The notes beneath the pieces were generated by a model. The model saw nothing but the letters and a program-made list of their open reading frames with translations, made no database searches and was not told where the DNA came from. Positions 1-64,000 of a stretch of 64,000 nucleotides of DNA are shown here, in pieces; positions within the stretch are counted from its first letter, which is position 1; every line of letters starts with the position of its first letter. The translations under genes were made by a program, and so were the position numbers. The stretch is from Clostridia bacterium (GTDB lineage Bacteria; Bacillota; Clostridia; UBA1212; DUPL01), in contig JBMNIW010000002.1 of assembly GCA_050951325.1 (NCBI GenBank), positions 1-64,000 of the forward strand, read 5' to 3'.

Positions 1-1
1 C

Positions 2-148
2 AAGAAATCATATGAAGAAGATGAAATTTATAATGTTTTACTGGAGATTAGAAAAGAGTATGGTCATGACCATGAAAATAGTGAATATGATGAGGATTAC
101 AAGGAACTAATAGATTATCTGATAAGTAGAGGGGATAATGGGATATAG
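2..148 (+). CDS. 3' end of an acidic hypothetical protein running in from outside the window
   Basis: Open frame from base 2 (KKSYEEDEIYNVLLEIRKEY...RGDNGI) to TAG at 146-148. Confidence 0.5.
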   Translation, partial: KKSYEEDEIYNVLLEIRKEYGHDHENSEYDEDYKELIDYLISRGDNGI

Positions 149-182
149 AAAAACAATTCAAAAAATAATGCTGCCATAAAAT

Positions 183-211
183 TTGACAGTATGAGTAGTT
201 TGAAATATCAT
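183..211 (+). promoter_or_regulatory. sigma-A-like promoter
   Basis: TTGACA (183-188), 17 nt, TATCAT (206-211). Confidence 0.55.
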
Positions 212-244
212 TATAAGTGACAATAAAATAATATTAAATCAAAG

Positions 245-300
245 AAAACTAACATAGCAAATTTGCCCGGAAAAGAGGGTTTTGCCGTGTTAGTTTTTTT
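245..300 (+). terminator. long hairpin with U-tract (intrinsic terminator or attenuator) upstream of ORF 328
   Basis: AAAACTAACATAGCAAA ... TTTGCCGTGTTAGTTTT inverted repeat followed by T-run. Confidence 0.65.
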
Positions 301-327
301 GTTTATTTAGAAAGGAGAGATGTTTTT

Positions 328-681
328 ATGAGTAGGGTTAATGTTTATGAAAGTGAATTTTGTAATGAGATTGTTGCCAGAGTAAAATATAATGAAAAAT
401 TAGATTACTGGAATGGACGCAACTGGGGTAATGGAGGATTAGGAATGCATAAAGGCATTACTAAGTTAAAGGACGGCAGGTTTGTTATTATTATAGGTTC
501 TCAAATGCAAGGCTCAAAAGACTATGCCTATATAGTAAGTAAAGAAGAGGCATTACAGGAAGTTTTAGAGTCAGGCAATGTGGAACTATTGGAGGATAAA
601 AAATTTGCTGAACTAAAAACTCTGTATGAGAAATTATGTGATTTAGAAGAAATTGATGAGGCAGAAACTACTGCAGAGTAA
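328..681 (+). CDS. hypothetical protein, phage/MGE-type (117 aa)
   Basis: Good RBS (GAAAGGAGA), own terminator; LDYWNGRNW...HKGITKLKDGRFV motif reminiscent of uncharacterised clostridial phage/plasmid proteins. Confidence 0.8.
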   Translation: MSRVNVYESEFCNEIVARVKYNEKLDYWNGRNWGNGGLGMHKGITKLKDGRFVIIIGSQMQGSKDYAYIVSKEEALQEVLESGNVELLEDKKFAELKTLYEKLCDLEEIDEAETTAE

Positions 682-707
682 TGAAAAGGTTATAAAGGGT
701 TATGTAG

Positions 708-738
708 GGAGTCGGGCTATAAGCCTAGGCTCCTTTTT
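708..738 (+). terminator. intrinsic terminator
   Basis: GGAGTCGGGCT-ATA-AGCCTAGGCTCC-TTTTT. Confidence 0.75.
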
Positions 739-815
739 AAATTACAACTACTATCGTAGATTACACTAATTTATATTTGTAATACTTAGTTTACAAGGAG
801 ATTGGGCTAAAAATT

Positions 816-940
816 TTTTCAACATAATATAAATTATGCTGCAGAAGGTCCTGACTTTAGTTGCAAAAAGCGGTAACATCAATATATGAATTCAACATAA
901 TTTACAGGAATTTAGAAACTTGATTGGCAACATAATTTAT
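816..940 (+). other. TnpI-type internal resolution site (IR1-IR2 core plus DR1, DR2)
   Basis: CAACATAAT (820-828)-ATAA-ATTATGCTG (833-841) inverted pair, then direct repeats CAACATAATTTA at 893-904 and 928-939 abutting the recombinase RBS; same layout and near-identical motif as the Tn4430 IRS (CAACACAAT). Confidence 0.85.
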
Positions 941-952
941 GGAGGTGAAATT

Positions 953-1783
953 TTGTTAGAAGAATTTAGAGAGTACTTAACATTGCAAGGAAAAAGCGAG
1001 AATACTATCAATAGTTATTATTTGCATATGAAAGGTTACCACCAATGGTATTTGGTATCCTTTGGCAGAGAATGTTCGGTGCTATACCGGGAAAACATCT
1101 TAGATTATATCAGTTATCTTCGTAATATTAAGAAAGATACTGGTAGAACAATAAATTGCAAGATTAGTGCATTGATAAAGTATAATGAATTTTTGATTGA
1201 GAAAGGAATACAGCAAGACCAAGTAGTTTCAAAGAAAGATAATATTAATGTACAGCAGACATATGCAAACCCTTCGGATATAACTAAACAGGAAGTAGAT
1301 GCTTTTAGACAACAACTATTAGAGAATGGGCATCGAGATATTTATTGTTTGGCCACATTATTAGCATATGCAGGTTTAAGAATTAGTGAAGCACTTAATA
1401 TTCAGTTAACAGACTTCAATTTAACAGTTGGAGAGTTAAAGGTTAGGGGTAAGGGAGATAAAGACAGAGTTGTTTATTTAAATGATAAGATTATTAATAG
1501 TATAAGAGAGTTCTTAAGAGTGAGAGAAAGTGAAAGTCCATATTTATTTGCAAATAGTAATGGAAAGGTAATCCATAGATCAACAGTTAATAAGGTTTTC
1601 AATAAGTATAGCGATAAGATTACCCCTCATACATTGCGGCATTATTTTTGTACAATTGCTTTGGAGGGCGGGCTATCGGTTCATGAGGTTGCCTATTTAG
1701 CAGGGCATAGCAATATTCACATAACGCTTATATATTTGAATCCGAGTAGAGAAGCAATTAGGGGAAAAATAAATAACCTGTAA
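953..1783 (+). CDS. tnpI: TnpI-like tyrosine recombinase (resolvase)
   Basis: TTG start after GGAGGTG; catalytic R (GLRISE), K (GKGDK), HxLRH, GH, Y; segments LYRENILDYISYL, ESPYLF, ITPHTLRHYFCT, AGHSNIH closely resemble Tn4430 TnpI. Confidence 0.85.
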   Translation: MLEEFREYLTLQGKSENTINSYYLHMKGYHQWYLVSFGRECSVLYRENILDYISYLRNIKKDTGRTINCKISALIKYNEFLIEKGIQQDQVVSKKDNINVQQTYANPSDITKQEVDAFRQQLLENGHRDIYCLATLLAYAGLRISEALNIQLTDFNLTVGELKVRGKGDKDRVVYLNDKIINSIREFLRVRESESPYLFANSNGKVIHRSTVNKVFNKYSDKITPHTLRHYFCTIALEGGLSVHEVAYLAGHSNIHITLIYLNPSREAIRGKINNL

Positions 1784-1787
1784 TTAA

Positions 1788-1818
1788 AGGCTATGAAAAG
1801 ATTCATAGCCCTTTTTTT
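1788..1818 (+). terminator. intrinsic terminator
   Basis: GGCTATGAA-AAGA-TTCATAGCC-CTTTTTTT. Confidence 0.8.
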
Positions 1819-1980
1819 GATCAGATTTCAATAACGATACTTTGTCACCTAGATTATACACAATATAGTGAGATACCATATAAATTATGAACTTTAAATT
1901 GGAATAGTATATAATATTGTTAAATAATCTTTGGAATGTAATGGAATCAAATTTAGAAATAGATTTGGGAGGGTTAAATA

Positions 1981-2742
1981 ATGGAAATCATTAATGATTT
2001 TAAGTTTATTTGTGAGATTAAACCCTTGATTAATGATCGTGGGCAAATAATGGAGTATTATCCCTCCACCAAATATAATAATCGGGCAAATAAAAAACTT
2101 AACAAATATGGTAAAGGACCATTTTGTAGATTTCGAATTCCTAACATTATAAACAGCGAAGGTGTCTATATTATTAAAGTCAATAACGATATCTTGTATG
2201 TTGGGGAATGCGAAAATTTAAGTCACAGGTTTAATTTAGGTTATGGTCAAATATCGCCTAGAAACTGTTTTGTGGGAGGACAGTCAACAAATTGCAAAAT
2301 AAATTCATATATTCTACAGGAAATAAAAAATGGTTCAGAAGTATTTCTATACTTCTTTGAAACTGGAGAAAGGTTTAAAATAGAGAGCGAATTAATTAAG
2401 AAGTATAAACCGGAATGGAATTCTACTTCAGGAAAGCATGTAAATTCTGTTGGGAAAAAATCTGTGAATACAAGCCATGAAGAAGTGAAAGGCATAAATA
2501 ATATCAGTAAATATTATCCTTTGGAAAAGTTTCTAAATATACAAAATGTAAATCAGATTGAGTTAACTTTTTCTGAAGTAGAGAAAATCATAGGGGATGC
2601 ACTTCCACCTTCTGCATATAAATATCGTGCTTGGTGGGGTAATGGAGGTCATTCACAGGCAAATGCATGGCTGAACGCAGGCTGGAGAGTAGATAAAATA
2701 AAACTTAGAGACTCAATACTATTTGCAAAAAACAGTGAGTAG
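1981..2742 (+). CDS. GIY-YIG nuclease with C-terminal DUF7662-like domain
   Basis: GVYIIKVNNDILYVGECENLSHRF GIY-YIG motif, IESELIKKYKPEWN; after a low-complexity linker SKYYPLEKFL...LTFSEVEKIIG..LPPSA....WWGN...QANAWL.AGW module. Confidence 0.75.
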   Translation: MEIINDFKFICEIKPLINDRGQIMEYYPSTKYNNRANKKLNKYGKGPFCRFRIPNIINSEGVYIIKVNNDILYVGECENLSHRFNLGYGQISPRNCFVGGQSTNCKINSYILQEIKNGSEVFLYFFETGERFKIESELIKKYKPEWNSTSGKHVNSVGKKSVNTSHEEVKGINNISKYYPLEKFLNIQNVNQIELTFSEVEKIIGDALPPSAYKYRAWWGNGGHSQANAWLNAGWRVDKIKLRDSILFAKNSE

Positions 2743-2758
2743 AAAAAATTATGTTCAT

Positions 2759-2803
2759 TGTTTCATTACACACGAGTTTGTTTACAATTACAAAGTTTGC
2801 TTA
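2759..2803 (+). mobile_element. inverted (left-type) Tn7-like end: TGT plus two TnsB-type sites
   Basis: TGTTTCA-TTACACACGAGTTTGTTTAC-AA-TTACAAAGTTTGCTTA mirrors the reverse complement of the 3178-3227 end. Confidence 0.55.
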
Positions 2804-2814
2804 TCGCAATCGCC

Positions 2815-2851
2815 AACCGTCAGGGGGAAAATTCCCTTTGGCGGTTTTTTT
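2815..2851 (+). terminator. intrinsic terminator inside the inverted end
   Basis: AACCGTCAGGGG...CCCTTTGGCGGTT followed by T-run. Confidence 0.75.
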
Positions 2852-3012
2852 GTGTGTAAAAATAGAATATAGAGAATAAATAAAAATATGTAAATCCGGA
2901 CGCAGTTTTAATCCCTCGAAAGCAAGTAGAATTCAGATGTGTAGGTGGTTTCGATATTTCCTCCCGTAGGTTATACCCTGCGTATGAATACTCATTTTAT
3001 TAGTAAACCTTC

Positions 3013-3227
3013 CACGAGCAAACTTTGTCATTCTTCACTGCTCACGAGCAAACTCGCTTGTCATTTTCTCATTTTTTATATCTTTTTTTATATTTTTTAA
3101 GGTAATAAAACCCGCGAGCAAACTTTGTCACTACAAGGGAAGAAACAGCGAGAAGCCTTGCAACAACTACATTTCAACACGAGCAAACTTTGTCACTCAC
3201 GTGAGCAAACTTATTTGTAACTGGACA
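3013..3227 (-). mobile_element. Tn7/Tn5053-like transposon end with five TnsB-type binding repeats
   Basis: C(A/G)CGAGCAAACTTTGTCA at 3013-3030, 3113-3130, 3178-3195; longer variants at 3043-3063 and 3200-3220; terminal CTGGACA at 3221-3227 (reads TGTCCAGTTACAAATAAGTTTGCTCAC on - strand). Confidence 0.8.
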
Positions 3228-3251
3228 CATACATTCGAATATATGCTATTC

Positions 3252-3289
3252 AAACCGTCATTGTACTACAACTCATGGCGGTTTTTTTT
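3252..3289 (+). terminator. intrinsic terminator just outside the transposon end
   Basis: AAACCGTCAT...ATGGCGGTTT plus T-run. Confidence 0.7.
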
Positions 3290-3414
3290 ATTTCCTTTAA
3301 TAAGATACAATCGTGATAAATAATTAATGTTTGTGTAGTGGGAGGGATGCGTAGTAGGATTTGAGCTGCCGGATACATGTTACATTGTTTGCTGGCAATG
3401 AATTTTATCTTTAT

Positions 3415-5892
3415 TTATACCTTGCTGCCTGAAATTTTCTTTTTCCTTATTACAAGGAAAACCCCTCCGGCAACGGCAATCAGCAGGATTGGGATTAAAG
3501 CAAAACATATAACTTTAAGATTGTTGTCAGAGTTTATAGGATTTCCGGGTACAACCTTGTCTTCATCAATGACGGAAAAATAGTAATCCTCCCAAACAAG
3601 ACGGGTATTGGCATTTTCTGCCCTGTTAACCTTGTATCTTATTTGCAGTTCCTTGTTTGCTTCTACTATTGCGTCAAGCAAGGGGCTGTTGTCATTCCGC
3701 CAGGTATCACCGTCATTAAAACCCTGCCTGTCGGAACGGAAGGTCCACCAATGGGTTAACTGAACTCCCGCGTCTATAATAAGCTCCAAGTATTTGATGC
3801 GTCCCTCGATAAATCCAGGTGACGAAGGATCCGAGTTCCACGAAGCACCGACACATCCTGCGCATTCTCCGTTATACAGAACTTTGCCTATTCTCTTTGC
3901 CTCTTCCATCAAAATTTTATAACCGTTATTTACAGCATTATTTGTTGCGTCTTTGTAATAGAGGTCAAAATCGGATGATGAATCTATATCGTAAGTATGA
4001 GTACTTAAGACATCAACACCCTTATGCAGAAGATACAGAGCCTTAAGTCTTTCTTCAAGGGTATCAATGGTCCAGTTGGATGATAAATCACCTTCCATCA
4101 CTCCTTTAAAAAGGTTCCACTGGGCGGTTCTTAAAGCAGAATCGCCTCCCGTAACAAGTCTTTCCGGATCAATGTCATGTATCTTCTCTGTTACATCCGT
4201 ATAAAACTCACTCAGCTGCAGAAGGGAGTATGTAACTCTTCTGATTGACGCGCCAACATCCGCGTGAAGATTTCCTTCATTTAAGATTTCCCACATCAAA
4301 ATGGTTTTCCTGTCTTTGTACCTGCCTATGAATTCATCAAGATACTTGTAGAGATTCTGCCTTGATACGCTGTCTCTGTCGCTAATCAAATCATACAGGG
4401 TTTCATCGTCACTTACCCAGCCAACCTTGTCGACATATTTCTTTTTTACAAACATATTGTCAATCAGTTCAAGACAAAGAACAATCTTTATGTCATACCT
4501 GTCACACAGATCAAACAATTTGTCCATCATTTCATAGTACTTTTCCTTGTCCTCCCGGGAGTACATTATATCGTTTCTGAGATTGTTCCTGGCAAAAATA
4601 CGGATTGACTTGAAACCGAGTTCATTCAGCTGTTTAAGGGCGCTTTCCGCAGCGGCATAGGTAAACTCGGCAGTGGGATAACTGCTGTCATAGTAATAAT
4701 CCGCTGCAATCTGCATGCACAGGTCGAACTTGTTGAAGCTTATTTCGTAATAGGGTTCTCCGTTCATATAAAACTTGTTGTTGATAATCCTGAGAATGTC
4801 ATCATTCTTGTACTTCCCTGTCGTAAACGCAACCGTCTTTTCAGCCTCGTCCCACCAGATTTTGCAGTTTAACACTTCGTGAAAAAGCTGCAGAGAAGCC
4901 ATATACACACCTTTGTGCCTGATTACCGGATTATTTAATTTTACTGTTTTATTGTTTAATGTTAGGGTGCCGTTATTGATTTCCGCGCTTATTTTATCGT
5001 TTTTTATTATTATTTTGCTTTTACTTGTTTTAACATCAAACCCGGCACATTCCATCACTCTTTCCAACGGAAGGTAAAGAGTATTGTTTTTTTCAACCGG
5101 TGATTTATTCAGATTTATTTTCACAGTATTTATGTAAAGTGAAATGTTTTTATCCTTTTTTACTTTTGGCAATGTTACATCGGGTAAAGGTCCGGTTTCC
5201 TGATATGAATAGGGCTGGGGATATCTGGAACCGCTCGTCTTAAGAGTAAACTTATCAAAACATATATATGAGTCTGAGGTATTGTTGTTTACCAGGAACC
5301 TCATTCCCGTTATTCTGTAAATCGGAATAAAGAAATCGCAGGAACCGACTTCCCTGTCATTGACTGATAATGCATATTTGCTTTCCCCGCGGTTAATACT
5401 TATGGAAATATCATACACCTTGTTTTTTTCAAATTCAAAAACAGTGTTTGCATCATGATCCTTCAGGACAGCATGACCGTTCTCCGGAATAATTGAAAGA
5501 ATCGTATCGTTAGCATTGGGAATCGTCAAATGCTGCGTATATATCTGGAAAAGAAGGGGGTTGTTATAATTCTCATCAATACGAATCTGGAAACTGTAGT
5601 ATATCTCAGGCTCTTCTATAATCAGACTCCACCATCTCATATCGCAGTTTTTTATTTTTAGCGACTTCGTCCCTGAAAGGGGAGATTTTGTGAAAACTTC
5701 AATGTTGCTGTTGGCTGATATGTACGAAGCGGATGAGTTCTTTATTTTATTTACATATCCGTTTGTTATATCGCTGTCTTCGTAATTGTCAAAAACCAGT
5801 ATTGTACTGACGCCTTTTGCTTTTGGAGTTGTATAAGTCATTGTGCTCACCATTGCTATTAAAAGTATATATGATAAAATGCGTTTGTTCAT
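3415..5892 (-). CDS. membrane-anchored clan GH-A (GH5-like) glycoside hydrolase with copper-amine-oxidase N-terminal (stalk) domain
   Basis: Signal peptide from MNKRIL; stalk-domain motifs (LYLPLERVME, VYMASL, IWWDEAEKTV); GFKSIRIF, WEILNEG acid/base, LYNGE nucleophile region; C-terminal TM helix plus RKKK. Confidence 0.7.
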   Translation of the reverse strand: MNKRILSYILLIAMVSTMTYTTPKAKGVSTILVFDNYEDSDITNGYVNKIKNSSASYISANSNIEVFTKSPLSGTKSLKIKNCDMRWWSLIIEEPEIYYSFQIRIDENYNNPLLFQIYTQHLTIPNANDTILSIIPENGHAVLKDHDANTVFEFEKNKVYDISISINRGESKYALSVNDREVGSCDFFIPIYRITGMRFLVNNNTSDSYICFDKFTLKTSGSRYPQPYSYQETGPLPDVTLPKVKKDKNISLYINTVKINLNKSPVEKNNTLYLPLERVMECAGFDVKTSKSKIIIKNDKISAEINNGTLTLNNKTVKLNNPVIRHKGVYMASLQLFHEVLNCKIWWDEAEKTVAFTTGKYKNDDILRIINNKFYMNGEPYYEISFNKFDLCMQIAADYYYDSSYPTAEFTYAAAESALKQLNELGFKSIRIFARNNLRNDIMYSREDKEKYYEMMDKLFDLCDRYDIKIVLCLELIDNMFVKKKYVDKVGWVSDDETLYDLISDRDSVSRQNLYKYLDEFIGRYKDRKTILMWEILNEGNLHADVGASIRRVTYSLLQLSEFYTDVTEKIHDIDPERLVTGGDSALRTAQWNLFKGVMEGDLSSNWTIDTLEERLKALYLLHKGVDVLSTHTYDIDSSSDFDLYYKDATNNAVNNGYKILMEEAKRIGKVLYNGECAGCVGASWNSDPSSPGFIEGRIKYLELIIDAGVQLTHWWTFRSDRQGFNDGDTWRNDNSPLLDAIVEANKELQIRYKVNRAENANTRLVWEDYYFSVIDEDKVVPGNPINSDNNLKVICFALIPILLIAVAGGVFLVIRKKKISGSKV

Positions 5893-6157
5893 GGTATCCA
5901 CCCCTGTTTTGTCTAAAATCTTAAAATCTTGTATAATCAATATTAACTATATTATATTTATTATATTATATTATATATTTAAATCTGCAGGAATATTAAA
6001 AATATGTTTATATGGTAAAAAATGTTGACATATGGGTGTTGGAATAATCATATACAGGAAACAGGTATTATTATTTCGGAGTGGCAGTAAGTGGATCGGC
6101 CACACTCTATAGGACAAATTAATTCTGAACACATGGGTTAAGAGGTATAATAACTCT

Positions 6158-6292
6158 ATGTCATTTGACATTAATGATAATCGTACTGAAGAAGAAATAG
6201 AATTAATAGCCCTAATAAAGAGAGTAAAAGAAATCTTGTTAAAGGGTTATATTGGAGCAGAAATGATTGGGAATAATATAAAAAAGAAGTAG
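6158..6292 (+). CDS. possible small protein (44 aa, MSFDINDNRTEEEIELIALIKRVKEILLKG...)
   Basis: ATG after AAGAGGT; TTGACA upstream at ~6025; ends before the 6313-6345 hairpin. Confidence 0.35.
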   Translation: MSFDINDNRTEEEIELIALIKRVKEILLKGYIGAEMIGNNIKKK

Positions 6293-6312
6293 AATAGCTG
6301 AGTAAACAAATT

Positions 6313-6344
6313 AAAGCTCCCTCTTGGTGTCAAGTGGGAGCTTT
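6313..6344. terminator. bidirectional terminator downstream of tRNA-Thr
   Basis: AAAGCTCCC...GGGAGCTTT inverted repeat. Confidence 0.7.
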
Positions 6345-6419
6345 TGGAGCTGGTGGTGGGACTTGAACCCACGACCTGCGCATTACGAGTGCGCTGCTCT
6401 ACCTCTGAGCCACACCAGC
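6345..6419 (-). tRNA. tRNA-Thr (CGT)
   Basis: GCTGGTG/CACCAGC acceptor stem, GCGCA-CT-CGT-AA-TGCGC anticodon arm, TTCAAGT T-loop, encoded CCA. Confidence 0.97.
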
Positions 6420-6505
6420 AGGATGTATATCAGTCGCAGATGATAGTATATCATAAATTTCTATGATACAAAAGTACTTTTTAAAATTTTTCTTAGAAGT
6501 TATAC

Positions 6506-6534
6506 TTGACATATGTCGAAATCTATTATATGAT
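6506..6534 (+). promoter_or_regulatory. orphan sigma-A promoter facing the IS remnant
   Basis: TTGACA-17nt-TATGAT with no intact gene downstream. Confidence 0.5.
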
Positions 6535-6730
6535 AAAGTTTGAACGTCATAAAAATCGGGATAATGGTCTCCGAGTTTTATCACTTTTAATCCAACATTT
6601 ATTACTTAAATCATATTCATGTAACACATGATAAAAACCTGACTTTGGTAATAAGCATTGGAAAATGGTGCAAACTAAATGGTAATAGAAGGATGCTCAA
6701 GAAAAAGCATCCTTTGTTTGAGTATAATAA

Positions 6731-7660
6731 CTATAATTTGTGGTTTAAAATTGAATTTACTTGCGATTTCGATAAGAAGTAGTTCGTGAGAGGGAGATCG
6801 AATTTGATTGTAAGTTCATCTATTAACTCTGATGAAGTAGTTAAGTTGATAAACCTATTATCCACATCGGTAAGATTAAATTTTTTTATAAACTTATATA
6901 TTTCAGAAGTTGAAAATTTATTCTCCAACACCTTAAATTGTAATAATCGCTCTAAAAGAACAGCGCAATAGCAAATAAGAAAGTGTCCTTTGATTGAATC
7001 AACTTTTTGAAGAAAAACAGGCCTAGCATCTAGGTCCGACTTCATTATCTTGAACGATTCTTCTATACGCCAAAGGTTATGATATGTTTCGTAGATATCT
7101 AGATCATTCATCTTTATTTCAGATGTAACAAGAAGGTTGTATCCTGCAAGTTCCAGATCTTCGTTTATTGCATCATTGTTTATTACAGCCGCGGCTTTAT
7201 TTCCTTTTTCATCTACGAACTTAACATATTTAGCAGACTCTCCGTATTCTGCCTTCTTTGCTTGAGAATGTGTAAGAAACTTTGCTTTTTCAACCATTTT
7301 GTTTATTTCACATCTTTTTTTATATGCTAAAGATGGATTGTATGTTAAGAGTCTCTTTTCTGTAAATTCTATAGTATAGACTTTTCCTTCATATGTTACA
7401 TCATACGGAAACTTATCAATACATGTTTTATAACGAAATAAAATATTGCCGTTTTTATCTTTAACATCTTTAAAATCTCTATCAAGAAGCACCCATTTCT
7501 TCTCTTTATCCGGAAGCTTTTTTACTGCTTTTGAAAATATGTAACCATCACCATTCTTTTTTGCATACGCTATGTTGTTGGCACAGTTAAGTCCTTTATC
7601 TGCTACATGAATGGTTCTTCCTGTTATGTTATTTTGCTTTTTAAGATTGCTTATTACATC
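6731..7660 (-). pseudogene. IS1634-family transposase, 5'-truncated
   Basis: TIHVADKGLN (2nd D), GYNLLVTSE, YHNLWRIEESFKIMKSDLDARPVFL, IKGHFLICY; the first ~80 aa of the predicted ORF are the antisense of the neighbouring gene. Confidence 0.85.
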
Positions 7661-7970
7661 TGTGTTGGGCTTCGTTATTCTTGCTTTTGGAGTATTCGTA
7701 ATGTTGAGTACGGATTTTATTATGCTTCCCCAGGATGCAGCCGTTGCAGTAATTTCAAACAAGTATAAAAAGGAGTACGGTAAGATAAAGATTACTTTGG
7801 ATGTAATACTGACTACAATTGCAACTGCAAGTTCTTTTGTAATATTCAGTAGAATAATACATGTGGGCGTTGGGACCATTTTAGCTGCAATCTTCGTTGG
7901 CAAGATAATCAGCCTGCTTCAGAAGTCTGCTGGTATTAATCGTTTTATTAGCTGGGCTATTGGTGATTAA
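7661..7970 (+). pseudogene. 3' half of YczE/YitT-family membrane protein
   Basis: ILAFGV...MLPQDA, YGKIKITLD, VGVGTILAAIFVGKII; no start/RBS, abuts the transposase fragment. Confidence 0.7.
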
Positions 7971-8066
7971 AGGAAAAATGGTTTTCATAAAGTGGACAAA
8001 CTTTTGTCAATATGCTAGAATAACCTGATGTTATACATACAGAATTACTTGAATTAAGCGAGGAGA

Positions 8067-9242
8067 ATGAACATGAGTAAACTGCTTATCCATAACGGAA
8101 AAGTTCTTACCATAACTGGAAAAGAATACGAAAATGGGTATATTGTTTGTGAGAACGGCAAAATAGTTGAAATAGGGGATAGTTACAAAGGGGAATTTGA
8201 CGGCAAGGTGATTAATGCTCAAGGTAATATTGTCATGCCTGGTTTTATAGATCCTCATTGCCATGTAGGCATGTTTAATGATTCTTTGAATTTTGAAGGA
8301 AGCGATGGTAACGAGTGTACCGAGCCGGTTACACCACAGTTGAGAGCCATTGACGGAATATATCACAATGACAGATATTTTAATGAGGCATGTATGGCAG
8401 GAGTAACTACAGTGGTTACAGGTCCTGGCAGTGCGAATGTTTTCGGAGGACAGTTTGCTGCATTAAAAACTCATGGTTCCTGTGTTGACGACATGATCTT
8501 GAAGGCTCCTGTTGCCATGAAGGCTGCTTTGGGCGAGAACCCCAAAACCGTATACAATGCAAGCCACAAAATGCCTACAACAAGAATGGCTACTGCTTCT
8601 CTTATGAGACAGGTACTAATTGAAGCAAAAGAGTATCTCGAGAAAAAAGAAAAGCATGAAAAGGATCCTGAGAAGAATGATTTGCCTTCGTTTGACATGA
8701 AACTTGAGGCATTGGTTCCTGTTTTAAAGGGCGAACTCATACTTAAGATTCATGCTCACAGAGCAGATGACATTGCTACTGCCATCAGGATTAAGAATGA
8801 GTTTAATCTGAATATTACTGTGGATCATTGTACTGAAGGATATCTTGTTGCTGACCTGCTTAAGAGAAATGAAATGCCAGTAATATGCGGTCCAATTGTT
8901 TCTGACAGGTCAAAACCTGAACTGCGCAATATGATTGATGAGAATGCAAAAATACTTTGTGAAAAAGGGCTGGATGTGGCAATTATGACGGATCACCCCG
9001 TAACGCCAATCAAGTATCTTTCATTCTGTGCAATGGTGGCACACAAGGCGGGTTTAAGCAGAGAAGTTGCTCTAAAAGCAATCACCATCAATGCAGCGAA
9101 GGTTAACGGTATAGACGATAGGGTAGGAAGTCTTGAGGTAGGTAAAGACGCTGACATAATTATTCTTTCAGGTGATCCCTTGGACTTCATGACCAGGGTA
9201 ACAACAACAATAATCAACGGAGAAGTGGTGTTTAGTGCCTAG
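8067..9242 (+). CDS. metal-dependent amidohydrolase (imidazolonepropionase-like)
   Basis: PGFIDPHCH, HAHRADD, DHCTEG, MTDHP, GSLEVGKDAD. Confidence 0.9.
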   Translation: MNMSKLLIHNGKVLTITGKEYENGYIVCENGKIVEIGDSYKGEFDGKVINAQGNIVMPGFIDPHCHVGMFNDSLNFEGSDGNECTEPVTPQLRAIDGIYHNDRYFNEACMAGVTTVVTGPGSANVFGGQFAALKTHGSCVDDMILKAPVAMKAALGENPKTVYNASHKMPTTRMATASLMRQVLIEAKEYLEKKEKHEKDPEKNDLPSFDMKLEALVPVLKGELILKIHAHRADDIATAIRIKNEFNLNITVDHCTEGYLVADLLKRNEMPVICGPIVSDRSKPELRNMIDENAKILCEKGLDVAIMTDHPVTPIKYLSFCAMVAHKAGLSREVALKAITINAAKVNGIDDRVGSLEVGKDADIIILSGDPLDFMTRVTTTIINGEVVFSA

Positions 9243-9699
9243 TTTTTCGTTAATAACGAATTCATCAGAAGAAACGTTTGAAATTGCCTTTAAACTGGGC
9301 AAAATGCTTGCAAAAGGGGAGGTTGTAACGCTGGACGGAAATCTTGGTGCCGGCAAGACATTGTTCACCCAAGGGCTTGCAAGAGCCCTTGGTATAACCG
9401 AACCTGTTACTAGCCCTACTTTTGCAATCTTAAACATATACACTACAGGCGATGTACCGTTATATCATTTCGACGTATATAGGATTTCCTCATACGATGA
9501 ACTTGTGGAAATAGGGTATGAAGAATACAATCAGGGTGACGGTATAATTGTGATTGAATGGGCAAAAAACATACCCGAGCTTGAATATGAGGAAAGACTT
9601 GTGAAGATTGACATAGAGAGACTGGATGGCGTGTCCGAGAATACAAGGAGAATCACCATAAAAACGTACGAAGGGAAAGAATTAACTTGCTTATACTGA
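9235..9699 (+). CDS. tsaE: tRNA t6A biosynthesis ATPase TsaE
   Basis: GNLGAGKT, VTSPTF, YHFDVYR, VIEW. Confidence 0.95.
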   Translation: MPSFSLITNSSEETFEIAFKLGKMLAKGEVVTLDGNLGAGKTLFTQGLARALGITEPVTSPTFAILNIYTTGDVPLYHFDVYRISSYDELVEIGYEEYNQGDGIIVIEWAKNIPELEYEERLVKIDIERLDGVSENTRRITIKTYEGKELTCLY

Positions 9700-10382
9700 C
9701 AATTGATACATCCTGCAGCCAGATGGGGGTATCTTTGAACGAGGATAACATAATATTGGCTGAAGAGACCATTAACAACAAGAAAACACATTCAGTAAAG
9801 CTCATGCCTGCAGTCGACAACGTTCTTACTGCGTCTAACAAGGTAATTGACGATGTGGATTTGTTTGCGGTCGTAAACGGTCCTGGTTCTTTTACCGGGC
9901 TTAGAATTGGGGTATCCACTGCAAAAGCTTTTGCATATACTTTGGACAAACCGGTTATTGGTGTGAATACTCTTGATTATCTGGCAAGAAGTGCTGCCAA
10001 TTACAAGGGTTTGATTTGTCCGATAATTGATGCAAGAAATGATTTTGTTTTCTTTTCCTTATACAGGGGAAACGAAAGGATCTATGACTACAAGGTTGAT
10101 AAGGTGGAGTGGCTTTTTTCCTTGCTTGAGGACTTTGATGAAGAGGTAATGTTTACAGGCGATGGAGTTTTGGTGCACAGAGAGACCCTTAAACTCAAAT
10201 TGGGTGAGAAGTATAAAGAGAATGCGTATCCTTTGCTTCTTGGCAAGCCTTCTTTCATCGCTGATATTGCAAGAGAAAAGTATGAAAGCGGTCAGGTTGA
10301 CAGCGATATAGAGGTTTATTACATGAGAAAGTCACAGGCTGAGAGAATGAAGGAAGAGAAGGCTGGAAAAGCATGCAAATAG
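9687..10382 (+). CDS. tsaB: tRNA t6A biosynthesis protein TsaB
   Basis: IDTS, HSVKLMP, GPGSFTGLRIG, IDAR. Confidence 0.95.
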   Translation: MLILTIDTSCSQMGVSLNEDNIILAEETINNKKTHSVKLMPAVDNVLTASNKVIDDVDLFAVVNGPGSFTGLRIGVSTAKAFAYTLDKPVIGVNTLDYLARSAANYKGLICPIIDARNDFVFFSLYRGNERIYDYKVDKVEWLFSLLEDFDEEVMFTGDGVLVHRETLKLKLGEKYKENAYPLLLGKPSFIADIAREKYESGQVDSDIEVYYMRKSQAERMKEEKAGKACK

Positions 10383-10819
10383 TTCCTATGCAGAAAAAGC
10401 ATCTTAAGAATGTAATGGCTATTGAAAAAGAGTCTTTTGGAATTGACAGCTGGTCATTGCAATTTTTTCAGTCGGAATTGAAATCCAAACTCTCCCACTA
10501 TATCTGTGTGATTGACAAGGATAACAAAATAGCAGGTTATGCAGGATGCAGAATGCTTTTTGAAGATGCAGAGATAGTAAATATTTGTGTTGCCCCACCA
10601 TATAGAAAGCTTGGGATAGGCAAGATGATGATGAGATACTTTATCGATATGTGGATTGACAGAAAGATACAGCGTGCTTATCTTGAGGTGAGGGTAGGGA
10701 ACAATGTGGCCATAAACCTCTACAAAAAGTTTGGTTTTGAAACCATATCTACAAGAAAAGGATATTACAAAGACGGCGAAGACGCTTATGTTATGCTACT
10801 TGATATTAACAAACTGTAA
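10373..10819 (+). CDS. rimI: ribosomal protein S18 alanine N-acetyltransferase
   Basis: GNAT motif YRKLGIG, LEVR..N..AI.LY...GF, RKGYY..GEDA; synteny with tsaEB. Confidence 0.9.
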   Translation: MQIVPMQKKHLKNVMAIEKESFGIDSWSLQFFQSELKSKLSHYICVIDKDNKIAGYAGCRMLFEDAEIVNICVAPPYRKLGIGKMMMRYFIDMWIDRKIQRAYLEVRVGNNVAINLYKKFGFETISTRKGYYKDGEDAYVMLLDINKL

Positions 10820-10836
10820 AACGGATGATAGCCATA

Positions 10837-10865
10837 TTGAATTTTAACATTAGAATATATATAAT
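10837..10865 (+). promoter_or_regulatory. sigma-A promoter for the GGGtGRT operon
   Basis: TTGAAT-17nt-TATAAT. Confidence 0.6.
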
Positions 10866-10900
10866 TAACAGGATACAAATTGAAAGGAGCTTTAGTTCTT

Positions 10901-11593
10901 ATGAATTATTCACACGAAGTTATCAATATGAAGTGTATAAAGCAAGGGCCTAATCACGGACCTGCACCAATTCCTCAAGAAGGTAATTGGACAAAAGCAA
11001 AAGAAATCAAAGATATTTCCGGTTTGTCACACGGTGTCGGCTGGTGTGCACCACAACAGGGATCATGCAAGTTGACTTTGAATGTCAAGAATGGAATCAT
11101 TGAAGAAGCCTTGGTTGAAACAATTGGCTGTTCCGGCATGACACACTCAGCTGCAATGGCTGCTGAAATACTTGGTGGCAAGACTATTCTTGAAGCGCTG
11201 AATACAGACCTTGTATGCGATGCCATCAACGTGGCAATGAGGGAAATCTTCCTACAGCTTGTTTACGGAAGAACCCAATCCGCATTCTCAGACGATGGGT
11301 TGCCAATAGGCGCAGGTCTTGAAGATCTGGGTAAAGGGCTTCGTTCCCAGGTAGGTACCATGTATGGAACTAAAGAAAAAGGTGTTCGCTATTTAGAAAT
11401 GGCTGAGGGCTATGTGCTTGAACTTGGTCTGGACGAAAACGATGAAGTAATTGGTTACAAGTTTGTGCACCTCGGAAAAATGATGGAAGCTATCAGAAAC
11501 GGTGTTGATCCAAAAGAGGCATATGAAAAGAATATCGGTACATATGGCAGATACGATGACAGCGTCAAATTTATAGATCCTAGGAAGGAATAA
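10901..11593 (+). CDS. IscU/NifU-like scaffold protein associated with GGGtGRT proteins
   Basis: GWCAPQQG, TIGCSGMTHSA, LVCDA with IscU-like Cys spacing; directly upstream of GGGtGRT gene. Confidence 0.85.
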   Translation: MNYSHEVINMKCIKQGPNHGPAPIPQEGNWTKAKEIKDISGLSHGVGWCAPQQGSCKLTLNVKNGIIEEALVETIGCSGMTHSAAMAAEILGGKTILEALNTDLVCDAINVAMREIFLQLVYGRTQSAFSDDGLPIGAGLEDLGKGLRSQVGTMYGTKEKGVRYLEMAEGYVLELGLDENDEVIGYKFVHLGKMMEAIRNGVDPKEAYEKNIGTYGRYDDSVKFIDPRKE

Positions 11594-11607
11594 TGGGGGT
11601 GCATGAA

Positions 11608-12606
11608 ATGGTTAGATTTGAAGGTTACGATAGAAGAATAGATACTATTAACAAAGTTGTTAAGGAATATGGTTTCAATTCCTTGGAGGAAGCAAGAGAG
11701 CTTTGCCTTTCCAAAGGTGTGGATGTTGATAAGATTGTAAAAGGTGTACAACCTATAGCTTTTGAAAACGCTGTATGGGCATACACATTGGGTTGCGCAA
11801 TTGCATTCAAAAAGGGTGTTAATACAGCTGCTGAAGCAGCTGAGGCTATAGGATTAGGCTTGCAGGCATTCTGCATACCAGGGTCTGTTGCGGATTCAAG
11901 AGAAGTTGGTCTAGGACACGGTAATCTTGGAGCAATGCTTCTGAGAGAAGAAACCGAGTGCTTCTGCTTCCTGGCAGGTCATGAGTCTTTTGCAGCTGCG
12001 GAAGGTGCTATTGGTATTGCAAGAACGGCAAACCAGGTTAGAACAAAGCCTCTCAGGGTCATCCTTAACGGCCTTGGAAAGGATGCAGCTTACATTATCT
12101 CAAGAATCAACGGCTTTACCTATGTAAAGACTGATTATGACTTCAAAACCCGTGAACTTAAGGTTTTGGAGACAAGAAGTTTTTCAAATGGTGAGAGAGC
12201 CAATGTTAAAGTATATGGCGCCAATGACGTTGATGAAGGTGTTGCCATTATGAAACATGAGGGCGTTGACGTATCCATCACGGGTAACTCAACCAACCCA
12301 ACAAGATTCCAGCACCTTGTTGCAGGCGCATACAAGAAATGGTCAACTGAACACGGAAAAAGATATTTCTCCGTTGCATCAGGAGGCGGTACTGGAAGAA
12401 CATTGCATCCTGACAACATGGCGGCAGGTCCTGCATCCTATGGTCTGACTGACTCGATGGGTAGAATGCATGGTGATGCTCAGTTTGCAGGCTCATCCTC
12501 AGTTCCAGCTCACGTTGAAATGATGGGCTTGATTGGAATGGGCAACAACCCAATGGTTGGTGCTACTGTTGCATGTGCTGTCGCAATTTACAAAGTGCTT
12601 GACTAG
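11608..12606 (+). CDS. GGGtGRT family protein
   Basis: Signature SGGGTGRTLHPD; GHESFAAAEG, GNSTNPTRF. Confidence 0.92.
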   Translation: MVRFEGYDRRIDTINKVVKEYGFNSLEEARELCLSKGVDVDKIVKGVQPIAFENAVWAYTLGCAIAFKKGVNTAAEAAEAIGLGLQAFCIPGSVADSREVGLGHGNLGAMLLREETECFCFLAGHESFAAAEGAIGIARTANQVRTKPLRVILNGLGKDAAYIISRINGFTYVKTDYDFKTRELKVLETRSFSNGERANVKVYGANDVDEGVAIMKHEGVDVSITGNSTNPTRFQHLVAGAYKKWSTEHGKRYFSVASGGGTGRTLHPDNMAAGPASYGLTDSMGRMHGDAQFAGSSSVPAHVEMMGLIGMGNNPMVGATVACAVAIYKVLD

Positions 12607-12622
12607 TCTTTTACTGATTATT

Positions 12623-12654
12623 GACGGAGGGAACTTGTGTCCCTCCGCCTTTTT
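12623..12654 (+). terminator. intrinsic terminator
   Basis: GACGGAGGG...CCCTCCGCC-TTTTT. Confidence 0.75.
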
Positions 12655-12670
12655 ATAGGTGGTGTGGGGT

Positions 12671-13510
12671 ATGAATATTGATTGCAGGGAAGCAAGGAAT
12701 AGTTTAAAACATGCATCCAGAATTGTAATAAAAATTGGGACATCTTCTTTAGTACATTCAAACGGCAGGATTAATTTCAGGAGAATTGGCATACTTGCAA
12801 GAGTTATTGCAGATCTTATGAACCAGGACAAGGAAGTTGTTCTGGTGTCTTCCGGTGCAATAGGTATTGGTGTAAGCAAGTTGAAGTTGAAGGAAAGACC
12901 AAAAACCATTGCAGAAAAGCAGGCAGTTGCTGCAGTAGGTCAATCCAGCCTTATGCAGGTGTACAGTCAGATATTTTCTGAGTATGGGCATGCTGTTGCT
13001 CAGATTCTGCTGACAAAGGATGTTATTGATAGATCATGTATGAAAGCAAATGCTATAAATACATTTGAACAATTGGCGAAAATGAAGATTCTGCCTATTG
13101 TAAATGAGAATGACACCGTTGCCATTGACGAAATTAAGTTTGGCGACAATGACAATTTATCTTATTTGGTTGCCAAACTTATAAAAGCTGATCTTCTTAT
13201 TATCCTTACGGATATAGATGGATATTACAACAAGAATCCGCACGAGAACCCGGATGCGATTCTTTATCATAACATCACGGATCTTTCTGAGAAAATTGAA
13301 GAGGCTGCAGGAGGTGCCGGCGAGCACGGAACAGGAGGCATGCTAACAAAGGTACATGCATGCAGACTTGCAGCTGAAAGCGGAATTAATGCAATAATTG
13401 CAAATGGAAACAACCCCGAGATAATCTACAGGTTATTGGAGGGTGAGGATTTAGGTACCTTGTTTGTTAGGAAGGAGGTTTGCGATAATGAATGTTCAGG
13501 AGTATGTTAA
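12671..13510 (+). CDS. proB: glutamate 5-kinase (no PUA domain)
   Basis: VIKIGTSS, VSSGAI, NENDTV, FGDND, GTGGMLTK. Confidence 0.95.
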   Translation: MNIDCREARNSLKHASRIVIKIGTSSLVHSNGRINFRRIGILARVIADLMNQDKEVVLVSSGAIGIGVSKLKLKERPKTIAEKQAVAAVGQSSLMQVYSQIFSEYGHAVAQILLTKDVIDRSCMKANAINTFEQLAKMKILPIVNENDTVAIDEIKFGDNDNLSYLVAKLIKADLLIILTDIDGYYNKNPHENPDAILYHNITDLSEKIEEAAGGAGEHGTGGMLTKVHACRLAAESGINAIIANGNNPEIIYRLLEGEDLGTLFVRKEVCDNECSGVC

Positions 13511-14755
13511 GGATTATGGTAGACGCGCAAAAAGCGCATCCCGTGTTCTTGCAGTGACCGATACCGTAAAGAAGAACAGGGCATTGGAGCTGGCTGCAAA
13601 AAAGATTAAAGAGAACAGGGATTATCTCATCAAGGAAAATGAAAAGGATATTGAATTTGCTGTTAATAATGGCATATCATCAGCCATGGTAGACAGATTG
13701 AGACTTACCGACAAGAGGATTGATGATATGGCTGCAGGACTTCTCCAGCTTGGCCAATCTGCCGGATCCAATAGGGGAAGTGATCCATGGCACAGTCAGG
13801 CCGAACGGGCTTGAAATACTCAAAAAGAGGGTGCCTCTAGGCGTAATTGGCATAATATATGAGTCGAGGCCCAACGTAACAGCAGATGCGGCAGGTTTGT
13901 GTGTCAAGTCCGGCAACGCATGCATATTGAGGGGTGGCAGTGAGGCTGTCAACTCAAACCTGGCCATAGCCAAGCTTTTTAGGGAAGCATTAAAGGAGGC
14001 CGGACTTCCTGAAGATTGCGTAACCCTTATAGACAATACGGACAGGGCAATAGTTAATGCTCTTATGAAGCTTGAATAAATATGTGGATGTCCTCATACC
14101 AAGAGGCGGAAAAGGTCTGATAAATAATGTGGTTATGAATTCTACAGTATCAGTAATACAGACTGGTGAGGGCATATGCCATCTTTATGTGGATTGTGAT
14201 GCTGATTTGGACATGGCTTTGAAAGTCACAATGAATGCAAAGATACAAAGGCCATCGGTTTGCAATGCGATCGAAACCCTGCTTGTTTCAAAAGCTGTTG
14301 CAGACAAGTTCCTGCCTGTGGTTGTGAAAGAACTTATGGAGAAGAATGTGGAAGTAAGGGTGTGCAGTGTATCCAAGGCAATACTAGGTAATGTTGACGG
14401 TGTAAAAGACGCTGATGACAGCGATTGGGATACTGAGTACAATGACCTTGTACTCTCCATAAAGACAGTTGATGGCATAGATGAGGCAATTGAACATATC
14501 AACACTCATGGCACAATGCATTCAGAATCGATTATTACAAAATCCTATGACAAGGCACGTAAATTCCAGAATGAAGTTGATGCATCCAGCGTTTATGTAA
14601 ACTGCTCTACAAGATTTACAGACGGCTTTGAGTTTGGTTTGGGTGCAGAGATTGGAATAAGCAATCAAAAGCTTCATGCAAGAGGTCCAATGGGCCTTTA
14701 TGAACTAACCACGGTGAAATACCTGATAAATGGGAACGGACAGGTTAGAGAGTAA
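13488..14755 (+). CDS. proA: gamma-glutamyl phosphate reductase, split by two +1 indels (~13752, ~14072)
   Basis: Three consecutive ORFs give [60 protein letters not shown]. Confidence 0.92.
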
Positions 14756-14760
14756 ATCAA

Positions 14761-14791
14761 AACGGACGCTGACTTAAAGTCAACGTCCGTT
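14761..14791. terminator. bidirectional terminator between proA and the PBP gene
   Basis: AACGGACGCTGAC-TTAAA-GTCAACGTCCGTT. Confidence 0.75.
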
Positions 14792-14795
14792 ATTG

Positions 14796-16937
14796 TTATC
14801 TTAAAGGATCGTGATAAGTGCAAACTTCGGTAGGTTCTGTTCCTCGTATGAACATCTCATCTTTCACGACTCGATTTGCGGCATAACAACCGCTGTGAGG
14901 TATTCCTCCTGACATGTTGCATATGTCCATATACACAAGGTCTGGGGAAGTTTCAAATGGAATTGCTTCAAGGTCTGCATGTATCTTGGACATTACAGTA
15001 CCAAAAAGTCTTGCGGCACTTCCGTATTCACTTGCAGTTATGGACTTCATGTTGTCGTATCCGTACCATACTGCAGCTGTGTAGTATGGTGTATATCCGC
15101 AGAACCAGTAGTCGTAGTTTTTGTTGGTTGTACCGGTTTTGCCTGCGGTAGGAATCTTTTCTCCCTTGTTATTGTAAACCTGTGCACGACCGCCGGTACC
15201 TTGATAGTCGGTTATGACATGATTAAGAATCGATGTCATGATATATGGGGTCTTGTCATCTTCAAATACTATATGCGATTTCTGCGTCTTGTTAATAATC
15301 ACATTGCCGTTTCTATCTACAACCTTTGTATATGTTATTGGTTCAATATACATGCCGCTGTTGGCAAAGGCGGAATATGCGGCAGCCATCTGCAGTGGAG
15401 TAACTCCTCGTGAGAAACCGCCAAGACCTGCAGCCAGCTGGGTTTCTTCTGTTCTGTCTATGCCAAGCTTCTTCAGATAGTTTAACCCCAGTGTAACATT
15501 GTCTTTGTACAAAAGTATTGCACATATGTTTGAGGACCTTACAAGGGCTTTTCTTGCCGTAATCAGACCTGCGTGCCAGCCGCCTGAGTTGGTGGGCCAG
15601 GGAACGTCAGGCCTTTGTGGGTCAAGGAATACTTCCTTGTCCTCAAGGACTGTGCCGGTAGTAATTATATGTTTATCAATCTGAGGTCCATATATAAGTA
15701 AGGGTTTTATAGCGGAACCAGGTTGCCTATATGCACTAGTAGCCCTGTTGAAGGTGAGATTCTTGTTCTTTTCACCGTATCCGCCATAAATGGCAATGAC
15801 ATGGCCAGCTCTTGGATCCATTACAACAATGGCAGATTGGGCCTGGGCTTCCGGGTCCAATATGGTTTCGTTGATGGGGAAGTTCTCAATCTTACAGTAT
15901 TCTTCCTCAACAATTTTTTGTATCTTTGTATTCTGAGTGGTGTAAATATGGACTCCGGTATTGTAAATAATATTTGTGGCTTGTTTTCTGGTATAGCCCA
16001 TGGCAATCAGGTCATTCCTGATGTCTGTAATAACGGTGTCTACAAAATAGGAGTGCCTGGAGTTGGCGCTGGCCTCCTTTCTGTAGTCTTCATTAAATAC
16101 AAGCTCTGTCTGAATTGCTTCAATATATTCCTCGTCAGTGATAAAATCCAGCTTGAGCATCTGATCGAGAATAATAACCTGTCGCTTGTATGCGTTTTCG
16201 CGGCCCAGTGTAGTAAGTGGGTTGTATTTGCCTGGGTTGTTTGTTATTCCGGCAAGAAACGCACATTCAGCCAGATTAAGCTCGGTAATGTCTTTTTCGA
16301 AATATGCTTTGGCAGCGGTTTTAACACCATACAGATCGTGTCCCATGTAAATGATGTTTATATACAGCTCAAGTATCTCGTCCTTGCTGAGATCCTTTTC
16401 AAGCTGGTATGCACGCCATTGCTCGCGTATTTTTCTTGGAACGCTTCTGGCGTCATCACCTGTAATGGTTTTGACCATCTGCTGGGTTATCGTACTGCCT
16501 CCATGACTGGACATGCCTGGTATGAAATATCCAAGGAACGCACCTACTGTTCTTTTCACGTCAACGCCAGGATGGGTGTAGAACCTTTCATCTTCTATGG
16601 CTATAAAGGCATTCAGCAGGTGCTTTGGTACAACCTCAATATCCACTTCGGATCTGTTTATGTTGTCAGAACCCTTAAGTTCCGCAATTACATTGCCATC
16701 TGCATCATAGATATATGATGTGAAGCCGGTAATATATAAATCTTCTTCGTCCAAAGTGTCGGTTGTAATTATGCAACCTGCAACAACGCCAATCAAAAGA
16801 CCACCCAGCACGCATGCTATGACAAGCGCCATTGCTATCGTAGTCTTTATAGCCACTGACAAAGTCTTCAAGAATGCCTTGGCAACTTTCGGTGTCTTCT
16901 TTTCATTTTTATTTACTTTCTTGCTTTTCTTTTGCAT
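14796..16937 (-). CDS. class A penicillin-binding protein (PBP1A family)
   Basis: EDERFYTHPG, GGSTITQQ, RKIRE transglycosylase motifs; GSAIK, SSN, KTG transpeptidase motifs; N-terminal TM. Confidence 0.95.
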   Translation of the reverse strand: MQKKSKKVNKNEKKTPKVAKAFLKTLSVAIKTTIAMALVIACVLGGLLIGVVAGCIITTDTLDEEDLYITGFTSYIYDADGNVIAELKGSDNINRSEVDIEVVPKHLLNAFIAIEDERFYTHPGVDVKRTVGAFLGYFIPGMSSHGGSTITQQMVKTITGDDARSVPRKIREQWRAYQLEKDLSKDEILELYINIIYMGHDLYGVKTAAKAYFEKDITELNLAECAFLAGITNNPGKYNPLTTLGRENAYKRQVIILDQMLKLDFITDEEYIEAIQTELVFNEDYRKEASANSRHSYFVDTVITDIRNDLIAMGYTRKQATNIIYNTGVHIYTTQNTKIQKIVEEEYCKIENFPINETILDPEAQAQSAIVVMDPRAGHVIAIYGGYGEKNKNLTFNRATSAYRQPGSAIKPLLIYGPQIDKHIITTGTVLEDKEVFLDPQRPDVPWPTNSGGWHAGLITARKALVRSSNICAILLYKDNVTLGLNYLKKLGIDRTEETQLAAGLGGFSRGVTPLQMAAAYSAFANSGMYIEPITYTKVVDRNGNVIINKTQKSHIVFEDDKTPYIMTSILNHVITDYQGTGGRAQVYNNKGEKIPTAGKTGTTNKNYDYWFCGYTPYYTAAVWYGYDNMKSITASEYGSAARLFGTVMSKIHADLEAIPFETSPDLVYMDICNMSGGIPHSGCYAANRVVKDEMFIRGTEPTEVCTYHDPLR

Positions 16938-17068
16938 AACATGCATCCTCTTTCGAGTTAATAGCAGACTTGTTTCTGCTATATAATTATAGCAAAAAAC
17001 CATAAAAAAGCAATTAACAGAAAGATAATTACTTATTACATACAGTATTCACACAATTTCGCCCAAAT

Positions 17069-17095
17069 GTATATCATAATATTAGTATGATATAC
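17069..17095. promoter_or_regulatory. perfect 10-bp inverted repeat, candidate operator
   Basis: GTATATCATA-7nt-TATGATATAC just upstream of the RBS of the 17107 ORF. Confidence 0.4.
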
Positions 17096-17106
17096 GGGGT
17101 GTTAAT

Positions 17107-17247
17107 ATGTCATCAAAACTAAACAGAATTGCATATAGACGATATAAAAGGGAAATAACAAGACCGTATATTAAGACTGTTGCAAGGATAATTCTTATTC
17201 CTGCTATTTCATTGCTTACTCTTTATATCCTTTACATTATTGATTGA
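17107..17247 (+). CDS. small single-pass membrane protein (46 aa), not in ORF track
   Basis: RBS GGGGTG; MSSKLNRIAYRRYKREITRPYIKTVAR-IILIPAISLLTLYILYII-D; followed by terminator. Confidence 0.6.
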   Translation: MSSKLNRIAYRRYKREITRPYIKTVARIILIPAISLLTLYILYIID

Positions 17248-17254
17248 CAATAAT

Positions 17255-17282
17255 AATCCCACGCATTAAGCGTGGGTTTTTT
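17255..17282. terminator. terminator between the small ORF and the M23 gene
   Basis: CCCACGC-ATTAA-GCGTGGG-TTTTTT. Confidence 0.75.
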
Positions 17283-17286
17283 GATC

Positions 17287-18321
17287 TTAATTGTAATACA
17301 CGTATTCAAGTGGATTCTTTATTGTTCCATAAAGATGAATCTCAAAATGGAGATGCGGCCCTGTTGAACGGCCCGTGCTTCCAACCTGTCCAATTCTTTG
17401 TCCCTTGTTGACCACGGTACCGGTTTTGACTTCAATTTTAGACAAGTGCTTGTAATATGTTTTGTAACCGTTGCCATGATCTATGATTATATGGTTGCCG
17501 GAAGAGGAATTGAATCCTGTATAGATAACTGTTCCATAAGCCGCACTGTAAATCGGTGTGCCTGTTATGGCTCCTATGTCAATTCCATTGTGGAATCTTG
17601 TTTCTCCTGTAAAAGGATCTCTACGGTAACCAAATCTTGAGGTTAGTCTACCGGAAACAGGTCTGTAATCAGGATATCTCCTTCTATAGTCTTCTATTTT
17701 ATCCTTTTCCTTGTCAAGTTTTGCAAGTAAGTCCTGTGCCTCTTCGGAATCACCCAATGTTTGTTTAATAATCAATTTGGCTTCCTGTATCTGATTTGAT
17801 GCAGTGTACATATTTCCGGAACGGGTAATAAGTCCGCTAAAGATATCGAGATTTTTTATCATGTCAAGAATCTCTTGCAGTGCAGCGTCTTTTTCAGAGC
17901 TTATATCTTCAAAATTCTTTTCAATTTCAGATAATTCTTCTTTTTGCTTTTGAATTATTTCCATATGATCTTTTGTTTCTTGATCAAGTTTGACAATTGA
18001 ATTCGTAATGTTTTCTAGGTTGTTATTCAATTGGCTGTTCTTTTCAATCAACATCTGATTCTTCTTGTTTAGTTCGTCGACACTCATTTTTAGGTCAGAT
18101 ATGTAAAAAAGAAACCCCGATATAATTACTGCTGACGATACTACGGCATATGCAGCTGATTTCTGGGGAAATATATCTGAGAACAATAAATTGAGGTCTT
18201 TTTTGCGGTCGCTATTAACAGGGAACTTCGTAATCCCGTTTGATTCATATGTACGACTTCTGTCCTGAAGAGCTTTCTTAATAATCTTTTTGTCTGCTTT
18301 ATTTCTAGGTCTAAAGCGCAT
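17287..18321 (-). CDS. M23 family peptidoglycan endopeptidase with TM and coiled coil
   Basis: HNGID, YKHL, GSTGRSTGPHLHFE. Confidence 0.92.
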   Translation of the reverse strand: MRFRPRNKADKKIIKKALQDRSRTYESNGITKFPVNSDRKKDLNLLFSDIFPQKSAAYAVVSSAVIISGFLFYISDLKMSVDELNKKNQMLIEKNSQLNNNLENITNSIVKLDQETKDHMEIIQKQKEELSEIEKNFEDISSEKDAALQEILDMIKNLDIFSGLITRSGNMYTASNQIQEAKLIIKQTLGDSEEAQDLLAKLDKEKDKIEDYRRRYPDYRPVSGRLTSRFGYRRDPFTGETRFHNGIDIGAITGTPIYSAAYGTVIYTGFNSSSGNHIIIDHGNGYKTYYKHLSKIEVKTGTVVNKGQRIGQVGSTGRSTGPHLHFEIHLYGTIKNPLEYVYYN

Positions 18322-18525
18322 AAGTATTAATCCTCTCAAAATGTAAGTATCTAAAAACCAGAAGTATCATATCACGTTTTTTTGTCTTTGTAAAGGGGTA
18401 ATTATAAAAATATTAATAAATTTTTCATAATATTTCCCATAATGACTGGATGTGTGTCAACTTGAAAACCATGACAAAAGAGGTATAATAGTAAGGTATA
18501 GTATAGAATGAAGGAAGGTTAGGAA

Positions 18526-19485
18526 ATGATTAAAAAAATCGTACCATTAGTTATAGTACTGGCAATGTTGATGACAGCTTGTACGAAAGCTGATAAACAA
18601 GATAAAACAACATTAAATGTCGCTGCACTGAAGGGACCTACCGGAATGGGCATGATCAAGTTAATTGATGACGCTGATAAGGGCAACACCAAGAATGAGT
18701 ATAAAATTACCCTTGCAGGTTCACCTGATGAGATTACAGGTAAGATTGTAAGTGGCGAGATTCAAATAGCTGCACTGCCTATAAATCTTGCAGCAAACCT
18801 TTATAACAAAACAAACGGAAAAGTACAGCTATTGGCTTTGAACACCCTGGGTGTCTTGTATGTACTTGAAAAAGGCGAAGAGATTAATTCTGTTTCCGAT
18901 TTGGAAGGCAAAAAGATATTTGCTACAGGACAGGGTGCCACACCGGAGTATATTCTTGATTATATTCTCAAAGAGAACAATGTAAATGCAGATGTGGAAT
19001 TCAAAACAGAGCATTCCGAACTTGCAGCACTTGCATTGTCTGGTAATGCAGACATAGTAATGCTTCCTGAACCCTTTGTAACCAATGTTCTTTCAAAGGA
19101 AGCGGGCTTTAGAGTAGCTTTGGATTTGACTGAGGAGTTTGAAAGGGTAAGTGATGGAACAGTTCTTTCAATGGGGTGCATCGTAGTGAACAAGGAATTT
19201 GCCGAGAAGAACAAACAGGCAGTAAAAGATTTTCTTGATGAATACAAGGCGTCAACCGAGTTTGTAAACAACAATATATCCGAAGCATCGGATTTGATTG
19301 CAAAGTATGGTATTCTTGCAAGCAAGGAGCTTGCAGAGAAAGCTATACCTAATTGTAATATAGTGTTTATTGAAGGCGGCGAAATGGAACAGAAAATAAA
19401 AGGATTTTATGAACTGTTGAACGAATACAATGCAAACTCAATTGGAGGAAAACTGCCTGGTGAAGATTTTTACTACAAGGGATAG
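18526..19485 (+). CDS. NitT/TauT-family ABC transporter substrate-binding lipoprotein
   Basis: Lipobox MTAC; LKGPTGMG, GQGATPE, LPEPF. Confidence 0.88.
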   Translation: MIKKIVPLVIVLAMLMTACTKADKQDKTTLNVAALKGPTGMGMIKLIDDADKGNTKNEYKITLAGSPDEITGKIVSGEIQIAALPINLAANLYNKTNGKVQLLALNTLGVLYVLEKGEEINSVSDLEGKKIFATGQGATPEYILDYILKENNVNADVEFKTEHSELAALALSGNADIVMLPEPFVTNVLSKEAGFRVALDLTEEFERVSDGTVLSMGCIVVNKEFAEKNKQAVKDFLDEYKASTEFVNNNISEASDLIAKYGILASKELAEKAIPNCNIVFIEGGEMEQKIKGFYELLNEYNANSIGGKLPGEDFYYKG

Positions 19486-20242
19486 CAAGATAAATAAATT
19501 TTTGCGAACTGTCCTGGTCTTGACTGTATATTTTCTAATATGGGCTTTGCTGGCCGGAATGGTTGATGAGGAAATACTGATACCGAAACCTGCAAGTGTT
19601 TTTAAAAGCTTGCTGGCTCTTTCAAGAACCGTATTATTCTGGCGTTCCATTTTATTATCCATTGGACGTATACTGATAGGATTCTTTCTTGCCCTTGTAG
19701 TTGGCACCATATTTGCCATATTAACGGTAAAGAGCAAGCTGGTTATGGACTTGTTTTATCCTTTAATCAGCAGTGTGAAGGCGACACCCGTCGCCTCCTT
19801 CATAATCCTTGCACTGTTTTGGCTTACAACTGGCAGAGTACCAATCTTCATATGTTTCCTAATGGTGCTGCCAACAGTATGGACGAATATACGAGAAGGC
19901 ATACTAAATGTGGACGAAGACCTTGTCGAAATGTCAAGAATATATAACTTCACTCCGTATGCCAGGTTTAGATACATATATGTTCCTACTATTATTCCTT
20001 TTTTCAGGGCTGCGTTTGCTTCAGGACTTGGAATGGCATGGAAGGCAGGAGTTGCTGCAGAAGTAATCGGCAGACCTGATTTATCCATTGGAAAGGAACT
20101 TTACAATGCAAAGATTTATCTGGATATGCCAAAAATGTTTGCCTGGACTTTCGTTGTTATTCTCATAAGCATTATCCTTGAGAAATTGTTAATCTTTCTC
20201 ATGAACCACATTGGCAGGAGATATGGAGGCTATGAAGTATGA
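19460..20242 (+). CDS. NitT/TauT-family ABC transporter permease
   Basis: TPVASFIIL, WKAGVAAEV, multiple TM segments. Confidence 0.88.
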   Translation: MKIFTTRDSKINKFLRTVLVLTVYFLIWALLAGMVDEEILIPKPASVFKSLLALSRTVLFWRSILLSIGRILIGFFLALVVGTIFAILTVKSKLVMDLFYPLISSVKATPVASFIILALFWLTTGRVPIFICFLMVLPTVWTNIREGILNVDEDLVEMSRIYNFTPYARFRYIYVPTIIPFFRAAFASGLGMAWKAGVAAEVIGRPDLSIGKELYNAKIYLDMPKMFAWTFVVILISIILEKLLIFLMNHIGRRYGGYEV

Positions 20243-20829
20243 TTTTCAAATTCAATGTTGAGGATTTTAAAGCCTCATATGTATTAAAAGACATTACCAA
20301 AAAGTTTAATGGAAATGTTGTTCTTGACAATATAAGTTTGGAGATGCCTGAAAAGGGAATACTTGTAATAAGTGGGTATTCTGGTATTGGCAAGACCACT
20401 TTCTTAAGAATAATGGCTAACCTTATTGCACCAGATTCCGGTGAAAGGATTGGTTTCGATAACAAAAGAATTGCTTATCTTTTTCAGGAGGACAGGCTGC
20501 TACCCTGGTTTGATCTATTGACAAATATAACCTGTGTTCTGCAAGGAGAAGACAAAGAGCAAAAGGCAAAATACTGGCTTGACCAGGTTGGTCTTGCAAA
20601 TCAATATGCAAAATATCCGTCGGAACTTAGCGGTGGAATGAAACGAAGAGCCGCTCTTGCCAGAATGTTTGCTTTTGGAGGAGACTTGTATATCCTGGAT
20701 GAACCTTTCAAGGGACTTGATAAGGAATTGAAGGATAGAATTATTGAAATTACCAAGAATGCATGCAAGGGTAAAATGCTTGTTGTTGTCACTCATGACA
20801 AACAGGAAGAGGATTTACTGCTTAAGTAA
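20239..20829 (+). CDS. ABC transporter ATP-binding protein
   Basis: GYSGIGKT, FQEDRLLPW, LSGGM, ILDEPF, VTH. Confidence 0.9.
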   Translation: MIFKFNVEDFKASYVLKDITKKFNGNVVLDNISLEMPEKGILVISGYSGIGKTTFLRIMANLIAPDSGERIGFDNKRIAYLFQEDRLLPWFDLLTNITCVLQGEDKEQKAKYWLDQVGLANQYAKYPSELSGGMKRRAALARMFAFGGDLYILDEPFKGLDKELKDRIIEITKNACKGKMLVVVTHDKQEEDLLLK

Positions 20830-20830
20830 G

Positions 20831-20859
20831 TTGACACTGGACAAATACTTATTTAAAAT
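20831..20859 (+). promoter_or_regulatory. sigma-A promoter of valS
   Basis: TTGACA-17nt-TAAAAT. Confidence 0.6.
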
Positions 20860-20888
20860 AAAATAAATTGGATTTTGGAGGGAATAAT

Positions 20889-23519
20889 TTGGAGAAAACT
20901 TTTGAACCACAAAAAATAGAAAAGAGAATTTATGACACATGGATTGAAAAAGGATATTTTAAAGCTCATATTGATCCGAACAAAAAGCCTTTTACAATAG
21001 TAATACCACCGCCAAACATAACAGGGCAGCTCCATATGGGACACGCTCTTGACAATACCATACAGGATATTATTATTCGTTTCAAAAGAATGCAGGGTTA
21101 TTCTGCGCTCTGGCTTCCTGGAACGGACCATGCAAGCATAGCTACTGAAGCAAAGATTGTTGAGAAGCTGGCAAGTGAAGGTCTTACAAAGGAAAAGATA
21201 GGAAGGGATAAATTCCTTGAGTATGCCTGGGAATGGAAAGAAACGTACGGAGGAAAGATTATTAACCAGCTTAAAAGGCTTGGCTGCTCCTGTGATTGGG
21301 ACAGGGAAAGGTTTACCATGGACGAAGGTCTTTCCGATGCTGTTCTGGAAGTATTTGTTAGACTGTATAACAAAGGTCTCATATACAGGGGAGAGAGAAT
21401 CACCAACTGGTGTACAAAGTGCAATACATCCATATCCGACATTGAAGTTGAATATGAGGAACAGGATGGCAACCTGTGGCATATAAAATATCCTATGAAA
21501 GAAGGGGATGGTTATGTCACAATAGCAACAACCCGCCCGGAAACCATGCTGGGAGATACTGCCGTTGCAGTAAATCCTGAAGATGAAAGATATAAGAATT
21601 TGATTGGAAAAACGCTTATTCTTCCTCTTGTAAACAAAGAGATACCGATTATCGCTGACGATTATGTTGAGGCGGAGTTTGGTACAGGTGCCGTCAAGAT
21701 TACACCTGCTCACGATCCTAATGACTTTGAAGTGGGTATGCGTCATGATCTGCCTCTTGTCAGAATAATGGATGACAAGGGATTCATCAATGAAAATGGT
21801 GGCAAGTATGCTGGTATGGATAGATATGAAGCAAGAAAGCAGATTATAGAGGACCTTAAAGAAATTAACTTATTGGAAAAAATAGAGGAACACAAGCATA
21901 ATGTGGGAACATGTCAGAGATGCGCAACAGTTGTTGAGCCTGTAATTTCCAAGCAGTGGTTTGTAAAAATGAAACCTCTAGCCGAGCCTGCCATAAAGGT
22001 GGTGAGAGAAGGCAAAACAAAATTCATACCTGACAGGTTTGCAAAAATATATTTCAACTGGATGGAGAATATACAGGATTGGTGTATTTCAAGGCAATTA
22101 TGGTGGGGACACAGAATACCTGCGTACTACTGCCAAAAGTGCGGTGAGGTTGTAGTGGCAAAAGCAATGCCGGAGAAGTGTCCAAAATGCAGTCACGACA
22201 AGTTTGAGCAGGATCAGGATACTTTAGATACATGGTTCAGCTCTGCATTGTGGCCTTTTTCAACTTTGGGATGGCCTGAAGAAACGGAGGATTTAAAATA
22301 TTTTTATCCGACAGAGGTTTTGGTTACTGCTTATGACATCATATTCTTCTGGGTTGCCCGTATGATTTTCAGTGCGGTAGAGCAGACTAACGAGGTTCCA
22401 TTCAGACATGTCCTTATTCACGGTCTTATAAGAGACGAACAAGGACGCAAGATGTCCAAATCCTTGGGCAACGGTATTGACCCGCTCGAGGTTATAGATG
22501 AGTTTGGTACGGATGCTTTGCGTTTTACCCTCATTTCTGGAAACTCACCAGGAAACGACCAGAGATATCTGCCAAAGAAAACTGAGGCAGCAAGAAACTT
22601 TGCAAACAAAATATGGAATGCAACCAGGTTTGTTCTTCTCAACTTTGACGAGGATGTGGATTTTTCCAAGGTTGACAGAAGTAAATTCACAGTTTATGAC
22701 AAGTGGATTCTGTCCGCTTCAAACAATCTTGTAAAAGAGGTTACTGAGAATCTCAACAAATATGAGCTTGGTATTGCCCTTGGCAAGGTATATGACTTTA
22801 TATGGGATGTTTACTGTGACTGGTATATTGAGATTGTCAAGCCCAGACTGTTTGACAAGGAAAACGAAACAAGGCTTGAGGCCCAGTATGTTTTGAATGA
22901 GGTGCTTGTCAAATGCATGAAGCTTTTGCATCCTTTCATGCCATTCATAACTGAAGAGATTTATCAGAGTCTTATACATGAAAGTGAAAGCATTATGATT
23001 TCTGATTGGCCTGAGTTTGATGAGAGTCTTGTTTTTGCAGAAGATGAAGAGAAGGTAAATATTATTATCAAGGCAATCAGAAGCATAAGGAATATTCGAA
23101 CTGAGATGAATATTCCGCCTTCAAGAAAAGCTGGTATCATATTCGTAACTGATGAAAACAAGTTTGAGCTTTTGCAGGACTCAGAGTCGCTTTTCAACAG
23201 ACTTGCTTCAGCAAATGGAATCAAGACTACAAGCGACAGGAGTACTATTCCTGAAAACAGTGCAACTGCCGTGGTTCCAGGTATTGAAATTTTCATTCCT
23301 CTTGAGGAACTTATAGATTACGAGAAGGAAATCGAGCGTTTGGAAAACGAGCTTAAGCACTTGCAGGATGAACTTGACAGGGTTAACAAAAAGCTTGCTA
23401 ATGAAAACTTTGTAAAAAAAGCTCCTGAGAATATCGTAGAAGAAGAGAGGAAGAAGAAAGAGAAATACACAGAGATGTATAACAACGTCTTGGAGAGAAT
23501 AAAAATACTAAAAAAATAG
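20889..23519 (+). CDS. valS: valine--tRNA ligase
   Basis: [31 protein letters not shown]-terminal coiled coil. Confidence 0.98.
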
Positions 23520-23530
23520 GAGAGTAGAGT

Positions 23531-26500
23531 ATGAAGCGTAACAAGGTCATGTCATTTATCAGGCTCGGCATTCTCGTTTCATTTGCTGTTGTATATGCGG
23601 TTTTGTCCTATTATACAAAACCAAGGATTATCCGCTATGATGTATACGAAAAAATAGATACATCAAAATACGGATCCGAATACAACATTGCAAGGATGTT
23701 CGAGAATTGCCTGGTTATGAATGTCGACACTTCAAACGTGTACTACAATGGTGAATACTTGTCATACTCTGATATTAAAAACCTACTGGTCTTTGAAGAC
23801 GGTAGGTTTTTCTGCAATTCCGCTTTTATAAATCAGCTGCTTGATAAGGATTATTCAGGCGACAGAGTTGACTTGGAGGAATTGGGGTATGAAGTATTAA
23901 ACTATAACAACAGGATGTGCATTGTGGACATGGGAGAGAAAGATATTTCTCTATTCGATAACTTGTACACCGCAGAAGCTTTGTATTTAAGATTGAGTGG
24001 CAAGGAACAGGAGGATATTGAGAATGCGTTTGTTGACCTGCCTTATCTCATATCTAATGGCAGAAACAATGCAGTATTCTATTCTGAACCAAGTCTAAAT
24101 CTAGGCATTCAGACAGAAATATATTGGCATCAGATTAACAGGGATGATTCAAGACCTGAATTTGTTGTTGGAGAAGGTGAGTATGACGACAACTCAACGC
24201 TCGTTAGGGTGTTCAACAAAATGCAGACTTGCACACAACAATTCCTGGCTTACAATTCTTATGTAAAGGGTGGAGTGCAGGTTAAAGCTCTAAAAAGCAA
24301 GGAAGATGTGCTGATTGCCACCGCTCCCTTCAAGTCATGGCCTTTGTCAGCAAGAAGGATAAGAATTTTTAACACATCTGGAAGTTTGTGTATGGAGATT
24401 ATCCCGAATTTGACTGCTCCATATGTAATAGAGACGGGTTATTTTACTGGAAACGACAACGAGCAACTACTCATAACCAGCATGTATCCAAATAATTCAG
24501 TAAAAATAGCTATTATCGACATAGATAGTGCAAAATATGTTAAACATATTACTTTGCAAGACAGCTCCTTACCAAAGGGTGAAAGGATTCGCTTGGAAAA
24601 GACTCAGAATTCTAAAGAGTTATTGGTGTTCTTCAAGGAATCCAGGCTGGTGTACATATTAAATCTCGATAATCAGAAATTGACAAAACTAGACCTTAAC
24701 CTTCCGGAGGGAGTTAACGGAGTCTATCCTGGCAAAAATCCAGGAGAGTACATTGTTACCGCAGACGAAGAAATTTTTTCAAGTGTTTACCTTGTGAAAG
24801 ACAACACCAATGAAAAGATAAATGTTGGATGGAGGGAAAATAGGTTTTACTCCACCTTTGCACAGGATAATCCCGATGGTTATGTAGACCGTGGAATCTT
24901 TGCACATATAAGGACGGATTTGTCTTCTCAAATTATGGGCAGACTTGCTGAACTTAATAGTGTGGAAGATGCATTAAACAATGCATCTTTCTCGGAGTGG
25001 AGGAGAAGCATCAGCAGTAATCAAATAGAGCAGTACCATACCACATACACCATGTGGGAGCCATGTTTTACTCATAGATGGAACTCGATTACTCAAACGT
25101 CCAACATGTCTAAAATTATTGACGACAAGACAGGGCTACCAAAGTACATGGCCCTTGGCAAGGACAATTTGACTACAAACTATCATGAACTTAACAGTGC
25201 ATTTCTTAATGGAAGTTATGCAGATGGTCTTCTTCCAATGAGCAAATTGAGACTGTATCCCTTAAGAACTTTTTTGCAGGATCTGTCTGTCGAATTCAGA
25301 ACGCAACCCTGAAAGACTGGTGGCAGTGTCGCCTGTGCATGAACATGAAATAAATGTAGCAGGTTCAATCGGAGACTATAATTATTATATGGTGCTTGGC
25401 TTTAGAAGCCATCTTTTGAACCTGTACGGAAGTGTTGAGAAGATAAATGAAAGATTCGGAACAAACTTTGCTTCCGTAGACGAAATAGACCCGCCAAGGG
25501 ACGAGAACAGGGGAAAATGGGACAAATATGGAGGCAGCGACTACTTTTGCTTACTGGAGCCTGTACAACCGTTTTATTGTCAACAAAAGAATTCTGGAAG
25601 CATACAGGGAAGCACTGCTTGCTGGTTTTCCACCGGAATCAATAAGTGCTCATCAGATACCGGAAGGAGATGCCGTTGCTGGATTCTTAGGTGAAGCCAA
25701 CACAAGATTGTCTCCTGTTGATGTGGTTATGTCCTGCGGAACCGCCTTTGGTGGAACCAGATATGGTACCTGGTATGAACAGAAGCACAACTGGCTTATA
25801 AACGCTTACAATGCAGGTCACAAGAACATAACAATAGGTGAATACAGTTCGCTTGCCCACGGTGACATTGCAGCATATAATCAACTTAAATATCTTTTCA
25901 ATCATGGTGTCAGAATGACACATGTGCTTGTACCTTATCCAGGTGATTCTTCTGAATACGCTATTGTAAAGGAGAAGGAAATGGTTGCGATATACAAGCT
26001 GCAAAGGGAGAATAATCCAAGACCGGGCTATACTGGTGGTACTTTGGATGTAAAACACATATTCCAAGATGACAAATCTTATAGTATTGTCAGAATAGGT
26101 ACAGGAGACGATCAGAACGGACTTCTTAAGTCAGTATATGACGATGGCAGCTGGGAAGGAAGTGTATACTTTGTTCCTTTCCATTCCCGTGTTGAAGTAA
26201 TCAAGGCAAAAATAAAGGGAAGCGTAAGAAGAAACTATGAATCTGAGGAAATTAAGAATCTGCATCATGCAGATCAAATTGAACTTACATTTAAGGGGAG
26301 GTATACAGGAAAAGGAAAGGGCAAGGTAAGGATATTTGCGACTTATGATGGGGCAATTTTAAGGACCTCCGAAGTCATATTTGATCTTACCCAAAATCCT
26401 CAGAACTTCAGATACGTCTTTTCAAATCAGCTGTCCCTTACTGATAATGTTAAGTTGGTTGTTGAGTTTGAAGCTGACAACAAGAGTAAAATTGATATCG

Positions 26501-26715
26501 ATGACATTAGCTGCACGAATCAGCTGTCGCTAACTGATAATGTAAGGTTGGTTGTTGAATTCGAAGCAGACAGCAAGAGCAAAATTGACATTGATGACAT
26601 GAGCTGCACTGTTCAAAGAGAATCAGTTGCAAGAAAATATTTTGGACAGTTCAACTCAAAAGCTCACAAAGGCGGTATAACATATGATGTATTGTCAAGG
26701 GAACTGATGGGATAA
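23531..26715 (+). CDS. large membrane-anchored GH42-like glycoside hydrolase (~1060 aa when two +1 indels at ~25308 and ~25546 are corrected)
   Basis: N-terminal TM; FG-GAP-like segment (VRVFN..FLAY...KGGVQV); GH42-like LYGSVEKINERFGTNFASVDEIDPP; TIGEY putative nucleophile; three ORFs join by single-base shifts. Confidence 0.6.
26425..26610 (+). repeat. in-frame 93-bp diverged tandem duplication
   Basis: NQLSLTDNVKLVVEFEADNKSKIDIDDISCT / NQLSLTDNVRLVVEFEADSKSKIDIDDMSCT; 13 nucleotide differences by hand count. Confidence 0.95.
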
Positions 26716-26720
26716 ATCAT

Positions 26721-26756
26721 AAGGTTAATACGATTTTCGGGTCGTATTAACCCTTT
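26721..26756 (+). terminator. intrinsic terminator
   Basis: GGTTAATACG...CGTATTAACC. Confidence 0.65.
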
Positions 26757-26773
26757 GTTCATAATTTAACATG

Positions 26774-26802
26774 TTGACAAAACTCAATATGTGGGTTATA
26801 AT
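26774..26802 (+). promoter_or_regulatory. consensus sigma-A promoter of tRNA-His
   Basis: TTGACA-17nt-TATAAT. Confidence 0.85.
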
Positions 26803-26824
26803 TATGTTTGTGCTTATGCAATAT

Positions 26825-26902
26825 GGTGGGTGTAGCTCAGTTGGTTAGAGCGCCAGGTTGTGGCCCTGGAGGTCGTGGGTTCGACTCCCATCATTCACCC
26901 CA
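26825..26902 (+). tRNA. tRNA-His (GTG)
   Basis: G-1, GTGGGTG/CATTCAC stem, CCAGG-TT-GTG-GC-CCTGG, TTCGACT, C discriminator, CCA. Confidence 0.97.
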
Positions 26903-26907
26903 GCAAG

Positions 26908-26943
26908 TAAAGTCAGATTGAATTTATCGATCTGGCTTTTTTT
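26908..26943. terminator. terminator after tRNA-His / murG
   Basis: AAAGTCAGAT...ATCTGGCTTT plus T-run. Confidence 0.7.
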
Positions 26944-26960
26944 ATTAATAAAGACCGATT

Positions 26961-28041
26961 TTAATCGGCCTTATTTTCACTGAGTTTTTCCATTATGATA
27001 TTAAAGATTTTTTCAGTACCATTTGCATGGTTTTCTTTTTCCATGGCTTTTATCATCTTTTGAGCATCATTCTCCAGGTACATTATGGCTTTAATCAATG
27101 TCTTGCTCGATAGGTTCTCTTCATTCAGTACAATTGCAAATCCTCTTTTTTCAAAGGATCTTGCATTAAGTATCTGGTCACCGCGGCTTGCTTTCGTTGA
27201 AAGGGGGATAAGTATCATTGGTTTTTTGAGTGCCAAAAATTCATGTATTGAATTGGAACCTGCCCTTGAAATGATATAGTTGCTTAGCGCCATATAGTCA
27301 GGTAGTTCGTCTGTTACATACTCAAACTGTCTGTAACCGGGAATATCAATGGAATCCTTAACATTTCCCTTGCCACAAATATGTATTACATTGTATTTTG
27401 CTGTAATTTCTTTAATAGCTTTTCTTACTGCCTCATTAATTATCCTTGAACCCAGGCTTCCTCCCATCACCAGGATAACTTGTTTTTTGTCAAATCCAAG
27501 CATGTTGCGAGCCTTTTCCTTGTCACCTTCAAACAACTCGGATCTTATTGGGGAGCCGGTATAAACACCTATTGGGGGCTTTATTTTCTCCAAAGAATCG
27601 GGGAAGGTAAGACATATTGTATCTGCGTATCTTTTTGATATCTTGTTTGCAAGACCAGGTGTAATATCGGATTCATGTGCAACAACGGGTACGCCTGACC
27701 TTATGTGCAGCAGCCACCACAGGAACGGAAACAAAGCCTCCTTTGGAAAATACAATGTCCGGCTTAATTTCACTTAGTATCTTCTTTGCATCAAAATATC
27801 CTGCTATGACCCTGAAAGGGTCAGTGAAGTTCTGCCATGAAAAATATCTCCTTAGCTTTCCGGTTCTAATGGAGTGGTATTTTACATTATCCAGTTTTGA
27901 TATGATATCTTTTTCTATTCCATTTATAGAGCCGATATAATGAATATCGAATTTATGCTTTTTCAGCAAAGGAATCAGTGAAAGGTTTGGTGTAACATGT
28001 CCTGCAGTTCCTCCGCCTGTTAAAACAATAGTCTTTTTCAT
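26961..28041 (-). CDS. murG: MurG glycosyltransferase, one +1 indel at ~27700
   Basis: [48 protein letters not shown]. Confidence 0.93.
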
Positions 28042-28095
28042 AAATACAATCATCCCTTCAGATTGCTAATATATATATACGTGAAAAAGTTCGGT

Positions 28096-29049
28096 TTATA
28101 CCAAATTCACAGGATTTCCGTCCAAAAACGCCTTTATATTGCTGCATAGTATGGATAACAACCTTTGTCTGGCTTCCTTCGTTGCCCAGGCGATATGCGG
28201 GGTTATGAGGCAATTGTCGAGTTTCAGCAAAGGGTTGTCCTTTTTTGGAGGCTCGCTTACCATAACATCCAAACCTGCTCCTTTAATAGTTCCGTTTGTT
28301 AATGCTTCTGCCAGGTCTTCTTCGTTAATCAAAGCTCCTCTTGCCGTGTTAATCAAGTAACTTGTCGGTTTCATAAGTGAAAGAGCCTTCTTGTCTATCA
28401 TGTATCGGTTTTCTTCGGTAAGAGGGCAGTGAAGAGTCACAATATCTGATTTTGACAGCAGGTCTTCGAAAGAAGTCCATTCATTTTCTTCCATATCTTT
28501 AGGTTTTGTTCTGCTGTGAATAAGCACATTCATTGAAAAAGCTTTTGCTATATCACGTACCTTTCTTCCTATTTTGCCATAACCAATAATACCTATTGTT
28601 TTGTTGGCCAGTTCCTGAAGGGTAAACAGAGTGTATGAAAAGTCGATGCAATCAGACCACATTCCATTTCGGACCGAATCGCTGTGTGTTTTTACTCCTG
28701 AAAAAAACTCAAGAATAAATGCAAAAACCATCTGCGCCACAGAATTTGTGCTATAGCCTGGAATATTTGTAACAGGAATGTTCCTTTCCCTGCAGTATTT
28801 CAAATCCACTATGTTTGTGCCGGTGGACATAAGTCCTATATATTTTAAGTTTGGTAGTTTACTCAGAACTTCCTTGTCAAGAATCGTTTTATTACTAAGC
28901 AGAATATCCGCATCCTTTGCTCTTTCCACTGTCAGCTCACGTGGTGTTCTTTCGTATATGACAACATCTCCCTGCTCATAAAGGGCATCCCATGATATGT
29001 CTCCGGGATTTGTAGTAAAACCATCCAAAACAACTATTCTTGGTTTCAT
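28096..29049 (-). CDS. D-2-hydroxyacid (glycerate) dehydrogenase
   Basis: GIIGYGKIG, LHCPLT, INTARG, LDV..EP, TPHIAW. Confidence 0.9.
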   Translation of the reverse strand: MKPRIVVLDGFTTNPGDISWDALYEQGDVVIYERTPRELTVERAKDADILLSNKTILDKEVLSKLPNLKYIGLMSTGTNIVDLKYCRERNIPVTNIPGYSTNSVAQMVFAFILEFFSGVKTHSDSVRNGMWSDCIDFSYTLFTLQELANKTIGIIGYGKIGRKVRDIAKAFSMNVLIHSRTKPKDMEENEWTSFEDLLSKSDIVTLHCPLTEENRYMIDKKALSLMKPTSYLINTARGALINEEDLAEALTNGTIKGAGLDVMVSEPPKKDNPLLKLDNCLITPHIAWATKEARQRLLSILCSNIKAFLDGNPVNLV

Positions 29050-29120
29050 AGCCTTGCCTCCTATAATTAATACTTCAACTAGTATAGTTTAACTAAAACA
29101 TCAATATACGTCAATTAAAG

Positions 29121-29146
29121 AAAAACTGCTCCGTTTCCGGAGCAGT
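29121..29146 (-). terminator. intrinsic terminator
   Basis: ACTGCTCCG...CGGAGCAGT preceded by A-run on + strand. Confidence 0.7.
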
Positions 29147-29157
29147 CATGCAGTTTT

Positions 29158-29880
29158 TTATGGCTGGCTTACTGGCAAAAGTTTAACTTCAGGTGTATTA
29201 ACGTAGTAGATATAAGATTGTGGTAAAAAGTCTTCTACTTCAAAATCGTTTATGTAGAATTTGACATATTCAAAGGGCTCATCTTCATTATACGGAACCT
29301 TCCACAATCCTATTTTTGTTCCAAGATTGTCATTGAGTACGACAAGATACTCATCAGGAGGTAGTGGCTCTTCAAGTTCAAACTTTACCTCTTGATTGTC
29401 CTGTATATTTTCTTTCACATAAGTCACCAAGGGGTCGCCTGAAATAGTTTTGTCATAGTCATAATTCCATTTGTATATTGAAAAGTTGGTAGCACCATCA
29501 GGCTCATGCCATGTACACATGCACAATTCAATTGCATTGAAGTGTGTGGTAGCTACAAATTGCCATGCAACGGTGGTATGCTCAAACAATTCTTCCGGTA
29601 AATGAACCGCATTAGGATCGTTATGTGTGAATAAAGGTACTCTTACTGGCTCCTCTGATACGATAGAACCGTAATATGGATTTTCTTCTGAATGTGGTTC
29701 TCTTGTTGGTTTGGGCGTAGGTGTTGGAGTTGGTTCTGGAGTATCAGTAGGGGCAGGTGTCGCAGTTGGTTCTGGTGTTGGCGTGTCTTCAGGAGTATCT
29801 GCTGGAGCAGATTTGCAAGACACCAGAGAAATTAGTAGTAATAACGAAAACAGAAAAATCACTAACTTTTTGCCATTCAT
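29158..29880 (-). CDS. lipoprotein with Pro/Thr-rich linker and unknown aromatic-rich domain
   Basis: Lipobox LVSC; TPTPEPTATPAPT repeats; C-terminal W/Y-rich domain. Confidence 0.8.
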   Translation of the reverse strand: MNGKKLVIFLFSLLLLISLVSCKSAPADTPEDTPTPEPTATPAPTDTPEPTPTPTPKPTREPHSEENPYYGSIVSEEPVRVPLFTHNDPNAVHLPEELFEHTTVAWQFVATTHFNAIELCMCTWHEPDGATNFSIYKWNYDYDKTISGDPLVTYVKENIQDNQEVKFELEEPLPPDEYLVVLNDNLGTKIGLWKVPYNEDEPFEYVKFYINDFEVEDFLPQSYIYYVNTPEVKLLPVSQP

Positions 29881-30045
29881 AAAAAATCCTCCTTTTCGAT
29901 GTGAAGATACATATAATATAATACAATTATATTAAATTATCAACAATAAATATCAACAAAACGAACAAAATTAGAAACAATAAGAATAAAAAATGAACAT
30001 AAAAGATGAAAAGACATAAAAAAAGACTGTCATTTGACAGTCTAC

Positions 30046-30120
30046 TGGCTGGGATGGCAAGATTCGAACTTGCGACTGCCAGAGTCAAAGTCTGGTGCCT
30101 TACCGCTTGGCTACATCCCA
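30046..30120 (-). tRNA. tRNA-Gln (TTG)
   Basis: TGGGATG/CATCCCA stem, CCAGA-CT-TTG-AC-TCTGG, TTCGAAT, CCA. Confidence 0.97.
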
Positions 30121-30138
30121 ATAACACCAACGCAAGAT

Positions 30139-30167
30139 ATTATACACATTATCCAGGAATTTGTCAA
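30139..30167 (-). promoter_or_regulatory. consensus sigma-A promoter of tRNA-Gln
   Basis: TTGACA-17nt-TATAAT on - strand. Confidence 0.85.
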
Positions 30168-30443
30168 CGGTAAAATGTAATTTTTATATAAATAACAGAT
30201 ATTTACATTTATGCAGTTTACGTCCAACATGAAATAATATAACTTAAACTACACTTGTCATACTTACAGTTATATCTTCGCCATATAGTTGTGGTACTTG
30301 ACACTTCAATAGTAATACAGATATATTAGAATCCTGTTTACTATATTTTTTAAAGAATTAGAGTTCAAGAGTGTATTTGCAACTGCATGCTCGAGAATAT
30401 TCGTGCCATTCTTGTTCATATCTGGAGATTAAAGGAGATTATT

Positions 30444-30998
30444 ATGGATAGAATTTTTGGATACATAAGTTACATGATGCCCTTTATGCTTATAGCTCTT
30501 GTTATTTACATAATTATAAGGTTAATAGTTGTTAAAAAGCGCAAGAAAAGGATAAGTATTAAGAGGGAAATACCATTAATGCTCTTTATATCCTATATCA
30601 CAGGATTATTGTCCATAACAGCTTTTCCAAAAGTAGTATTTAATGATGGAATACGATTGGTCGTAGGTCCTGGAAGTGTCAATTTGATTCCGTTTAGGAC
30701 AATTGTAACGTATTTTGACGAGAGATTCATAATCTTTGCGATATTGTTTGCAGGCAACATTGTCATGTTCATGCCTGTTGGCTTCTTTGTTCCGCTCATA
30801 TGGAAGAAAGGCCCTTTGTTTACCACAATGTGCGGTCTTTTATTTTCGCTGTTTATTGAAATTTCTCAACAGTTTGTAGTCAGAAATACGGATATTGATG
30901 ATCTGATTTTAAACACGTTTGGAGTATACTTAGGCTATTTACTTTATGCAGCTGCAAAGCATATAATTAACCGAAGCAAGAAAAGTGAGGAATTATGA
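30444..30998 (+). CDS. VanZ family membrane protein
   Basis: NLIPFRTI, GNIVMFMPVG, SLFIEISQ, RNTDIDDLILNTFG. Confidence 0.9.
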   Translation: MDRIFGYISYMMPFMLIALVIYIIIRLIVVKKRKKRISIKREIPLMLFISYITGLLSITAFPKVVFNDGIRLVVGPGSVNLIPFRTIVTYFDERFIIFAILFAGNIVMFMPVGFFVPLIWKKGPLFTTMCGLLFSLFIEISQQFVVRNTDIDDLILNTFGVYLGYLLYAAAKHIINRSKKSEEL

Positions 30999-32296
30999 GA
31001 TATTTATTAATAAGACCGAGATATAAAAACATACTGGCAAATCTGGAGCCTCTAGGACTGGAGTATGTGGGAGGTGTACTTAACGATCTCGAAAAAGAAC
31101 ACTTGATTTATGATGAGTTTTCACATATCAATCTGTTTAAGAAAACAAGATTAAGGAGAATTATAAAAAGCTTCAAGCCGGAGGTTGTTGGATTTACTGC
31201 ACATGTTAACACAGTGAACATAATTAACAAAATGGCATGTATAATAAAGAAGTTGAATCCAGACATTAGAATCATTGTTGGAGGCCCTCATGCAGAACTT
31301 AATTATGATGAGTTTTTCACACCTTGTATAGACTACATATTTACAGATAGTGACCTTTCAAGTTTTTATGTCGCTGCTGAAAACAATTTTAATCATGATG
31401 CAGTTACGAACTTGACAGGTGTGTGTTACAGGGAAAAAGGAGAATGGTTTGTAAATCCAAAATCAAAACCTGCAAGGGATTTCAACGCAAGACCTGACAG
31501 AACTCATTTTTATGAAAACATAAAAAAGAATTATTTAATAGGGAAGGGGAGGTATGCTCTTCTGAAAGCATCCTTTTCCTGTCCGTACGACTGTAATTTC
31601 TGCTATTGCTGCAAGATGAACCAGGGTGTGCATTCTGAAAGAAGTCTTGATGATGTTGTTAAAGAGATTAAAGATATTGCTAATGACAAGATTTGGATTG
31701 TTGATGATACATTTCTAACAAGTAGAAAAAGAGTAGAGGATTTTATAACAAGGATAAAAGAACAGGGTATAAGCAAAGAATTTATGGCTTATTCAAGAGT
31801 TGACTTTATAGTTCAGAACGAAGATTTGATGCCGCACCTATATGAAGCTGGTTTTAGAGATCTTTTGGTGGGTATTGAGACTTTTGATAAAGTTTATCTT
31901 GATAAGTACAACAAGAGAACAAGTGAGGATGTCAGTATTAAAGCTGCTGAAATCCTTGCAAAAAACAAAATTCTGTGCAATGGACTCTTTATTGTTGACC
32001 ATCGTTTTTCCAAACAGGATTTTAGAAATATGTATGATTTTATTCGGATGTCTAAGATATATTGGTGTGTTTTTGCAATTTTTACACCATTAAAGCACAC
32101 AAACATGTTCGATGAATTCAAGGACAGACTTGTAAATTACAAGCCTGAAAGGCTTGATTTCGTACATTTGGTTTTAAAGCCTGAGAAAATGTCAACATTT
32201 ATGTTTTATTTAAGGTTTTATTGGCTTAATGTAAAGTGTTATTTTCGATTGCTAGTATGTTATATTTTTAACAAAGAGGGAGTACGAAATGGGTAG
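30995..32296 (+). CDS. cobalamin-binding radical SAM enzyme
   Basis: LEPLGLEY N-terminus, IVGGPHA B12 domain, CPYDCNFC cluster motif, VDDTF, VGIE. Confidence 0.9.
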   Translation: MRYLLIRPRYKNILANLEPLGLEYVGGVLNDLEKEHLIYDEFSHINLFKKTRLRRIIKSFKPEVVGFTAHVNTVNIINKMACIIKKLNPDIRIIVGGPHAELNYDEFFTPCIDYIFTDSDLSSFYVAAENNFNHDAVTNLTGVCYREKGEWFVNPKSKPARDFNARPDRTHFYENIKKNYLIGKGRYALLKASFSCPYDCNFCYCCKMNQGVHSERSLDDVVKEIKDIANDKIWIVDDTFLTSRKRVEDFITRIKEQGISKEFMAYSRVDFIVQNEDLMPHLYEAGFRDLLVGIETFDKVYLDKYNKRTSEDVSIKAAEILAKNKILCNGLFIVDHRFSKQDFRNMYDFIRMSKIYWCVFAIFTPLKHTNMFDEFKDRLVNYKPERLDFVHLVLKPEKMSTFMFYLRFYWLNVKCYFRLLVCYIFNKEGVRNG

Positions 32297-32921
32297 GGGT
32301 GTAAAGGTTTGGGACAGATTGTCCGTCAAATATGATAGATTGTGGGTGCAAAAAAACTCTTTGGGACCAACTAGAAGAAAGGTTATTGAAGTGATAAAAG
32401 GACTTGAGGTTGGGGATTCTTTTAATCTGCTTGATGTTGGCTGCGGAACAGGACAGTTTATTGATGAAATAAAGTATGAGTTTGAGAATGTCAAAACCTT
32501 TGGCATGGATTATTCAGAAGGAATGCTTCAGGAAGCAAGGAACAAAAACAATGATACAAGTTATTTTAGAGGGAATATTTGTGCATCAATACCAAAAGAG
32601 TTTATAGAACCTGAAAGCATTGACATTGTAACATGCATGCATTCATTTCCATATTATCCAGACAAGGCGGGTGCATTGATGAATATAAAAGCCATATTGA
32701 AAACTGGCGGATATGCAATCTTTTGTTCAGCCTCTGTAAACTGTTTGTATGAAAAGTTTGTTATGTGGTTTGTTGGGAAAACCGCCTCCGATGCCGAATA
32801 TTTATCAAAAAATGATATGAGAGGGCTTTTGGCAAAAGAATTTGTCCTGGTTGATGAGTTTAATATTAAGAAAAGATTCTTTATGCCTACAATTTGTGGC
32901 TTTTTGGTCAGAAAGATATGA
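32289..32921 (+). CDS. class I SAM-dependent methyltransferase
   Basis: LLDVGCGTG, GMDYSEGML, HSFPYYPD, LKTGG. Confidence 0.9.
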   Translation: MGRGVKVWDRLSVKYDRLWVQKNSLGPTRRKVIEVIKGLEVGDSFNLLDVGCGTGQFIDEIKYEFENVKTFGMDYSEGMLQEARNKNNDTSYFRGNICASIPKEFIEPESIDIVTCMHSFPYYPDKAGALMNIKAILKTGGYAIFCSASVNCLYEKFVMWFVGKTASDAEYLSKNDMRGLLAKEFVLVDEFNIKKRFFMPTICGFLVRKI

Positions 32922-33008
32922 AAATGTTGGTTTAGCATTATACTGTAGGAGGGTTTTGTTGTATAATATAAACAAGTGTTAATGACTGTGTAGACGGGAT
33001 GTGATTCT

Positions 33009-36000
33009 ATGACCAAAAAGGTTTTAACTATCCTTATTATTATCTGCATATTTAGTTTACAGTTGTCTGTAGGTGTATTTGCAGAAAGAGACCATATGGC
33101 GGATACATGGGTTGGAAATGATGCTCTCGGCAGAAGGCTTCCAACAAATGAGCAGGTTGGTGACAGAAAGGAAGAGAAATATGTGGGAATCTTCTATTTC
33201 CTGTTCATGAATGCTGAACAAGGCAGAATTCTGGACCACTCGAAGGTCTTTGCAGAAGATGGCGTTGAAGCTGTATGGGATGTCCTGGTACAAGACGGTA
33301 TGCACATGTGGGGCGGCCCTTATTTTGGCTACTACAAGAATACAGATGAATGGATTTACAGAAAACATGCGCAGATGCTTGTTGATGCAGGCATAGATTT
33401 TGTATTTCTAGACACTACAAACGACGGCGGACTATTTCCTCATGCATGGCAAATCCTATTGGATACCTGGGCGGAAATCCGTGAAGAAGGCGGAATGACT
33501 CCTTATGTGGTATTCCATTGTGGCGTAAATGCGCCAACCATGAAATCCCACATGCCTACCATATTCAAAGCATACCAGAATCCCAAATACAATGACTTGT
33601 GGTTCAGGTGGGAAGGAAAACCCTTGATTCTAGGAGACTATACAATGCTAGAACAAAAGTACCTTGATTTCTTTACTCTCAGAGAATCCTGGGCATTCAA
33701 TGGCTGGACTGGTGATGGTAAAGGAAAATGGCCATGGATAGCGGAAGTTCCTCAAGAGCCTGGTAGAAGTTTTGATGGTGTGATTGAGCAGATTGTTGTT
33801 TGTGCGGGATATCATTCAAATTCATCAAAAGGCAGAAGTTTTTCCAAAGAAAAACAGCCTTTAACTGGCAGATTGGATTTTGGATTCTCTTTAGATGATA
33901 CGGATAAAGGAATTGCTTTTGATGAACAGTGGAAACAGGTATTCAAGGTGGATCCCAAGGTTGTCATGATTACTGGCTGGAATGAATGGACCATGGGCAG
34001 ATGGGAAAATGCGGGCCTTGGCCAGAAAATCTCCGGTACATACACTCTAACTGAGAATGACCTAATGTTCATGAACAACTATGTGGACTGTTTCAATGTG
34101 GAGTATTCAAGAGACATAGAGCCTATGAATGGTTTTCATGGCGATAACTATTACTATCAAATGGCTTCATACATAAGAAAGTTCAAAGGAGCAAGACCAA
34201 TACCCATGGGGACAGGAAGCAAAGTTATTAATGACCTAAAGGATTTATCTGTGTGGGATTCCATTGGTCCTGAGTTTTATGACACAAAAAATGACATAGC
34301 ACACAGAGATCATCCATCCGTTTGTGGTTTGTTCCATTATGAGAACCAGACAGGAAGAAACGATATTGAATACATTAAAGTATCCAAGGAGGCTGGAAAA
34401 ACATATTTCATGATAAAATGTGTCGACGATATCATAGTTGACATGGAAGGCGAAAACTGGATGAACCTGTTTATTGACAGCGACAGATATTATGGCACCG
34501 GATGGAATGGTTATGACTATGTAATAAATCGGTCCAGGGATGGCAAAACCATGACTGTTGAAAGATTTGTCAATAATGACTGGAAGTTTGAAAAAGCTGG
34601 CACTGCTGAATATGCTTTGAATGGAAAGACCCTTGTTATTGAGGTCGATGATTCTTTGATTGGACTTTCTGACAGGGATGACTTTGACTTCAAATGTGCC
34701 GACAATTCAACAATTACTGGTGAAGCCATGGAGTTCATGGATTTAGGAGATGCCGCTCCTAATGGCAGGTTCAACTTCAGATACATGAAAGAAGGCGGCA
34801 GAATAAAGGGTGACGGTACGGGAGATGCAACTTCTTCCTCCAGCTTAAACAATACAACAATTGGAGTTATTATATTGGCTTCTTGTGTGCTTGTTTCTGT
34901 TTTTGGTGTTATTGTGGCTATTAGAATTATGCAAAAAAGAAACATCAAGCCTAAGAACCTGGTAGTTGCATTAGTATTTGTCATATACATGTCCTCCACA
35001 ATGTTTTACAACCAATCGCATGCATTGTTCTCAAGCAAGGATTTGGTTCTTGTGGTAAAAAAGGATATATCCGAGTATGGAAATCATAAATTGCAGAAAG
35101 AAGTCATAAATGAGTATGTAGAAGCATTTAACAAGATAAATCCGAAGATAAAGGTAAAAGTCAAGTATGTGAACGACTTTAACGGCAACCTTAATGATGG
35201 AGATGTCCTACTTATAAACGCCACCACTGCATCGGACTTCATGGCCGCAAAGAAATACGACAAAACTGATAATTCAAGCAAGCTTCTTGATTTGACAAAG
35301 TATCTGGACAACACAGAGAATATGCTTGAACCAGCTTTAAGACTTGGCCAATTGGATGGCAGACAGTATTGGATACCTGTAAACTATGACCGTACAGTTG
35401 TATATATTGACAAGAGTGTGTTTGATATGAGGGGTAAAGGAATCCCATCCAAAGACTGGACTTATGACGAATTCAAACAGCTGGTACATGACCTTACTTT
35501 CTCTGAGAAAGGTAATAGATACACAGGTGTTTACCTCAATCACCATCAGATGAATGTATGGAGACTGTTTGCAGAAGGCTTTGGAGGTTCAATGTATAAC
35601 AGCGATGCTAAAATGATTGAGCTTTCAAAAGGCAAAGCAGTAGAAGGACTTTCTGAAATGTTCTTGTTTCTTGAGGATGGATACGCCAAAGGTCTTGGGT
35701 TTAATACCAAAGGCTCCGACAGGTCAAACAGTGCCATGTCCATTGCATTTGCATTTCAACCACAAAGAAATGGAAGATATTTACTATCAGATGAAGAGTT
35801 CAGGTCAAATCCTGCAACAAAATCACTAGTTGACAAGGATAATATAGTAATTTTGCCTTTGCCTGAATTTCCAGAAGGAAGAATTGGTACGACCAATGCG
35901 GATTTCTGTATTGGCTTTGCTGTAAACAAATCTGCAAAGAACAAAGATAATGCAGCGAGGCTTGCAAAATTTGCATTGACAGAGCAAGGACAAAAAATAC

Positions 36001-36311
36001 TGAATAAATACTATGGTGGAATTCCTGCAAACAAGAGTACATGGAATGATGATTACTGGAAGAAAGGTTTGCAAGGAGATTTTGTTGAAAATATTCTATA
36101 CGGAATTGAGAATGACAAGAGAAATGATTTCTTTGAGTTGTATGTAGAAACTGAAGATCCATATTACTACGCATTGCGCACAAGAGTTTTTTATACATGT
36201 TATATGAATAGAGATTACGAGAGAATTCAAAAGAGACCTTCAGGAAACTTCAAACAATACCTTGAAAGGTTTGAAAAGGATATAAACAAGATGATTGGCC
36301 AAATTACTTAA
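33009..36311 (+). CDS. fusion of a secreted glycoside-hydrolase-like domain, two TM helices and a sugar ABC solute-binding domain (1100 aa)
   Basis: Signal peptide; HAQMLVDAGIDFVFLDTTN, ITGWNEW, YSRDIEP (GH99/GH71-like barrel); two hydrophobic helices near aa 620-670; LLDLTKY, QYWIPVN, PSKDWTYDEF solute-binding motifs. Confidence 0.75.
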   Translation: MTKKVLTILIIICIFSLQLSVGVFAERDHMADTWVGNDALGRRLPTNEQVGDRKEEKYVGIFYFLFMNAEQGRILDHSKVFAEDGVEAVWDVLVQDGMHMWGGPYFGYYKNTDEWIYRKHAQMLVDAGIDFVFLDTTNDGGLFPHAWQILLDTWAEIREEGGMTPYVVFHCGVNAPTMKSHMPTIFKAYQNPKYNDLWFRWEGKPLILGDYTMLEQKYLDFFTLRESWAFNGWTGDGKGKWPWIAEVPQEPGRSFDGVIEQIVVCAGYHSNSSKGRSFSKEKQPLTGRLDFGFSLDDTDKGIAFDEQWKQVFKVDPKVVMITGWNEWTMGRWENAGLGQKISGTYTLTENDLMFMNNYVDCFNVEYSRDIEPMNGFHGDNYYYQMASYIRKFKGARPIPMGTGSKVINDLKDLSVWDSIGPEFYDTKNDIAHRDHPSVCGLFHYENQTGRNDIEYIKVSKEAGKTYFMIKCVDDIIVDMEGENWMNLFIDSDRYYGTGWNGYDYVINRSRDGKTMTVERFVNNDWKFEKAGTAEYALNGKTLVIEVDDSLIGLSDRDDFDFKCADNSTITGEAMEFMDLGDAAPNGRFNFRYMKEGGRIKGDGTGDATSSSSLNNTTIGVIILASCVLVSVFGVIVAIRIMQKRNIKPKNLVVALVFVIYMSSTMFYNQSHALFSSKDLVLVVKKDISEYGNHKLQKEVINEYVEAFNKINPKIKVKVKYVNDFNGNLNDGDVLLINATTASDFMAAKKYDKTDNSSKLLDLTKYLDNTENMLEPALRLGQLDGRQYWIPVNYDRTVVYIDKSVFDMRGKGIPSKDWTYDEFKQLVHDLTFSEKGNRYTGVYLNHHQMNVWRLFAEGFGGSMYNSDAKMIELSKGKAVEGLSEMFLFLEDGYAKGLGFNTKGSDRSNSAMSIAFAFQPQRNGRYLLSDEEFRSNPATKSLVDKDNIVILPLPEFPEGRIGTTNADFCIGFAVNKSAKNKDNAARLAKFALTEQGQKILNKYYGGIPANKSTWNDDYWKKGLQGDFVENILYGIENDKRNDFFELYVETEDPYYYALRTRVFYTCYMNRDYERIQKRPSGNFKQYLERFEKDINKMIGQIT

Positions 36312-36331
36312 AATTTGGCCTTTTTAGAGCA

Positions 36332-36365
36332 CACATTGAACAAAATTATTATTTTGTTCAATGTG
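36332..36365. terminator. bidirectional terminator between convergent genes
   Basis: CACATTGAACAAAAT / ATTTTGTTCAATGTG. Confidence 0.7.
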
Positions 36366-36379
36366 CTATCTCTAACCTA

Positions 36380-37165
36380 TCAGATATTAATCTGTACAGG
36401 ATTCCTGTTTTCGTAATATGTAATTTTATCAAAACCACAAAGTTTAATCTTTTCAATTGTAGAATTAAAATGGCGACACAAATACTCCTGGTTGTGAGCA
36501 TCGGATCCAAGTGTCACATACCTTCCACCCAGTTCTTTAAATCTTTTTAGAATATCAAAATCAAATGGATGTACATCTATACCTGATGTATTAATCTCAA
36601 AAGCCTTATCCTTGCTAACTAAATAGTTTAGTATTCTGTCTATCTTTTCTTTGTTTTCATGATAATATATTCCGTTATCTTCAAATGGTGTGTATCTTTT
36701 TAAATAGTCTATATGACCCATGGTATCAAATATATTAAATGAAGTAATGTTTTCATATATGATGTCAAAGTATTCATCCAGGGCATCCTGCTTTTTTGTG
36801 TTTTCGTTATACAGCTGTCTGTAATATGGATCGATACCTCTTATGAGGTGTGTAGAACCGATAATATAGTCAAAGGGATAAACCTTAATCGCATTCTTAA
36901 TCTTGTCGGATATGTTGGACTGTATGCCAACTTCAATGCCAATAAGGATTTTTATTTTGTCCTTGTATTTCTCTTTTAACTCTGACAGCTCGTTGAAATA
37001 CTCATCAATATCAAAATGCATTATGATGCCATCCTGATATTCTAGATCATAATGGTCTGTAAATGTGATGGCATCTAGCCCCAAATCAATTGCTTTTAAA
37101 ATAAAAGAGAGCGGATTCGTTTCCGAATCCGTAGAAAATCTCGAGTGTATGTGTGTATCAATCAT
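36380..37165 (-). CDS. PHP-family histidinol-phosphatase (HisJ/HisK type)
   Basis: DTHIHS, FTDH, GIEVG, GSTH, GHID, EINTS, GSDAH. Confidence 0.88.
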   Translation of the reverse strand: MIDTHIHSRFSTDSETNPLSFILKAIDLGLDAITFTDHYDLEYQDGIIMHFDIDEYFNELSELKEKYKDKIKILIGIEVGIQSNISDKIKNAIKVYPFDYIIGSTHLIRGIDPYYRQLYNENTKKQDALDEYFDIIYENITSFNIFDTMGHIDYLKRYTPFEDNGIYYHENKEKIDRILNYLVSKDKAFEINTSGIDVHPFDFDILKRFKELGGRYVTLGSDAHNQEYLCRHFNSTIEKIKLCGFDKITYYENRNPVQINI

Positions 37166-39833
37166 ATGCTTTACCTTTCAATTTTTCTAGTTTATTTGTG
37201 AAAAATTTAACTATCTCTACAATAAATATAATTGATGCTGAAAGTCCTAACACAATCAACCACTGGCTCAGGTTCAAGGATGTTACCTTGAATATTTTCT
37301 GTATAGGTTCTACAAGCAGTACTACTAACATGCTTATGGCTGAAATTGCAACTGCTCCCAAGAGTTTTGGATTGTTAACCAGATTGGTTTTGAAAATAGA
37401 AGCCTTTATACTCTTAAGGTTGAATACATGGAACAGCTGTGAGAATGCCAATACTGCAAATGACATTGTCTGTCCTACTTGTGTTAATCCAGTTGTTCTG
37501 TATGCAATCTGGTAAGCCACTAGCGTAAGCATTCCTACAGAAACACCCTGATAGAGCAATCTGGCGAAAGAAGCTTTAGTAAAGATTGGACTGTTAAAAG
37601 GAAGAGGTTTTCTCTTCATAATCCCCTTCTCTGCCGGCTCAATTCCCAAAGCCAAAGCAGGCAGGCTGTCCGTTACAAGGTTTACCCACAATATCTGAAT
37701 TGCAATAAGTGGCTGTTCTCCGCCAAATGCTTTTAAGAAGATTGTAGCGGTAAACAGTGCAACAATCTCTCCTATATTACACGACAACAAGAAGTATACT
37801 GCTCTTAATATGTTGTCGAATATGCGTCTGCCTTCTTCAACTGCTGCAACTATTGTTGCAAAATTGTCATCGGTAAGAACCATGTCTGCGGCTTCCTTGG
37901 CAACTTCAGTACCGGTAATACCCATTGCACAACCAATGTCGGCGGATTTCAATGCAGGAGCATCATTTACCCCGTCTCCCGTCATGGCGACAATATGGCC
38001 CTTTTCTTTCCACGCATTGACAATTCTAACCTTGTGTTCAGGAGCTACTCTTGAATATACACTTATATTCTCAACCTTTTCTTGAAGCTCTTCATCACTT
38101 ATGGTATTCAGTTCGGAGCCTTCAATGGCCATTTCGCCCTCATTCAAAATTTCAAGATCCTTTGCAATGGCGACTGCAGTAGTCTTGTGATCTCCGGTTA
38201 TCATAATAGGCTTTATGCCTGCTGTTTTGCATTTCTTTACAGCTTCCTTTGCTTCTGGTCTTGGAGGATCTATCATACCTAACAGGCCTATGAATACAAG
38301 GTTCTTCTCAATACCTTCATCACTTTCAGGTGCAACATCAATATCTTTGCAAGCAAGAGCAAGTACTCTTAAAGCCATGGAAGCAAGTTCCTCGTTTGCC
38401 TGATAGATTCTTTCCTTTTCTTCTTCGGAAAGATTGCATTTTGCAAGCAAAACGTCAACTGCGCCTTTTGTATATACCCTAAGGCCTCCATTATCAGATT
38501 TACATACAACGGACATAAGTTTTCTGTCTGAATCAAAAGGCACTTCGTAAATGCGTTGATACTCGTTGTCAAGGTTACGTTTGTCAAGTCCTACCTTGAG
38601 ACCCAAATCAATCAATGCTGTTTCAGTGGGATCCCCTATAAGATTGAGCCCTTCGCCATTGTTTGAAATCTTGGAGTCGTTGCAAAGAATAGATGTGAGA
38701 ATTACTTGTTTGAAAGTATCATCAGAAAGCAGTTCTTCCGTGTTCTCCGCATCCATGGTTTTTCCGTTGGCCCAGAGCTTGACTACTGTCATTTTGTTCT
38801 GAGTAAGGGTTCCGGTCTTGTCTGAGCATATTATACTGGTTGAACCCAAAGTCTCAACAGAGGGAAGATTTCGCATGATTGCGTTTCTCTCAACCATCTT
38901 TTTAACGCCCATGGCAAGCACTATTGTGGAGATGGCTGGAAGTCCTTCAGGTATGGCTGCTACAGCAAGGCTTACTGAAACCATGAACATTTCCATTAAG
39001 CCCTTGTCATTCAATACTCCAATACCAAACATAACTACACAGATAATCAATGCTGCTATGCCCAGGTATCTTCCAAGCTGATTAAGTTTTCTCTGCAGTG
39101 GTGTTTCCCTGCTTTCGACATTCATCAGCATGCTTGCAATCTTGCCAACCTCTGTCTCCATTCCAGTGCCGGTAACAATGCCAGTGCCTCTACCATAAGT
39201 AACAAGACAACTGGCATAAGCCATGTTTATTCTGTCACCAAGCGGTGTTTCCTTGCCATCTTGTGCTTCGTTGAAAACAACAGTTGCATCCTTGTCAACA
39301 GGAACACTTTCACCAGTCAATGCCGCTTCCTGCACTTTAAGGTTGAAGGATTCAATTAGTCTCAAATCCGCAGGAATCAAATCACCGGTTTCAAGAATAA
39401 CAACATCACCAGGAACAAGCTCAGTAGATGGCAATACCATGCTCTGTCCGTTCCTCAAAACCTTTGTTGTGGGTGATGAAAGCTTTTGCAATGCAGCAAG
39501 TGATTTTTCAGCATTAAACTCCTGTACAACCCCTATGACTGCATTCAATATTACAATCAGGAGTATGATTATGGATTCCGCCACATCTCTTGTCACAACA
39601 AATGAAATTATTGCTGCAACTATAAGAACTACTATCATGAAGTCCTTGAACTGGGCTGCAAACATGGAAAAAATGCTCTTTTTCTTCCCTTTTTCCATCT
39701 CGTTTGACCCGTATTTCTCAAGCCTGATTTGCACTTCTTTGTCGTCAAGACCATGTTCTATGGATGTACCAAGAAGTTTTTCTGTTTCTTCCACGGAAAT
39801 CTGATGCCAATGCTGTTTTTTAGAAACGTTCAT
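37158..39833 (-). CDS. P-type IIA cation (Ca2+)-transporting ATPase
   Basis: LTGES, IPEGLP, DKTGTLT, KGA, DPPR, TGD, GDGVNDAP. Confidence 0.95.
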   Translation of the reverse strand: MNVSKKQHWHQISVEETEKLLGTSIEHGLDDKEVQIRLEKYGSNEMEKGKKKSIFSMFAAQFKDFMIVVLIVAAIISFVVTRDVAESIIILLIVILNAVIGVVQEFNAEKSLAALQKLSSPTTKVLRNGQSMVLPSTELVPGDVVILETGDLIPADLRLIESFNLKVQEAALTGESVPVDKDATVVFNEAQDGKETPLGDRINMAYASCLVTYGRGTGIVTGTGMETEVGKIASMLMNVESRETPLQRKLNQLGRYLGIAALIICVVMFGIGVLNDKGLMEMFMVSVSLAVAAIPEGLPAISTIVLAMGVKKMVERNAIMRNLPSVETLGSTSIICSDKTGTLTQNKMTVVKLWANGKTMDAENTEELLSDDTFKQVILTSILCNDSKISNNGEGLNLIGDPTETALIDLGLKVGLDKRNLDNEYQRIYEVPFDSDRKLMSVVCKSDNGGLRVYTKGAVDVLLAKCNLSEEEKERIYQANEELASMALRVLALACKDIDVAPESDEGIEKNLVFIGLLGMIDPPRPEAKEAVKKCKTAGIKPIMITGDHKTTAVAIAKDLEILNEGEMAIEGSELNTISDEELQEKVENISVYSRVAPEHKVRIVNAWKEKGHIVAMTGDGVNDAPALKSADIGCAMGITGTEVAKEAADMVLTDDNFATIVAAVEEGRRIFDNILRAVYFLLSCNIGEIVALFTATIFLKAFGGEQPLIAIQILWVNLVTDSLPALALGIEPAEKGIMKRKPLPFNSPIFTKASFARLLYQGVSVGMLTLVAYQIAYRTTGLTQVGQTMSFAVLAFSQLFHVFNLKSIKASIFKTNLVNNPKLLGAVAISAISMLVVLLVEPIQKIFKVTSLNLSQWLIVLGLSASIIFIVEIVKFFTNKLEKLKGKAYD

Positions 39834-39866
39834 TATGGGTAGATTCTCCTTTTATTTAGTTTTATT

Positions 39867-41096
39867 TTACCTTACGTAAACGCGATGATATGTCTTTTTG
39901 CCCTTTCTAATCAATACTCCGTCGCCCTCAAGTTGGTCTAACGGTATAGCATAATCAAAACTTGGAACCTTTTCATCGTTTACGTAAACACCACCTTGTT
40001 TTACAAGTCGTCTACCTTCTGTTTTTGAGGGTATCAGACCAGACTCAAGAAGAGCGTCCAGGATTGGCAGTGCGCCGTCTGTCAGCAGGCTTCCATCAAT
40101 TTCTGTAGATGGAATGTTCTCGCTGTCCTTGCTTCCCCCAAACAGGGACTCAGCAGCACTCCTTGCCTTTTCTGCTTCCTCTTCTCCATGGACCATTTTG
40201 GTGACTTCGTAAGCGAGTCTGGCCTTGGCCTGATTTATCTCACTACCTTCAAGCTTTTCCATTTCTCTTATTTCATCCAAAGGAACGAAGGTTAGCATTT
40301 TCAAACATTTTATGACATCCGCGTCGTCGACATTGCGCAAATACTGATACAACTCAAATGGTGGAGTCTTTTCCTTGTCCAGCCAGACTGCGCCTTTTAC
40401 AGTCTTGCCCATCTTTACGCCTTCGCTGTTTGTAAGCAGCTTGAAAGTGACGCCAAATGCTTCAGCGCCTTCAACCCTGCGTATAAGTTCAACACCACCT
40501 ATTATATTGGACCACTGATCGTCTCCTCCAAACTCAAACCTGCATCCGTAATCCTGATACAGTTTTAAAAAGTCATAGCTCTGCATGAGCATGTAGTTGA
40601 ACTCTATGAAATTGAGGCCCTTTTCCAGTCTCTGCTTGAAGCATTCTGCAGCCAGCATTCTGTTGACTGAAAAATGAACGCCGATATCTCTCAGAAATTC
40701 CACATAGTTCAACTTAAGTAACCAGTCGGCATTGTTGACCATTATTGCCTTTCCTTCGCCAAAGTCGAGAAATCTTGACAACTGGCTCTTAATGCTTTCC
40801 ACATTATGGGCAAGCTCCTCGTCCGTGAGCATTCTTCTCATGTCGGTTTTTCCGGACGGATCCCCGATCTTACCGGTTCCTCCGCCAACAAGAGCAATCG
40901 GCCTATGCCCTGCCCTCTGCATGTGGACCATAACCATGATTTGGACAAAATGCCCTATGTGGAGACTGTCAGCAGTAGGATCAAAACCAATATAGAAAGA
41001 TACCTTCTCATTTTCGAGAATCTCTCTTACCTTTTCCTCGTTTGTACATTGTGCAATGATCTCTCGCTCGACCAAAGTGTCATAAACGTTTGACAT
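39867..41096 (-). CDS. tyrS: tyrosine--tRNA ligase
   Basis: [25 protein letters not shown]-terminal S4 domain. Confidence 0.97.
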
Positions 41097-41122
41097 TTCA
41101 AACCTCCGTTCAATTGTTTATG

Positions 41123-41581
41123 TTATTCCTCGTGTACTTCCTCGTCGTCCTGCTTGTGGTAGCATGCATCGCAGCATCCTTCACAAGCAGCCAGAGAATC
41201 ATCTATGACAAGACCTTTTCTCTTTTTGTAGTCAAGTATGGCAGCCTTTACAGCTTCTTCTGCAAGCAGACTGCAATGCATCTTGACTGGCGGCAGTCCG
41301 CCCAGAGCATCGGCAACAGCCTTGTTTGTAAGCTGCAGAGCCTCGTCTACAGTCTTGCCCAGAATCATTTCTGTCGCCATGCTGCTCGTAGCAACAGCTG
41401 CACCGCAGCCAAAGGTTCTGAACTTGACATCTATAATTACATCATCAACTATTTTCAAATACATTTTCATTATATCCCCGCATTTGGCGTTGCCTACTTC
41501 CCCAACTCCGTCGGCATCGGGTATCTCGCCTACATTGCGTGGGTTTGAAAAATGCTCAATGACCTTTTCACTATACATCAT
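41123..41581 (-). CDS. iscU: Fe-S cluster scaffold IscU/NifU
   Basis: HFSNPRNVG, CGD, FGCG, LPPVKMHCS. Confidence 0.95.
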   Translation of the reverse strand: MMYSEKVIEHFSNPRNVGEIPDADGVGEVGNAKCGDIMKMYLKIVDDVIIDVKFRTFGCGAAVATSSMATEMILGKTVDEALQLTNKAVADALGGLPPVKMHCSLLAEEAVKAAILDYKKRKGLVIDDSLAACEGCCDACYHKQDDEEVHEE

Positions 41582-41584
41582 ATT

Positions 41585-42756
41585 TTATACCTCCTTTTCC
41601 ACTCCTTCATACAATGGTGACATAAACCTCAATCTCTCAACTATTTCCTTCAATTTGTCTACAACAAAATCGATCTCCTCCATGGTATTGTCACGGCCGA
41701 ATGTAAGTCTCAAGGAGCCATGAGCAACTTCATGGGAAAGACCTATTGCCAGCAATACATGTGATGGATCAAGTGAGCCTGAAGAGCATGCAGAACCGCT
41801 GGAAGCGGCAATACCATTCAGATCAAGCATGAGAAGAATTGATTCGCCTCAATATATCTAAATGAAAAATTCACATGTCCGGGCAATCTCTTTTCTCTGT
41901 GACCATTAAGCTTGACGTAAGGTATTTCTTTTTCTATACGTTCTATAGCCCTATTTCTCAATTTACGGAGATATGCAGATTTACTCTCAATATCACTGGT
42001 AGCAATTTCAATAGCCTTGCCAAGACCCACAATACCAGGAACGTTCTCAGTAGAAGCTCTTCTACCTCTTTCCTGGTGTCCGCCAGTCAAAAAGTTGGAA
42101 AGTCTAAGCCCCTTTCTAACATAAAGAGCGCCAACACCTTTGGGTCCGTAGAATTTGTGGGCAGACATTGACAAGAAATCAATGTTCAATTCCTTGACAT
42201 TTATGGGAACGTTTCCTACAGCCTGAACAGCATCGGTATGGAATGGAACACCCATACTTTTGCATATCTGACCTATTTCAGCAACAGGCTGGATAGTTCC
42301 TATTTCATTGTTGGCAAACATAATGCTTACCAAAATGGTGTCATCCCTAATAGCATCCTTGACCATTTGAGGGGATACCAGGCCATCTTCATCAACGGGC
42401 AGGTATGTTACTTCATACCCCTTTTTCTCCAAGTCCTTGCAGGTTTCTAGAACTGCAGGATGTTCAATGGAGGATGTTATGATATGTTTTCCTTTTTTTG
42501 TGCTGATTCCCCTCAGCACCCAGTTGTCAGACTCCGTACCGGAGCTTGTGAAATATATTTCATTCGGTTCTGCACCGATTGCTTTTGCAACTCTGTCTCT
42601 AGCAAGCTCTACTGCTTTTCTGGACTCACGTCCTTCCTTGTACACACTCGAAGCATTTCCAAAGTTTTCTCTAAAAAATGGAAGCATTTCATTTAAAACT
42701 TCTTCGTCTAACGGTGTGGTTGCTGAGTGATCGCAATATATTCGTTTTTCACTCAA
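41585..42756 (-). CDS. iscS: cysteine desulfurase IscS/NifS, one -1 indel at ~41847
   Basis: [35 protein letters not shown], and SSGSACSS in the downstream fragment. Confidence 0.93.
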
Positions 42757-42880
42757 GTTTGCTTACCTCTTTTCTGTTGTGGATTTAAGTATTTCATTAA
42801 AATACTTATTCTTCATTATAGCACTTTGATACAGAATTTTCAATTTAATTCATATTATAAAAAAATAAAAAAGTGTTAAA

Positions 42881-42918
42881 AAGAAAATGCAACCCTTAAT
42901 CAAGAGTTGCATTTTCTT
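42881..42918 (-). terminator. intrinsic terminator after the LCP gene
   Basis: AAGAAAATGCAAC / GTTGCATTTTCTT. Confidence 0.7.
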
Positions 42919-42933
42919 ACAGTTATAACTTCT

Positions 42934-43893
42934 CTATGATACAAATCTCGTATCAAGTACCTGTCTTGAGCTGACATTCAGTCCCGAATTAAAATCCAAA
43001 AACAGGTTGTCAAACTCAATGTAATATTTTGTACTAATGGTTTCCTTGCCTGTTATCATATAGGATCTGGTTAAATCATGATTTATCTTGTCAAGCTTGG
43101 CAGTCATTGACTTCAAAACACTTTCAATAATATTTGTCTCACATTCAGGCAAAAGCAGCTTGAACAAATCAAAATACTGATCCTTGTACTGTTCGCCGAA
43201 TTTCTGAGTTACAAATGCATTCAGAAAATTTGAAGCCATTCTAATCCTGCTTGTATCCTTGCCATTGTAATAGTTGAGCATTGTATTTGTATACGTATCA
43301 TCCTCGGTTTTGTAAAACTGGATGAGTTTTAGTGCCATCGTTCCATCAAATACAGTTTCATTTTTCTTGATATCAATATCATAATATGCATCCTTGTACT
43401 TTATACTGATGGGCATGTTGAAGTTTACTGCCTCAAACATGTTTATCATCTTGGCAAAAGCATTGTCGTTAAGATTAATGTAGTATGGTATGTTGATATC
43501 CAGAATTGAGGATACCAAAGAAGCTGTCTTTTCGGCACTGTTCTTTGAATAGTAGCTTCCAATTGAGTTTGTCTCCTTGATTATCGGGTCGGTATATTTC
43601 AAATCTTTTGGGATGTACAAAAATGACAGCTGATTTTGATTTGAGTCGTAATTTACAACAAACATAAGATCCGTTTCCGGTCTTGATTTCTCCCCTACTA
43701 TTACAAGAATGTTGCCCTTGAAACTTGTAGGTTGATCGTCGTCCGGTTTATATGGATCTGCATCTATTTTTATAGTGGTTTCCTTTTCTTTTGATATGCC
43801 ACTGTAGCCCAATGCAAGAAGAAAACCACATATGGAAGTGGCAAAGAAAAGAAACACAGTAATTACAATAACAAATCTTCTTAGATTGTCCAT
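42934..43893 (-). CDS. LytR-CpsA-Psr (LCP) family protein, divergent
   Basis: N-terminal TM, NILVIV..ETD, LYIPKD (for SIPRD), LDINIPYY, FDGTMAL, SRIR. Confidence 0.75.
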   Translation of the reverse strand: MDNLRRFVIVITVFLFFATSICGFLLALGYSGISKEKETTIKIDADPYKPDDDQPTSFKGNILVIVGEKSRPETDLMFVVNYDSNQNQLSFLYIPKDLKYTDPIIKETNSIGSYYSKNSAEKTASLVSSILDINIPYYINLNDNAFAKMINMFEAVNFNMPISIKYKDAYYDIDIKKNETVFDGTMALKLIQFYKTEDDTYTNTMLNYYNGKDTSRIRMASNFLNAFVTQKFGEQYKDQYFDLFKLLLPECETNIIESVLKSMTAKLDKINHDLTRSYMITGKETISTKYYIEFDNLFLDFNSGLNVSSRQVLDTRFVS

Positions 43894-43953
43894 TCTTCTT
43901 TCACCTTTCAAAATATTAGGTACTAGTATAGTATATATATTTCCTGAATTCCG

Positions 43954-44946
43954 TCAACTCTCGTTTTCATCTTCATCAATCCTGAAGTTCGCAAGAGGAT
44001 TGCTTGATACTGCCTGTTTCAGCCTCTTGTTGCTTACATGAGTATATATCTCAGTTGTTGCTATGCTCTCATGGCCAAGTATTTCCTGCAGTGAACGGAT
44101 GTCAACATCTCCATGCTGATACATGAGAGTGGCAGCAGTATGTCTTAGTTTGTGCGTTGAGTATTTTTTTGGATCGAGATTGGCCTTTTTTATGTACTTT
44201 TTAACAGTATACTCTACAGTTTTGGGGCTGATTCTGTTTTTCCGTTCGCTGAGAAACAAAGCGTCTTCGTGACCTTCATTAGGCTGTGGTCTTACCATTA
44301 AATAATTGTCGATGGCTTCAGATACGGAATCAGTAAGGTAAATGGTTCTTTCCTTTGAACCTTTTCCTCTTACAACAAGGGTATTGTCCTGGCGCAGGTC
44401 TCCAATGTTCATCGCTACCAGCTCTGACAATCTCAGACCACAGTTCAGAAACAGAAGAATCATGCAGTAGTCTCTTTCCTTGTTTTTGCCTTCAATGCTT
44501 TTTAGAAGGTTAATACTCTCCTCAAGTTCAAGATATCTAGGCAGTCTTTTACCTATTTTGGGTGATTCAAGTTCATTGGCAGGGTTTGTTTCGATAATCT
44601 TTGCCTTAGTATGGCAGTACTTGAAGAAAGAACGCAGCGTTGCCACCTTTCTTGAACGTGTGGATGGAGAGGCTTGTCTTTCCGAACTTAAATAGCTTAA
44701 AAAAGCGTAAAAATCATTGAGCATGACGCTGCTGAGTACTTCAAGAGACATATTTCTTACATTGGCGTCCTCAATGGTTTCCTCTTTTTCAAGCAGACCC
44801 CTTCTTTTTTTTAAGAATCGAAAAAAAAGAAGCAAGTCATAGTAGTATTCTTTTATGGTGTTTGCAGATTTGTTCTGTATGCTGTCTATGTAATCAAGAA
44901 AGTCCTCTGCGTAATAAGGCAGCATGTTTTTCGGAAATTTACTCAT
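43954..44946 (-). CDS. xerC: clostridial XerC-like tyrosine recombinase
   Basis: RSRKVATLRSFF, GLRLSEL, GKGSKER, HKLRHTAATLMY, LGHESIATTEIY. Confidence 0.85.
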   Translation of the reverse strand: MSKFPKNMLPYYAEDFLDYIDSIQNKSANTIKEYYYDLLLFFRFLKKRRGLLEKEETIEDANVRNMSLEVLSSVMLNDFYAFLSYLSSERQASPSTRSRKVATLRSFFKYCHTKAKIIETNPANELESPKIGKRLPRYLELEESINLLKSIEGKNKERDYCMILLFLNCGLRLSELVAMNIGDLRQDNTLVVRGKGSKERTIYLTDSVSEAIDNYLMVRPQPNEGHEDALFLSERKNRISPKTVEYTVKKYIKKANLDPKKYSTHKLRHTAATLMYQHGDVDIRSLQEILGHESIATTEIYTHVSNKRLKQAVSSNPLANFRIDEDENES

Positions 44947-45008
44947 TTATAAATCTCTCCTTTACACTTTTCCATTATATCACAAAGCACATTGTCCATC
45001 AATAACAA

Positions 45009-45037
45009 TTGACTTGAGACAAGCCAGCATATATAAT
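45009..45037 (+). promoter_or_regulatory. sigma-A promoter of glyA
   Basis: TTGACT-17nt-TATAAT. Confidence 0.65.
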
Positions 45038-45073
45038 TGAATGGAAATTTTTCTAATATTGGAGGCAGTATTT

Positions 45074-46315
45074 ATGTGCAATTTTGACAATTTGAGACGC
45101 GTAGACAAGGAAGTAGCAGACGCAATCGAGCTCGAGATAAACAGACAAAGAAACAAGATCGAACTTATTGCATCGGAAAACTTTGTAACCAAGGCAGTTC
45201 TCGAAGCCATGGGCAGTCCGCTCACCAACAAGTACGCAGAAGGATATCCTTCAAAAAGGTACTACGGTGGCTGCGAATACGTTGATATTGTGGAAACCCT
45301 TGCAATCAACAGAGCCAAAGAGATATTCGGAGCCCAGCACGTTAATGTGCAGCCTCACTCCGGAGCCCAGGCGAACATGGCGGTGTTCTTTGCTGTATTG
45401 GAGCCTGGTGATACGGTACTCGGCATGAATCTCAGCCATGGAGGACATCTTACACACGGCAGTCCTGTCAACATGTCCGGCAAGTGGTTCAACATTGTAC
45501 CATACGGAGTAAGCCAGAGGGATGACATGCAAATCGATTATGAAGAAGTTCGCAAGATTGCACATGAGTGCAAACCCAAACTTATAATTGCGGGAGCAAG
45601 CGCATATCCAAGAACAATAGATTTTGACAAGTTCAGAGAAATTGCTGACGAGGTTGGCGCATATCTGATGGTTGACATGGCCCATATAGCTGGATTGGTT
45701 GCCGCAGGTTTGCATCCATCCCCTGTTGGGAAGGCTCATTTCGTCACAACCACAACACACAAGACATTGCGCGGACCAAGAGGCGGAATGATACTCTGTG
45801 ACGAAGAGTTTGCAAAAGCCATAGACAAGGCCGTTTTCCCCGGAATACAGGGCGGACCGCTTATGCATGTAATTGCCGCAAAGGCGGTTGGTTTGAAGGA
45901 AGTTCTCCAGCCTGAGTTCAAGGAATATCAGAAACAGATTGTCAAGAACGCAAAGAAGCTGGCTGAAGAACTCATGAATCGTGGATTTGAGCTTGTTAGC
46001 GGAGGCACCGACAACCACCTGATGCTCGTTGACCTTACAAACAAGAACATAACAGGAAAAGAAGCACAGCATCTGCTTGACCAGGTCAACATTACCTGCA
46101 ACAAGAACGGAATACCGTTTGATACCCAGAGTCCTTTTGTAACCAGCGGCATAAGGCTTGGAACACCTGCTGTTACTGCAAGAGGCATGGTTGAGGAAGA
46201 CATGACTGAGATAGCAGAACTTATTTCTCTAACTCTTTCAGATTTTGACAGGAACAAAGAGGAAGTAATTAAGCGTGTGGATGCGCTGGTTGGAAAATAT
46301 CCACTATATGAATAG
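45074..46315 (+). CDS. glyA: serine hydroxymethyltransferase
   Basis: [36 protein letters not shown]. Confidence 0.98.
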
Positions 46316-46335
46316 TAATAATTGGAGGAATTGAA

Positions 46336-47650
46336 ATGTGGGATGAAAGCAAAAAGGAACCGCTTGCATACAGAATGTGTCCTTCTACCCTGGAAGAATT
46401 CTACGGACAGAAGCATATTCTTGCACCGGGAAAACTGTTGTACCGAATGATTAAGTCGGACAGGCTTTCATCTCTTATTTTCTTCGGACCTCCCGGTACA
46501 GGGAAAGACCTCCCTTGCAAGGATCATTGCGCAAACCACAAAAACGGGCTTTAGAAAACTGAATGCCGTTTCATCAGGGATAGCAGATATTAAGGATATT
46601 GTTAAGGAAACTCAGAACCAGCTGCTGAATCCGTCCGGCCGCACCGTTCTGTTCGTAGATGAGATACACAGGTTCAACAAAGCCCAACAGGATGCCCTTC
46701 TTCCCTATGTGGAGGAAGGCGTTATCATATTAATAGGTGCAACTACCGAGAATCCATACTTTGAGGTGAACAAGGCACTAATATCAAGGTCTGTTGTGTT
46801 TGAGCTCAAACCCCTGGAGCCTCAGGACATAAAGGACATAATAAACAACGCGCTGACAAGTCCCAAGGGATACAAGGGGTTGAATATAACAATAGATGAT
46901 GAAGCCCTTGAGTTCATTGCAAACAACTGCAACGGCGATGCCAGAGTTGCTTTAAACGCTCTGGAACTGGCGGTTTTAAGTACGGAGACCGACATGACCC
47001 AAGGCTTTAATATAACCTTGGACATCATTAGTGAATGCATGCAAAAAAGGACCATAAAGTTTGACAAGTCTGGAGAGGAGCACTACAACAACATAAGCGC
47101 TTTTATAAAATCCATGAGAGGCAGTGATCCTGATGCGGCGGTGTTCTATCTGGCAAGAGCTTTATATGCTGGAGAGGATATAAACTTCCTTGCCAGAAGA
47201 ATTGTCATTTGTGCATCCGAGGATGTGGGTCTTGCAAATCCTACTGCGCTGCTGGTCGCAACCGCTGCAGCTGAAGCAGTTCGCATGATTGGCATGCCTG
47301 AAGCAAGAATTATTCTTGCACATGCTGCAATTACTGTGGCTGCAAGTCCCAAGTCAAATGCGGCATATATGGCGATAAACAAGGCAATGGATGATGTTTC
47401 TAAAAAAGATACTGGAGAGGTTCCATATTATCTTAGAAATCCTGTTGCTGAAGGATTGAAGGATATTGGATATGGTGAAGGCTACAAATACGCCCATGAT
47501 TACGAAGGCAATGTGGCAGATTTGGAATTCCTTCCCGATATTATGAGAGGAACAATATACTATAAGCCTACGTTTAACGGCTATGAAAAAAGAGTTTCTG
47601 ACTACCTGAAATGGGTAGATGAAATGAAAAAGAGAAACAGAGATAAATAA
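46336..47650 (+). CDS. rarA: replication-associated recombination protein A, one +1 indel at ~46503
   Basis: PLAYRM, GPPGTGK, DEIHRFNKAQQD (shifted frame), GATTENP, SAFIKSMRGSDPD, SEDVGLA. Confidence 0.93.
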
Positions 47651-47686
47651 AAAAGCAAACCCAATGGATTTGCCCTTGATTAACAA

Positions 47687-48481
47687 CTATTTGTTTGGGT
47701 AAACATACTCATTTAAATCAGGATCATAGTAACATCCTTCATAATCCTGCCAGAGATATTCACTCCATATAGCAAATTGTGCAAGCGGATCTGTTTTGAA
47801 ACTTCCATTGCCGCTGAAATATTCGATGCCATCATTGGAAACCATAATATCAAACAAGGTTTCTTTGCCTGCATAGTTGACTTTAAATATCATCTGATAG
47901 ATAGGCGTACCGTCGTTATCATGACCGTAATGGGATATTCCCACATACTCATAGCCCTGAATACCGCCGTGTTCCTCCAGTTTGGCTCCTAATTCACAGA
48001 ATTTTGCAAGGCCGTCCGCCTCAATATTTTTTAGCTTTTCTTCATCAAACCAACGTTTCAACCATTCCTGCTTCAAACCTGCGATATCAATATAGCTATA
48101 TGCTTTCTCATAGTTGCCTTCATCCAGATATTTCATAAAGGCATTACCGATTTGCAGTTCATAAATATTGGTAAAATGAACTCCACGTCCATGATACTGG
48201 TTCCAACCGAGAAATACCATTGGTACAATGATAATCACGATCAGAATGGATGCCCACCAGCGAAAACGAATTCTTTTTAAACCCTTTCTTACTGCATTAT
48301 CTACTGCTGGTCTTTCCGGTTCGAAGTGCGGAACACCAACCACCTGTGTGGTATTTATCAGCCTTCTACAATCTTCACATTCTTTTAAATGCTCTCCTAC
48401 CAGTTGTTTGCTTGTGTCAGAACATACATTGTCCAAATATAGAGGCAGCAAATCCTCTATGACCTTACAATCCAATATCAT
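47687..48481 (-). CDS. zinc-binding (zf-HC2) membrane anti-sigma factor
   Basis: CKVIEDLLPLY, HLKECEDC (HxxxCxxC), TM helix, extracellular domain. Confidence 0.88.
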   Translation of the reverse strand: MILDCKVIEDLLPLYLDNVCSDTSKQLVGEHLKECEDCRRLINTTQVVGVPHFEPERPAVDNAVRKGLKRIRFRWWASILIVIIIVPMVFLGWNQYHGRGVHFTNIYELQIGNAFMKYLDEGNYEKAYSYIDIAGLKQEWLKRWFDEEKLKNIEADGLAKFCELGAKLEEHGGIQGYEYVGISHYGHDNDGTPIYQMIFKVNYAGKETLFDIMVSNDGIEYFSGNGSFKTDPLAQFAIWSEYLWQDYEGCYYDPDLNEYVYPNK

Positions 48482-48963
48482 TTTAAAACCTCCTGTGCAA
48501 TCTGTTGTTTTGCTCTGAAATATGTAACCCTTGCCCAACTTTCGCTTTTTCCGTAAATACTGGCGATTTCCTTCAATTTGACCTCACCGATAGCGTGAAG
48601 GATAAAAACATCCCTGTATGGATCAGCCAAGTCTTGAAGTGCCTTGAGAACTTTGCAGTACATTTCCTTGTTGATATTCTGTTCTTCCAATGAAGGTTTG
48701 TTATCAGGAATTGTCAAATCTTCCAATCTGATATCGCTGTATCTTTTGTTTCTACGACACTCTTTTTTCCAAGCGTTTTTTCCAATTTGACACAACCATG
48801 TATATAGGTTGCATCTTCCTTCAAATCTGTCAATATACCTAAACGCTTGGTAAAAGGTTTCTGACAGTAGTTCCTCTGCCAAGTCATCGTTGCCTGTCAG
48901 GGATAATAGGAATCGATAAACGGGCTGAGCGTATTCTTCGTAGACTTTTTGAAAGGTAGCCAC
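48478..48963 (-). CDS. ECF RNA polymerase sigma factor
   Basis: AEELLSETF, TWLCQIGKN, EIA..GKSESWARVTYFRAK. Confidence 0.92.
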   Translation of the reverse strand: MATFQKVYEEYAQPVYRFLLSLTGNDDLAEELLSETFYQAFRYIDRFEGRCNLYTWLCQIGKNAWKKECRRNKRYSDIRLEDLTIPDNKPSLEEQNINKEMYCKVLKALQDLADPYRDVFILHAIGEVKLKEIASIYGKSESWARVTYFRAKQQIAQEVLK

Positions 48964-49898
48964 CTACTATCCCTCCTCTCTGTAGGTACGATTCCGTATA
49001 AGCTGCTGTGCCACCGCACAAGCAAATATATTGCATATAGAAAAACAACAGTAAATATTATGTATAACGGCCACTGAATGTTCAATTCCCGTAAGTATAA
49101 TACAATCGGTGCGTGAATTAAATAAGCTGGCATTGTATTAGCACCGGCTTTTGTAAACGGTAATCTTCTTGTCGGTATAAATGCAAGCAGGAATAACCCC
49201 AGTGATCCACCAAGTAGATAACAAACAAGCCTAAGCAACACACCTTTTCCAATATGCTCGTATGGAGTAGCTTGATAGAGGAATTTAACCGGGATATCAT
49301 TACCTATGCAAACTATTAGTGCGAAAGCAGTTACCAATGCTGCAATTCCTGCCAACCTCAACTTTTTCCAGGGAAACTTCGGATTGCATATCAGTCCTGT
49401 CCAAAAATACGGCAGGAACACTAGAGTTCTCGACAATGAAAGCTCACGCCCGATGAACGGAACAAGTCCTGCAACACAACCAACCACAATAGAACATATA
49501 AGTATTATGATTTTTCCTTTCCCATTACAAAATCGAAACCAAGTCCACGCCAGGCAGAGCCATATACTGTAGCTCAATAAGTACCACAAATGCCAATATG
49601 GTGTCAACGGATTAACCTCACCATTACCAATTACCACAGCAAACGTTTGCAGCAGGATATATAATGGGAATATCCTTGCTAATTGTTTCTTGCAGACTTT
49701 TGCATTATTCAAAAATAGCCCTGAAAGGAAGCAGAACAATGGCATATGGACCAAATACATCCATCTGTATTGCACCATAAGCACTTCAGATTGCCAAATC
49801 ATTGACTCGATTAAATGGCCATATATCACAAGAAAAATTAGAAGAAGTTTTAGATTGCAATATTGTGCATCTCTTAATTTTACTATCTCTATCATCAT
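48897..49898 (-). CDS. acyltransferase family 3 (membrane O-acetyltransferase)
   Basis: LLIFLVIYGH, HMPLFCFLSG, LWYLLS, SRTLVFLPYF, GANTMPAYLIH. Confidence 0.85.
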   Translation of the reverse strand: MMIEIVKLRDAQYCNLKLLLIFLVIYGHLIESMIWQSEVLMVQYRWMYLVHMPLFCFLSGLFLNNAKVCKKQLARIFPLYILLQTFAVVIGNGEVNPLTPYWHLWYLLSYSIWLCLAWTWFRFCNGKGKIIILICSIVVGCVAGLVPFIGRELSLSRTLVFLPYFWTGLICNPKFPWKKLRLAGIAALVTAFALIVCIGNDIPVKFLYQATPYEHIGKGVLLRLVCYLLGGSLGLFLLAFIPTRRLPFTKAGANTMPAYLIHAPIVLYLRELNIQWPLYIIFTVVFLYAIYLLVRWHSSLYGIVPTERRDSRWLPFKKSTKNTLSPFIDSYYP

Positions 49899-49905
49899 AT
49901 ATTAG

Positions 49906-49930
49906 AGACACAAAGAGCAAAAACGTTACA
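49906..49930 (-). promoter_or_regulatory. ECF-type promoter (TGTAAC-15nt-GTCT)
   Basis: On - strand TGTAAC GTTTTTGCTCTTTGT GTCT, 7 nt before the acyltransferase ATG. Confidence 0.5.
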
Positions 49931-49963
49931 CAAGAAATTATAAAATATTGTGACAAAAAAATT

Positions 49964-49997
49964 AAGGGAGACAACATCCTTGTGTAGTGTCTCCCTT
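49964..49997 (-). terminator. terminator after the aminopeptidase gene
   Basis: AAGGGAGACA / TGTCTCCCTT. Confidence 0.7.
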
Positions 49998-50013
49998 TCA
50001 TGAGCGTTTTTAT

Positions 50014-51432
50014 TTATATATTTTCATAAAAACATTTGTAAGCTTTGTAGCATCCATAAATATCTGCCTTAGAAGTAATCTCAAAAGGAGAATGCATGGA
50101 AAGAACTCCAGGGCCGCAGTCAAGAACCTCTATTCCTATGTCAGCCATATACTGGGCTATGGTACCGCCTCCTCCGAGATCAATCTTGCCCATTTCGCCA
50201 ATTTGCCAGGGGATGTTTTCCTTGTTAAGTATTGATGTAAACTCGGCAACGAACTCGGGATTTGCATCACTTGCGCCACTCTTTCCTCTTGCACCGGTGT
50301 ATTTTGCTATACTGACGCCCTTGCCCAGATAGGTTGCATTGGTTTTGTCGGATACCTCCGGGAAAGTTGGATCAAATCCGGCTGTAACATCAGCAGAAAG
50401 CATTTTGCTTGCTTTTAATGCTCTTCTTGCAATCAATGGGTTTGAATCATTTGTAAGAGCATAGCATAGTTCATAAATAAATGTTTCAAAATGATTGGAT
50501 CTTGCACCGGTTATTCCAACACTGCCGATTTCCTCCTTGTCAGAGAAATAGCAGATGCATGTCTTTTCAGATTTTTCAATTTCAAGTATGGCTCTCAATG
50601 AAGTGTATGCGCAAATTCTGTCATCCTGTGCATATGCTCCAACAAGGCTCAAGTCTAGACCTACGTCTTTTGCCTTGAATGCTGGCACAACTTCAATCTC
50701 AGCGGTGGCAAAATCCATCTCGCGGATTCCATAATTGTCATACAGGTATCTTAATATGTTCTTTTTTATAAGGTTGGTTTCCTTTGAGTCTTCATCCATT
50801 TTCAATGGCATGGAACCTAAGAATACATTCAGATTCTCTCCTGGAATGAAATTGGAAGCCTCTTTCTTAAGCTGTTCCTGCGACAAGTGAGGCAGAAGGT
50901 CGCTTATTGTGAAAACAGGATCGTCTTCCTTGTCCCCTATTCTTATTCTGACTTTCGTTCCATCATTTTTGACAACAACCCCATGCATTGCAAGAGGAAT
51001 GGCAACCCATTGATATTTTTTAATACCGCCATAGTAGTGGGTTTTTGCCAGTGCAAATGATGAATCTTCGTACAGTGGCAGCGGTTTAAAGTCAAGTCTT
51101 GGGGCATCCACATGGGATCCAATCATGCTGAAGCCCTTTTCTGGACCGCTTTCCCCAATTACCGCCAAAATAAGCGCCTTTTCATTTGATACGGAATATA
51201 TTTTTTGGCCAGGTACTAGTTTCTTCCCCTGCTTAATAATTTCATCAAAATCTTCATAACCGACATTCTTTACAATATCAACGATATGTTCGACTACTTC
51301 CCTTTCCGTTTTACCTGCATTCATAAAATCAATATAGTCTTTTGAGAACTCCATGACTTTCTTTTTTTCTTCTTCGTTCATGGTCTCCCAATAGCTTTTG
51401 GGATTGTATTCAATATCCTTGAAATCTTTCAT
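50014..51432 (-). CDS. M18 family aminopeptidase
   Basis: SHVDAPR, YYGGIKKYQW, QDDRIC, DKEEIGS, LSADV, GGGGTI, MHSPFE. Confidence 0.92.
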   Translation of the reverse strand: MKDFKDIEYNPKSYWETMNEEEKKKVMEFSKDYIDFMNAGKTEREVVEHIVDIVKNVGYEDFDEIIKQGKKLVPGQKIYSVSNEKALILAVIGESGPEKGFSMIGSHVDAPRLDFKPLPLYEDSSFALAKTHYYGGIKKYQWVAIPLAMHGVVVKNDGTKVRIRIGDKEDDPVFTISDLLPHLSQEQLKKEASNFIPGENLNVFLGSMPLKMDEDSKETNLIKKNILRYLYDNYGIREMDFATAEIEVVPAFKAKDVGLDLSLVGAYAQDDRICAYTSLRAILEIEKSEKTCICYFSDKEEIGSVGITGARSNHFETFIYELCYALTNDSNPLIARRALKASKMLSADVTAGFDPTFPEVSDKTNATYLGKGVSIAKYTGARGKSGASDANPEFVAEFTSILNKENIPWQIGEMGKIDLGGGGTIAQYMADIGIEVLDCGPGVLSMHSPFEITSKADIYGCYKAYKCFYENI

Positions 51433-51502
51433 AGCTTGACATTTCCTTTCTATAAAAAAATGTAACATCCAAATCGATGTTACATTATTATACCACAATT
51501 TA

Positions 51503-52783
51503 TTAGAGTTTATCGTAATAATATTCTATTGAGCAGATTTTTACGCATACACACAACACCCTGACCGCTTCCGCCAAATCTGAAACAGAAGGAAATGAAG
51601 GTGCAATCCTTATGTTTCTGTTTCTCGGATCTTTTTTGTACGGGAAGGTGGAACCTGCAGGAGTTAACAGTACGCCGCAATCTTTGGCAAGGGACACAAC
51701 CTTGTCTGCAAGACCGTCAATTGTATTAATGCTAATGAAGTAACCTCCTTTTGGCTTGCTCCACTCAAGTATGTCAAGACCTTCCAGTTCTTTTTCCAGG
51801 CTGTTCAATACAATATCGAACTTTGGTTTAAGCAACCTTGCGTGTTTTTTCATGTGTTCGATAATACCTTCATAGTCTTTAAGGAATTTTACATGCCTAA
51901 GCTGGTTCAATTTGTCAAAGCCAATTGTTTGTATGAACAAGTATTTGTTGTACCACTCGATATTGGCTTTACTTGAGGCAACAGCGGATATGCCCCCTCC
52001 GGCAAAGGTTATCTTTGAAGTAGAACAGAAGACAAAAGCCCTGTTTTCATTTCCGCTCTTTTGACATTCATCAACTATATTCAGAATCTTTTCTGGTCCG
52101 TTATCCAAAAAGTGTACTGCATATGCATCGTCAAAGAAAACCCTGAAATCTTCGGCTTTACATTCCATGTTTGCGATTCTTCTTATGGTTTCATCAGAAT
52201 ATGTACAACCATCGGGATTACTGTATCTGGGCATGGCCCACATGCCTTTTATAGACTCATCCTCCCTGACTAGCTTCTCAATCAAATCCATGTCCGGGCC
52301 GTCTTCCTTAAGCTCAACAGGAATCATGTCAATACCAAGATTTTCGCATATGGTAAAATGTCTGTCATATCCGGGAACAGGACAAATGAATTTTACTTTT
52401 TCAAGCTTGCTCCAGGGTGTACAGCCACCTCCTACGCCGCTTAACATGAATTTTGTAAGTATATTGTGCATTATATTTAAACTGGAGTTGCCGCATACAA
52501 TAACTTTTGATGCATCGACACCCATGATATCTCCCATCAATTTCTTAACTTCAGGAAGACCGTCCAGTATTCCATAGTTTCTGCAGTCAAAGCCGTTTTC
52601 TGCTTTGAAATCCCCAAGATATTTGATGTCACACATTTCATTAGAAAGTTCAAGTTGTTCAGGCGCAGGTTTGCCTCTTGTCATATCGTATGAGAATCTT
52701 TTGCTTTGATAGTAGTTATATCTTTCTCTTTCCTTCTTTAGTTCATTTAAAAGTTGTTCCTTGTTCATTTCCGAGTACTTCAT
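51503..52783 (-). CDS. PLP-dependent aminotransferase class I/II (aspartate aminotransferase-like)
   Basis: DMTRGKP, PGYDRHF, YSNPDG, DDAY, STSKITF, GGYF, NIRIAP. Confidence 0.9.
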   Translation of the reverse strand: MKYSEMNKEQLLNELKKERERYNYYQSKRFSYDMTRGKPAPEQLELSNEMCDIKYLGDFKAENGFDCRNYGILDGLPEVKKLMGDIMGVDASKVIVCGNSSLNIMHNILTKFMLSGVGGGCTPWSKLEKVKFICPVPGYDRHFTICENLGIDMIPVELKEDGPDMDLIEKLVREDESIKGMWAMPRYSNPDGCTYSDETIRRIANMECKAEDFRVFFDDAYAVHFLDNGPEKILNIVDECQKSGNENRAFVFCSTSKITFAGGGISAVASSKANIEWYNKYLFIQTIGFDKLNQLRHVKFLKDYEGIIEHMKKHARLLKPKFDIVLNSLEKELEGLDILEWSKPKGGYFISINTIDGLADKVVSLAKDCGVLLTPAGSTFPYKKDPRNRNIRIAPSFPSVSDLAEAVRVLCVCVKICSIEYYYDKL

Positions 52784-53017
52784 AATAACCCCCATAATAC
52801 AAAAAATCGCTTAATACACATTTTATGAATTAAGCGTATGCAAGTATACAACATTGTATACAAAAATACAATAAAGTCAACCCCGTAATCTTGAAAAATG
52901 TATTAAAAAAATCGGATTTGTACATCCTTTAATTCTATTCCATGTATTCAAATAGTTTGAATTATGCTTTATAATACATATAGCATTAGCAAGAACCAAG
53001 TGAAAGGAGCTTGTTTC

Positions 53018-54061
53018 ATGTCTGTTTTTTCTCATATTCCTAAAAGCACATACATCAAAGGTATTGAATGGCTGAGCGATAGAATACCTTATCCTGATCA
53101 TAGTGTTAAAGGAGACACTTATCCTGTAACATGGGCTGATGATGATGCAATTTATACCTCTTCAGGAGATCCACTTTGGGGAGGAAAAGAGCATGGTTTG
53201 GACGTTGAAAGGTTAATTGGCGGACCTACCGATTATAGGATTGACAGGATTAATAATATGGATGGATATATTGGATGGGGCGGAAACGGACCCAAGCCAA
53301 CTGGCATGATATGTGTTGACGGTATTTTGTATCTTGCTTTCCAGAACTTAAAAGGAGCCAGAAAGCCACCTCATAGTCTGTCATCACAGCATGGAAGCGA
53401 TGCCTATATTGTATATTCAGCAAACAAGGGTTTCTTCTGGGTGCCCTCCTTTGAAAATATAAAAGAACCTATGTTTCCCGGTCACAAATTTGGAGGTCCA
53501 TCATTTGTCAATTTCGGAAAAAACAATGAAAATGCGAAAGACGACTTTGTCTATGCGGTCTCCAGCGACCAATGGGACAACGGCAGCAACATACGACTTG
53601 GCCGCGTTCCAAAAGACAAGATTACTATAAAAGAATCCTGGGAATGGGTATGTGCTTTCACACCTTCATACGAGGCTGTTTGGAGTCATGATTTAAATGA
53701 ATCAATTCCTATTCTCAGCATCCACAAATGGATGGGAGTGCCTGAAATGGTTTATCTTGCAAGTATTGACAGATACCTAATGTTCAGCTGGAGATTCCAT
53801 AAGGACTTCTCGCCTGAAGATGGTACCGACCTGTTAATTTTCGAAGCTCCCGAACCATACGGACCCTTTTCCCTTGTGCATGTAGAGGAATATTGGGAAG
53901 GAAAAAACTTTACTCCGTATTGCCCCAGACTACCTCTCAAGTGGGTCGAACCGGATGGTGTAACCTGCTGGCTTCAGTTCTCAGGAAGCTGGGGTGTCGA
54001 AGGTCAGAAAAATGGATATTACAGGTCCAATGTACGGAGAATGAGACTGATTATGAAGTAG
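53018..54061 (+). CDS. DUF4185-like beta-propeller protein, probably cytoplasmic
   Basis: GDTYPVTWADD, KPTGMICVDGILY, FVNFGK, IRLGRVP, EAPEPYGPF; no signal peptide. Confidence 0.6.
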   Translation: MSVFSHIPKSTYIKGIEWLSDRIPYPDHSVKGDTYPVTWADDDAIYTSSGDPLWGGKEHGLDVERLIGGPTDYRIDRINNMDGYIGWGGNGPKPTGMICVDGILYLAFQNLKGARKPPHSLSSQHGSDAYIVYSANKGFFWVPSFENIKEPMFPGHKFGGPSFVNFGKNNENAKDDFVYAVSSDQWDNGSNIRLGRVPKDKITIKESWEWVCAFTPSYEAVWSHDLNESIPILSIHKWMGVPEMVYLASIDRYLMFSWRFHKDFSPEDGTDLLIFEAPEPYGPFSLVHVEEYWEGKNFTPYCPRLPLKWVEPDGVTCWLQFSGSWGVEGQKNGYYRSNVRRMRLIMK

Positions 54062-54671
54062 TAATATATTTTTTCAGAAAAGTCTTTCTATGTACCTTGG
54101 AGATGCCTAATGTCTCAATAGCCTCGTAATGGGCTTTCGTACCATAACCTTTATGTCTTGCAAAGCCGTAACCAGGGTACAGTGAATCCAGCTCCCTCAT
54201 TATTCTGTCCCTGGTTACTTTGGCTATAATTGAGGAAGCTGCTATGCAGAGACTTGACGCATCGCCGTGGGTTATCGATATCTGTTTTATATTCATATCA
54301 GGAATATGTACATGATCAACCAGAACCACTTCTGGGTTTTTTTCATTTAAATCCAACACTGCCTTTTGCATTGCAAGGTATGTGGCATTAAGAATGTTGA
54401 TTTCATCTATCACATCATTGTCCACAACACCTATACCGTAGGCAAGGCAGCTTTCAATTATCTTATCGAAAAGTTCCTCTCTTTTCTTTTCTGTTAGTTT
54501 CTTGGAATCCCTTGCTTCAGGCAAAGGATTCCTTGTATCAAAAACAACGCATGCTGCAACAACAGGCCCGGCAAGAGGACCGCGTCCTGCTTCGTCAATT
54601 CCACCTACAATATATATTCCTTCTTCTTTCAGTTTGTTTTCATACTCAAGCATGTTTATCTCTTCAGTCAC
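54051..54671 (-). CDS. rnhB: ribonuclease HII
   Basis: GIDEAGRGPLAGPV, DSKKL, AASSIIAKVTRD, HKGYGT; GTG start after GGGGAGG. Confidence 0.95.
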   Translation of the reverse strand: MTEEINMLEYENKLKEEGIYIVGGIDEAGRGPLAGPVVAACVVFDTRNPLPEARDSKKLTEKKREELFDKIIESCLAYGIGVVDNDVIDEINILNATYLAMQKAVLDLNEKNPEVVLVDHVHIPDMNIKQISITHGDASSLCIAASSIIAKVTRDRIMRELDSLYPGYGFARHKGYGTKAHYEAIETLGISKVHRKTFLKKYITTS

Positions 54672-55536
54672 TTGTTTCCTCCCCTGCTTCTTCCACTTCA
54701 TGATCAAGAGTAATTTTTCCAAGCCTTCCGTTTCTAAAGTCATCAAGTACCACTGTGGAAGCCCTTTGGTAATCAACTTCTCCTCCGTGAACAAGACATC
54801 CTCTTCTTTTGCCGCACTCCTCAAGCATTTGTACTCCTGTCATGTCTTTCGGATCAAATTTGTACCTTTCCTGAATTGCGTTAGGATATTTATCCCTTAA
54901 AAGCTCAAGGAGGTAAACCGCAAGAAGCGAGGTATCCAGGATGTCATCCTTTATGGCAGCGGTTATTGCAAGTTTTTTTGCTGCATCCTGATCTTCAAGT
55001 TTTGGCCACAAAAGACCTGGAGTATCCAGGAGGTAAACATTGTCATTTGCCTTCAGCCACTGCTTGTTTCTTGTAACACCGGGTCTGTCGCCTGTAACTG
55101 CAGAGTATTTTTTTGTAATGCGATTTATAAATGAGGATTTGCCCACATTTGGAACTCCAACTATCATAGCCTTAACAATCATGGCTTTGCGTCCCTTGGC
55201 CTTTTGTCGTTCCATCTTTTCTGACATTACATTCTCTATTTCCTTTAAAACATTCCTTACACCGTTTCCTGTTTTTGAGTCGGTAAAGATTACTTTGATG
55301 CCTTTTTCGTTAAAATATCTCTTATAATACTTATTCATTTCTGCATCTGCCAAGTCCGCCTTGTTGCAGGCTATGATTCTAGGCTTGTTCCCTATTATCT
55401 TGTCTATTTCCGGGTTTCTGCTGCTTATAGGTATTCTTGCATCAACCATTTCTACAACAACATCCACCATGGCAAGCCCTTCTTTTAATACTCGTCTGGC
55501 CCTTGCCATATGGCCCGGAAACCATTGTATAACCAT
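54664..55536 (-). CDS. rbgA: ribosome biogenesis GTPase RbgA/YlqF
   Basis: IQWFPGHM, DARIP, NKAD, GVPNVGKS, DTPG. Confidence 0.96.
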   Translation of the reverse strand: MVIQWFPGHMARARRVLKEGLAMVDVVVEMVDARIPISSRNPEIDKIIGNKPRIIACNKADLADAEMNKYYKRYFNEKGIKVIFTDSKTGNGVRNVLKEIENVMSEKMERQKAKGRKAMIVKAMIVGVPNVGKSSFINRITKKYSAVTGDRPGVTRNKQWLKANDNVYLLDTPGLLWPKLEDQDAAKKLAITAAIKDDILDTSLLAVYLLELLRDKYPNAIQERYKFDPKDMTGVQMLEECGKRRGCLVHGGEVDYQRASTVVLDDFRNGRLGKITLDHEVEEAGEETSD

Positions 55537-55554
55537 TTCAATTTCCACCTTTCA

Positions 55555-55839
55555 TTACTTAAATAGATTTGGAAAATTGTACGCTATATATGATATCAAA
55601 AGAATGTGAACAATTAATATCGCAGGTATTCCATAAATGAAACTGCCATGCTTTGTTTTATGTCTGAATATATGCATGGCAAGAAACACTCCTAAAGCTC
55701 CTCCTAGTATGGATACTAGGAAAAGAGTGGATTCCTTGGTACGGGTTCTGTGGTACATGGCCTTCCTTTTGTCCGAGAGCATTACAAGGAATCCCACAAT
55801 ATTCAATATGGCATAATACACAATAAATACTAGCTTCAA
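55555..55839 (-). CDS. DUF1294 family membrane protein
   Basis: DKRKA...RTKESTL, GGALG, FRHKTKH. Confidence 0.85.
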   Translation of the reverse strand: MKLVFIVYYAILNIVGFLVMLSDKRKAMYHRTRTKESTLFLVSILGGALGVFLAMHIFRHKTKHGSFIYGIPAILIVHILLISYIAYNFPNLFK

Positions 55840-55861
55840 AGTTAATCCGCCCATATCACAA

Positions 55862-57439
55862 TCATACCATGTTCTGAGATACTTCTGCAAGTTTCAGAAG
55901 TCTTGAAACAGTATTGTCAACGCTCTCGGGATTATTATTAAACTCCGAAAAGCTTCTAGCTATCTTTCTGGACAGAGCAAAAGTTGCATCCTTGAATTTT
56001 CTTTCAGCAATTTTTAATAGCTCATAATCCTGGATGCCGTCCCTTGTTGCAATGAACCTTGTGGATATATTTATTGTATTGTATTCCACATTGGGATAAA
56101 CAATATGGCCGTCACCCTTGAACCTGGCATTTGGAAGACAGCTGTAAAGGTCATTACCTGCAAAATAGTTGTAGCCCCAATGCAGGAATCCTGTAATGTT
56201 TTGAGTATAACATGCCCAGGTTATCAGTCTGGAATGTATATGGGGGTGATCTATGAACTTGTTAAGGTACCAATGTTCTTCAGGGAAGCAGCATGAATAC
56301 ACCCAGACTTCCTTGCCAGCTTTTTGCATGTCTCTGAAGAAGTCCGCTCCTTCCTCAAAAACTTCTATTCTGGGTATGAACTGATCACAATAGTCTTTTA
56401 ACAGTTTTGAGACTGACAACATATCCAAAGGCTCTCCGCAAAAAACGCCGGGCATTAATCTTTCAACCTTTTTTCTTGCCCATATCCAATATTTGTCCTG
56501 ATGCGGTTCATCTTGAAGTCTCATTCTGAATCTGTCAAGAAGACCAAGTTCCTTGATATGCTCATACAGAGCACAGTAGAATGCATCTGTAAAGGCCTCC
56601 CCTTTTTCGCTCTCTATCTCTACAGACACTATATTGGAGTTTTCGTCAAGGCACAAAACCGTGTCATTCATTACAGGATTAATTATTGAACAACAGGAAA
56701 GGCTTTTCACAGCATTTCTATCAATAAAGAATTTGATGAACCTGTCAAACAGTTCCCAGTTAAACTCCCATTTGTTATTCTCAACTTCCCTTGAACCTGC
56801 GTCTGCAAGCAGAGGCATGATTCTAATATCCAAAGAGTTGTTTCTGATTTGCAAAAAGCTCTTTGCATATTCGTCCATAAGCTCCCACCACTTATCTGAA
56901 TACCTTTCATATTCGTAATTAGCAAAGTTCTTTTGTTCCTTTTTATCCTTATACGGGAAAAAGTCAAAGGGCAGGAAAAAGTATTCGAGGTTGAATTCCG
57001 AGTCCTTGGTATCAGGTATAATCACATTGTAAATATGGAGGTATACCGGTACGGTGAAATTTCCTTGAGATGTGAAGATCTCAACAAAGAAATCTTGCCG
57101 GCCTTCTTTTACATCTCTTGGTATGAAAAAATTGAGCCATATTCCTTGAGTGCTGTGAGGAAGCACGCTTAACCTGCCCACATGCTTTATAGCTACCAGC
57201 TCATCAGGATACGGTAATCCATCGTTGAATACGTTGTATCGCTGATAGTAGATGTCGCAAGGAAATTCCGTATGTGCCTTTACATCCAATATCTCAAAGC
57301 CTTCAATACTTCTAAGCAAGATTTGACCTGAGACATACGCATTTTTCGCACTTTCAAGAACAAGAAAACTCATTGAAGTCCTTGTTATGCGGGTGTTTTT
57401 GTAAACTCTTTCATTGGCAGATGCTGTCCAGATATACAT
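55862..57439 (-). CDS. DUF4091 / GH123-like glycoside hydrolase, cytoplasmic
   Basis: QDEP, VWVYSCC, GFLHWGYN, GDGHIVYP, RDGIQDYELL. Confidence 0.8.
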   Translation of the reverse strand: MYIWTASANERVYKNTRITRTSMSFLVLESAKNAYVSGQILLRSIEGFEILDVKAHTEFPCDIYYQRYNVFNDGLPYPDELVAIKHVGRLSVLPHSTQGIWLNFFIPRDVKEGRQDFFVEIFTSQGNFTVPVYLHIYNVIIPDTKDSEFNLEYFFLPFDFFPYKDKKEQKNFANYEYERYSDKWWELMDEYAKSFLQIRNNSLDIRIMPLLADAGSREVENNKWEFNWELFDRFIKFFIDRNAVKSLSCCSIINPVMNDTVLCLDENSNIVSVEIESEKGEAFTDAFYCALYEHIKELGLLDRFRMRLQDEPHQDKYWIWARKKVERLMPGVFCGEPLDMLSVSKLLKDYCDQFIPRIEVFEEGADFFRDMQKAGKEVWVYSCCFPEEHWYLNKFIDHPHIHSRLITWACYTQNITGFLHWGYNYFAGNDLYSCLPNARFKGDGHIVYPNVEYNTINISTRFIATRDGIQDYELLKIAERKFKDATFALSRKIARSFSEFNNNPESVDNTVSRLLKLAEVSQNMV

Positions 57440-57481
57440 GTTTATCCCTCCTAAAAAATATTTATTTCCAACAAAATAAAC

Positions 57482-57511
57482 ATGCGCATCGGGTCATTAC
57501 CCAATGCGCAT
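57482..57511 (-). terminator. hairpin between the two DUF4091 genes
   Basis: ATGCGCATCGGGT...ACCCAATGCGCAT. Confidence 0.55.
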
Positions 57512-57517
57512 TAAACT

Positions 57518-59833
57518 TTACTTAATTACACCTTCTTTAATAGTCTTTTCAATAAGGTTGCCGAGTGCAATTTTCACTTCTGTAAATGTCGTCTCATCCT
57601 CAGTGTACTTGTAAAGGGATGTGGTAATCCTGCTTATTACATTGTCCACAGTTTCCTTGCCATAGTGTTTTTCAAGGATGGTAAGATACTCGAAGTCCTC
57701 TATTCCGTCCCTTACACATTCAAGTCTCAAGGAGCCTACAGGACCATAGATTCCTACATAAGCACCGCAGTACACGAGAACGCCATTTCCGTAAACATCG
57801 TACAGATGTGTCTTTTCGTGTTTTGCATTCCAAGCAAGATCGTTTCCTTCTGGATACCAGTCATTTGTCATGTAATAGAGGAAATTGTCCACATTATACA
57901 GTTTCTGCTGCCAGAACAGTACCCTGTACTTAACTGCTTTGGTTTCCATTGTGAGAGTGATTTCAGGATAGTTGGGAACACGTGTTACATACCACCAAAC
58001 ATCGTCACCCTCTGCCTGGTGTTTTGCCATTCTCTCAGGGAATGTGCCAAGATTTTTCTCAAGCATTCCGGACATGTAGTATGTCAGGTAAGGATTCTTT
58101 TTGTAATCCTCATATGTGTTGAAGAAAAATGTTTTTGGACACCATGCTGTTACATAATCAGCCACATACTCAAAATGATCCATGGTTGATTCCGGATTCA
58201 TGGACAAGTTGAAATGCATAGGCACAAGCAGCTTGTGGTTAGGGAAGTTCTGCTTTATGATCTCACCAAAGGTTCTTACCTGATCGAGCATGGTGATATC
58301 AATAGGTTCGTCTACCGGATAGAAGTATGTCTTGTCAAGCCATTCCTGCTTCTGGGAGAGAAAATCATAGGAATGTTTGACATTATCTCCGGTAAGTTTT
58401 CTTTTCCAACCCATATTGAGGAATGCTCTAACACGTGGATTATCCAAGTATTCTACAATTCTTGGGTCACTATAGTATTCGGTGGAATAAGGAAGCGTAT
58501 ATGAGTTGATTCTGTTTTCAAGCAGAAAATCATAATAGTTTTTGTAAAGCTGTTCGTCATCTCCTTCGTGAACCCCATGCAACGTATAAACTGCAAAGGA
58601 GCTCGTATCCATTAGGGTCTTGCATGATGTTTCCTCAGGGAGTTCAAAATCCCAAACATATGCAAACACCTTTGCTTTTTTGACCTCTTGTCCGCTTGAG
58701 TCTTTAAGGGTAACTGTGGCAACGTATTCGCCTGCTTCGCTATCAAGTGTACTCATTACCTTTATTACAAAGGTTTTACTCTTGTTTGCTTTCAGGTCAA
58801 AGGGTCCGTCAAGAGGTGGAAGTGGATCGATTATCATTTCTTCCCTGACCTCGAAATAATAGCCGTACAAGAGTTCGGTTCTCAGAGTTTTTCCGTTCTT
58901 GTTTGTGAAGTCGGTTATCTCAAGAGTCATGTTTGAATAATCTTGTTTTGTTGAGAAAATCAACTGACAGGCCTCCAGCTCGTTCTTTGCAAGCCTAAGC
59001 TGGTATGTTTTCATATCTCCTGGAGTTGTCTCGCCTTCCGGAGTTCTTGTATATGTGTGATTAAACCACATATTTATATTCTTATCCTCATTGGCTGCTG
59101 TAAGAGGTGCATACTTTGAATATTCTGTTTCCGGATCTTCGATGGATAATAGTTTCTTTATGTATTCTTCAGTTTTAGCGTCCAGAATGTTTTCAAGCTC
59201 CGTACTAATATCAAGTCCCATAACCTGGCATGCAATATCCATATCTTTTGCAAACATTATTTCTGATATGTACATTGTTTCGCCTTTTGACACTGCCGCA
59301 GTAGCAAAGTCAAATCTTAAAACATTTATGCTGTCAGTCCAGTTAGGGTCCTTGGTCATGTCAAACAACACATACTGCCATTTTTCGCTACTGTTGTCAT
59401 ATATTGATGTTTTGGAATGTCCTATTTCGATTGTAGTGCTGTTTCCTGTAGCATAGAAAAGCTCAAAGTTGCATGAAATCATATCTGAAACTTTTATCTT
59501 CAGAAGTACAACCTTATATTCATCGCCTTTTACGCTATCATCGCCAATTTCTCTCAAATAGTCACCCAGATTGAGACTGACGAAAGGATCATTAGCCTGA
59601 TTTATGGATGTGGATAGTTTTAAGACTTTGCCTTCTTTTCTATCCTTGGTAAAATCATGCGAGCATTGGTTATGTCCAAAAATGTGTTTGTCCAAAACCT
59701 TGTCGTTATCAAATTTTACTCTTCTTAGCTGCTCTTTCGTAAAGTTAAGTTTGTCGTCTTCTTTAGTGCATCCAACCGTTAAAACCAATAAAATGGTAAA
59801 AATTATGCATAAAACCCTAGAAATTTTTTTCAT
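57518..59833 (-). CDS. lipoprotein with N-terminal accessory domain and DUF4091 / GH123-like hydrolase
   Basis: Lipobox TVGC; LAKNELEACQ, VDEP, VWWY, GNGVLVY, SLRLECVRDGIEDFEYL. Confidence 0.8.
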   Translation of the reverse strand: MKKISRVLCIIFTILLVLTVGCTKEDDKLNFTKEQLRRVKFDNDKVLDKHIFGHNQCSHDFTKDRKEGKVLKLSTSINQANDPFVSLNLGDYLREIGDDSVKGDEYKVVLLKIKVSDMISCNFELFYATGNSTTIEIGHSKTSIYDNSSEKWQYVLFDMTKDPNWTDSINVLRFDFATAAVSKGETMYISEIMFAKDMDIACQVMGLDISTELENILDAKTEEYIKKLLSIEDPETEYSKYAPLTAANEDKNINMWFNHTYTRTPEGETTPGDMKTYQLRLAKNELEACQLIFSTKQDYSNMTLEITDFTNKNGKTLRTELLYGYYFEVREEMIIDPLPPLDGPFDLKANKSKTFVIKVMSTLDSEAGEYVATVTLKDSSGQEVKKAKVFAYVWDFELPEETSCKTLMDTSSFAVYTLHGVHEGDDEQLYKNYYDFLLENRINSYTLPYSTEYYSDPRIVEYLDNPRVRAFLNMGWKRKLTGDNVKHSYDFLSQKQEWLDKTYFYPVDEPIDITMLDQVRTFGEIIKQNFPNHKLLVPMHFNLSMNPESTMDHFEYVADYVTAWCPKTFFFNTYEDYKKNPYLTYYMSGMLEKNLGTFPERMAKHQAEGDDVWWYVTRVPNYPEITLTMETKAVKYRVLFWQQKLYNVDNFLYYMTNDWYPEGNDLAWNAKHEKTHLYDVYGNGVLVYCGAYVGIYGPVGSLRLECVRDGIEDFEYLTILEKHYGKETVDNVISRITTSLYKYTEDETTFTEVKIALGNLIEKTIKEGVIK

Positions 59834-59995
59834 TTTACGCTTCTCCTTTTTTTTACTTGACTAACTCTTATAGCAACCCCAGTAATTATACACAGAAATA
59901 TATGTAATTTGCAAGATGGTTTTTACAATTATTTGCCTTGATAATAAAATAGTGCTATTATATGCTCAAATAACATATCTCAAGGAGGTAGTTCT

Positions 59996-61231
59996 ATGAG
60001 AAGAATTAAAGATGTTTACGGTAGAGAAATACTGGATTCCAGAGGAAACCCAACTGTTGAAGCAGTAGTTATACTCAATGATGGTACAGTCGCTACCGGA
60101 ATGGTGCCATCCGGTGCTTCAACTGGAGAATATGAAGCATTGGAACTTAGGGATGGCGGAACCAGATATGGCGGAAAAGGTGTACAAAAGGCCGTAAAGA
60201 ATATTGACGGCCCCATTAGAGATGCCGTAGTTGGTCTTGACGTTACAGATATATACACCATTGACAGGTTAATGATAGAGGCGGATGGAACAAAAGAAAA
60301 GAAAAAACTAGGTGCAAACAGCATCCTGGCTGTTTCCCTTGCTTGCAGCCACGCAGCTGCAAAGAGCTTGAACATCCCTCTATACAGATTCCTGGGCGGA
60401 GCTGCAGGTACGAAACTTCCAAGACCCATGATGAACATTCTGAATGGTGGTGCTCATGCCGACAATAATGTGGATATACAGGAATTCATGATACTTCCAA
60501 CAGAAGAGGATTTTACGGTATCTCTTGAGCAGTGTGCAAATGTGTTCCACACTTTGAAAGCGCTACTTAAGTCAAAGGGATTGTCCACAGCTGTTGGAGA
60601 TGAAGGAGGATTCGCACCGAATTTGAGCGATGATACTGAAGCTATCGAGCTTATCCTTCAGGCGGTTGAAAAGGCAGGCTACAAAGTTGGACAGGATTTC
60701 AACATTGCACTGGATGCAGCAGCGAGTGAATGGAAAACAGACAAAGGATATTTGTTCCCTAAGAAAAACAAGGAAATGACGGTGGAAGAGCTTGTTTCGT
60801 ATTGGGAGAAGCTAGTAAGCGATTATCCCATAGTGTCAATTGAGGATCCATTGGGAGAAAACGATTGGGATGCCTTTACTGAACTTACAAAACGCATTGG
60901 TGATAAAATCATGGTTGTCGGTGATGACTTGTTCGTTACAAATCCGGAAAGATTGGTAAAAGGAATTGAACTGAATGCAGGCAACTCAATTCTTATCAAG
61001 CTGAATCAAATTGGTTCTGTTAGCGAGACATTGAAGACTATCCGGATTGCTCAGGATGCTGGATTCAATGTAATCGTATCGCATCGTTCCGGTGAAACTG
61101 AAGATACAACCATCTCTGATTTGGCTGTAGCAACAAACGCAGGTTTCATAAAGACCGGTGCCCCAAGCCGCGGAGAGAGGGTTGCAAAGTACAACAGACT
61201 CTTAAGAATTGCAGACAAAAGACCATGCTGA
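59996..61231 (+). CDS. eno: enolase
   Basis: [52 protein letters not shown]. Confidence 0.97.
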
Positions 61232-61234
61232 TTA

Positions 61235-61262
61235 TTAAGGAGCCCAAATTTGGGCTCCTTAA
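61235..61262. terminator. perfect palindromic bidirectional terminator
   Basis: TTAAGGAGCCCAAATTTGGGCTCCTTAA. Confidence 0.8.
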
Positions 61263-61269
61263 CATATCT

Positions 61270-64000
61270 TTACTTCTTTTTTTTATGTAACATTGCAGAC
61301 AATCTTAACAGTATCAAGGAAAGAAACAAAACAAGATATACTGTATATGAATGATTGACTACCTCAACCTTTTCAAGTCCACCCAGAAGTACAATGTCAA
61401 ACACTTCGATGCTGGAATCATCAATATTGCCAAAGGCTATCCTGCCCTGCTTGAAGGTTGAGTCAGTTGCTTCAAAGAGCTTTCTACCGGACAGGAACAC
61501 ATCGAAACCATCCTCATTCACTGTCATGGTAAACTGATAAAAATTATTTCTATGTATGGGAACTACAACACTGTTTATTATGTCAGTCTTGTCGTCCTGT
61601 TTTTTAAGAAGATTTATCCTTCCGTCCTCTATTTCCAATATGTATCCATTGTCGTTTTCATCCAATCTTGCTGCCAGCTCAATCTTGTCATCCTGGCCTA
61701 TTGAAAATATGAAGGATATGGTTCCATTGTCAAATTCGATTCCAGCTTCATTAAAGGTCTCAAGTTCACCTTTGTACAGCAAAGGCATTCTAATATTTTT
61801 GTATTTGTCTCCACAGTAGATTATCTTTGAACTCAATGTTTCAATATCCAGTTTTACACTAGTAACATTCTCCCCGTATAGTTTATGATTCTTGTACTCG
61901 GGGACTGTTATCTCACCGGTATGAGGATCCAAAAGAACAGGATGGTGTTTTCCTTTAAGGACTACGCTTCCTGAAAAATTGTCGCTGCCTGTGTTTGCAA
62001 TAAAGTAGATGTCTTCCTTTTCCGTTTTCCTATGAATGTATGTAACGATACTTTTGTAAGAATCATCATTCGTATTAATTGCAACATCCCTGACCTTTAT
62101 TGCCTCATTAACAGCCAACTCCAACAAATCAATGTTTTTAAAATAGTCATTAGTTCCGTAATCATAGGAACATATGAAGTACGCTTGTCCTCCATTTTTG
62201 TTGGTATTTTTGTATATGTTTCCCTTTGCTGAAGTGGAATATATGTCGGTACCAAAAATATGTTCGATTATTTCCTTTGCTTCATTGTCTTTTCCCTTTT
62301 CAGCGGTTTTTGTTGGAAGTGTGTATGTAGCAATAATTTTGCCTCCCTTGTCGTAGTATTCTTTCAATACATCCAATGTTTCCATACTAATTACTTCACA
62401 TCCAGTCAGGATAATGAGTGAATACTTGTCTATACCGTTTTTCTGGATATAGTCCGGATGCAGATACATGAAATCCAATTGCAGATCCTGATGTAGAAAC
62501 TCTCCTATGTCAATATAGTCGGCATAAGGGATGTTTTCTCTTGAATTGTTGCCTGGTGTATATGCATAATTCAAGGTTTCTATAGGATAAACAACTCCTA
62601 CGTCAACAACGGTTTCGCCTCTTTGAAGCAGGGTATTCAGTCTGGTTATGAGAGTGTTCAGTCCTGGCACGTACTTTGCCAGTTGACTCTTGTTAAATAA
62701 ATCGTTGTTGCTCATGTTTTCACTTGAGTTGTATATTGAACTCAGATAAACATGGTTGATACCCTTGGAGTATGTCTCCAGAATAGTCCTGTACATTGTA
62801 TTTCTATCAATTATTTCATACGGACTGAACAAATTTGCTCCTGTCAAGTTCTTTCCATAATTGTATGATGCGGAGCTTACAAGTTTAATATATTTTTTTG
62901 ATACTGCGTAATTAGATAATCCATCAAATACCGGCACATCTATGTATTTGAAGAATTTGATAAAGTCTCCGCAGTATTCAGTTGGCACAAGAGAATCGAA
63001 CGCATAAGGGTTCCCCATGAGTCTGATTTTGCTGTCGCTTGCAAACTCATTCATTGCTTTAAGGAATCCTTCGATAAGTAGTTCGGTTCTTAAGGAATAC
63101 AAAGCTGTTTTGGAAGATGCATAATCTTCTCCTATGTCATAAACAAGGGCGGGATAAAGAAGTGTGGGTTTGAATCCGTACTTTTCCTCAAATTTCTCGT
63201 TATAGTCTTCTGCCCATGCAATACCGCCATCAATATTGGCTATATTGATATTTGCCATGTATGCAGTGTCTATTGTATCAGGAAAATATTCAGGATAATT
63301 GTATACAAAATTTTTGTAACTGACTTCTATAAATTTTTTGGAAGCATCATTTGAAAGAAAGTTCACGGAGCAGGTTTTTTTAAGCAGCTCGTTTTCCACT
63401 TTTCTAAGCATAAAAAACAGAACCTTCCAATCACCGGAACCTTTTGGGGCAGTTACAGAAAGTTTTCCGTCCTGTACAAACTCTGTCAAGTCATTCAGTG
63501 CCTTTGTTTCAATATTCATGCCAACTATGGACATGACTTTTCCTTGAGGTACTTTAAATTCTACTGTTTCACCATCCGATAGAGGAAGTTCTTCCAAAAA
63601 CAGAAACTCCATGCTGTATTCCTCATATTTTTCAAGAAAGATGTTTGTGACATGAGCAAGATTTGTAAAGTCAAAGTATATTGATACTTTGGAATCATTC
63701 ATATTTACAACATTCAGAATGTTTCTGAAAAAAGAGTCAAACTCCTGGGTTCCAGGATACGGCTCTGTTGAAAAATCAGATAAAAAAGCATATCCGTTCC
63801 ACATACTGGTTTCGGATACTTTTGTGATGTTGTCATTGAAATCACTCTTATTTATCTTTCCATTCAACACATATGTAGCTCTTGCAGTTTTTTCTATGGA
63901 TGGGTATAAAAAGTTTTCAATATCGTCTCCGTATTCGTATCCAGATACGGTCGTTAACATGCTTGACAAGATAACGACCGTAACTATATATATTAGAAGT
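61270..64000 (-). CDS. membrane-anchored GH106 (alpha-L-rhamnosidase)-like protein, start lies beyond window end
   Basis: Frame open to 64000 with hydrophobic signal segment; FEEKYGF, KLVSSAS, GINH, DVGVVYP, IHRK..DIYFIAN, LDPHTG; C-terminal TM plus KKKK. Confidence 0.6.
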   Translation of the reverse strand, partial: LLIYIVTVVILSSMLTTVSGYEYGDDIENFLYPSIEKTARATYVLNGKINKSDFNDNITKVSETSMWNGYAFLSDFSTEPYPGTQEFDSFFRNILNVVNMNDSKVSIYFDFTNLAHVTNIFLEKYEEYSMEFLFLEELPLSDGETVEFKVPQGKVMSIVGMNIETKALNDLTEFVQDGKLSVTAPKGSGDWKVLFFMLRKVENELLKKTCSVNFLSNDASKKFIEVSYKNFVYNYPEYFPDTIDTAYMANINIANIDGGIAWAEDYNEKFEEKYGFKPTLLYPALVYDIGEDYASSKTALYSLRTELLIEGFLKAMNEFASDSKIRLMGNPYAFDSLVPTEYCGDFIKFFKYIDVPVFDGLSNYAVSKKYIKLVSSASYNYGKNLTGANLFSPYEIIDRNTMYRTILETYSKGINHVYLSSIYNSSENMSNNDLFNKSQLAKYVPGLNTLITRLNTLLQRGETVVDVGVVYPIETLNYAYTPGNNSRENIPYADYIDIGEFLHQDLQLDFMYLHPDYIQKNGIDKYSLIILTGCEVISMETLDVLKEYYDKGGKIIATYTLPTKTAEKGKDNEAKEIIEHIFGTDIYSTSAKGNIYKNTNKNGGQAYFICSYDYGTNDYFKNIDLLELAVNEAIKVRDVAINTNDDSYKSIVTYIHRKTEKEDIYFIANTGSDNFSGSVVLKGKHHPVLLDPHTGEITVPEYKNHKLYGENVTSVKLDIETLSSKIIYCGDKYKNIRMPLLYKGELETFNEAGIEFDNGTISFIFSIGQDDKIELAARLDENDNGYILEIEDGRINLLKKQDDKTDIINSVVVPIHRNNFYQFTMTVNEDGFDVFLSGRKLFEATDSTFKQGRIAFGNIDDSSIEVFDIVLLGGLEKVEVVNHSYTVYLVLFLSLILLRLSAMLHKKKK

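Follow-up and report, generated by a model that had tools for sequence, protein, structure and literature searches.

A Tn7-like transposon inserted after rpsI combines a TnpI/IRS module with a TnsA substituted at two active-site positions

Transposons of the Tn5053/Tn402 type, Tn552 and the type V-K CASTs share a TnsB/TniA-type transposase, an AAA+ partner and a replicative pathway; they lack tnsA, and their resolvase, if they have any, is a serine resolvase. IS26-type pseudo-compound transposons contain direct repeats of a small mobile unit around passenger DNA, which arise from cointegrate formation. Tn7 itself encodes TnsA, whose active site we take to consist of E63, D114 and K132, and of which May and Craig are said to have described the active-site mutant D114A in 1996. 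Laboratory TnsA mutants have shown that the Tn7 family can switch from cut-and-paste to replicative transposition, a switch that in natural elements has so far been deduced only from the loss of tnsA. TnsAB(D106A) gave cointegrates in 149/150 cases (PMC9881144), TnsA D90A integrated the whole donor backbone with duplicated mini-Tn copies on both sides (PMC8188705), and the cointegrates of Tn4430 are resolved by TnpI/IRS (PMC2847244). Benler et al. 2021 predict tyrosine resolvases in Tn7-like elements without tnsA (PMC8649781), and a tyrosine resolvase in the present Tn7-like element is therefore a variant of what they describe, not the undescribed system that the original prediction for this locus had proposed.

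The locus lies at the start of a 64-kb window (the whole stretch of DNA analyzed, 64,000 nucleotides), position 1 of which is a contig end. Positions 1-3227 are the left-hand part of a Tn7-like transposon of ~25.3 kb that continues on a second contig, C3. The junction between C3 position 1 and window position 1 is uninterrupted in four other assemblies (G147, L068, L072 and L076), and the G147 contig L065 matches C3:4135-1 at 97.6% identity and then directly window 1-842 at 94.3%; no overlap between the contig ends was found. C3 contains rpsI, the genes tnsA, tnsB, tnsC and tnsD, whose products were identified by Pfam, and a type 1 BREX system (BrxA/B/C, PglX, PglZ and BrxL, also by Pfam). The core transposition genes, expected from the outset to lie beyond the window, are thus on the adjoining contig, with rpsI as the host gene at the far junction, and since the window abuts C3 in four other assemblies TnpI lies inside the Tn7-like element. 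Read from rpsI, the stop codon is followed after 5 bp by a 471-bp unit and then by tnsA, tnsB, tnsC, tnsD, the type 1 BREX system and two small ORFs; IRS-tnpI and the variable cargo come next, and 5 bp separate a second 471-bp unit from a host terminator.

The tnsA gene (C3:20589-21431) is the sole copy in the genome, and its Pfam N and C domains are both present. In comparison with Tn7 TnsA (1f1z/1t0f, E 3e-35) the protein has Q at E63 and T at D114 (Q70 and T122 when the ORF is numbered) and keeps K132, and in comparison with Tn7 TnsB (7pik, E 6.6e-109) the DDE triad (D, D, E) of TnsB is conserved. We infer from the two substitutions, E63Q and D114T, that the nuclease activity of TnsA is lost; judged on sequence, TnsA would have no active site and the element probably copies itself when moving. 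The proposal of a replicative Tn7-like element is thereby upheld as far as a plausible replicative lifestyle goes, but not in its likening to elements without TnsA, as tnsA is present beside tnsB, tnsC and tnsD on C3 and only the catalytic pair is lost; the presence of the gene likewise distinguishes the element from Tn5053/Tn402, Tn552 and the type V-K CASTs. A whole clade shares this lack of both carboxylates. In a class sample of 18 TnsA proteins D114 is T or S in 12, the closer relatives, and E/D/K is kept in 6, and at 80 metagenome loci D114 is substituted (T, S, N or G) in 38 and E/D/K occurs in 42. As in the Tn7 and CAST TnsA mutants, the catalytic Asp is lost and TnsB is intact, and the product of those mutants, a backbone between two direct mini-element copies, is found at this locus; the mutants were made in the laboratory, whereas the loss here is natural and clade-wide (38/80 metagenome loci). 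The tnsR elements of Benler et al., which have tyrosine or serine resolvases and are predicted to be replicative, share with it a Tn7-type core, a tyrosine recombinase interpreted as a cointegrate resolvase and defence cargo (BREX), but their prediction starts from the absence of tnsA, whereas here tnsA is kept and E63 and D114 are lost (PMC8649781). We found no paper on a natural clade of D114-substituted TnsA with TnpI, and supplementary tables of Tn7 surveys may list one. The tnsD gene of the present genome (G000) has a 1-bp insertion (frameshift) relative to the intact 420-aa gene of G147, so that the G000 copy may be immobile.

The tnpI gene (953-1783, plus strand, in an ORF from 920/953, with a TTG start and the RBS GGAGGTG) encodes a TnpI-family tyrosine recombinase of 276 aa with Phage_integrase (Pfam, 2e-29) and SAM-like N-domains; its homologues are mostly 276-278 aa. 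It is 48.7% identical to Tn4430 TnpI over 98% of its length (E 2e-82, tblastn), the Tn4430-type reference being a B. thuringiensis plasmid gene that bears the annotation 'tnpI: TnP I resolvase' and adjoins a Tn3-family transposase, and catalytic motifs were recognized by eye as R (GLRISE), K (KGDKDR), HxxR (HTLRH), H (GHS) and Y (LIY). Both this module and the TnsB-type end discussed below are present where the original prediction had placed them. Ahead of the gene is an IRS-type resolution site (816-945, plus strand) with a core of IR1 (820-828), the 4-bp spacer ATAA and IR2 (833-841), and with DR1 at 893-901 and DR2 at 928-936. The 9-bp motif CAACATAAT has exactly four copies in the 64-kb window, three of them at 820, 893 and 928, and an inverted 8/9 copy occupies 833-841; at no more than one mismatch 31 are found window-wide against 33 expected, and since this is not above chance the signal is the clustering of the motif, not its count. 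Tn4430 has the same arrangement of an inverted core with a 4-bp spacer followed by DR1 and DR2 immediately before the gene, with the shared 9-bp motif CAACACAAT in place of CAACATAAT and start-to-start spacings of 62, 36 and 31 bp as against 73, 35 and 25 bp here. The core arms here are by contrast imperfect (8/9), and the partner is a TnsA/B/C/D machine instead of a Tn3-family TnpA: the gene 3' of tnpI is a DUF7662/GIY-YIG-like ORF, not a Tn3-type TnpA, and a search of genome G000 (96% complete) for a Tn3-family transposase (PF01526) found none.

The element has one IRS, located outside the repeated 471-bp units. The IRS block is conserved in five related elements, in which the core and the motifs are invariant, and GCAACATAAT repeats occur also in L097. 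At eight genome contig loci TnpI is at least 80% identical, and five of these have the same ends alongside, a co-occurrence in other genomes that had been anticipated; the same 471-bp unit adjoins close TnpI homologues in L068, L071, L072, L076 and L079, and module and backbone are conserved at 92-99% in at least five assemblies from different hosts. In anaerobic-digester metagenomes the element occurs in 19 runs from 11 studies. G147 retains 94-100% identity up to the IRS core and collapses just past it, with the DR1 and DR2 motifs still recognisable; no tnpI lies behind its IRS, though tnsB, tnsC and tnsD are 98% identical, and TnpI is thus dispensable for persistence.

The ends of the element are more elaborate than the simple TnsB-type end at 3227 that was first reported. 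A left-end-type array (A; 3013-3227, minus strand) has five TnsB-type sites (3013-3033, 3043-3063, 3113-3133, 3178-3198 and 3200-3220), and its terminus reads CTGGACA, with the final ACA at 3227. Exact copies of GAGCAAACTTTGTCA occur at 3016, 3116 and 3181 and degenerate ones at 3046-3061 and 3203-3218; the window holds 11 matches at three or fewer mismatches against 3.27 expected, and 0/100 shuffles reach 11. Array A forms the left end of the 25.3-kb element as a whole, and homology with the C3 copy and with five other assemblies stops at 3227. Facing it, and absent from the first description, is a right-end-type terminus (B; 2759-2805, plus strand) that begins TGTTTCATTACA and combines a TGT terminus with two TnsB-type sites in inward orientation; the sites that precede tnsA in the canonical relative G153 are oriented in the same way. 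Terminus B and array A together make up a two-ended unit of 471 bp (2759-3227), within which lies a strong terminator (2815-2846, plus strand; 14-bp stem, -26.4 kcal/mol, z -5.97) and of which a second copy is present on C3. Termini are TGT...ACA; each end has several TnsB sites in direct orientation, inverted between ends, and besides the outer termini there are one inner left-type and one inner right-type end. In G000, G147 and L076 the unit is a direct repeat at both element borders, which is the layout of a cointegrate. The likeness to IS26-type transposons is one of analogy only, as the transposase is unrelated and the transposition genes here are within the passenger segment. A k-mer search of 16 relatives for arrays of TnsB sites ahead of tnsA was too noisy, with a clear answer in G153 only, and the ends of the G212 element were looked for and not located.

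The target is equally specific. The insertion lies 5 bp past the rpsI stop, and at all eight loci with flanking sequence the distance from the rpsI stop to the start of the unit is 5-8 bp. A copy of the target-site duplication, CATAC, follows array A at 3228-3232 and is matched at four of five positions by CATAT on the rpsI side; relatives have perfect 5-bp duplications, AATTT on either side of the whole L076 structure and GTTTA in G090, in which a clean solo unit stands after rpsI with a terminator behind it. The host terminator (3252-3292, plus strand; hairpin 3252-3284 and U8, -13.9 kcal/mol, z -3.65) most likely belonged to rpsI and was displaced when the element inserted, in agreement with the target-selected insertion just upstream of a host terminator that had been predicted. 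We found no empty rpsI site in close relatives, in a comparison that reached order-level relatives only and in which the flank was weakly matched, and no paper that names rpsI as a Tn7-like attachment site, although supplementary tables of Tn7 surveys may list it.

Three other accounts of this architecture were rejected. That the true termini are the inner array boundaries is contradicted by the TGT/ACA termini, the 5-bp duplications and the orientation of the G153 sites. An assembly mis-join of two unit copies through a stretch of 300 identical bp is at odds with the independent presence of rpsI-unit-tnsA in L076, L080 and G341 and of cargo-unit-host in L076. Finally, the unit is not a MITE that landed beside an unrelated prophage, since the backbone is continuous with tnsA, tnsB, tnsC, tnsD and BREX in four assemblies.

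Recombinase genes were also sought upstream of tnsA in the metagenome, counting ORFs that match a TnpI-family HMM at E ≤ 1e-8. They are present at 8/38 substituted and 0/42 canonical loci, and where at least 2.4 kb upstream of tnsA is available at 8/17 and 0/10, a contrast whose independence is overstated because the loci are related to one another; the other nine of the 17 substituted loci have no recombinase in view. In G212, L097 and L087 true TnpI-family genes precede a substituted tnsA by 0.1-1.8 kb on the same strand, their products being 48-53% identical to the window protein and 53-56% to Tn4430 TnpI. The recombinases of G263, G316, G388 and G138 are 2-8 kb upstream and 28-33% identical, with cargo-like genes before tnsA, and given the low identity and these intervening genes they may not belong to those elements.

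We lean toward a replicative Tn7-like element whose own resolution system is TnpI/IRS. TnsB, TnsC and TnsD would bring the element to its site directly behind rpsI, with TnsA retained as a structural subunit from which both catalytic carboxylates are gone (E63Q, D114T); the donor 5' strands would stay uncut, and a Shapiro intermediate would lead to a cointegrate. TnpI would then act at the IRS, exchanging strands at the IR1-IR2 core, where selectivity for resolution would come from DR1 and DR2, and so would do for a Tn7-type machine what it does for Tn4430. If confirmed, such an element would link Tn7 to Tn5053-type elements as an evolutionary intermediate and would be a natural cointegrate-forming system whose products are readable in genomes, with a new and precise site of attachment, 5 bp past rpsI, and a part in the spread of BREX among anaerobic-digester Clostridia; its compact, self-contained targeting and resolution set may interest builders of insertion tools. 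With a single IRS outside the repeated units, TnpI cannot resolve the observed unit-backbone-unit structure. In a different reading, which we consider rather unlikely, the transposon proper is the 471-bp unit; a circular donor carries the tns genes, BREX and TnpI/IRS beyond the ends of that unit, and the 25-kb structure is a natural unresolved cointegrate at rpsI, a replicon fusion, with TnpI/IRS serving the circle (monomer upkeep or module exchange) and not the chromosomal structure. The direct repeats at both borders (G000, G147 and L076), the perfect AATTT around the whole L076 structure and the solo unit of G090 with its GTTTA duplication all fit a circular donor, as does a left-end terminus that points at tnsA ~185 bp away with no right end between (G000, G341, L080, L081 and G343). 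In L076 and run X1, deletions run from exactly the inner terminus to two distinct points within tnsA; the difference between G000 and G147 reduces to one contiguous segment only when the element is treated as circular; and the structure is the exact product of TnsA D90A (PMC8188705). However, neither a circular form nor a recognisable replication gene was seen; the unit copies differ from each other (72.9% identity over the first 140 bp in G000, ~95% in L076); tandem accumulation at a hot attachment site, seen in L068, L076 and run X3, followed by deletions could yield the identical layout; and the outer ends alone would also mobilise the whole structure. A related proposal, likewise rather unlikely, is a Tn7-derived integrative element of new design, in which the unit alone is the transposon and a circle bears the transposition genes, with an obligatorily nuclease-dead TnsA, together with BREX and TnpI/IRS; replicative transposition of the unit would fuse this circle into the chromosome after rpsI as a stable cointegrate, and unit-unit recombination would free the circle and leave a solo unit. 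An active TnsA would sever the genes from the ends of such an element, which would explain the clade-wide catalytic loss.

Two further readings concern the module itself. TnpI/IRS could be a diversification device that swaps cargo between elements via the IRS core and has no transposition function, like the XerC-like/dif-like module of Tn6022, also a Tn7-like element with its own tyrosine recombinase and site. That precedent, together with the divergence of G147 right after a core whose DR1 and DR2 motifs are recognisable and the variable cargo directly behind tnpI in G000, L068, L072 and L079, gives the idea some appeal, but the break comes after tnpI and not at the core in four of five comparisons, res-site exchange is also a by-product of true resolution systems, and in Tn4430 a full DR1-DR2 set restricts the reaction to resolution (PMC2847244), all of which makes it improbable. 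The module of Tn6022 moreover has a hybrid dif site, a need for host XerD and a proposed role in diversification (PMC11014353), whereas the IRS here is a self-contained set of four motifs. It is very improbable that the module is an inert passenger, a captured relic of a plasmid, phage-plasmid or Tn3-family element: the closest annotated plasmid match of TnpI (56%) is in a clostridial phage-plasmid, where the role of TnpI-family genes is likely multimer resolution, and the neighbouring ORFs have no known function, yet the module is kept along with the backbone across those different hosts, the IRS motifs are invariant, TnpI-family genes adjoin tnsA in three other elements and the genome has no Tn3 transposase.

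The first part of the window is AT-rich, as had been remarked at the outset (GC 0.28-0.37 over 1-3400 and 0.39-0.44 beyond). Its small backbone ORFs, which have no match in PHROGs or NCBIfam, include the last 48 codons of a 111-aa ORF across the contig junction (2-148, plus strand; intact at L065:3950-4285, no Pfam match) and a 117-aa ORF (328-681, plus strand; no family match) that is 92-95% conserved in G147, L068, L072 and L076. After tnpI comes a terminator-like hairpin (1789-1810, plus strand), and about here the variable cargo of related elements begins, with a synteny break at 1813-1947 in L068 and L072. The variable cargo gene itself (1981-2742, plus strand) encodes a DUF7662 protein (Pfam, 4.4e-16) whose N-terminal part weakly resembles GIY-YIG nucleases (Pfam, 0.0038, short of the curated cut-off; PHROG endonuclease 2e-9), and it is swapped for other cargo in L068, L072, L079 and G147. 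Logan contigs of four runs are short pieces, none of which spans the whole stretch; a single one, whose shorter side is 30 bases long, joins 1656 to 2771.

The tyrosine recombinase gene tnpI lies within a Tn7-like element of 25,288 bp (22,061 plus 3,227 bp) that the assembly of this Clostridia bacterium genome (GCA_050951325.1, here G000; 12 contigs, 3.08 Mb) divides between two contigs. Position 1 of the window is also that of contig C2, and on another contig, C3, a copy of the 471-bp unit present at window 2757-3227 stands 5 bp past the stop codon of rpsI (rplM-rpsI), followed by ∼185 bp, tnsA, tnsB, tnsC, tnsD, ∼2 kb, and BREX genes that continue to the first base of C3. In G147, a genome from a different family, a single contig matches C3:4135-1 at 97.6% and runs gap-free into window 1-842 at 94.3%, and the same junction is unbroken in three genome_contigs records (L068, L072 and L076). 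The two contig starts therefore abut, and the window holds the left part of one element with TnpI inside it, as the original prediction had supposed. The core genes expected upstream (tnsA, tnsB, tnsC, tnsD) are found on C3 with rpsI as the host gene, and the element, likened at first to ones lacking TnsA, has a tnsA gene next to tnsB, tnsC and tnsD. A complete type 1 BREX system is cargo of the element (C3:1-13531; L003:1-11432 plus L004), in the order brxA, brxB, brxC, pglX, a 278-aa gene of unknown function, pglZ, and brxL; the set shares 93-98% identity with its counterparts in G147, L069 and L072, all from other hosts. The G000 tnsD (C3:15904-17184; L003:13805-15085, minus strand) has a 1-bp insertion after ∼57 codons when compared with the intact G147 gene (420 aa), and its longest ORF, of 366 aa, misses the beginning of the TniQ domain; either the frameshift is real, in which case the copy would be immobile, or the assembly is in error.

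The tnpI reading frame (953-1783, with a longer reading from 920) has a TTG start after GGAGGTG and a Pfam Phage_integrase match (2e-29). Its product shares 48.7% identity (98% of its length; tblastn, E 2e-82) with that of a gene annotated 'tnpI: TnP I resolvase', which adjoins a Tn3-family transposase on a Bacillus thuringiensis plasmid; no Tn3-family transposase was found in the G000 genome. Copies of CAACATAAT precede the ORF at 820, 893 and 928, an inverted one (8/9 match) lies at 833-841, and one further exact copy is present in the 64-kb window; with one mismatch allowed the window-wide count is at chance level, so that the clustering is the signal. The layout is shared with the Tn4430 resolution site (IRS), which reads CAACACAAT-ATTA-ATTGTGTTG followed by two direct copies in the plasmid record, in agreement with its published description (PMC2847244): both have an inverted core (IR1-IR2) with a 4-bp spacer and then two direct motifs (DR1 and DR2), the last immediately preceding the ribosome-binding site. 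The motif spacings are 73, 35 and 25 bp in the window and 62, 36 and 31 bp in Tn4430.

Five TnsB-type sites, three of them exact GAGCAAACTTTGTCA, form an array at the right of the element with its terminus (...CTGGACA) at 3227. The window has 11 matches to GAGCAAACTTTGTCA at no more than three mismatches, compared with 3.27 expected, a number reached in 0 of 100 shuffles. Segment 2757-3227, duplicated on C3 at 93% identity, is two-ended: from 2759 it has TGTTTCATTACA and two sites oppositely oriented to the array (the right-end-type terminus, B), then a strong terminator (2815-2846, -26.4 kcal/mol) and, ∼160 bp beyond it, the five-site array (the left-end type, A). The only two clusters of TnsB-type motifs in the G000 genome are the two unit copies. 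In G153, a relative with canonical TnsA, four sites precede tnsA in the usual orientation.

The attachment site of the element is rpsI. The unit starts 5-8 bp after the rpsI stop codon in G000, G147, L076 and L080, and at all eight further loci with enough flank; a perfect AATTT duplication flanks the entire structure in L076, and the copies in G000 are CATAT and CATAC. Because the unit start is fixed after rpsI, the hairpin beyond 3227 (3252-3284, U8 tail, -13.9 kcal/mol, z -3.65) is best read as the rpsI terminator, displaced by 25 kb. Target-selected insertion by a conserved gene, upstream of a probable host terminator, is supported, and the initial observation of a recombinase, IRS, TnsB-type end and hairpin stands. 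No empty rpsI site was found among the flank matches, which were weak and confined to order-level relatives, and the literature search returned no report of rpsI as a Tn7-like target, a point on which survey supplements outside that search may bear. The first host gene past the element (3415-5940, minus strand) is convergent with the presumed rpsI terminator; its product, of 841 aa, is membrane-anchored and combines a domain like the copper amine oxidase N terminus with a sialidase-like CBM match. Further along, a tRNA-Thr(CGT) gene (6345-6419, minus strand) adjoins a 390-aa ORF (6731-7903, minus strand) that may be an IS remnant, with a weak, below-cut-off DDE_Tnp_1 match (E 0.0016).

The main unexplained feature of the element is its direct-repeat architecture. 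G000, G147 and L076 each have the unit, directly repeated, at the two borders, and the inner left-type terminus faces tnsA with no intervening right end, an arrangement conserved in G341, L080, L081 and the 72%-identical G343. In L076 (2837-2860) and in metagenome run X1 (a loose end at window 3227) this terminus is fused to differing points inside tnsA; these are two independent deletions starting exactly at the transposon end. A clean solo unit follows rpsI in G090 (duplication GTTTA), G033 has a solo unit with part of the tnsA leader, tandem units 5 bp apart occur in L068, L076 and run X3, and the summed contig depth of the unit is 5-30 times that of its neighbours in four digester and sludge metagenomes. 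The border layout looks like a cointegrate made by the mini-element, and it could alternatively have arisen if units inserted repeatedly at a hot site and deletions came later. The two unit copies are 72.9% identical over the first 140 bp and 99.4% over the rest in G000, and ∼95% identical in L076, which argues against a recent replicative origin. Scars consisting of B and the terminator, with two TnsB-type sites, lie directly after rpsI at ∼1495-1640 of L171 (G109), L172 (G201) and L173 (G086), genomes from which the rest of the element is absent, and apparently serve there as the rpsI terminator.

The single tnsA of G000 lies within the element. In alignment with the solved Tn7 TnsA structure (E 3e-35), its product shows Q in place of E63 and T in place of D114 and retains K132, the three being the active-site residues of Tn7 TnsA; the D, D and E residues of Tn7 TnsB are all kept in the TnsB of the element. 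Among 18 TnsA proteins sampled from the class, position D114 is T or S in the 12 whose elements have the closest TnsB (nine of these with Q at E63), and the six more distant keep E, D and K. Alignments at 80 metagenome loci give 38 substituted (T 26, S 6, N 5, G 1) and 42 canonical proteins. The substitution is clade-wide.

A search with an HMM of 90 TnpI homologues (E<=1e-8) identified recombinase ORFs at 8 of the 38 substituted loci and at none of the 42 canonical ones, all eight being 80-2,938 bp upstream of tnsA. For loci whose upstream DNA extends to 2.4 kb or more, the counts are 8/17 and 0/10. As the loci are kin, this association of recombinase with substituted tnsA is suggestive and does not amount to a test. 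In G212, L097 (which has GCAACATAAT repeats too) and L087, a substituted tnsA is directly preceded, on its own strand, by a true TnpI-family gene; the products of these three genes are 48-53% identical to the window protein and 53-56% to Tn4430 TnpI. Within the class sample, G263, G316 (two elements), G388 and G138 have tyrosine recombinases of 28-33% identity at a distance of 2-8 kb upstream of tnsA; as cargo-like genes intervene, these may not form part of the elements. No linked tyrosine recombinase was found in the six canonical genomes within the extent of their contigs. The ends of the G212 element were searched for and not located; just upstream of its tnpI-tnsA pair stand two tandem copies of AATATTTATAACTGGCA (L055:2088-2125), which are similar to the terminus at the left end of the element in the window. 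TnpI homologues of at least 80% occur at eight genome_contigs loci, with the unit at five (L068, L071, L072, L076 and L079) and the remainder short or partial; since close TnpI and unit occur together at five loci, the objection that TnpI and these ends do not co-occur fails.

The TnpI/IRS module is a conserved part of this rpsI-targeting Tn7-like family, and we judge it somewhat likelier than even that its role is to resolve the replicative products of a machinery in which TnsA has ceased to cut; with TnsAB(D106A), 149 of 150 products were cointegrates (PMC9881144), and with TnsA D90A the entire donor backbone was integrated between duplicate mini-Tn copies (PMC8188705). That the module instead serves a circular donor form in unit-mediated replicon fusion is a possibility to which we give modest weight. 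A role in cargo exchange seems unlikely. The G147 element is 94-100% identical to that of the window up to the IRS core and diverges sharply beyond it, with DR1 and DR2 still recognisable, tnpI lost and 10.6 kb of different cargo in its place; this break looks like a crossover at the core and is taken as evidence of IRS use, as is the core itself, TTTTTTCAACATAATATAAATTATGCTGC, which is without variation across five elements. In L068, L072, L079 and G000 the variable cargo begins 3' of tnpI. We think it very improbable that the module is an inert relic.

As to novelty, Benler et al. 2021 had predicted that Tn7-like transposons which lack tnsA and have a tyrosine or serine resolvase are replicative, and judged resolvases in tnsA-bearing elements unsupported as transposition functions (PMC8649781); a XerC-like/dif-like module is described in Tn6022 (PMC11014353). 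The general combination of a replicative Tn7-like element and a tyrosine resolvase is thus not undescribed. For the pairing of substituted TnsA with TnpI, the literature search returned no report of a TnsA lineage in nature that has lost active-site residues and goes with TnpI, and survey supplements outside it may bear on this as well. A TnpI-family gene of 56% identity also adjoins a second tyrosine recombinase in a 48.5-kb circular Clostridium botulinum record (L015:6929-8837) that, from its terminase, portal-type, SSB and YopX genes, resembles a phage-plasmid, a setting which suggests that the family also serves plasmid-prophage maintenance.

Follow-up and report, generated by a model that had tools for sequence, protein, structure and literature searches.

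The end module and its surroundings

Near the start of the window, which is the whole stretch of 64,000 nucleotides that was analysed, a gene-less module of repeated sites follows two cargo genes. We call this copy U2, its counterpart beside rpsI on another contig U1, and the gene-carrying body between them X; the genome is G000, the window's contig C2 (C2:1 being window position 1) and the other contig C3. The features are as follows.

1..3227, plus strand: window part of a probable Tn7-like element of about 25.3 kb, whose remainder is C3:22059 down to 1, on the opposite strand
920..1783, plus strand: tyrosine recombinase, cargo or accessory (Pfam Phage_integrase 2e-29 and a SAM-like N domain)
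1981..2742, plus strand: GIY-YIG/DUF7662 protein, the last gene before U2 (Pfam DUF7662 4e-16; GIY-YIG 0.0038, below cut-off)
2749..2758, plus strand: conserved inner junction ..TTATGTTCAT, directly before the TGT of U2 and kept in other elements
2759..3227, plus strand: module U2, a complete two-ended, gene-less unit, TGT...ACA
2759..2802, minus strand: R-type end, comprising the terminal TGTTTCAT and one long (2766-2783) and one short (2788-2802) site, in the opposite orientation to those of the right array (repeat families I2, I3 and I6-I8)
2815..2852, plus strand: intrinsic terminator inside the R part, with a 14-pair stem and a T run
3013..3033, plus strand: L site 1, short form, CACGAGCAAACTTTGTCA (repeat family D1)
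3043..3064, plus strand: L site 2, long form, GAGCAAACT-CGC-TTGTCA (repeat family D3)
3113..3133, plus strand: L site 3, short form (repeat family D1)
3178..3198, plus strand: L site 4, short form (repeat family D1)
3200..3227, plus strand: L site 5, long form, with the terminus ..GTAACTGGACA (family D3); similarity between copies ends at its ACA
3228..3232, plus strand: CATAC, distal copy of the target duplication, with its partner CATAT after the rpsI stop codon on C3
3252..3290, plus strand: terminator outside the element, with stem arms like those of the terminator inside U (shared TGGCGGTTTTTTT, family D4)

The array at 2759-3227 is a real feature. An earlier note on this DNA had described five repeats with an inverted partner end, and the sequence reads just so: U2 begins with TGTTTCA at 2759 and ends with ..CTGGACA at 3227, the window holds five exact GAGCAAACT words, all on the plus strand (3016, 3046, 3116, 3181 and 3203), and 2765-2801 matches the sites of the right array and the right terminus in inverted orientation. 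The repeat search separates three short sites of 21 nt (3013, 3113 and 3178) from two long ones (3046 and 3203), and the sites are distributed asymmetrically, two within 44 bp at the TGT end against five over 215 bp at the ACA end. The window copy is 469 bp long, the general size of U being about 466 bp, and its boundaries are not arbitrary because, in pairwise comparison, the similarity of copies breaks off exactly at TGT and ACA on both sides.

Across the 3.08 Mb of the genome, GAGCAAACT occurs 35 times on both strands, and only two clusters (at least 2 words within 400 bp) are found, namely the window array and C3:21612-21798. With one mismatch allowed, the window contains 24 occurrences against 17.85 +/- 4.16 expected, a number reached by 10 of 100 shuffles, which is no enrichment. 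Thus, the signal lies in the clustering and in the longer shared site, not in the count of the 9-mer.

The hairpin of the terminator inside U is retained in other copies with different stem and loop letters, and the terminator at 3252..3290 is presumably the native rpsI terminator, displaced by the insertion. We do not propose an RNA for the conserved central part of U (2885-3012): the sole Rfam match at E <= 1 is DUF805, outside U, which scores 20.9 bits where the gathering threshold is 51.1, and the fold z-score is +0.97. Promoter scans gave counts at chance level, and TTGAAA-17-TAACAT ahead of tnsA is a match to the consensus only.

A second copy and a probable element on two contigs

A BLAST comparison of C2:1-4000 with the whole genome gave a single non-self match, in which 2757-3227 aligns with C3:22061-21596 at 93.4% over 472 columns. 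This copy, U1 (C3:22059-21596), lies in a chromosomal setting behind rplM-rpsI; the stop codon of rpsI is 5 bp away on one side, and on the other 165 bp separate U1 from the downstream operon tnsA-tnsB-tnsC-tnsD. A search of G000 that tolerated up to 3 mismatches against the 15-mer core revealed no third array. The transposition genes that the earlier note had suggested looking for upstream are those on C3, and the dispersed copies it had proposed to look for by BLAST amount to this one in the genome and others in 59 Bacillota loci.

In a related element, contig G162:C62 runs colinearly across the gap between the two contigs, its positions 1-4138 corresponding to C3:4135-1 (97.6%) and 4138-4978 to C2:1-842 (94.3%). 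By this synteny, C3 position 1 would abut window position 1, an adjacency shown by G162:C62 and supported by G048, in which the cargo order is the same as in the G000 element and U is found at 93%. The joint comes from synteny with other genomes, not from reads of G000. All members in which both ends were accessible have the layout U-X-U, with the two U in direct order. We therefore consider it very likely (probability of about 0.85) that U2 is the distal (left) end of one Tn7-like transposon of about 25.3 kb, which lies behind rpsI, is divided between two contigs and has paired U modules with TnsB sites as its ends.

The earlier note had left two models. The first held that 3227 closes a large element running left out of the window, with CATAC flanking its other end; the element does run left, into C3, and its other end is flanked by CATAT. 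The second took 2759-3227 for a gene-less mini-element, and the 469 bp are indeed a discrete, two-ended, gene-less module that occurs solo and in tandem elsewhere, while here they form an end piece rather than a separate insertion. The flanks CAT-element-CAT are as the note gave them, and their odd 3-bp match arises because the left flank of U2 is the conserved inner junction (..TTGTTCAT before TGT), not target DNA.

Contigs of four public runs span the passage from the GIY-YIG gene to U as well as that from U to the host flank. Public-run contigs also hold head-to-tail U joints with 4-5 letters between them; contigs cannot display circles or excision. In two contigs (X1 record 8 and X8 record 32), the match to the window begins exactly at 3227, and each contig extends past it.

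Transposition genes

The genes beside U1 are, by Pfam, rpsI, tnsA (PF08721/PF08722), tnsB (Mu-transpos_C), tnsC (AAA_22/TniB) and tnsD (TnsD, TniQ), and no tnsE was recognised among them. That this operon stands beside the sole other copy of the array bears out the assignment to the Tn7 family in the earlier note, as does TnsB itself, a protein of 693 aa that aligns with Tn7 TnsB (7pik) over residues 8-657 with an E value of 6.6e-109. Its DDE triad is intact, with IDAT, ADRGE and GIIE at the positions of the Tn7 motifs IDAT, ADRGE and GIVE, given the residue numbering relative to Tn7 that we assume. TnsC (460 aa; AAA_22 5e-20, TniB 5e-9) is of the AAA+ regulator type and adjoins tnsB. TnsD has a TnsD domain (1.2e-57) and a TniQ domain (1.6e-11), and in G000 a +1 frameshift interrupts its gene in comparison with the 420-aa ORF of G162, which could mean that the copy has lost its mobility or that the additional base is an error of assembly.

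TnsA retains its fold domains and aligns with 1t0f/1f1z at 2e-35. In that alignment, E63 is replaced by Q and D114 by T, only K132 is kept, and the D114 column holds T or S in 16 of 18 homologues. We take E63, D114 and K132 to be the catalytic residues of Tn7 TnsA, as reportedly established by Hickman et al. 2000 and Sarnovsky et al. 1996. Judged from the alignment, the protein thus appears to lack two of the three residues, and another acidic residue could substitute for E63 or D114. According to PMC9881144, changing the active-site D to A in a related TnsAB led to cointegrates in 149 of 150 cases. Given a TnsA without these two residues and a TnsB with an intact DDE triad, a replicative, cointegrate-forming route is plausible, and we put the odds of replicative (nick, join, copy) rather than cut-and-paste transposition at about even, the former being unproven. 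Divergence of U1 and U2 within one element speaks against replicative copying of U at each insertion. As regards natural inactivation of TnsA, the literature searched gave mutant and fusion cases only and none on the present clade; supplements may differ.

Attachment site and target duplications

In 24 of the 59 loci, rpsI adjoins the R side of U, always in the same orientation (24/24), and the insertion point lies 4-8 nt past the rpsI stop codon across loci. Among the 22 other assemblies with both junctions, 10 carry one and the same 5-mer next to rpsI and beyond an L terminus. In the other 12, five have only an inner junction or a tandem spacer in their loci, and the rest have shifted or unlike 5-mers. 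The duplications are identical on whole units in T. pigra (ATAAT), JBMNIZ (AATTT), JBMNGP (AGATC), JBMNJJ (ATATA) and JBMNLH (ATTGG). In G000, the outer flanks CATAT and CATAC agree at 4 of 5 positions, an imperfect duplication, and the two flanks of each single U differ from each other, neither copy having a duplication of its own.

No empty allele of the site was found. In order-level relatives the gene neighbourhood is not kept, and rpsI is not followed by a homologue of the 841-aa flank gene. The sole metagenome contig that bears the host flank also has a U end. We did not find rpsI as a Tn7-like attachment site in the literature searched, and the main text of Benler 2021 does not contain the term "ribosomal protein"; in both cases, supplements may list an rpsI site.

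The module in other genomes

The family was found in 46 assemblies from several Bacillota classes, with U in 59 loci and end modules more than 90% alike across its members. The tnsA gene is present in 9 of the 59 loci, in the layout U-165 bp-tnsA, which also recurs in G358 at 70% DNA identity. The stretch between the U copies recurs at 93-98% identity in genomes of other families, against only 64-75% for the rpsI flank. Taken together, the analysis establishes the architecture and gene content of the element, its attachment site, its 5-bp duplications and its horizontal spread. Both inner junctions, ACA/TAGTAAT..tnsA and ..TTGTTCAT/TGT, are kept in all members; for instance, TTGTTCA(T/G) directly before TGT is the same in G162, L066, L088, L093, L096 and T. 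pigra (L089).

Modules also occur outside whole elements. Solo U with a perfect 5-mer duplication were found in L077, L109 and L114, tandem U with 5-nt spacers in L072, L093, L098, L099, L106 and L112, and an older U remnant lies distal to the whole element in L093. In two cases, the spacer is a fossil inside a moving unit: L106 reads U-TATAT-U-tnsA with GTTTT at the rpsI flank, and L099/L113 reads U2-GATAT-U-ATTGG with ATTGG at the rpsI flank. Such spacers argue for movement of the whole unit.

Within one element, parts of the two modules diverge by 1.5-25%, and the pair is no closer than U copies of different genomes. Identities of the left and right parts are 74.6% and 98.5% in G000 (the low-identity part being the left 135 bp), 95.4% and 95.2% in JBMNIZ (with a 10-bp indel) and 78.9% and 82.9% in JAKELU, and in T. 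pigra U1 and U2 are nearly identical, at about 98.5%. These mosaic patterns suggest later exchange between copies, and solo U could equally arise by U1 x U2 recombination.

No match to U was found in 72,556 plasmid records or in phage collections. Distant TnsB relatives (at most 52% identity) have no rpsI in the 0.3-3.7 kb covered upstream of tnsA in 12 loci, and in 7 loci the 700 bp ahead of tnsA contain no recognisable end; a 9-mer present at least 3 times upstream of tnsA is absent in 6 of the 9 loci scanned.

Relation to known systems

With Tn7 of Escherichia coli (TnsABC+D, attTn7 behind glmS), the element shares a tnsA-tnsB-tnsC-tnsD operon beside one end, TGT...ACA termini, TnsB-type sites of about 20 bp that are packed at the gene-proximal end and spread at the other, a 5-bp target duplication and insertion in one orientation a few bases past the stop codon of a conserved gene. 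Unlike Tn7, it targets rpsI instead of glmS, its TnsA has Q and T at E63 and D114, it carries a terminator within the R part, no tnsE was recognised, and each end is a full R+L module, with an L-type array facing tnsA and an R-type end facing the distal array. The tyrosine recombinase recalls the TnsA-less, replicative Tn7-like elements (Tn5053/Tn402 and type V-K CASTs), many of which have one; in contrast to these, the present element has a tnsA of conserved sequence and a TnsD-type selector, its recombinase is not seen in all members, and no res site was identified.

In the pseudo-compound transposons and translocatable units of the IS26 family, a passenger segment is bracketed by directly repeated copies of a small element, only the outer flanks carry a duplication, and the route is by way of a cointegrate. 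Here, too, two direct small copies flank a passenger and solo copies remain, and a cointegrate route is implied and unproven; U, however, is gene-less, the transposition genes are in the passenger, and the enzyme family and target choice differ. MITEs and deletion derivatives offer a further likeness, since U is about 466 bp long, has no gene and both ends, occurs solo with 5-bp duplications and forms tandem arrays. It differs from them in being site-specific behind rpsI and in supplying both terminal modules of whole elements rather than being a separate parasite.

How the element may move

In the explanation that we prefer, the words of 19-22 bp would be binding sites of the element's TnsB, and each end of the element is a complete U of about 466 bp, with an R-type terminus on one side and an L-type array on the other. 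TnsD presumably recognises rpsI by its conserved 3' end, and the terminator inside U would stop read-through from that gene. TnsB would pair an R terminus with one of the L termini downstream of it, so that the outermost pair would move the whole element and a pair within one U would yield the solo and tandem U of other genomes. This explanation gives no reason for an intact inward-facing L array together with an inward-facing R part.

The strongest rival, which we regard as possible, if on the doubtful side, is a cycle like that of IS26. The 466-bp U would be the true transposon, with X beyond its termini on an X::U circle; TnsA being dead, a replicative insertion of U at rpsI would fuse the circle in as U-X-U, and recombination between the two U would later free the circle and leave a solo U. 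Such a cycle would account for both halves of U staying intact. Direct copies with a duplication on the outer flanks only have the look of a cointegrate, the inner junctions are kept as the U/X joints of a circle would be, and the solo U with perfect duplications, the older remnant in L093 and the TnsA without E63 and D114 all fit. Against it, U1 and U2 are often unlike (in G000, JAKELU and JBMNIZ), the fossil spacers of L106 and L099 need pairing of the outermost ends rather than duplication of a single U, and no circular form, plasmid or phage copy was found, although a circle would not be visible in contigs. If a solo U is already resident, homologous recombination with it could obscure signals of either kind. 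An extension of this cycle to a widespread clade of Tn7-like elements in anaerobic Bacillota strikes us as rather unlikely; there, a TnsA that no longer cuts would have gone with the merging of the ends into one two-ended cassette, and the body would travel on a circle, entering as a cointegrate and leaving by recombination.

Another reading treats the two U as unrelated MITE-like insertions and tnsABCD as an end-less, dead remnant, with no 25-kb unit at all. The gene-less, two-ended U known solo and in tandem, the frameshifted tnsD of G000 and the genome's want of any other end-like array would suit it. We disfavour it as improbable, since the inter-U stretch is far more alike among genomes than the rpsI flank, whole units in five assemblies have identical outer 5-mers, and each single U in G000 lies between non-matching flanks.

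Direct repeats that flank an island, with a tyrosine recombinase about 1 kb from U2, might also be the attL and attR of an integrative element that the recombinase at 920-1783 operates, with the genes of Tn7 type as passengers; rpsI is, according to the review PMC13693407, a known target gene of streptococcal ICEs. This is very improbable, given 466-bp repeats with TGT/ACA termini, inverted arrayed sites and 5-bp duplications, the occurrence of U solo and in 5-bp-spaced tandems, and a recombinase that gave no match in the G162 pieces and is frameshifted in L093 and cut short in G048. Finally, the several direct repeats of about 20 bp with irregular spacing could recall plasmid iterons or operator sites by a replication gene, an alternative raised in the earlier note that now carries next to no weight, as no rep gene lies in the first 9 kb of the window or beside the C3 copy, the setting is chromosomal behind rplM-rpsI, the plasmid records hold no match, and the sites have inverted partners and TGT/ACA termini.

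The element represents a Tn7-like family with an rpsI attachment site that we did not find in the literature searched, and its spread is both wide and recent. It bears on the mechanism of Tn7-type transposition in two respects, namely a conserved TnsA without the catalytic Asp and Glu and end modules in which both types of terminus are combined. If the circle and cointegrate reading were true instead, it would be an integrative element with a DDE transposase, similar to the translocatable units of IS26 and combined with the site-specific targeting of Tn7. If the elements are active, a double-ended cassette of 466 bp with rpsI targeting could be a compact insertion tool for clostridia and relatives.

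Cargo genes

The G000 element carries a type 1 BREX system. Copies of the tyrosine recombinase that are 95-99% identical lie near U2 in L088 and L093; the gene is frameshifted in L093, cut short in G048 and without a match in 22.4 kb of the G162 element (L060 + L062). A role as a core resolvase is not supported by the G162 pieces, and the short JBMNIZ element, which seemed to make the recombinase "core", is an IS-disrupted deletion form. The neighbouring GIY-YIG/DUF7662 protein has a 100% identical copy in L093.

Repeat array and its second copy

Re-reading of the sequence bore out the earlier note's description of 2759-3232 as a transposon-end array with an inverted partner end. All five exact GAGCAAACT words in the window fall within 3016-3211, and among the 35 found on both strands of the whole 3.08-Mb genome, the only two clusters are this array and C3:21612-21798, on a second contig (C3) of the same assembly. 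If one mismatch is allowed, the enrichment disappears (24 words in the whole window vs 17.85 ± 4.16 expected), and the evidence therefore lies in how the words cluster and in the longer site common to the repeats. Repeat searches also showed that 2765-2801 matches the array sites and the right terminus in the inverted sense, the left end reading TGT-N4-long site-short site and the right end long site-N-ACA. We refer to this gene-less module as U (U2 in the window, U1 on C3), with an R side carrying the TGT end and an L side carrying the five-site array.

Features of U2 in the window
3013, 3113, 3178: short site form, CACGAGCAAACTTTGTCA (repeat search)
3046, 3203: long site form, with three additional bases (repeat search)
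2815-2852: terminator in the R part

This terminator and another just outside the element (3252-3290) have both stem arms in common (AACCGTCA ... TGGCGGTTTTTTT), a likeness that could be due to chance, to capture of a host terminator, or to decay of an older U.

The dispersed copies of 2759-3227 for which the earlier note proposed a genome-wide BLAST search amount to one: positions 1-4000 of the window's contig, C2, have a single non-self match in the genome, 2757-3227 against C3:22061-21596 (93.4% over 472 columns). The likeness of U1 and U2 begins at TGT and ends at ACA, with two differences across the right 340 bp and about 75% likeness in the left 130 bp. No third array was found in the genome, even with 3 mismatches to the 15-mer core. 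U1 starts 5 bp past the stop codon of rpsI, the gene for ribosomal protein S9, and its ACA end lies 165 bp upstream of a four-gene tns operon, tnsA-tnsB-tnsC-tnsD, so that the tnsB/tnsC/tniQ-type genes anticipated in the upstream contig do exist, on C3.

Products of the tns operon
TnsA: 280 aa, PF08721/PF08722
TnsB: 693 aa, matches Tn7 TnsB at 6.6e-109, three DDE motifs aligned
TnsC: 460 aa, AAA_22/TniB
TnsD: 366 aa, TnsD 1e-57, TniQ

The 165 bp before tnsA contain a promoter-like TTGAAA-17-TAACAT, also present in the related genome G358, in a promoter scan that was at chance level.

A probable single element across two contigs

In G048, a genome from another family of the same class, U sits 5 bp after that genome's own rpsI and is followed by 93-95% identical copies of C3:14192-321, after which comes a match to window 975-1593 at 98.7%. 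In G162, whose TnsB is 95% identical to that of our genome (G000) across the C-terminal 99 residues recovered, contig C62 passes gaplessly from C3:4135-1 (97.6%) into window 1-842 (94.3%). Judging from these other genomes, C3 position 1 probably abuts window position 1, and the colinearity of C62 therefore gives a locus of about 25.3 kb that would read in one direction as follows.

Order of the locus
rpsI, CATAT, U1
165 bp, then tnsA, tnsB, tnsC, tnsD
brxA, brxB, brxC, pglX (split), pglZ, brxL
small ORFs, tyrosine recombinase, GIY-YIG/DUF7662
U2, CATAC, terminator

The earlier proposal that the window module closes a larger element holds in this arrangement, and the CATAC that it predicted at the other end is CATAT, a match at four of five positions. 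Neither the start of C3 nor that of the window is repeated elsewhere in the genome; the contig break falls within an ORF (N-terminal part C3:198 to 1, C-terminal part window 1-146).

The cargo is a complete type 1 BREX set (BrxA, BrxB, BrxC, PglX, PglZ, and BrxL; C3 397-13531, minus strand). Its pglX is split into ORFs of 901 and 278 aa, 190 bp apart, where G048 has one 1184-aa ORF, and tnsD (C3:15904-17182, minus strand) carries an additional C at about codon 58 (+1 frameshift) relative to the 420-aa ORF of G162 and is therefore also split. The G000 copy may be immobile, or both breaks may be assembly errors. The same host flank also occurs on a metagenome contig, whose U ends in CTACACA where the window has CTGGACA; thus, the module at this site varies between samples.

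Just inside the end module lie a tyrosine recombinase (window 920-1783) and then the GIY-YIG/DUF7662 gene (1981-2742), two functions that, according to Faure et al. 2023 (PMC10293859), likewise co-occur in Tsy elements. Outside the element, a 390-aa ORF (window 6731-7903, minus strand) matches DDE_Tnp_1 weakly, at E 0.0016, which falls short of the cut-off.

The rpsI-targeting family

An exact scan for two adjacent sites, with one genome per species, returned 59 loci (L-numbers) in 46 assemblies. Contigs under G handles recur among them, and the two sets are therefore not independent. By record title, the hosts include Clostridia, Tissierellia, Peptococcia, Desulfitobacteriia, Dethiobacteria, Syntrophomonas, and others. 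The TGT side adjoins rpsI in 24 of the 59 loci, in one orientation throughout, and the insertion point in the loci read is 4-8 nt past the rpsI stop codon. A tnsA gene is present in nine of the 59, each time after a U (two in tandem in L106). The joint ACA-TAGTAAT... precedes it in five of these nine (L080, L085, L106, L108, and L110), while L083 has an AAGTAG variant at the junction and only a partial tnsA match, and L067, L071, and L113 carry a deletion from the U1 ACA into tnsA. The divergent member G358 (TnsB 77%, tnsA 74%) retains, upstream of tnsA and at 70% DNA identity, the L-oriented sites, the ACA, and the joint. The distal inner joint, ..TTGTTCA(T/G)-TGT, is common to the window, G162, L066, L088, L093, L096, and Tissierella pigra. 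In the cultured isolate T. pigra WCA3-693-APC-4, the likeness between U1 and U2 is about 98.5%, and ATAAT stands on both outer flanks of the whole unit. A gene-carrying body, X, between two modules (U-X-U) is the rule in this family.

L012 (9970-10080, in G052:C1) has an R-type end (TGT and two sites) and a terminator behind rpsI, with neither L array nor tns genes, and looks like a remnant. L063 (179-400, in G162:C32) is another five-site array, 68% like U and ending in CTCGACA, beside an ORF whose start looks DnaB-like in translation. In L093 (5091-7357), tnsB is interrupted by two opposite-strand ORFs of 493 and 262 aa, which by their size look like an IS21-type pair. G048 has two 406-aa ORFs of equal length (L011 10578-11798 and L013 17316-18536), the first standing where tnsABCD is absent; they may be insertion sequence copies behind the tnsABCD deletion.

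Target duplications and moving units

Both kinds of junction, R on the rpsI side and one or more L, were available in 22 assemblies, and 10 of these have an identical 5-mer on both sides.

Shared 5-mers (pair: on separate contigs or loci)
DAORXT: single U, GTTTA
DUOX: single U, ATTAC
DUQP: single U, ACAAG
JAAYEU: pair, ATTGG
JAAYFF: pair, AAAAT (perhaps a single U divided between two contigs)
JBMNGP: pair, AGATC
JBMNIZ: pair, AATTT
JBMNJJ: pair, ATATA
JBMNLH: pair, ATTGG
VUNQ (T. pigra): pair, ATAAT

As for the other 12, five have an inner junction or tandem spacer only, one shows a one-base shift (L064), and the rest are unlike. Tandem arrays of two U separated by 5 nt occur in L072, L093, L098, L099, L106, and L112, and contigs from public sludge and biogas runs have head-to-tail joints too, with 4-5 letters between. 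L106 reads rpsI-GTTTT-U-TATAT-U-tnsA, and L099 reads ..TTGTTCAT-U-GATAT-U-ATTGG, with ATTGG likewise at the rpsI flank of that assembly (L113). In both, the outermost R pairs with the outermost L, and older spacers are carried inside. Across hosts, the right part of U is 93% alike on average and the left part is mosaic, a pattern suggestive of recent spread and of exchange among copies. In four metagenome runs, each from a different study, U has a summed contig depth 20-200x that of its flanks; such depth is no copy number and only hints that many community members have U in common.

These loci establish the architecture, genes, site, duplications, and horizontal spread of the elements, and the movement of units set by their outermost ends. 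By inference from Tn7, TnsD would read the conserved end of rpsI, TnsC would couple TnsD to the TnsB molecules occupying the site array, and TnsB would join the 3′ ends with a five-base stagger. The R-part terminator would stop rpsI transcription at the element edge. It is also conceivable, if rather unlikely, that U is the real transposon and that the gene body enters as a cointegrate from a circle, which would account for both halves of each U staying intact, but U1 and U2 of one element differ, and fossil spacers lie inside units.

TnsA and relation to Tn7

Its genes, ends, and duplication, together with insertion at a specific site, place the rpsI element in the Tn7-like group. It differs from Tn7 proper in lacking the full set of residues expected of a catalytic TnsA. 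The TnsA active site is reportedly formed by E63, D114, and K132. When aligned with Tn7 TnsA (1t0f/1f1z, E 2e-35), the G000 protein has Q, T, and K at these positions, all in high-confidence columns.

Residues in 18 aligned homologues
E63 column: Q in 13, E in 5
D114 column: T in 15, S in 1, D in 2 (L050, L051)
K132 column: K in 17, S in 1

All three residues are kept in L050 and L051, the most distant two. The motif TTTFL(L/I)T is conserved, and TnsA therefore seems to have been retained as a protein without its nuclease function. T or S likewise occupies the D114 column in the TnsA of L042-L049 and L052, whose TnsB is a relative of 43-55% identity, so the substitution marks a clade much wider than the rpsI-targeting family; neither ends nor attachment sites were found in the stretches examined for these relatives. 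The literature text searched, to which supplements might add on the first two points, describes neither rpsI as a Tn7-like attachment site, nor these TnsA substitutions in a naturally occurring clade, nor terminal modules each holding both end types.

Changing an active-site D to A in a related TnsAB yielded 149/150 cointegrates (PMC9881144), and PMC8649781 takes tnsA loss together with a resolvase as predicting replicative transposition. For the rpsI element, we consider the chances of replicative rather than cut-and-paste transposition to be about even. In each of three assemblies, an independent deletion begins right at the U1 ACA, removes 228-237 bp, and ends inside tnsA (joints at L067 2157, L113 3604, and L071 4789), where ACA abuts codons ~15-18 at three different endpoints at most 9 bp apart. 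Such deletions are compatible with intramolecular replicative events, or with a local insertion and later recombination of one U copy with another. Immediately ahead of the endpoints, tnsA reads GCAAAGTATAAAAGA, which is loosely like the rpsI end (TCAAAGAGATAA) and might be a pseudo-attachment site.
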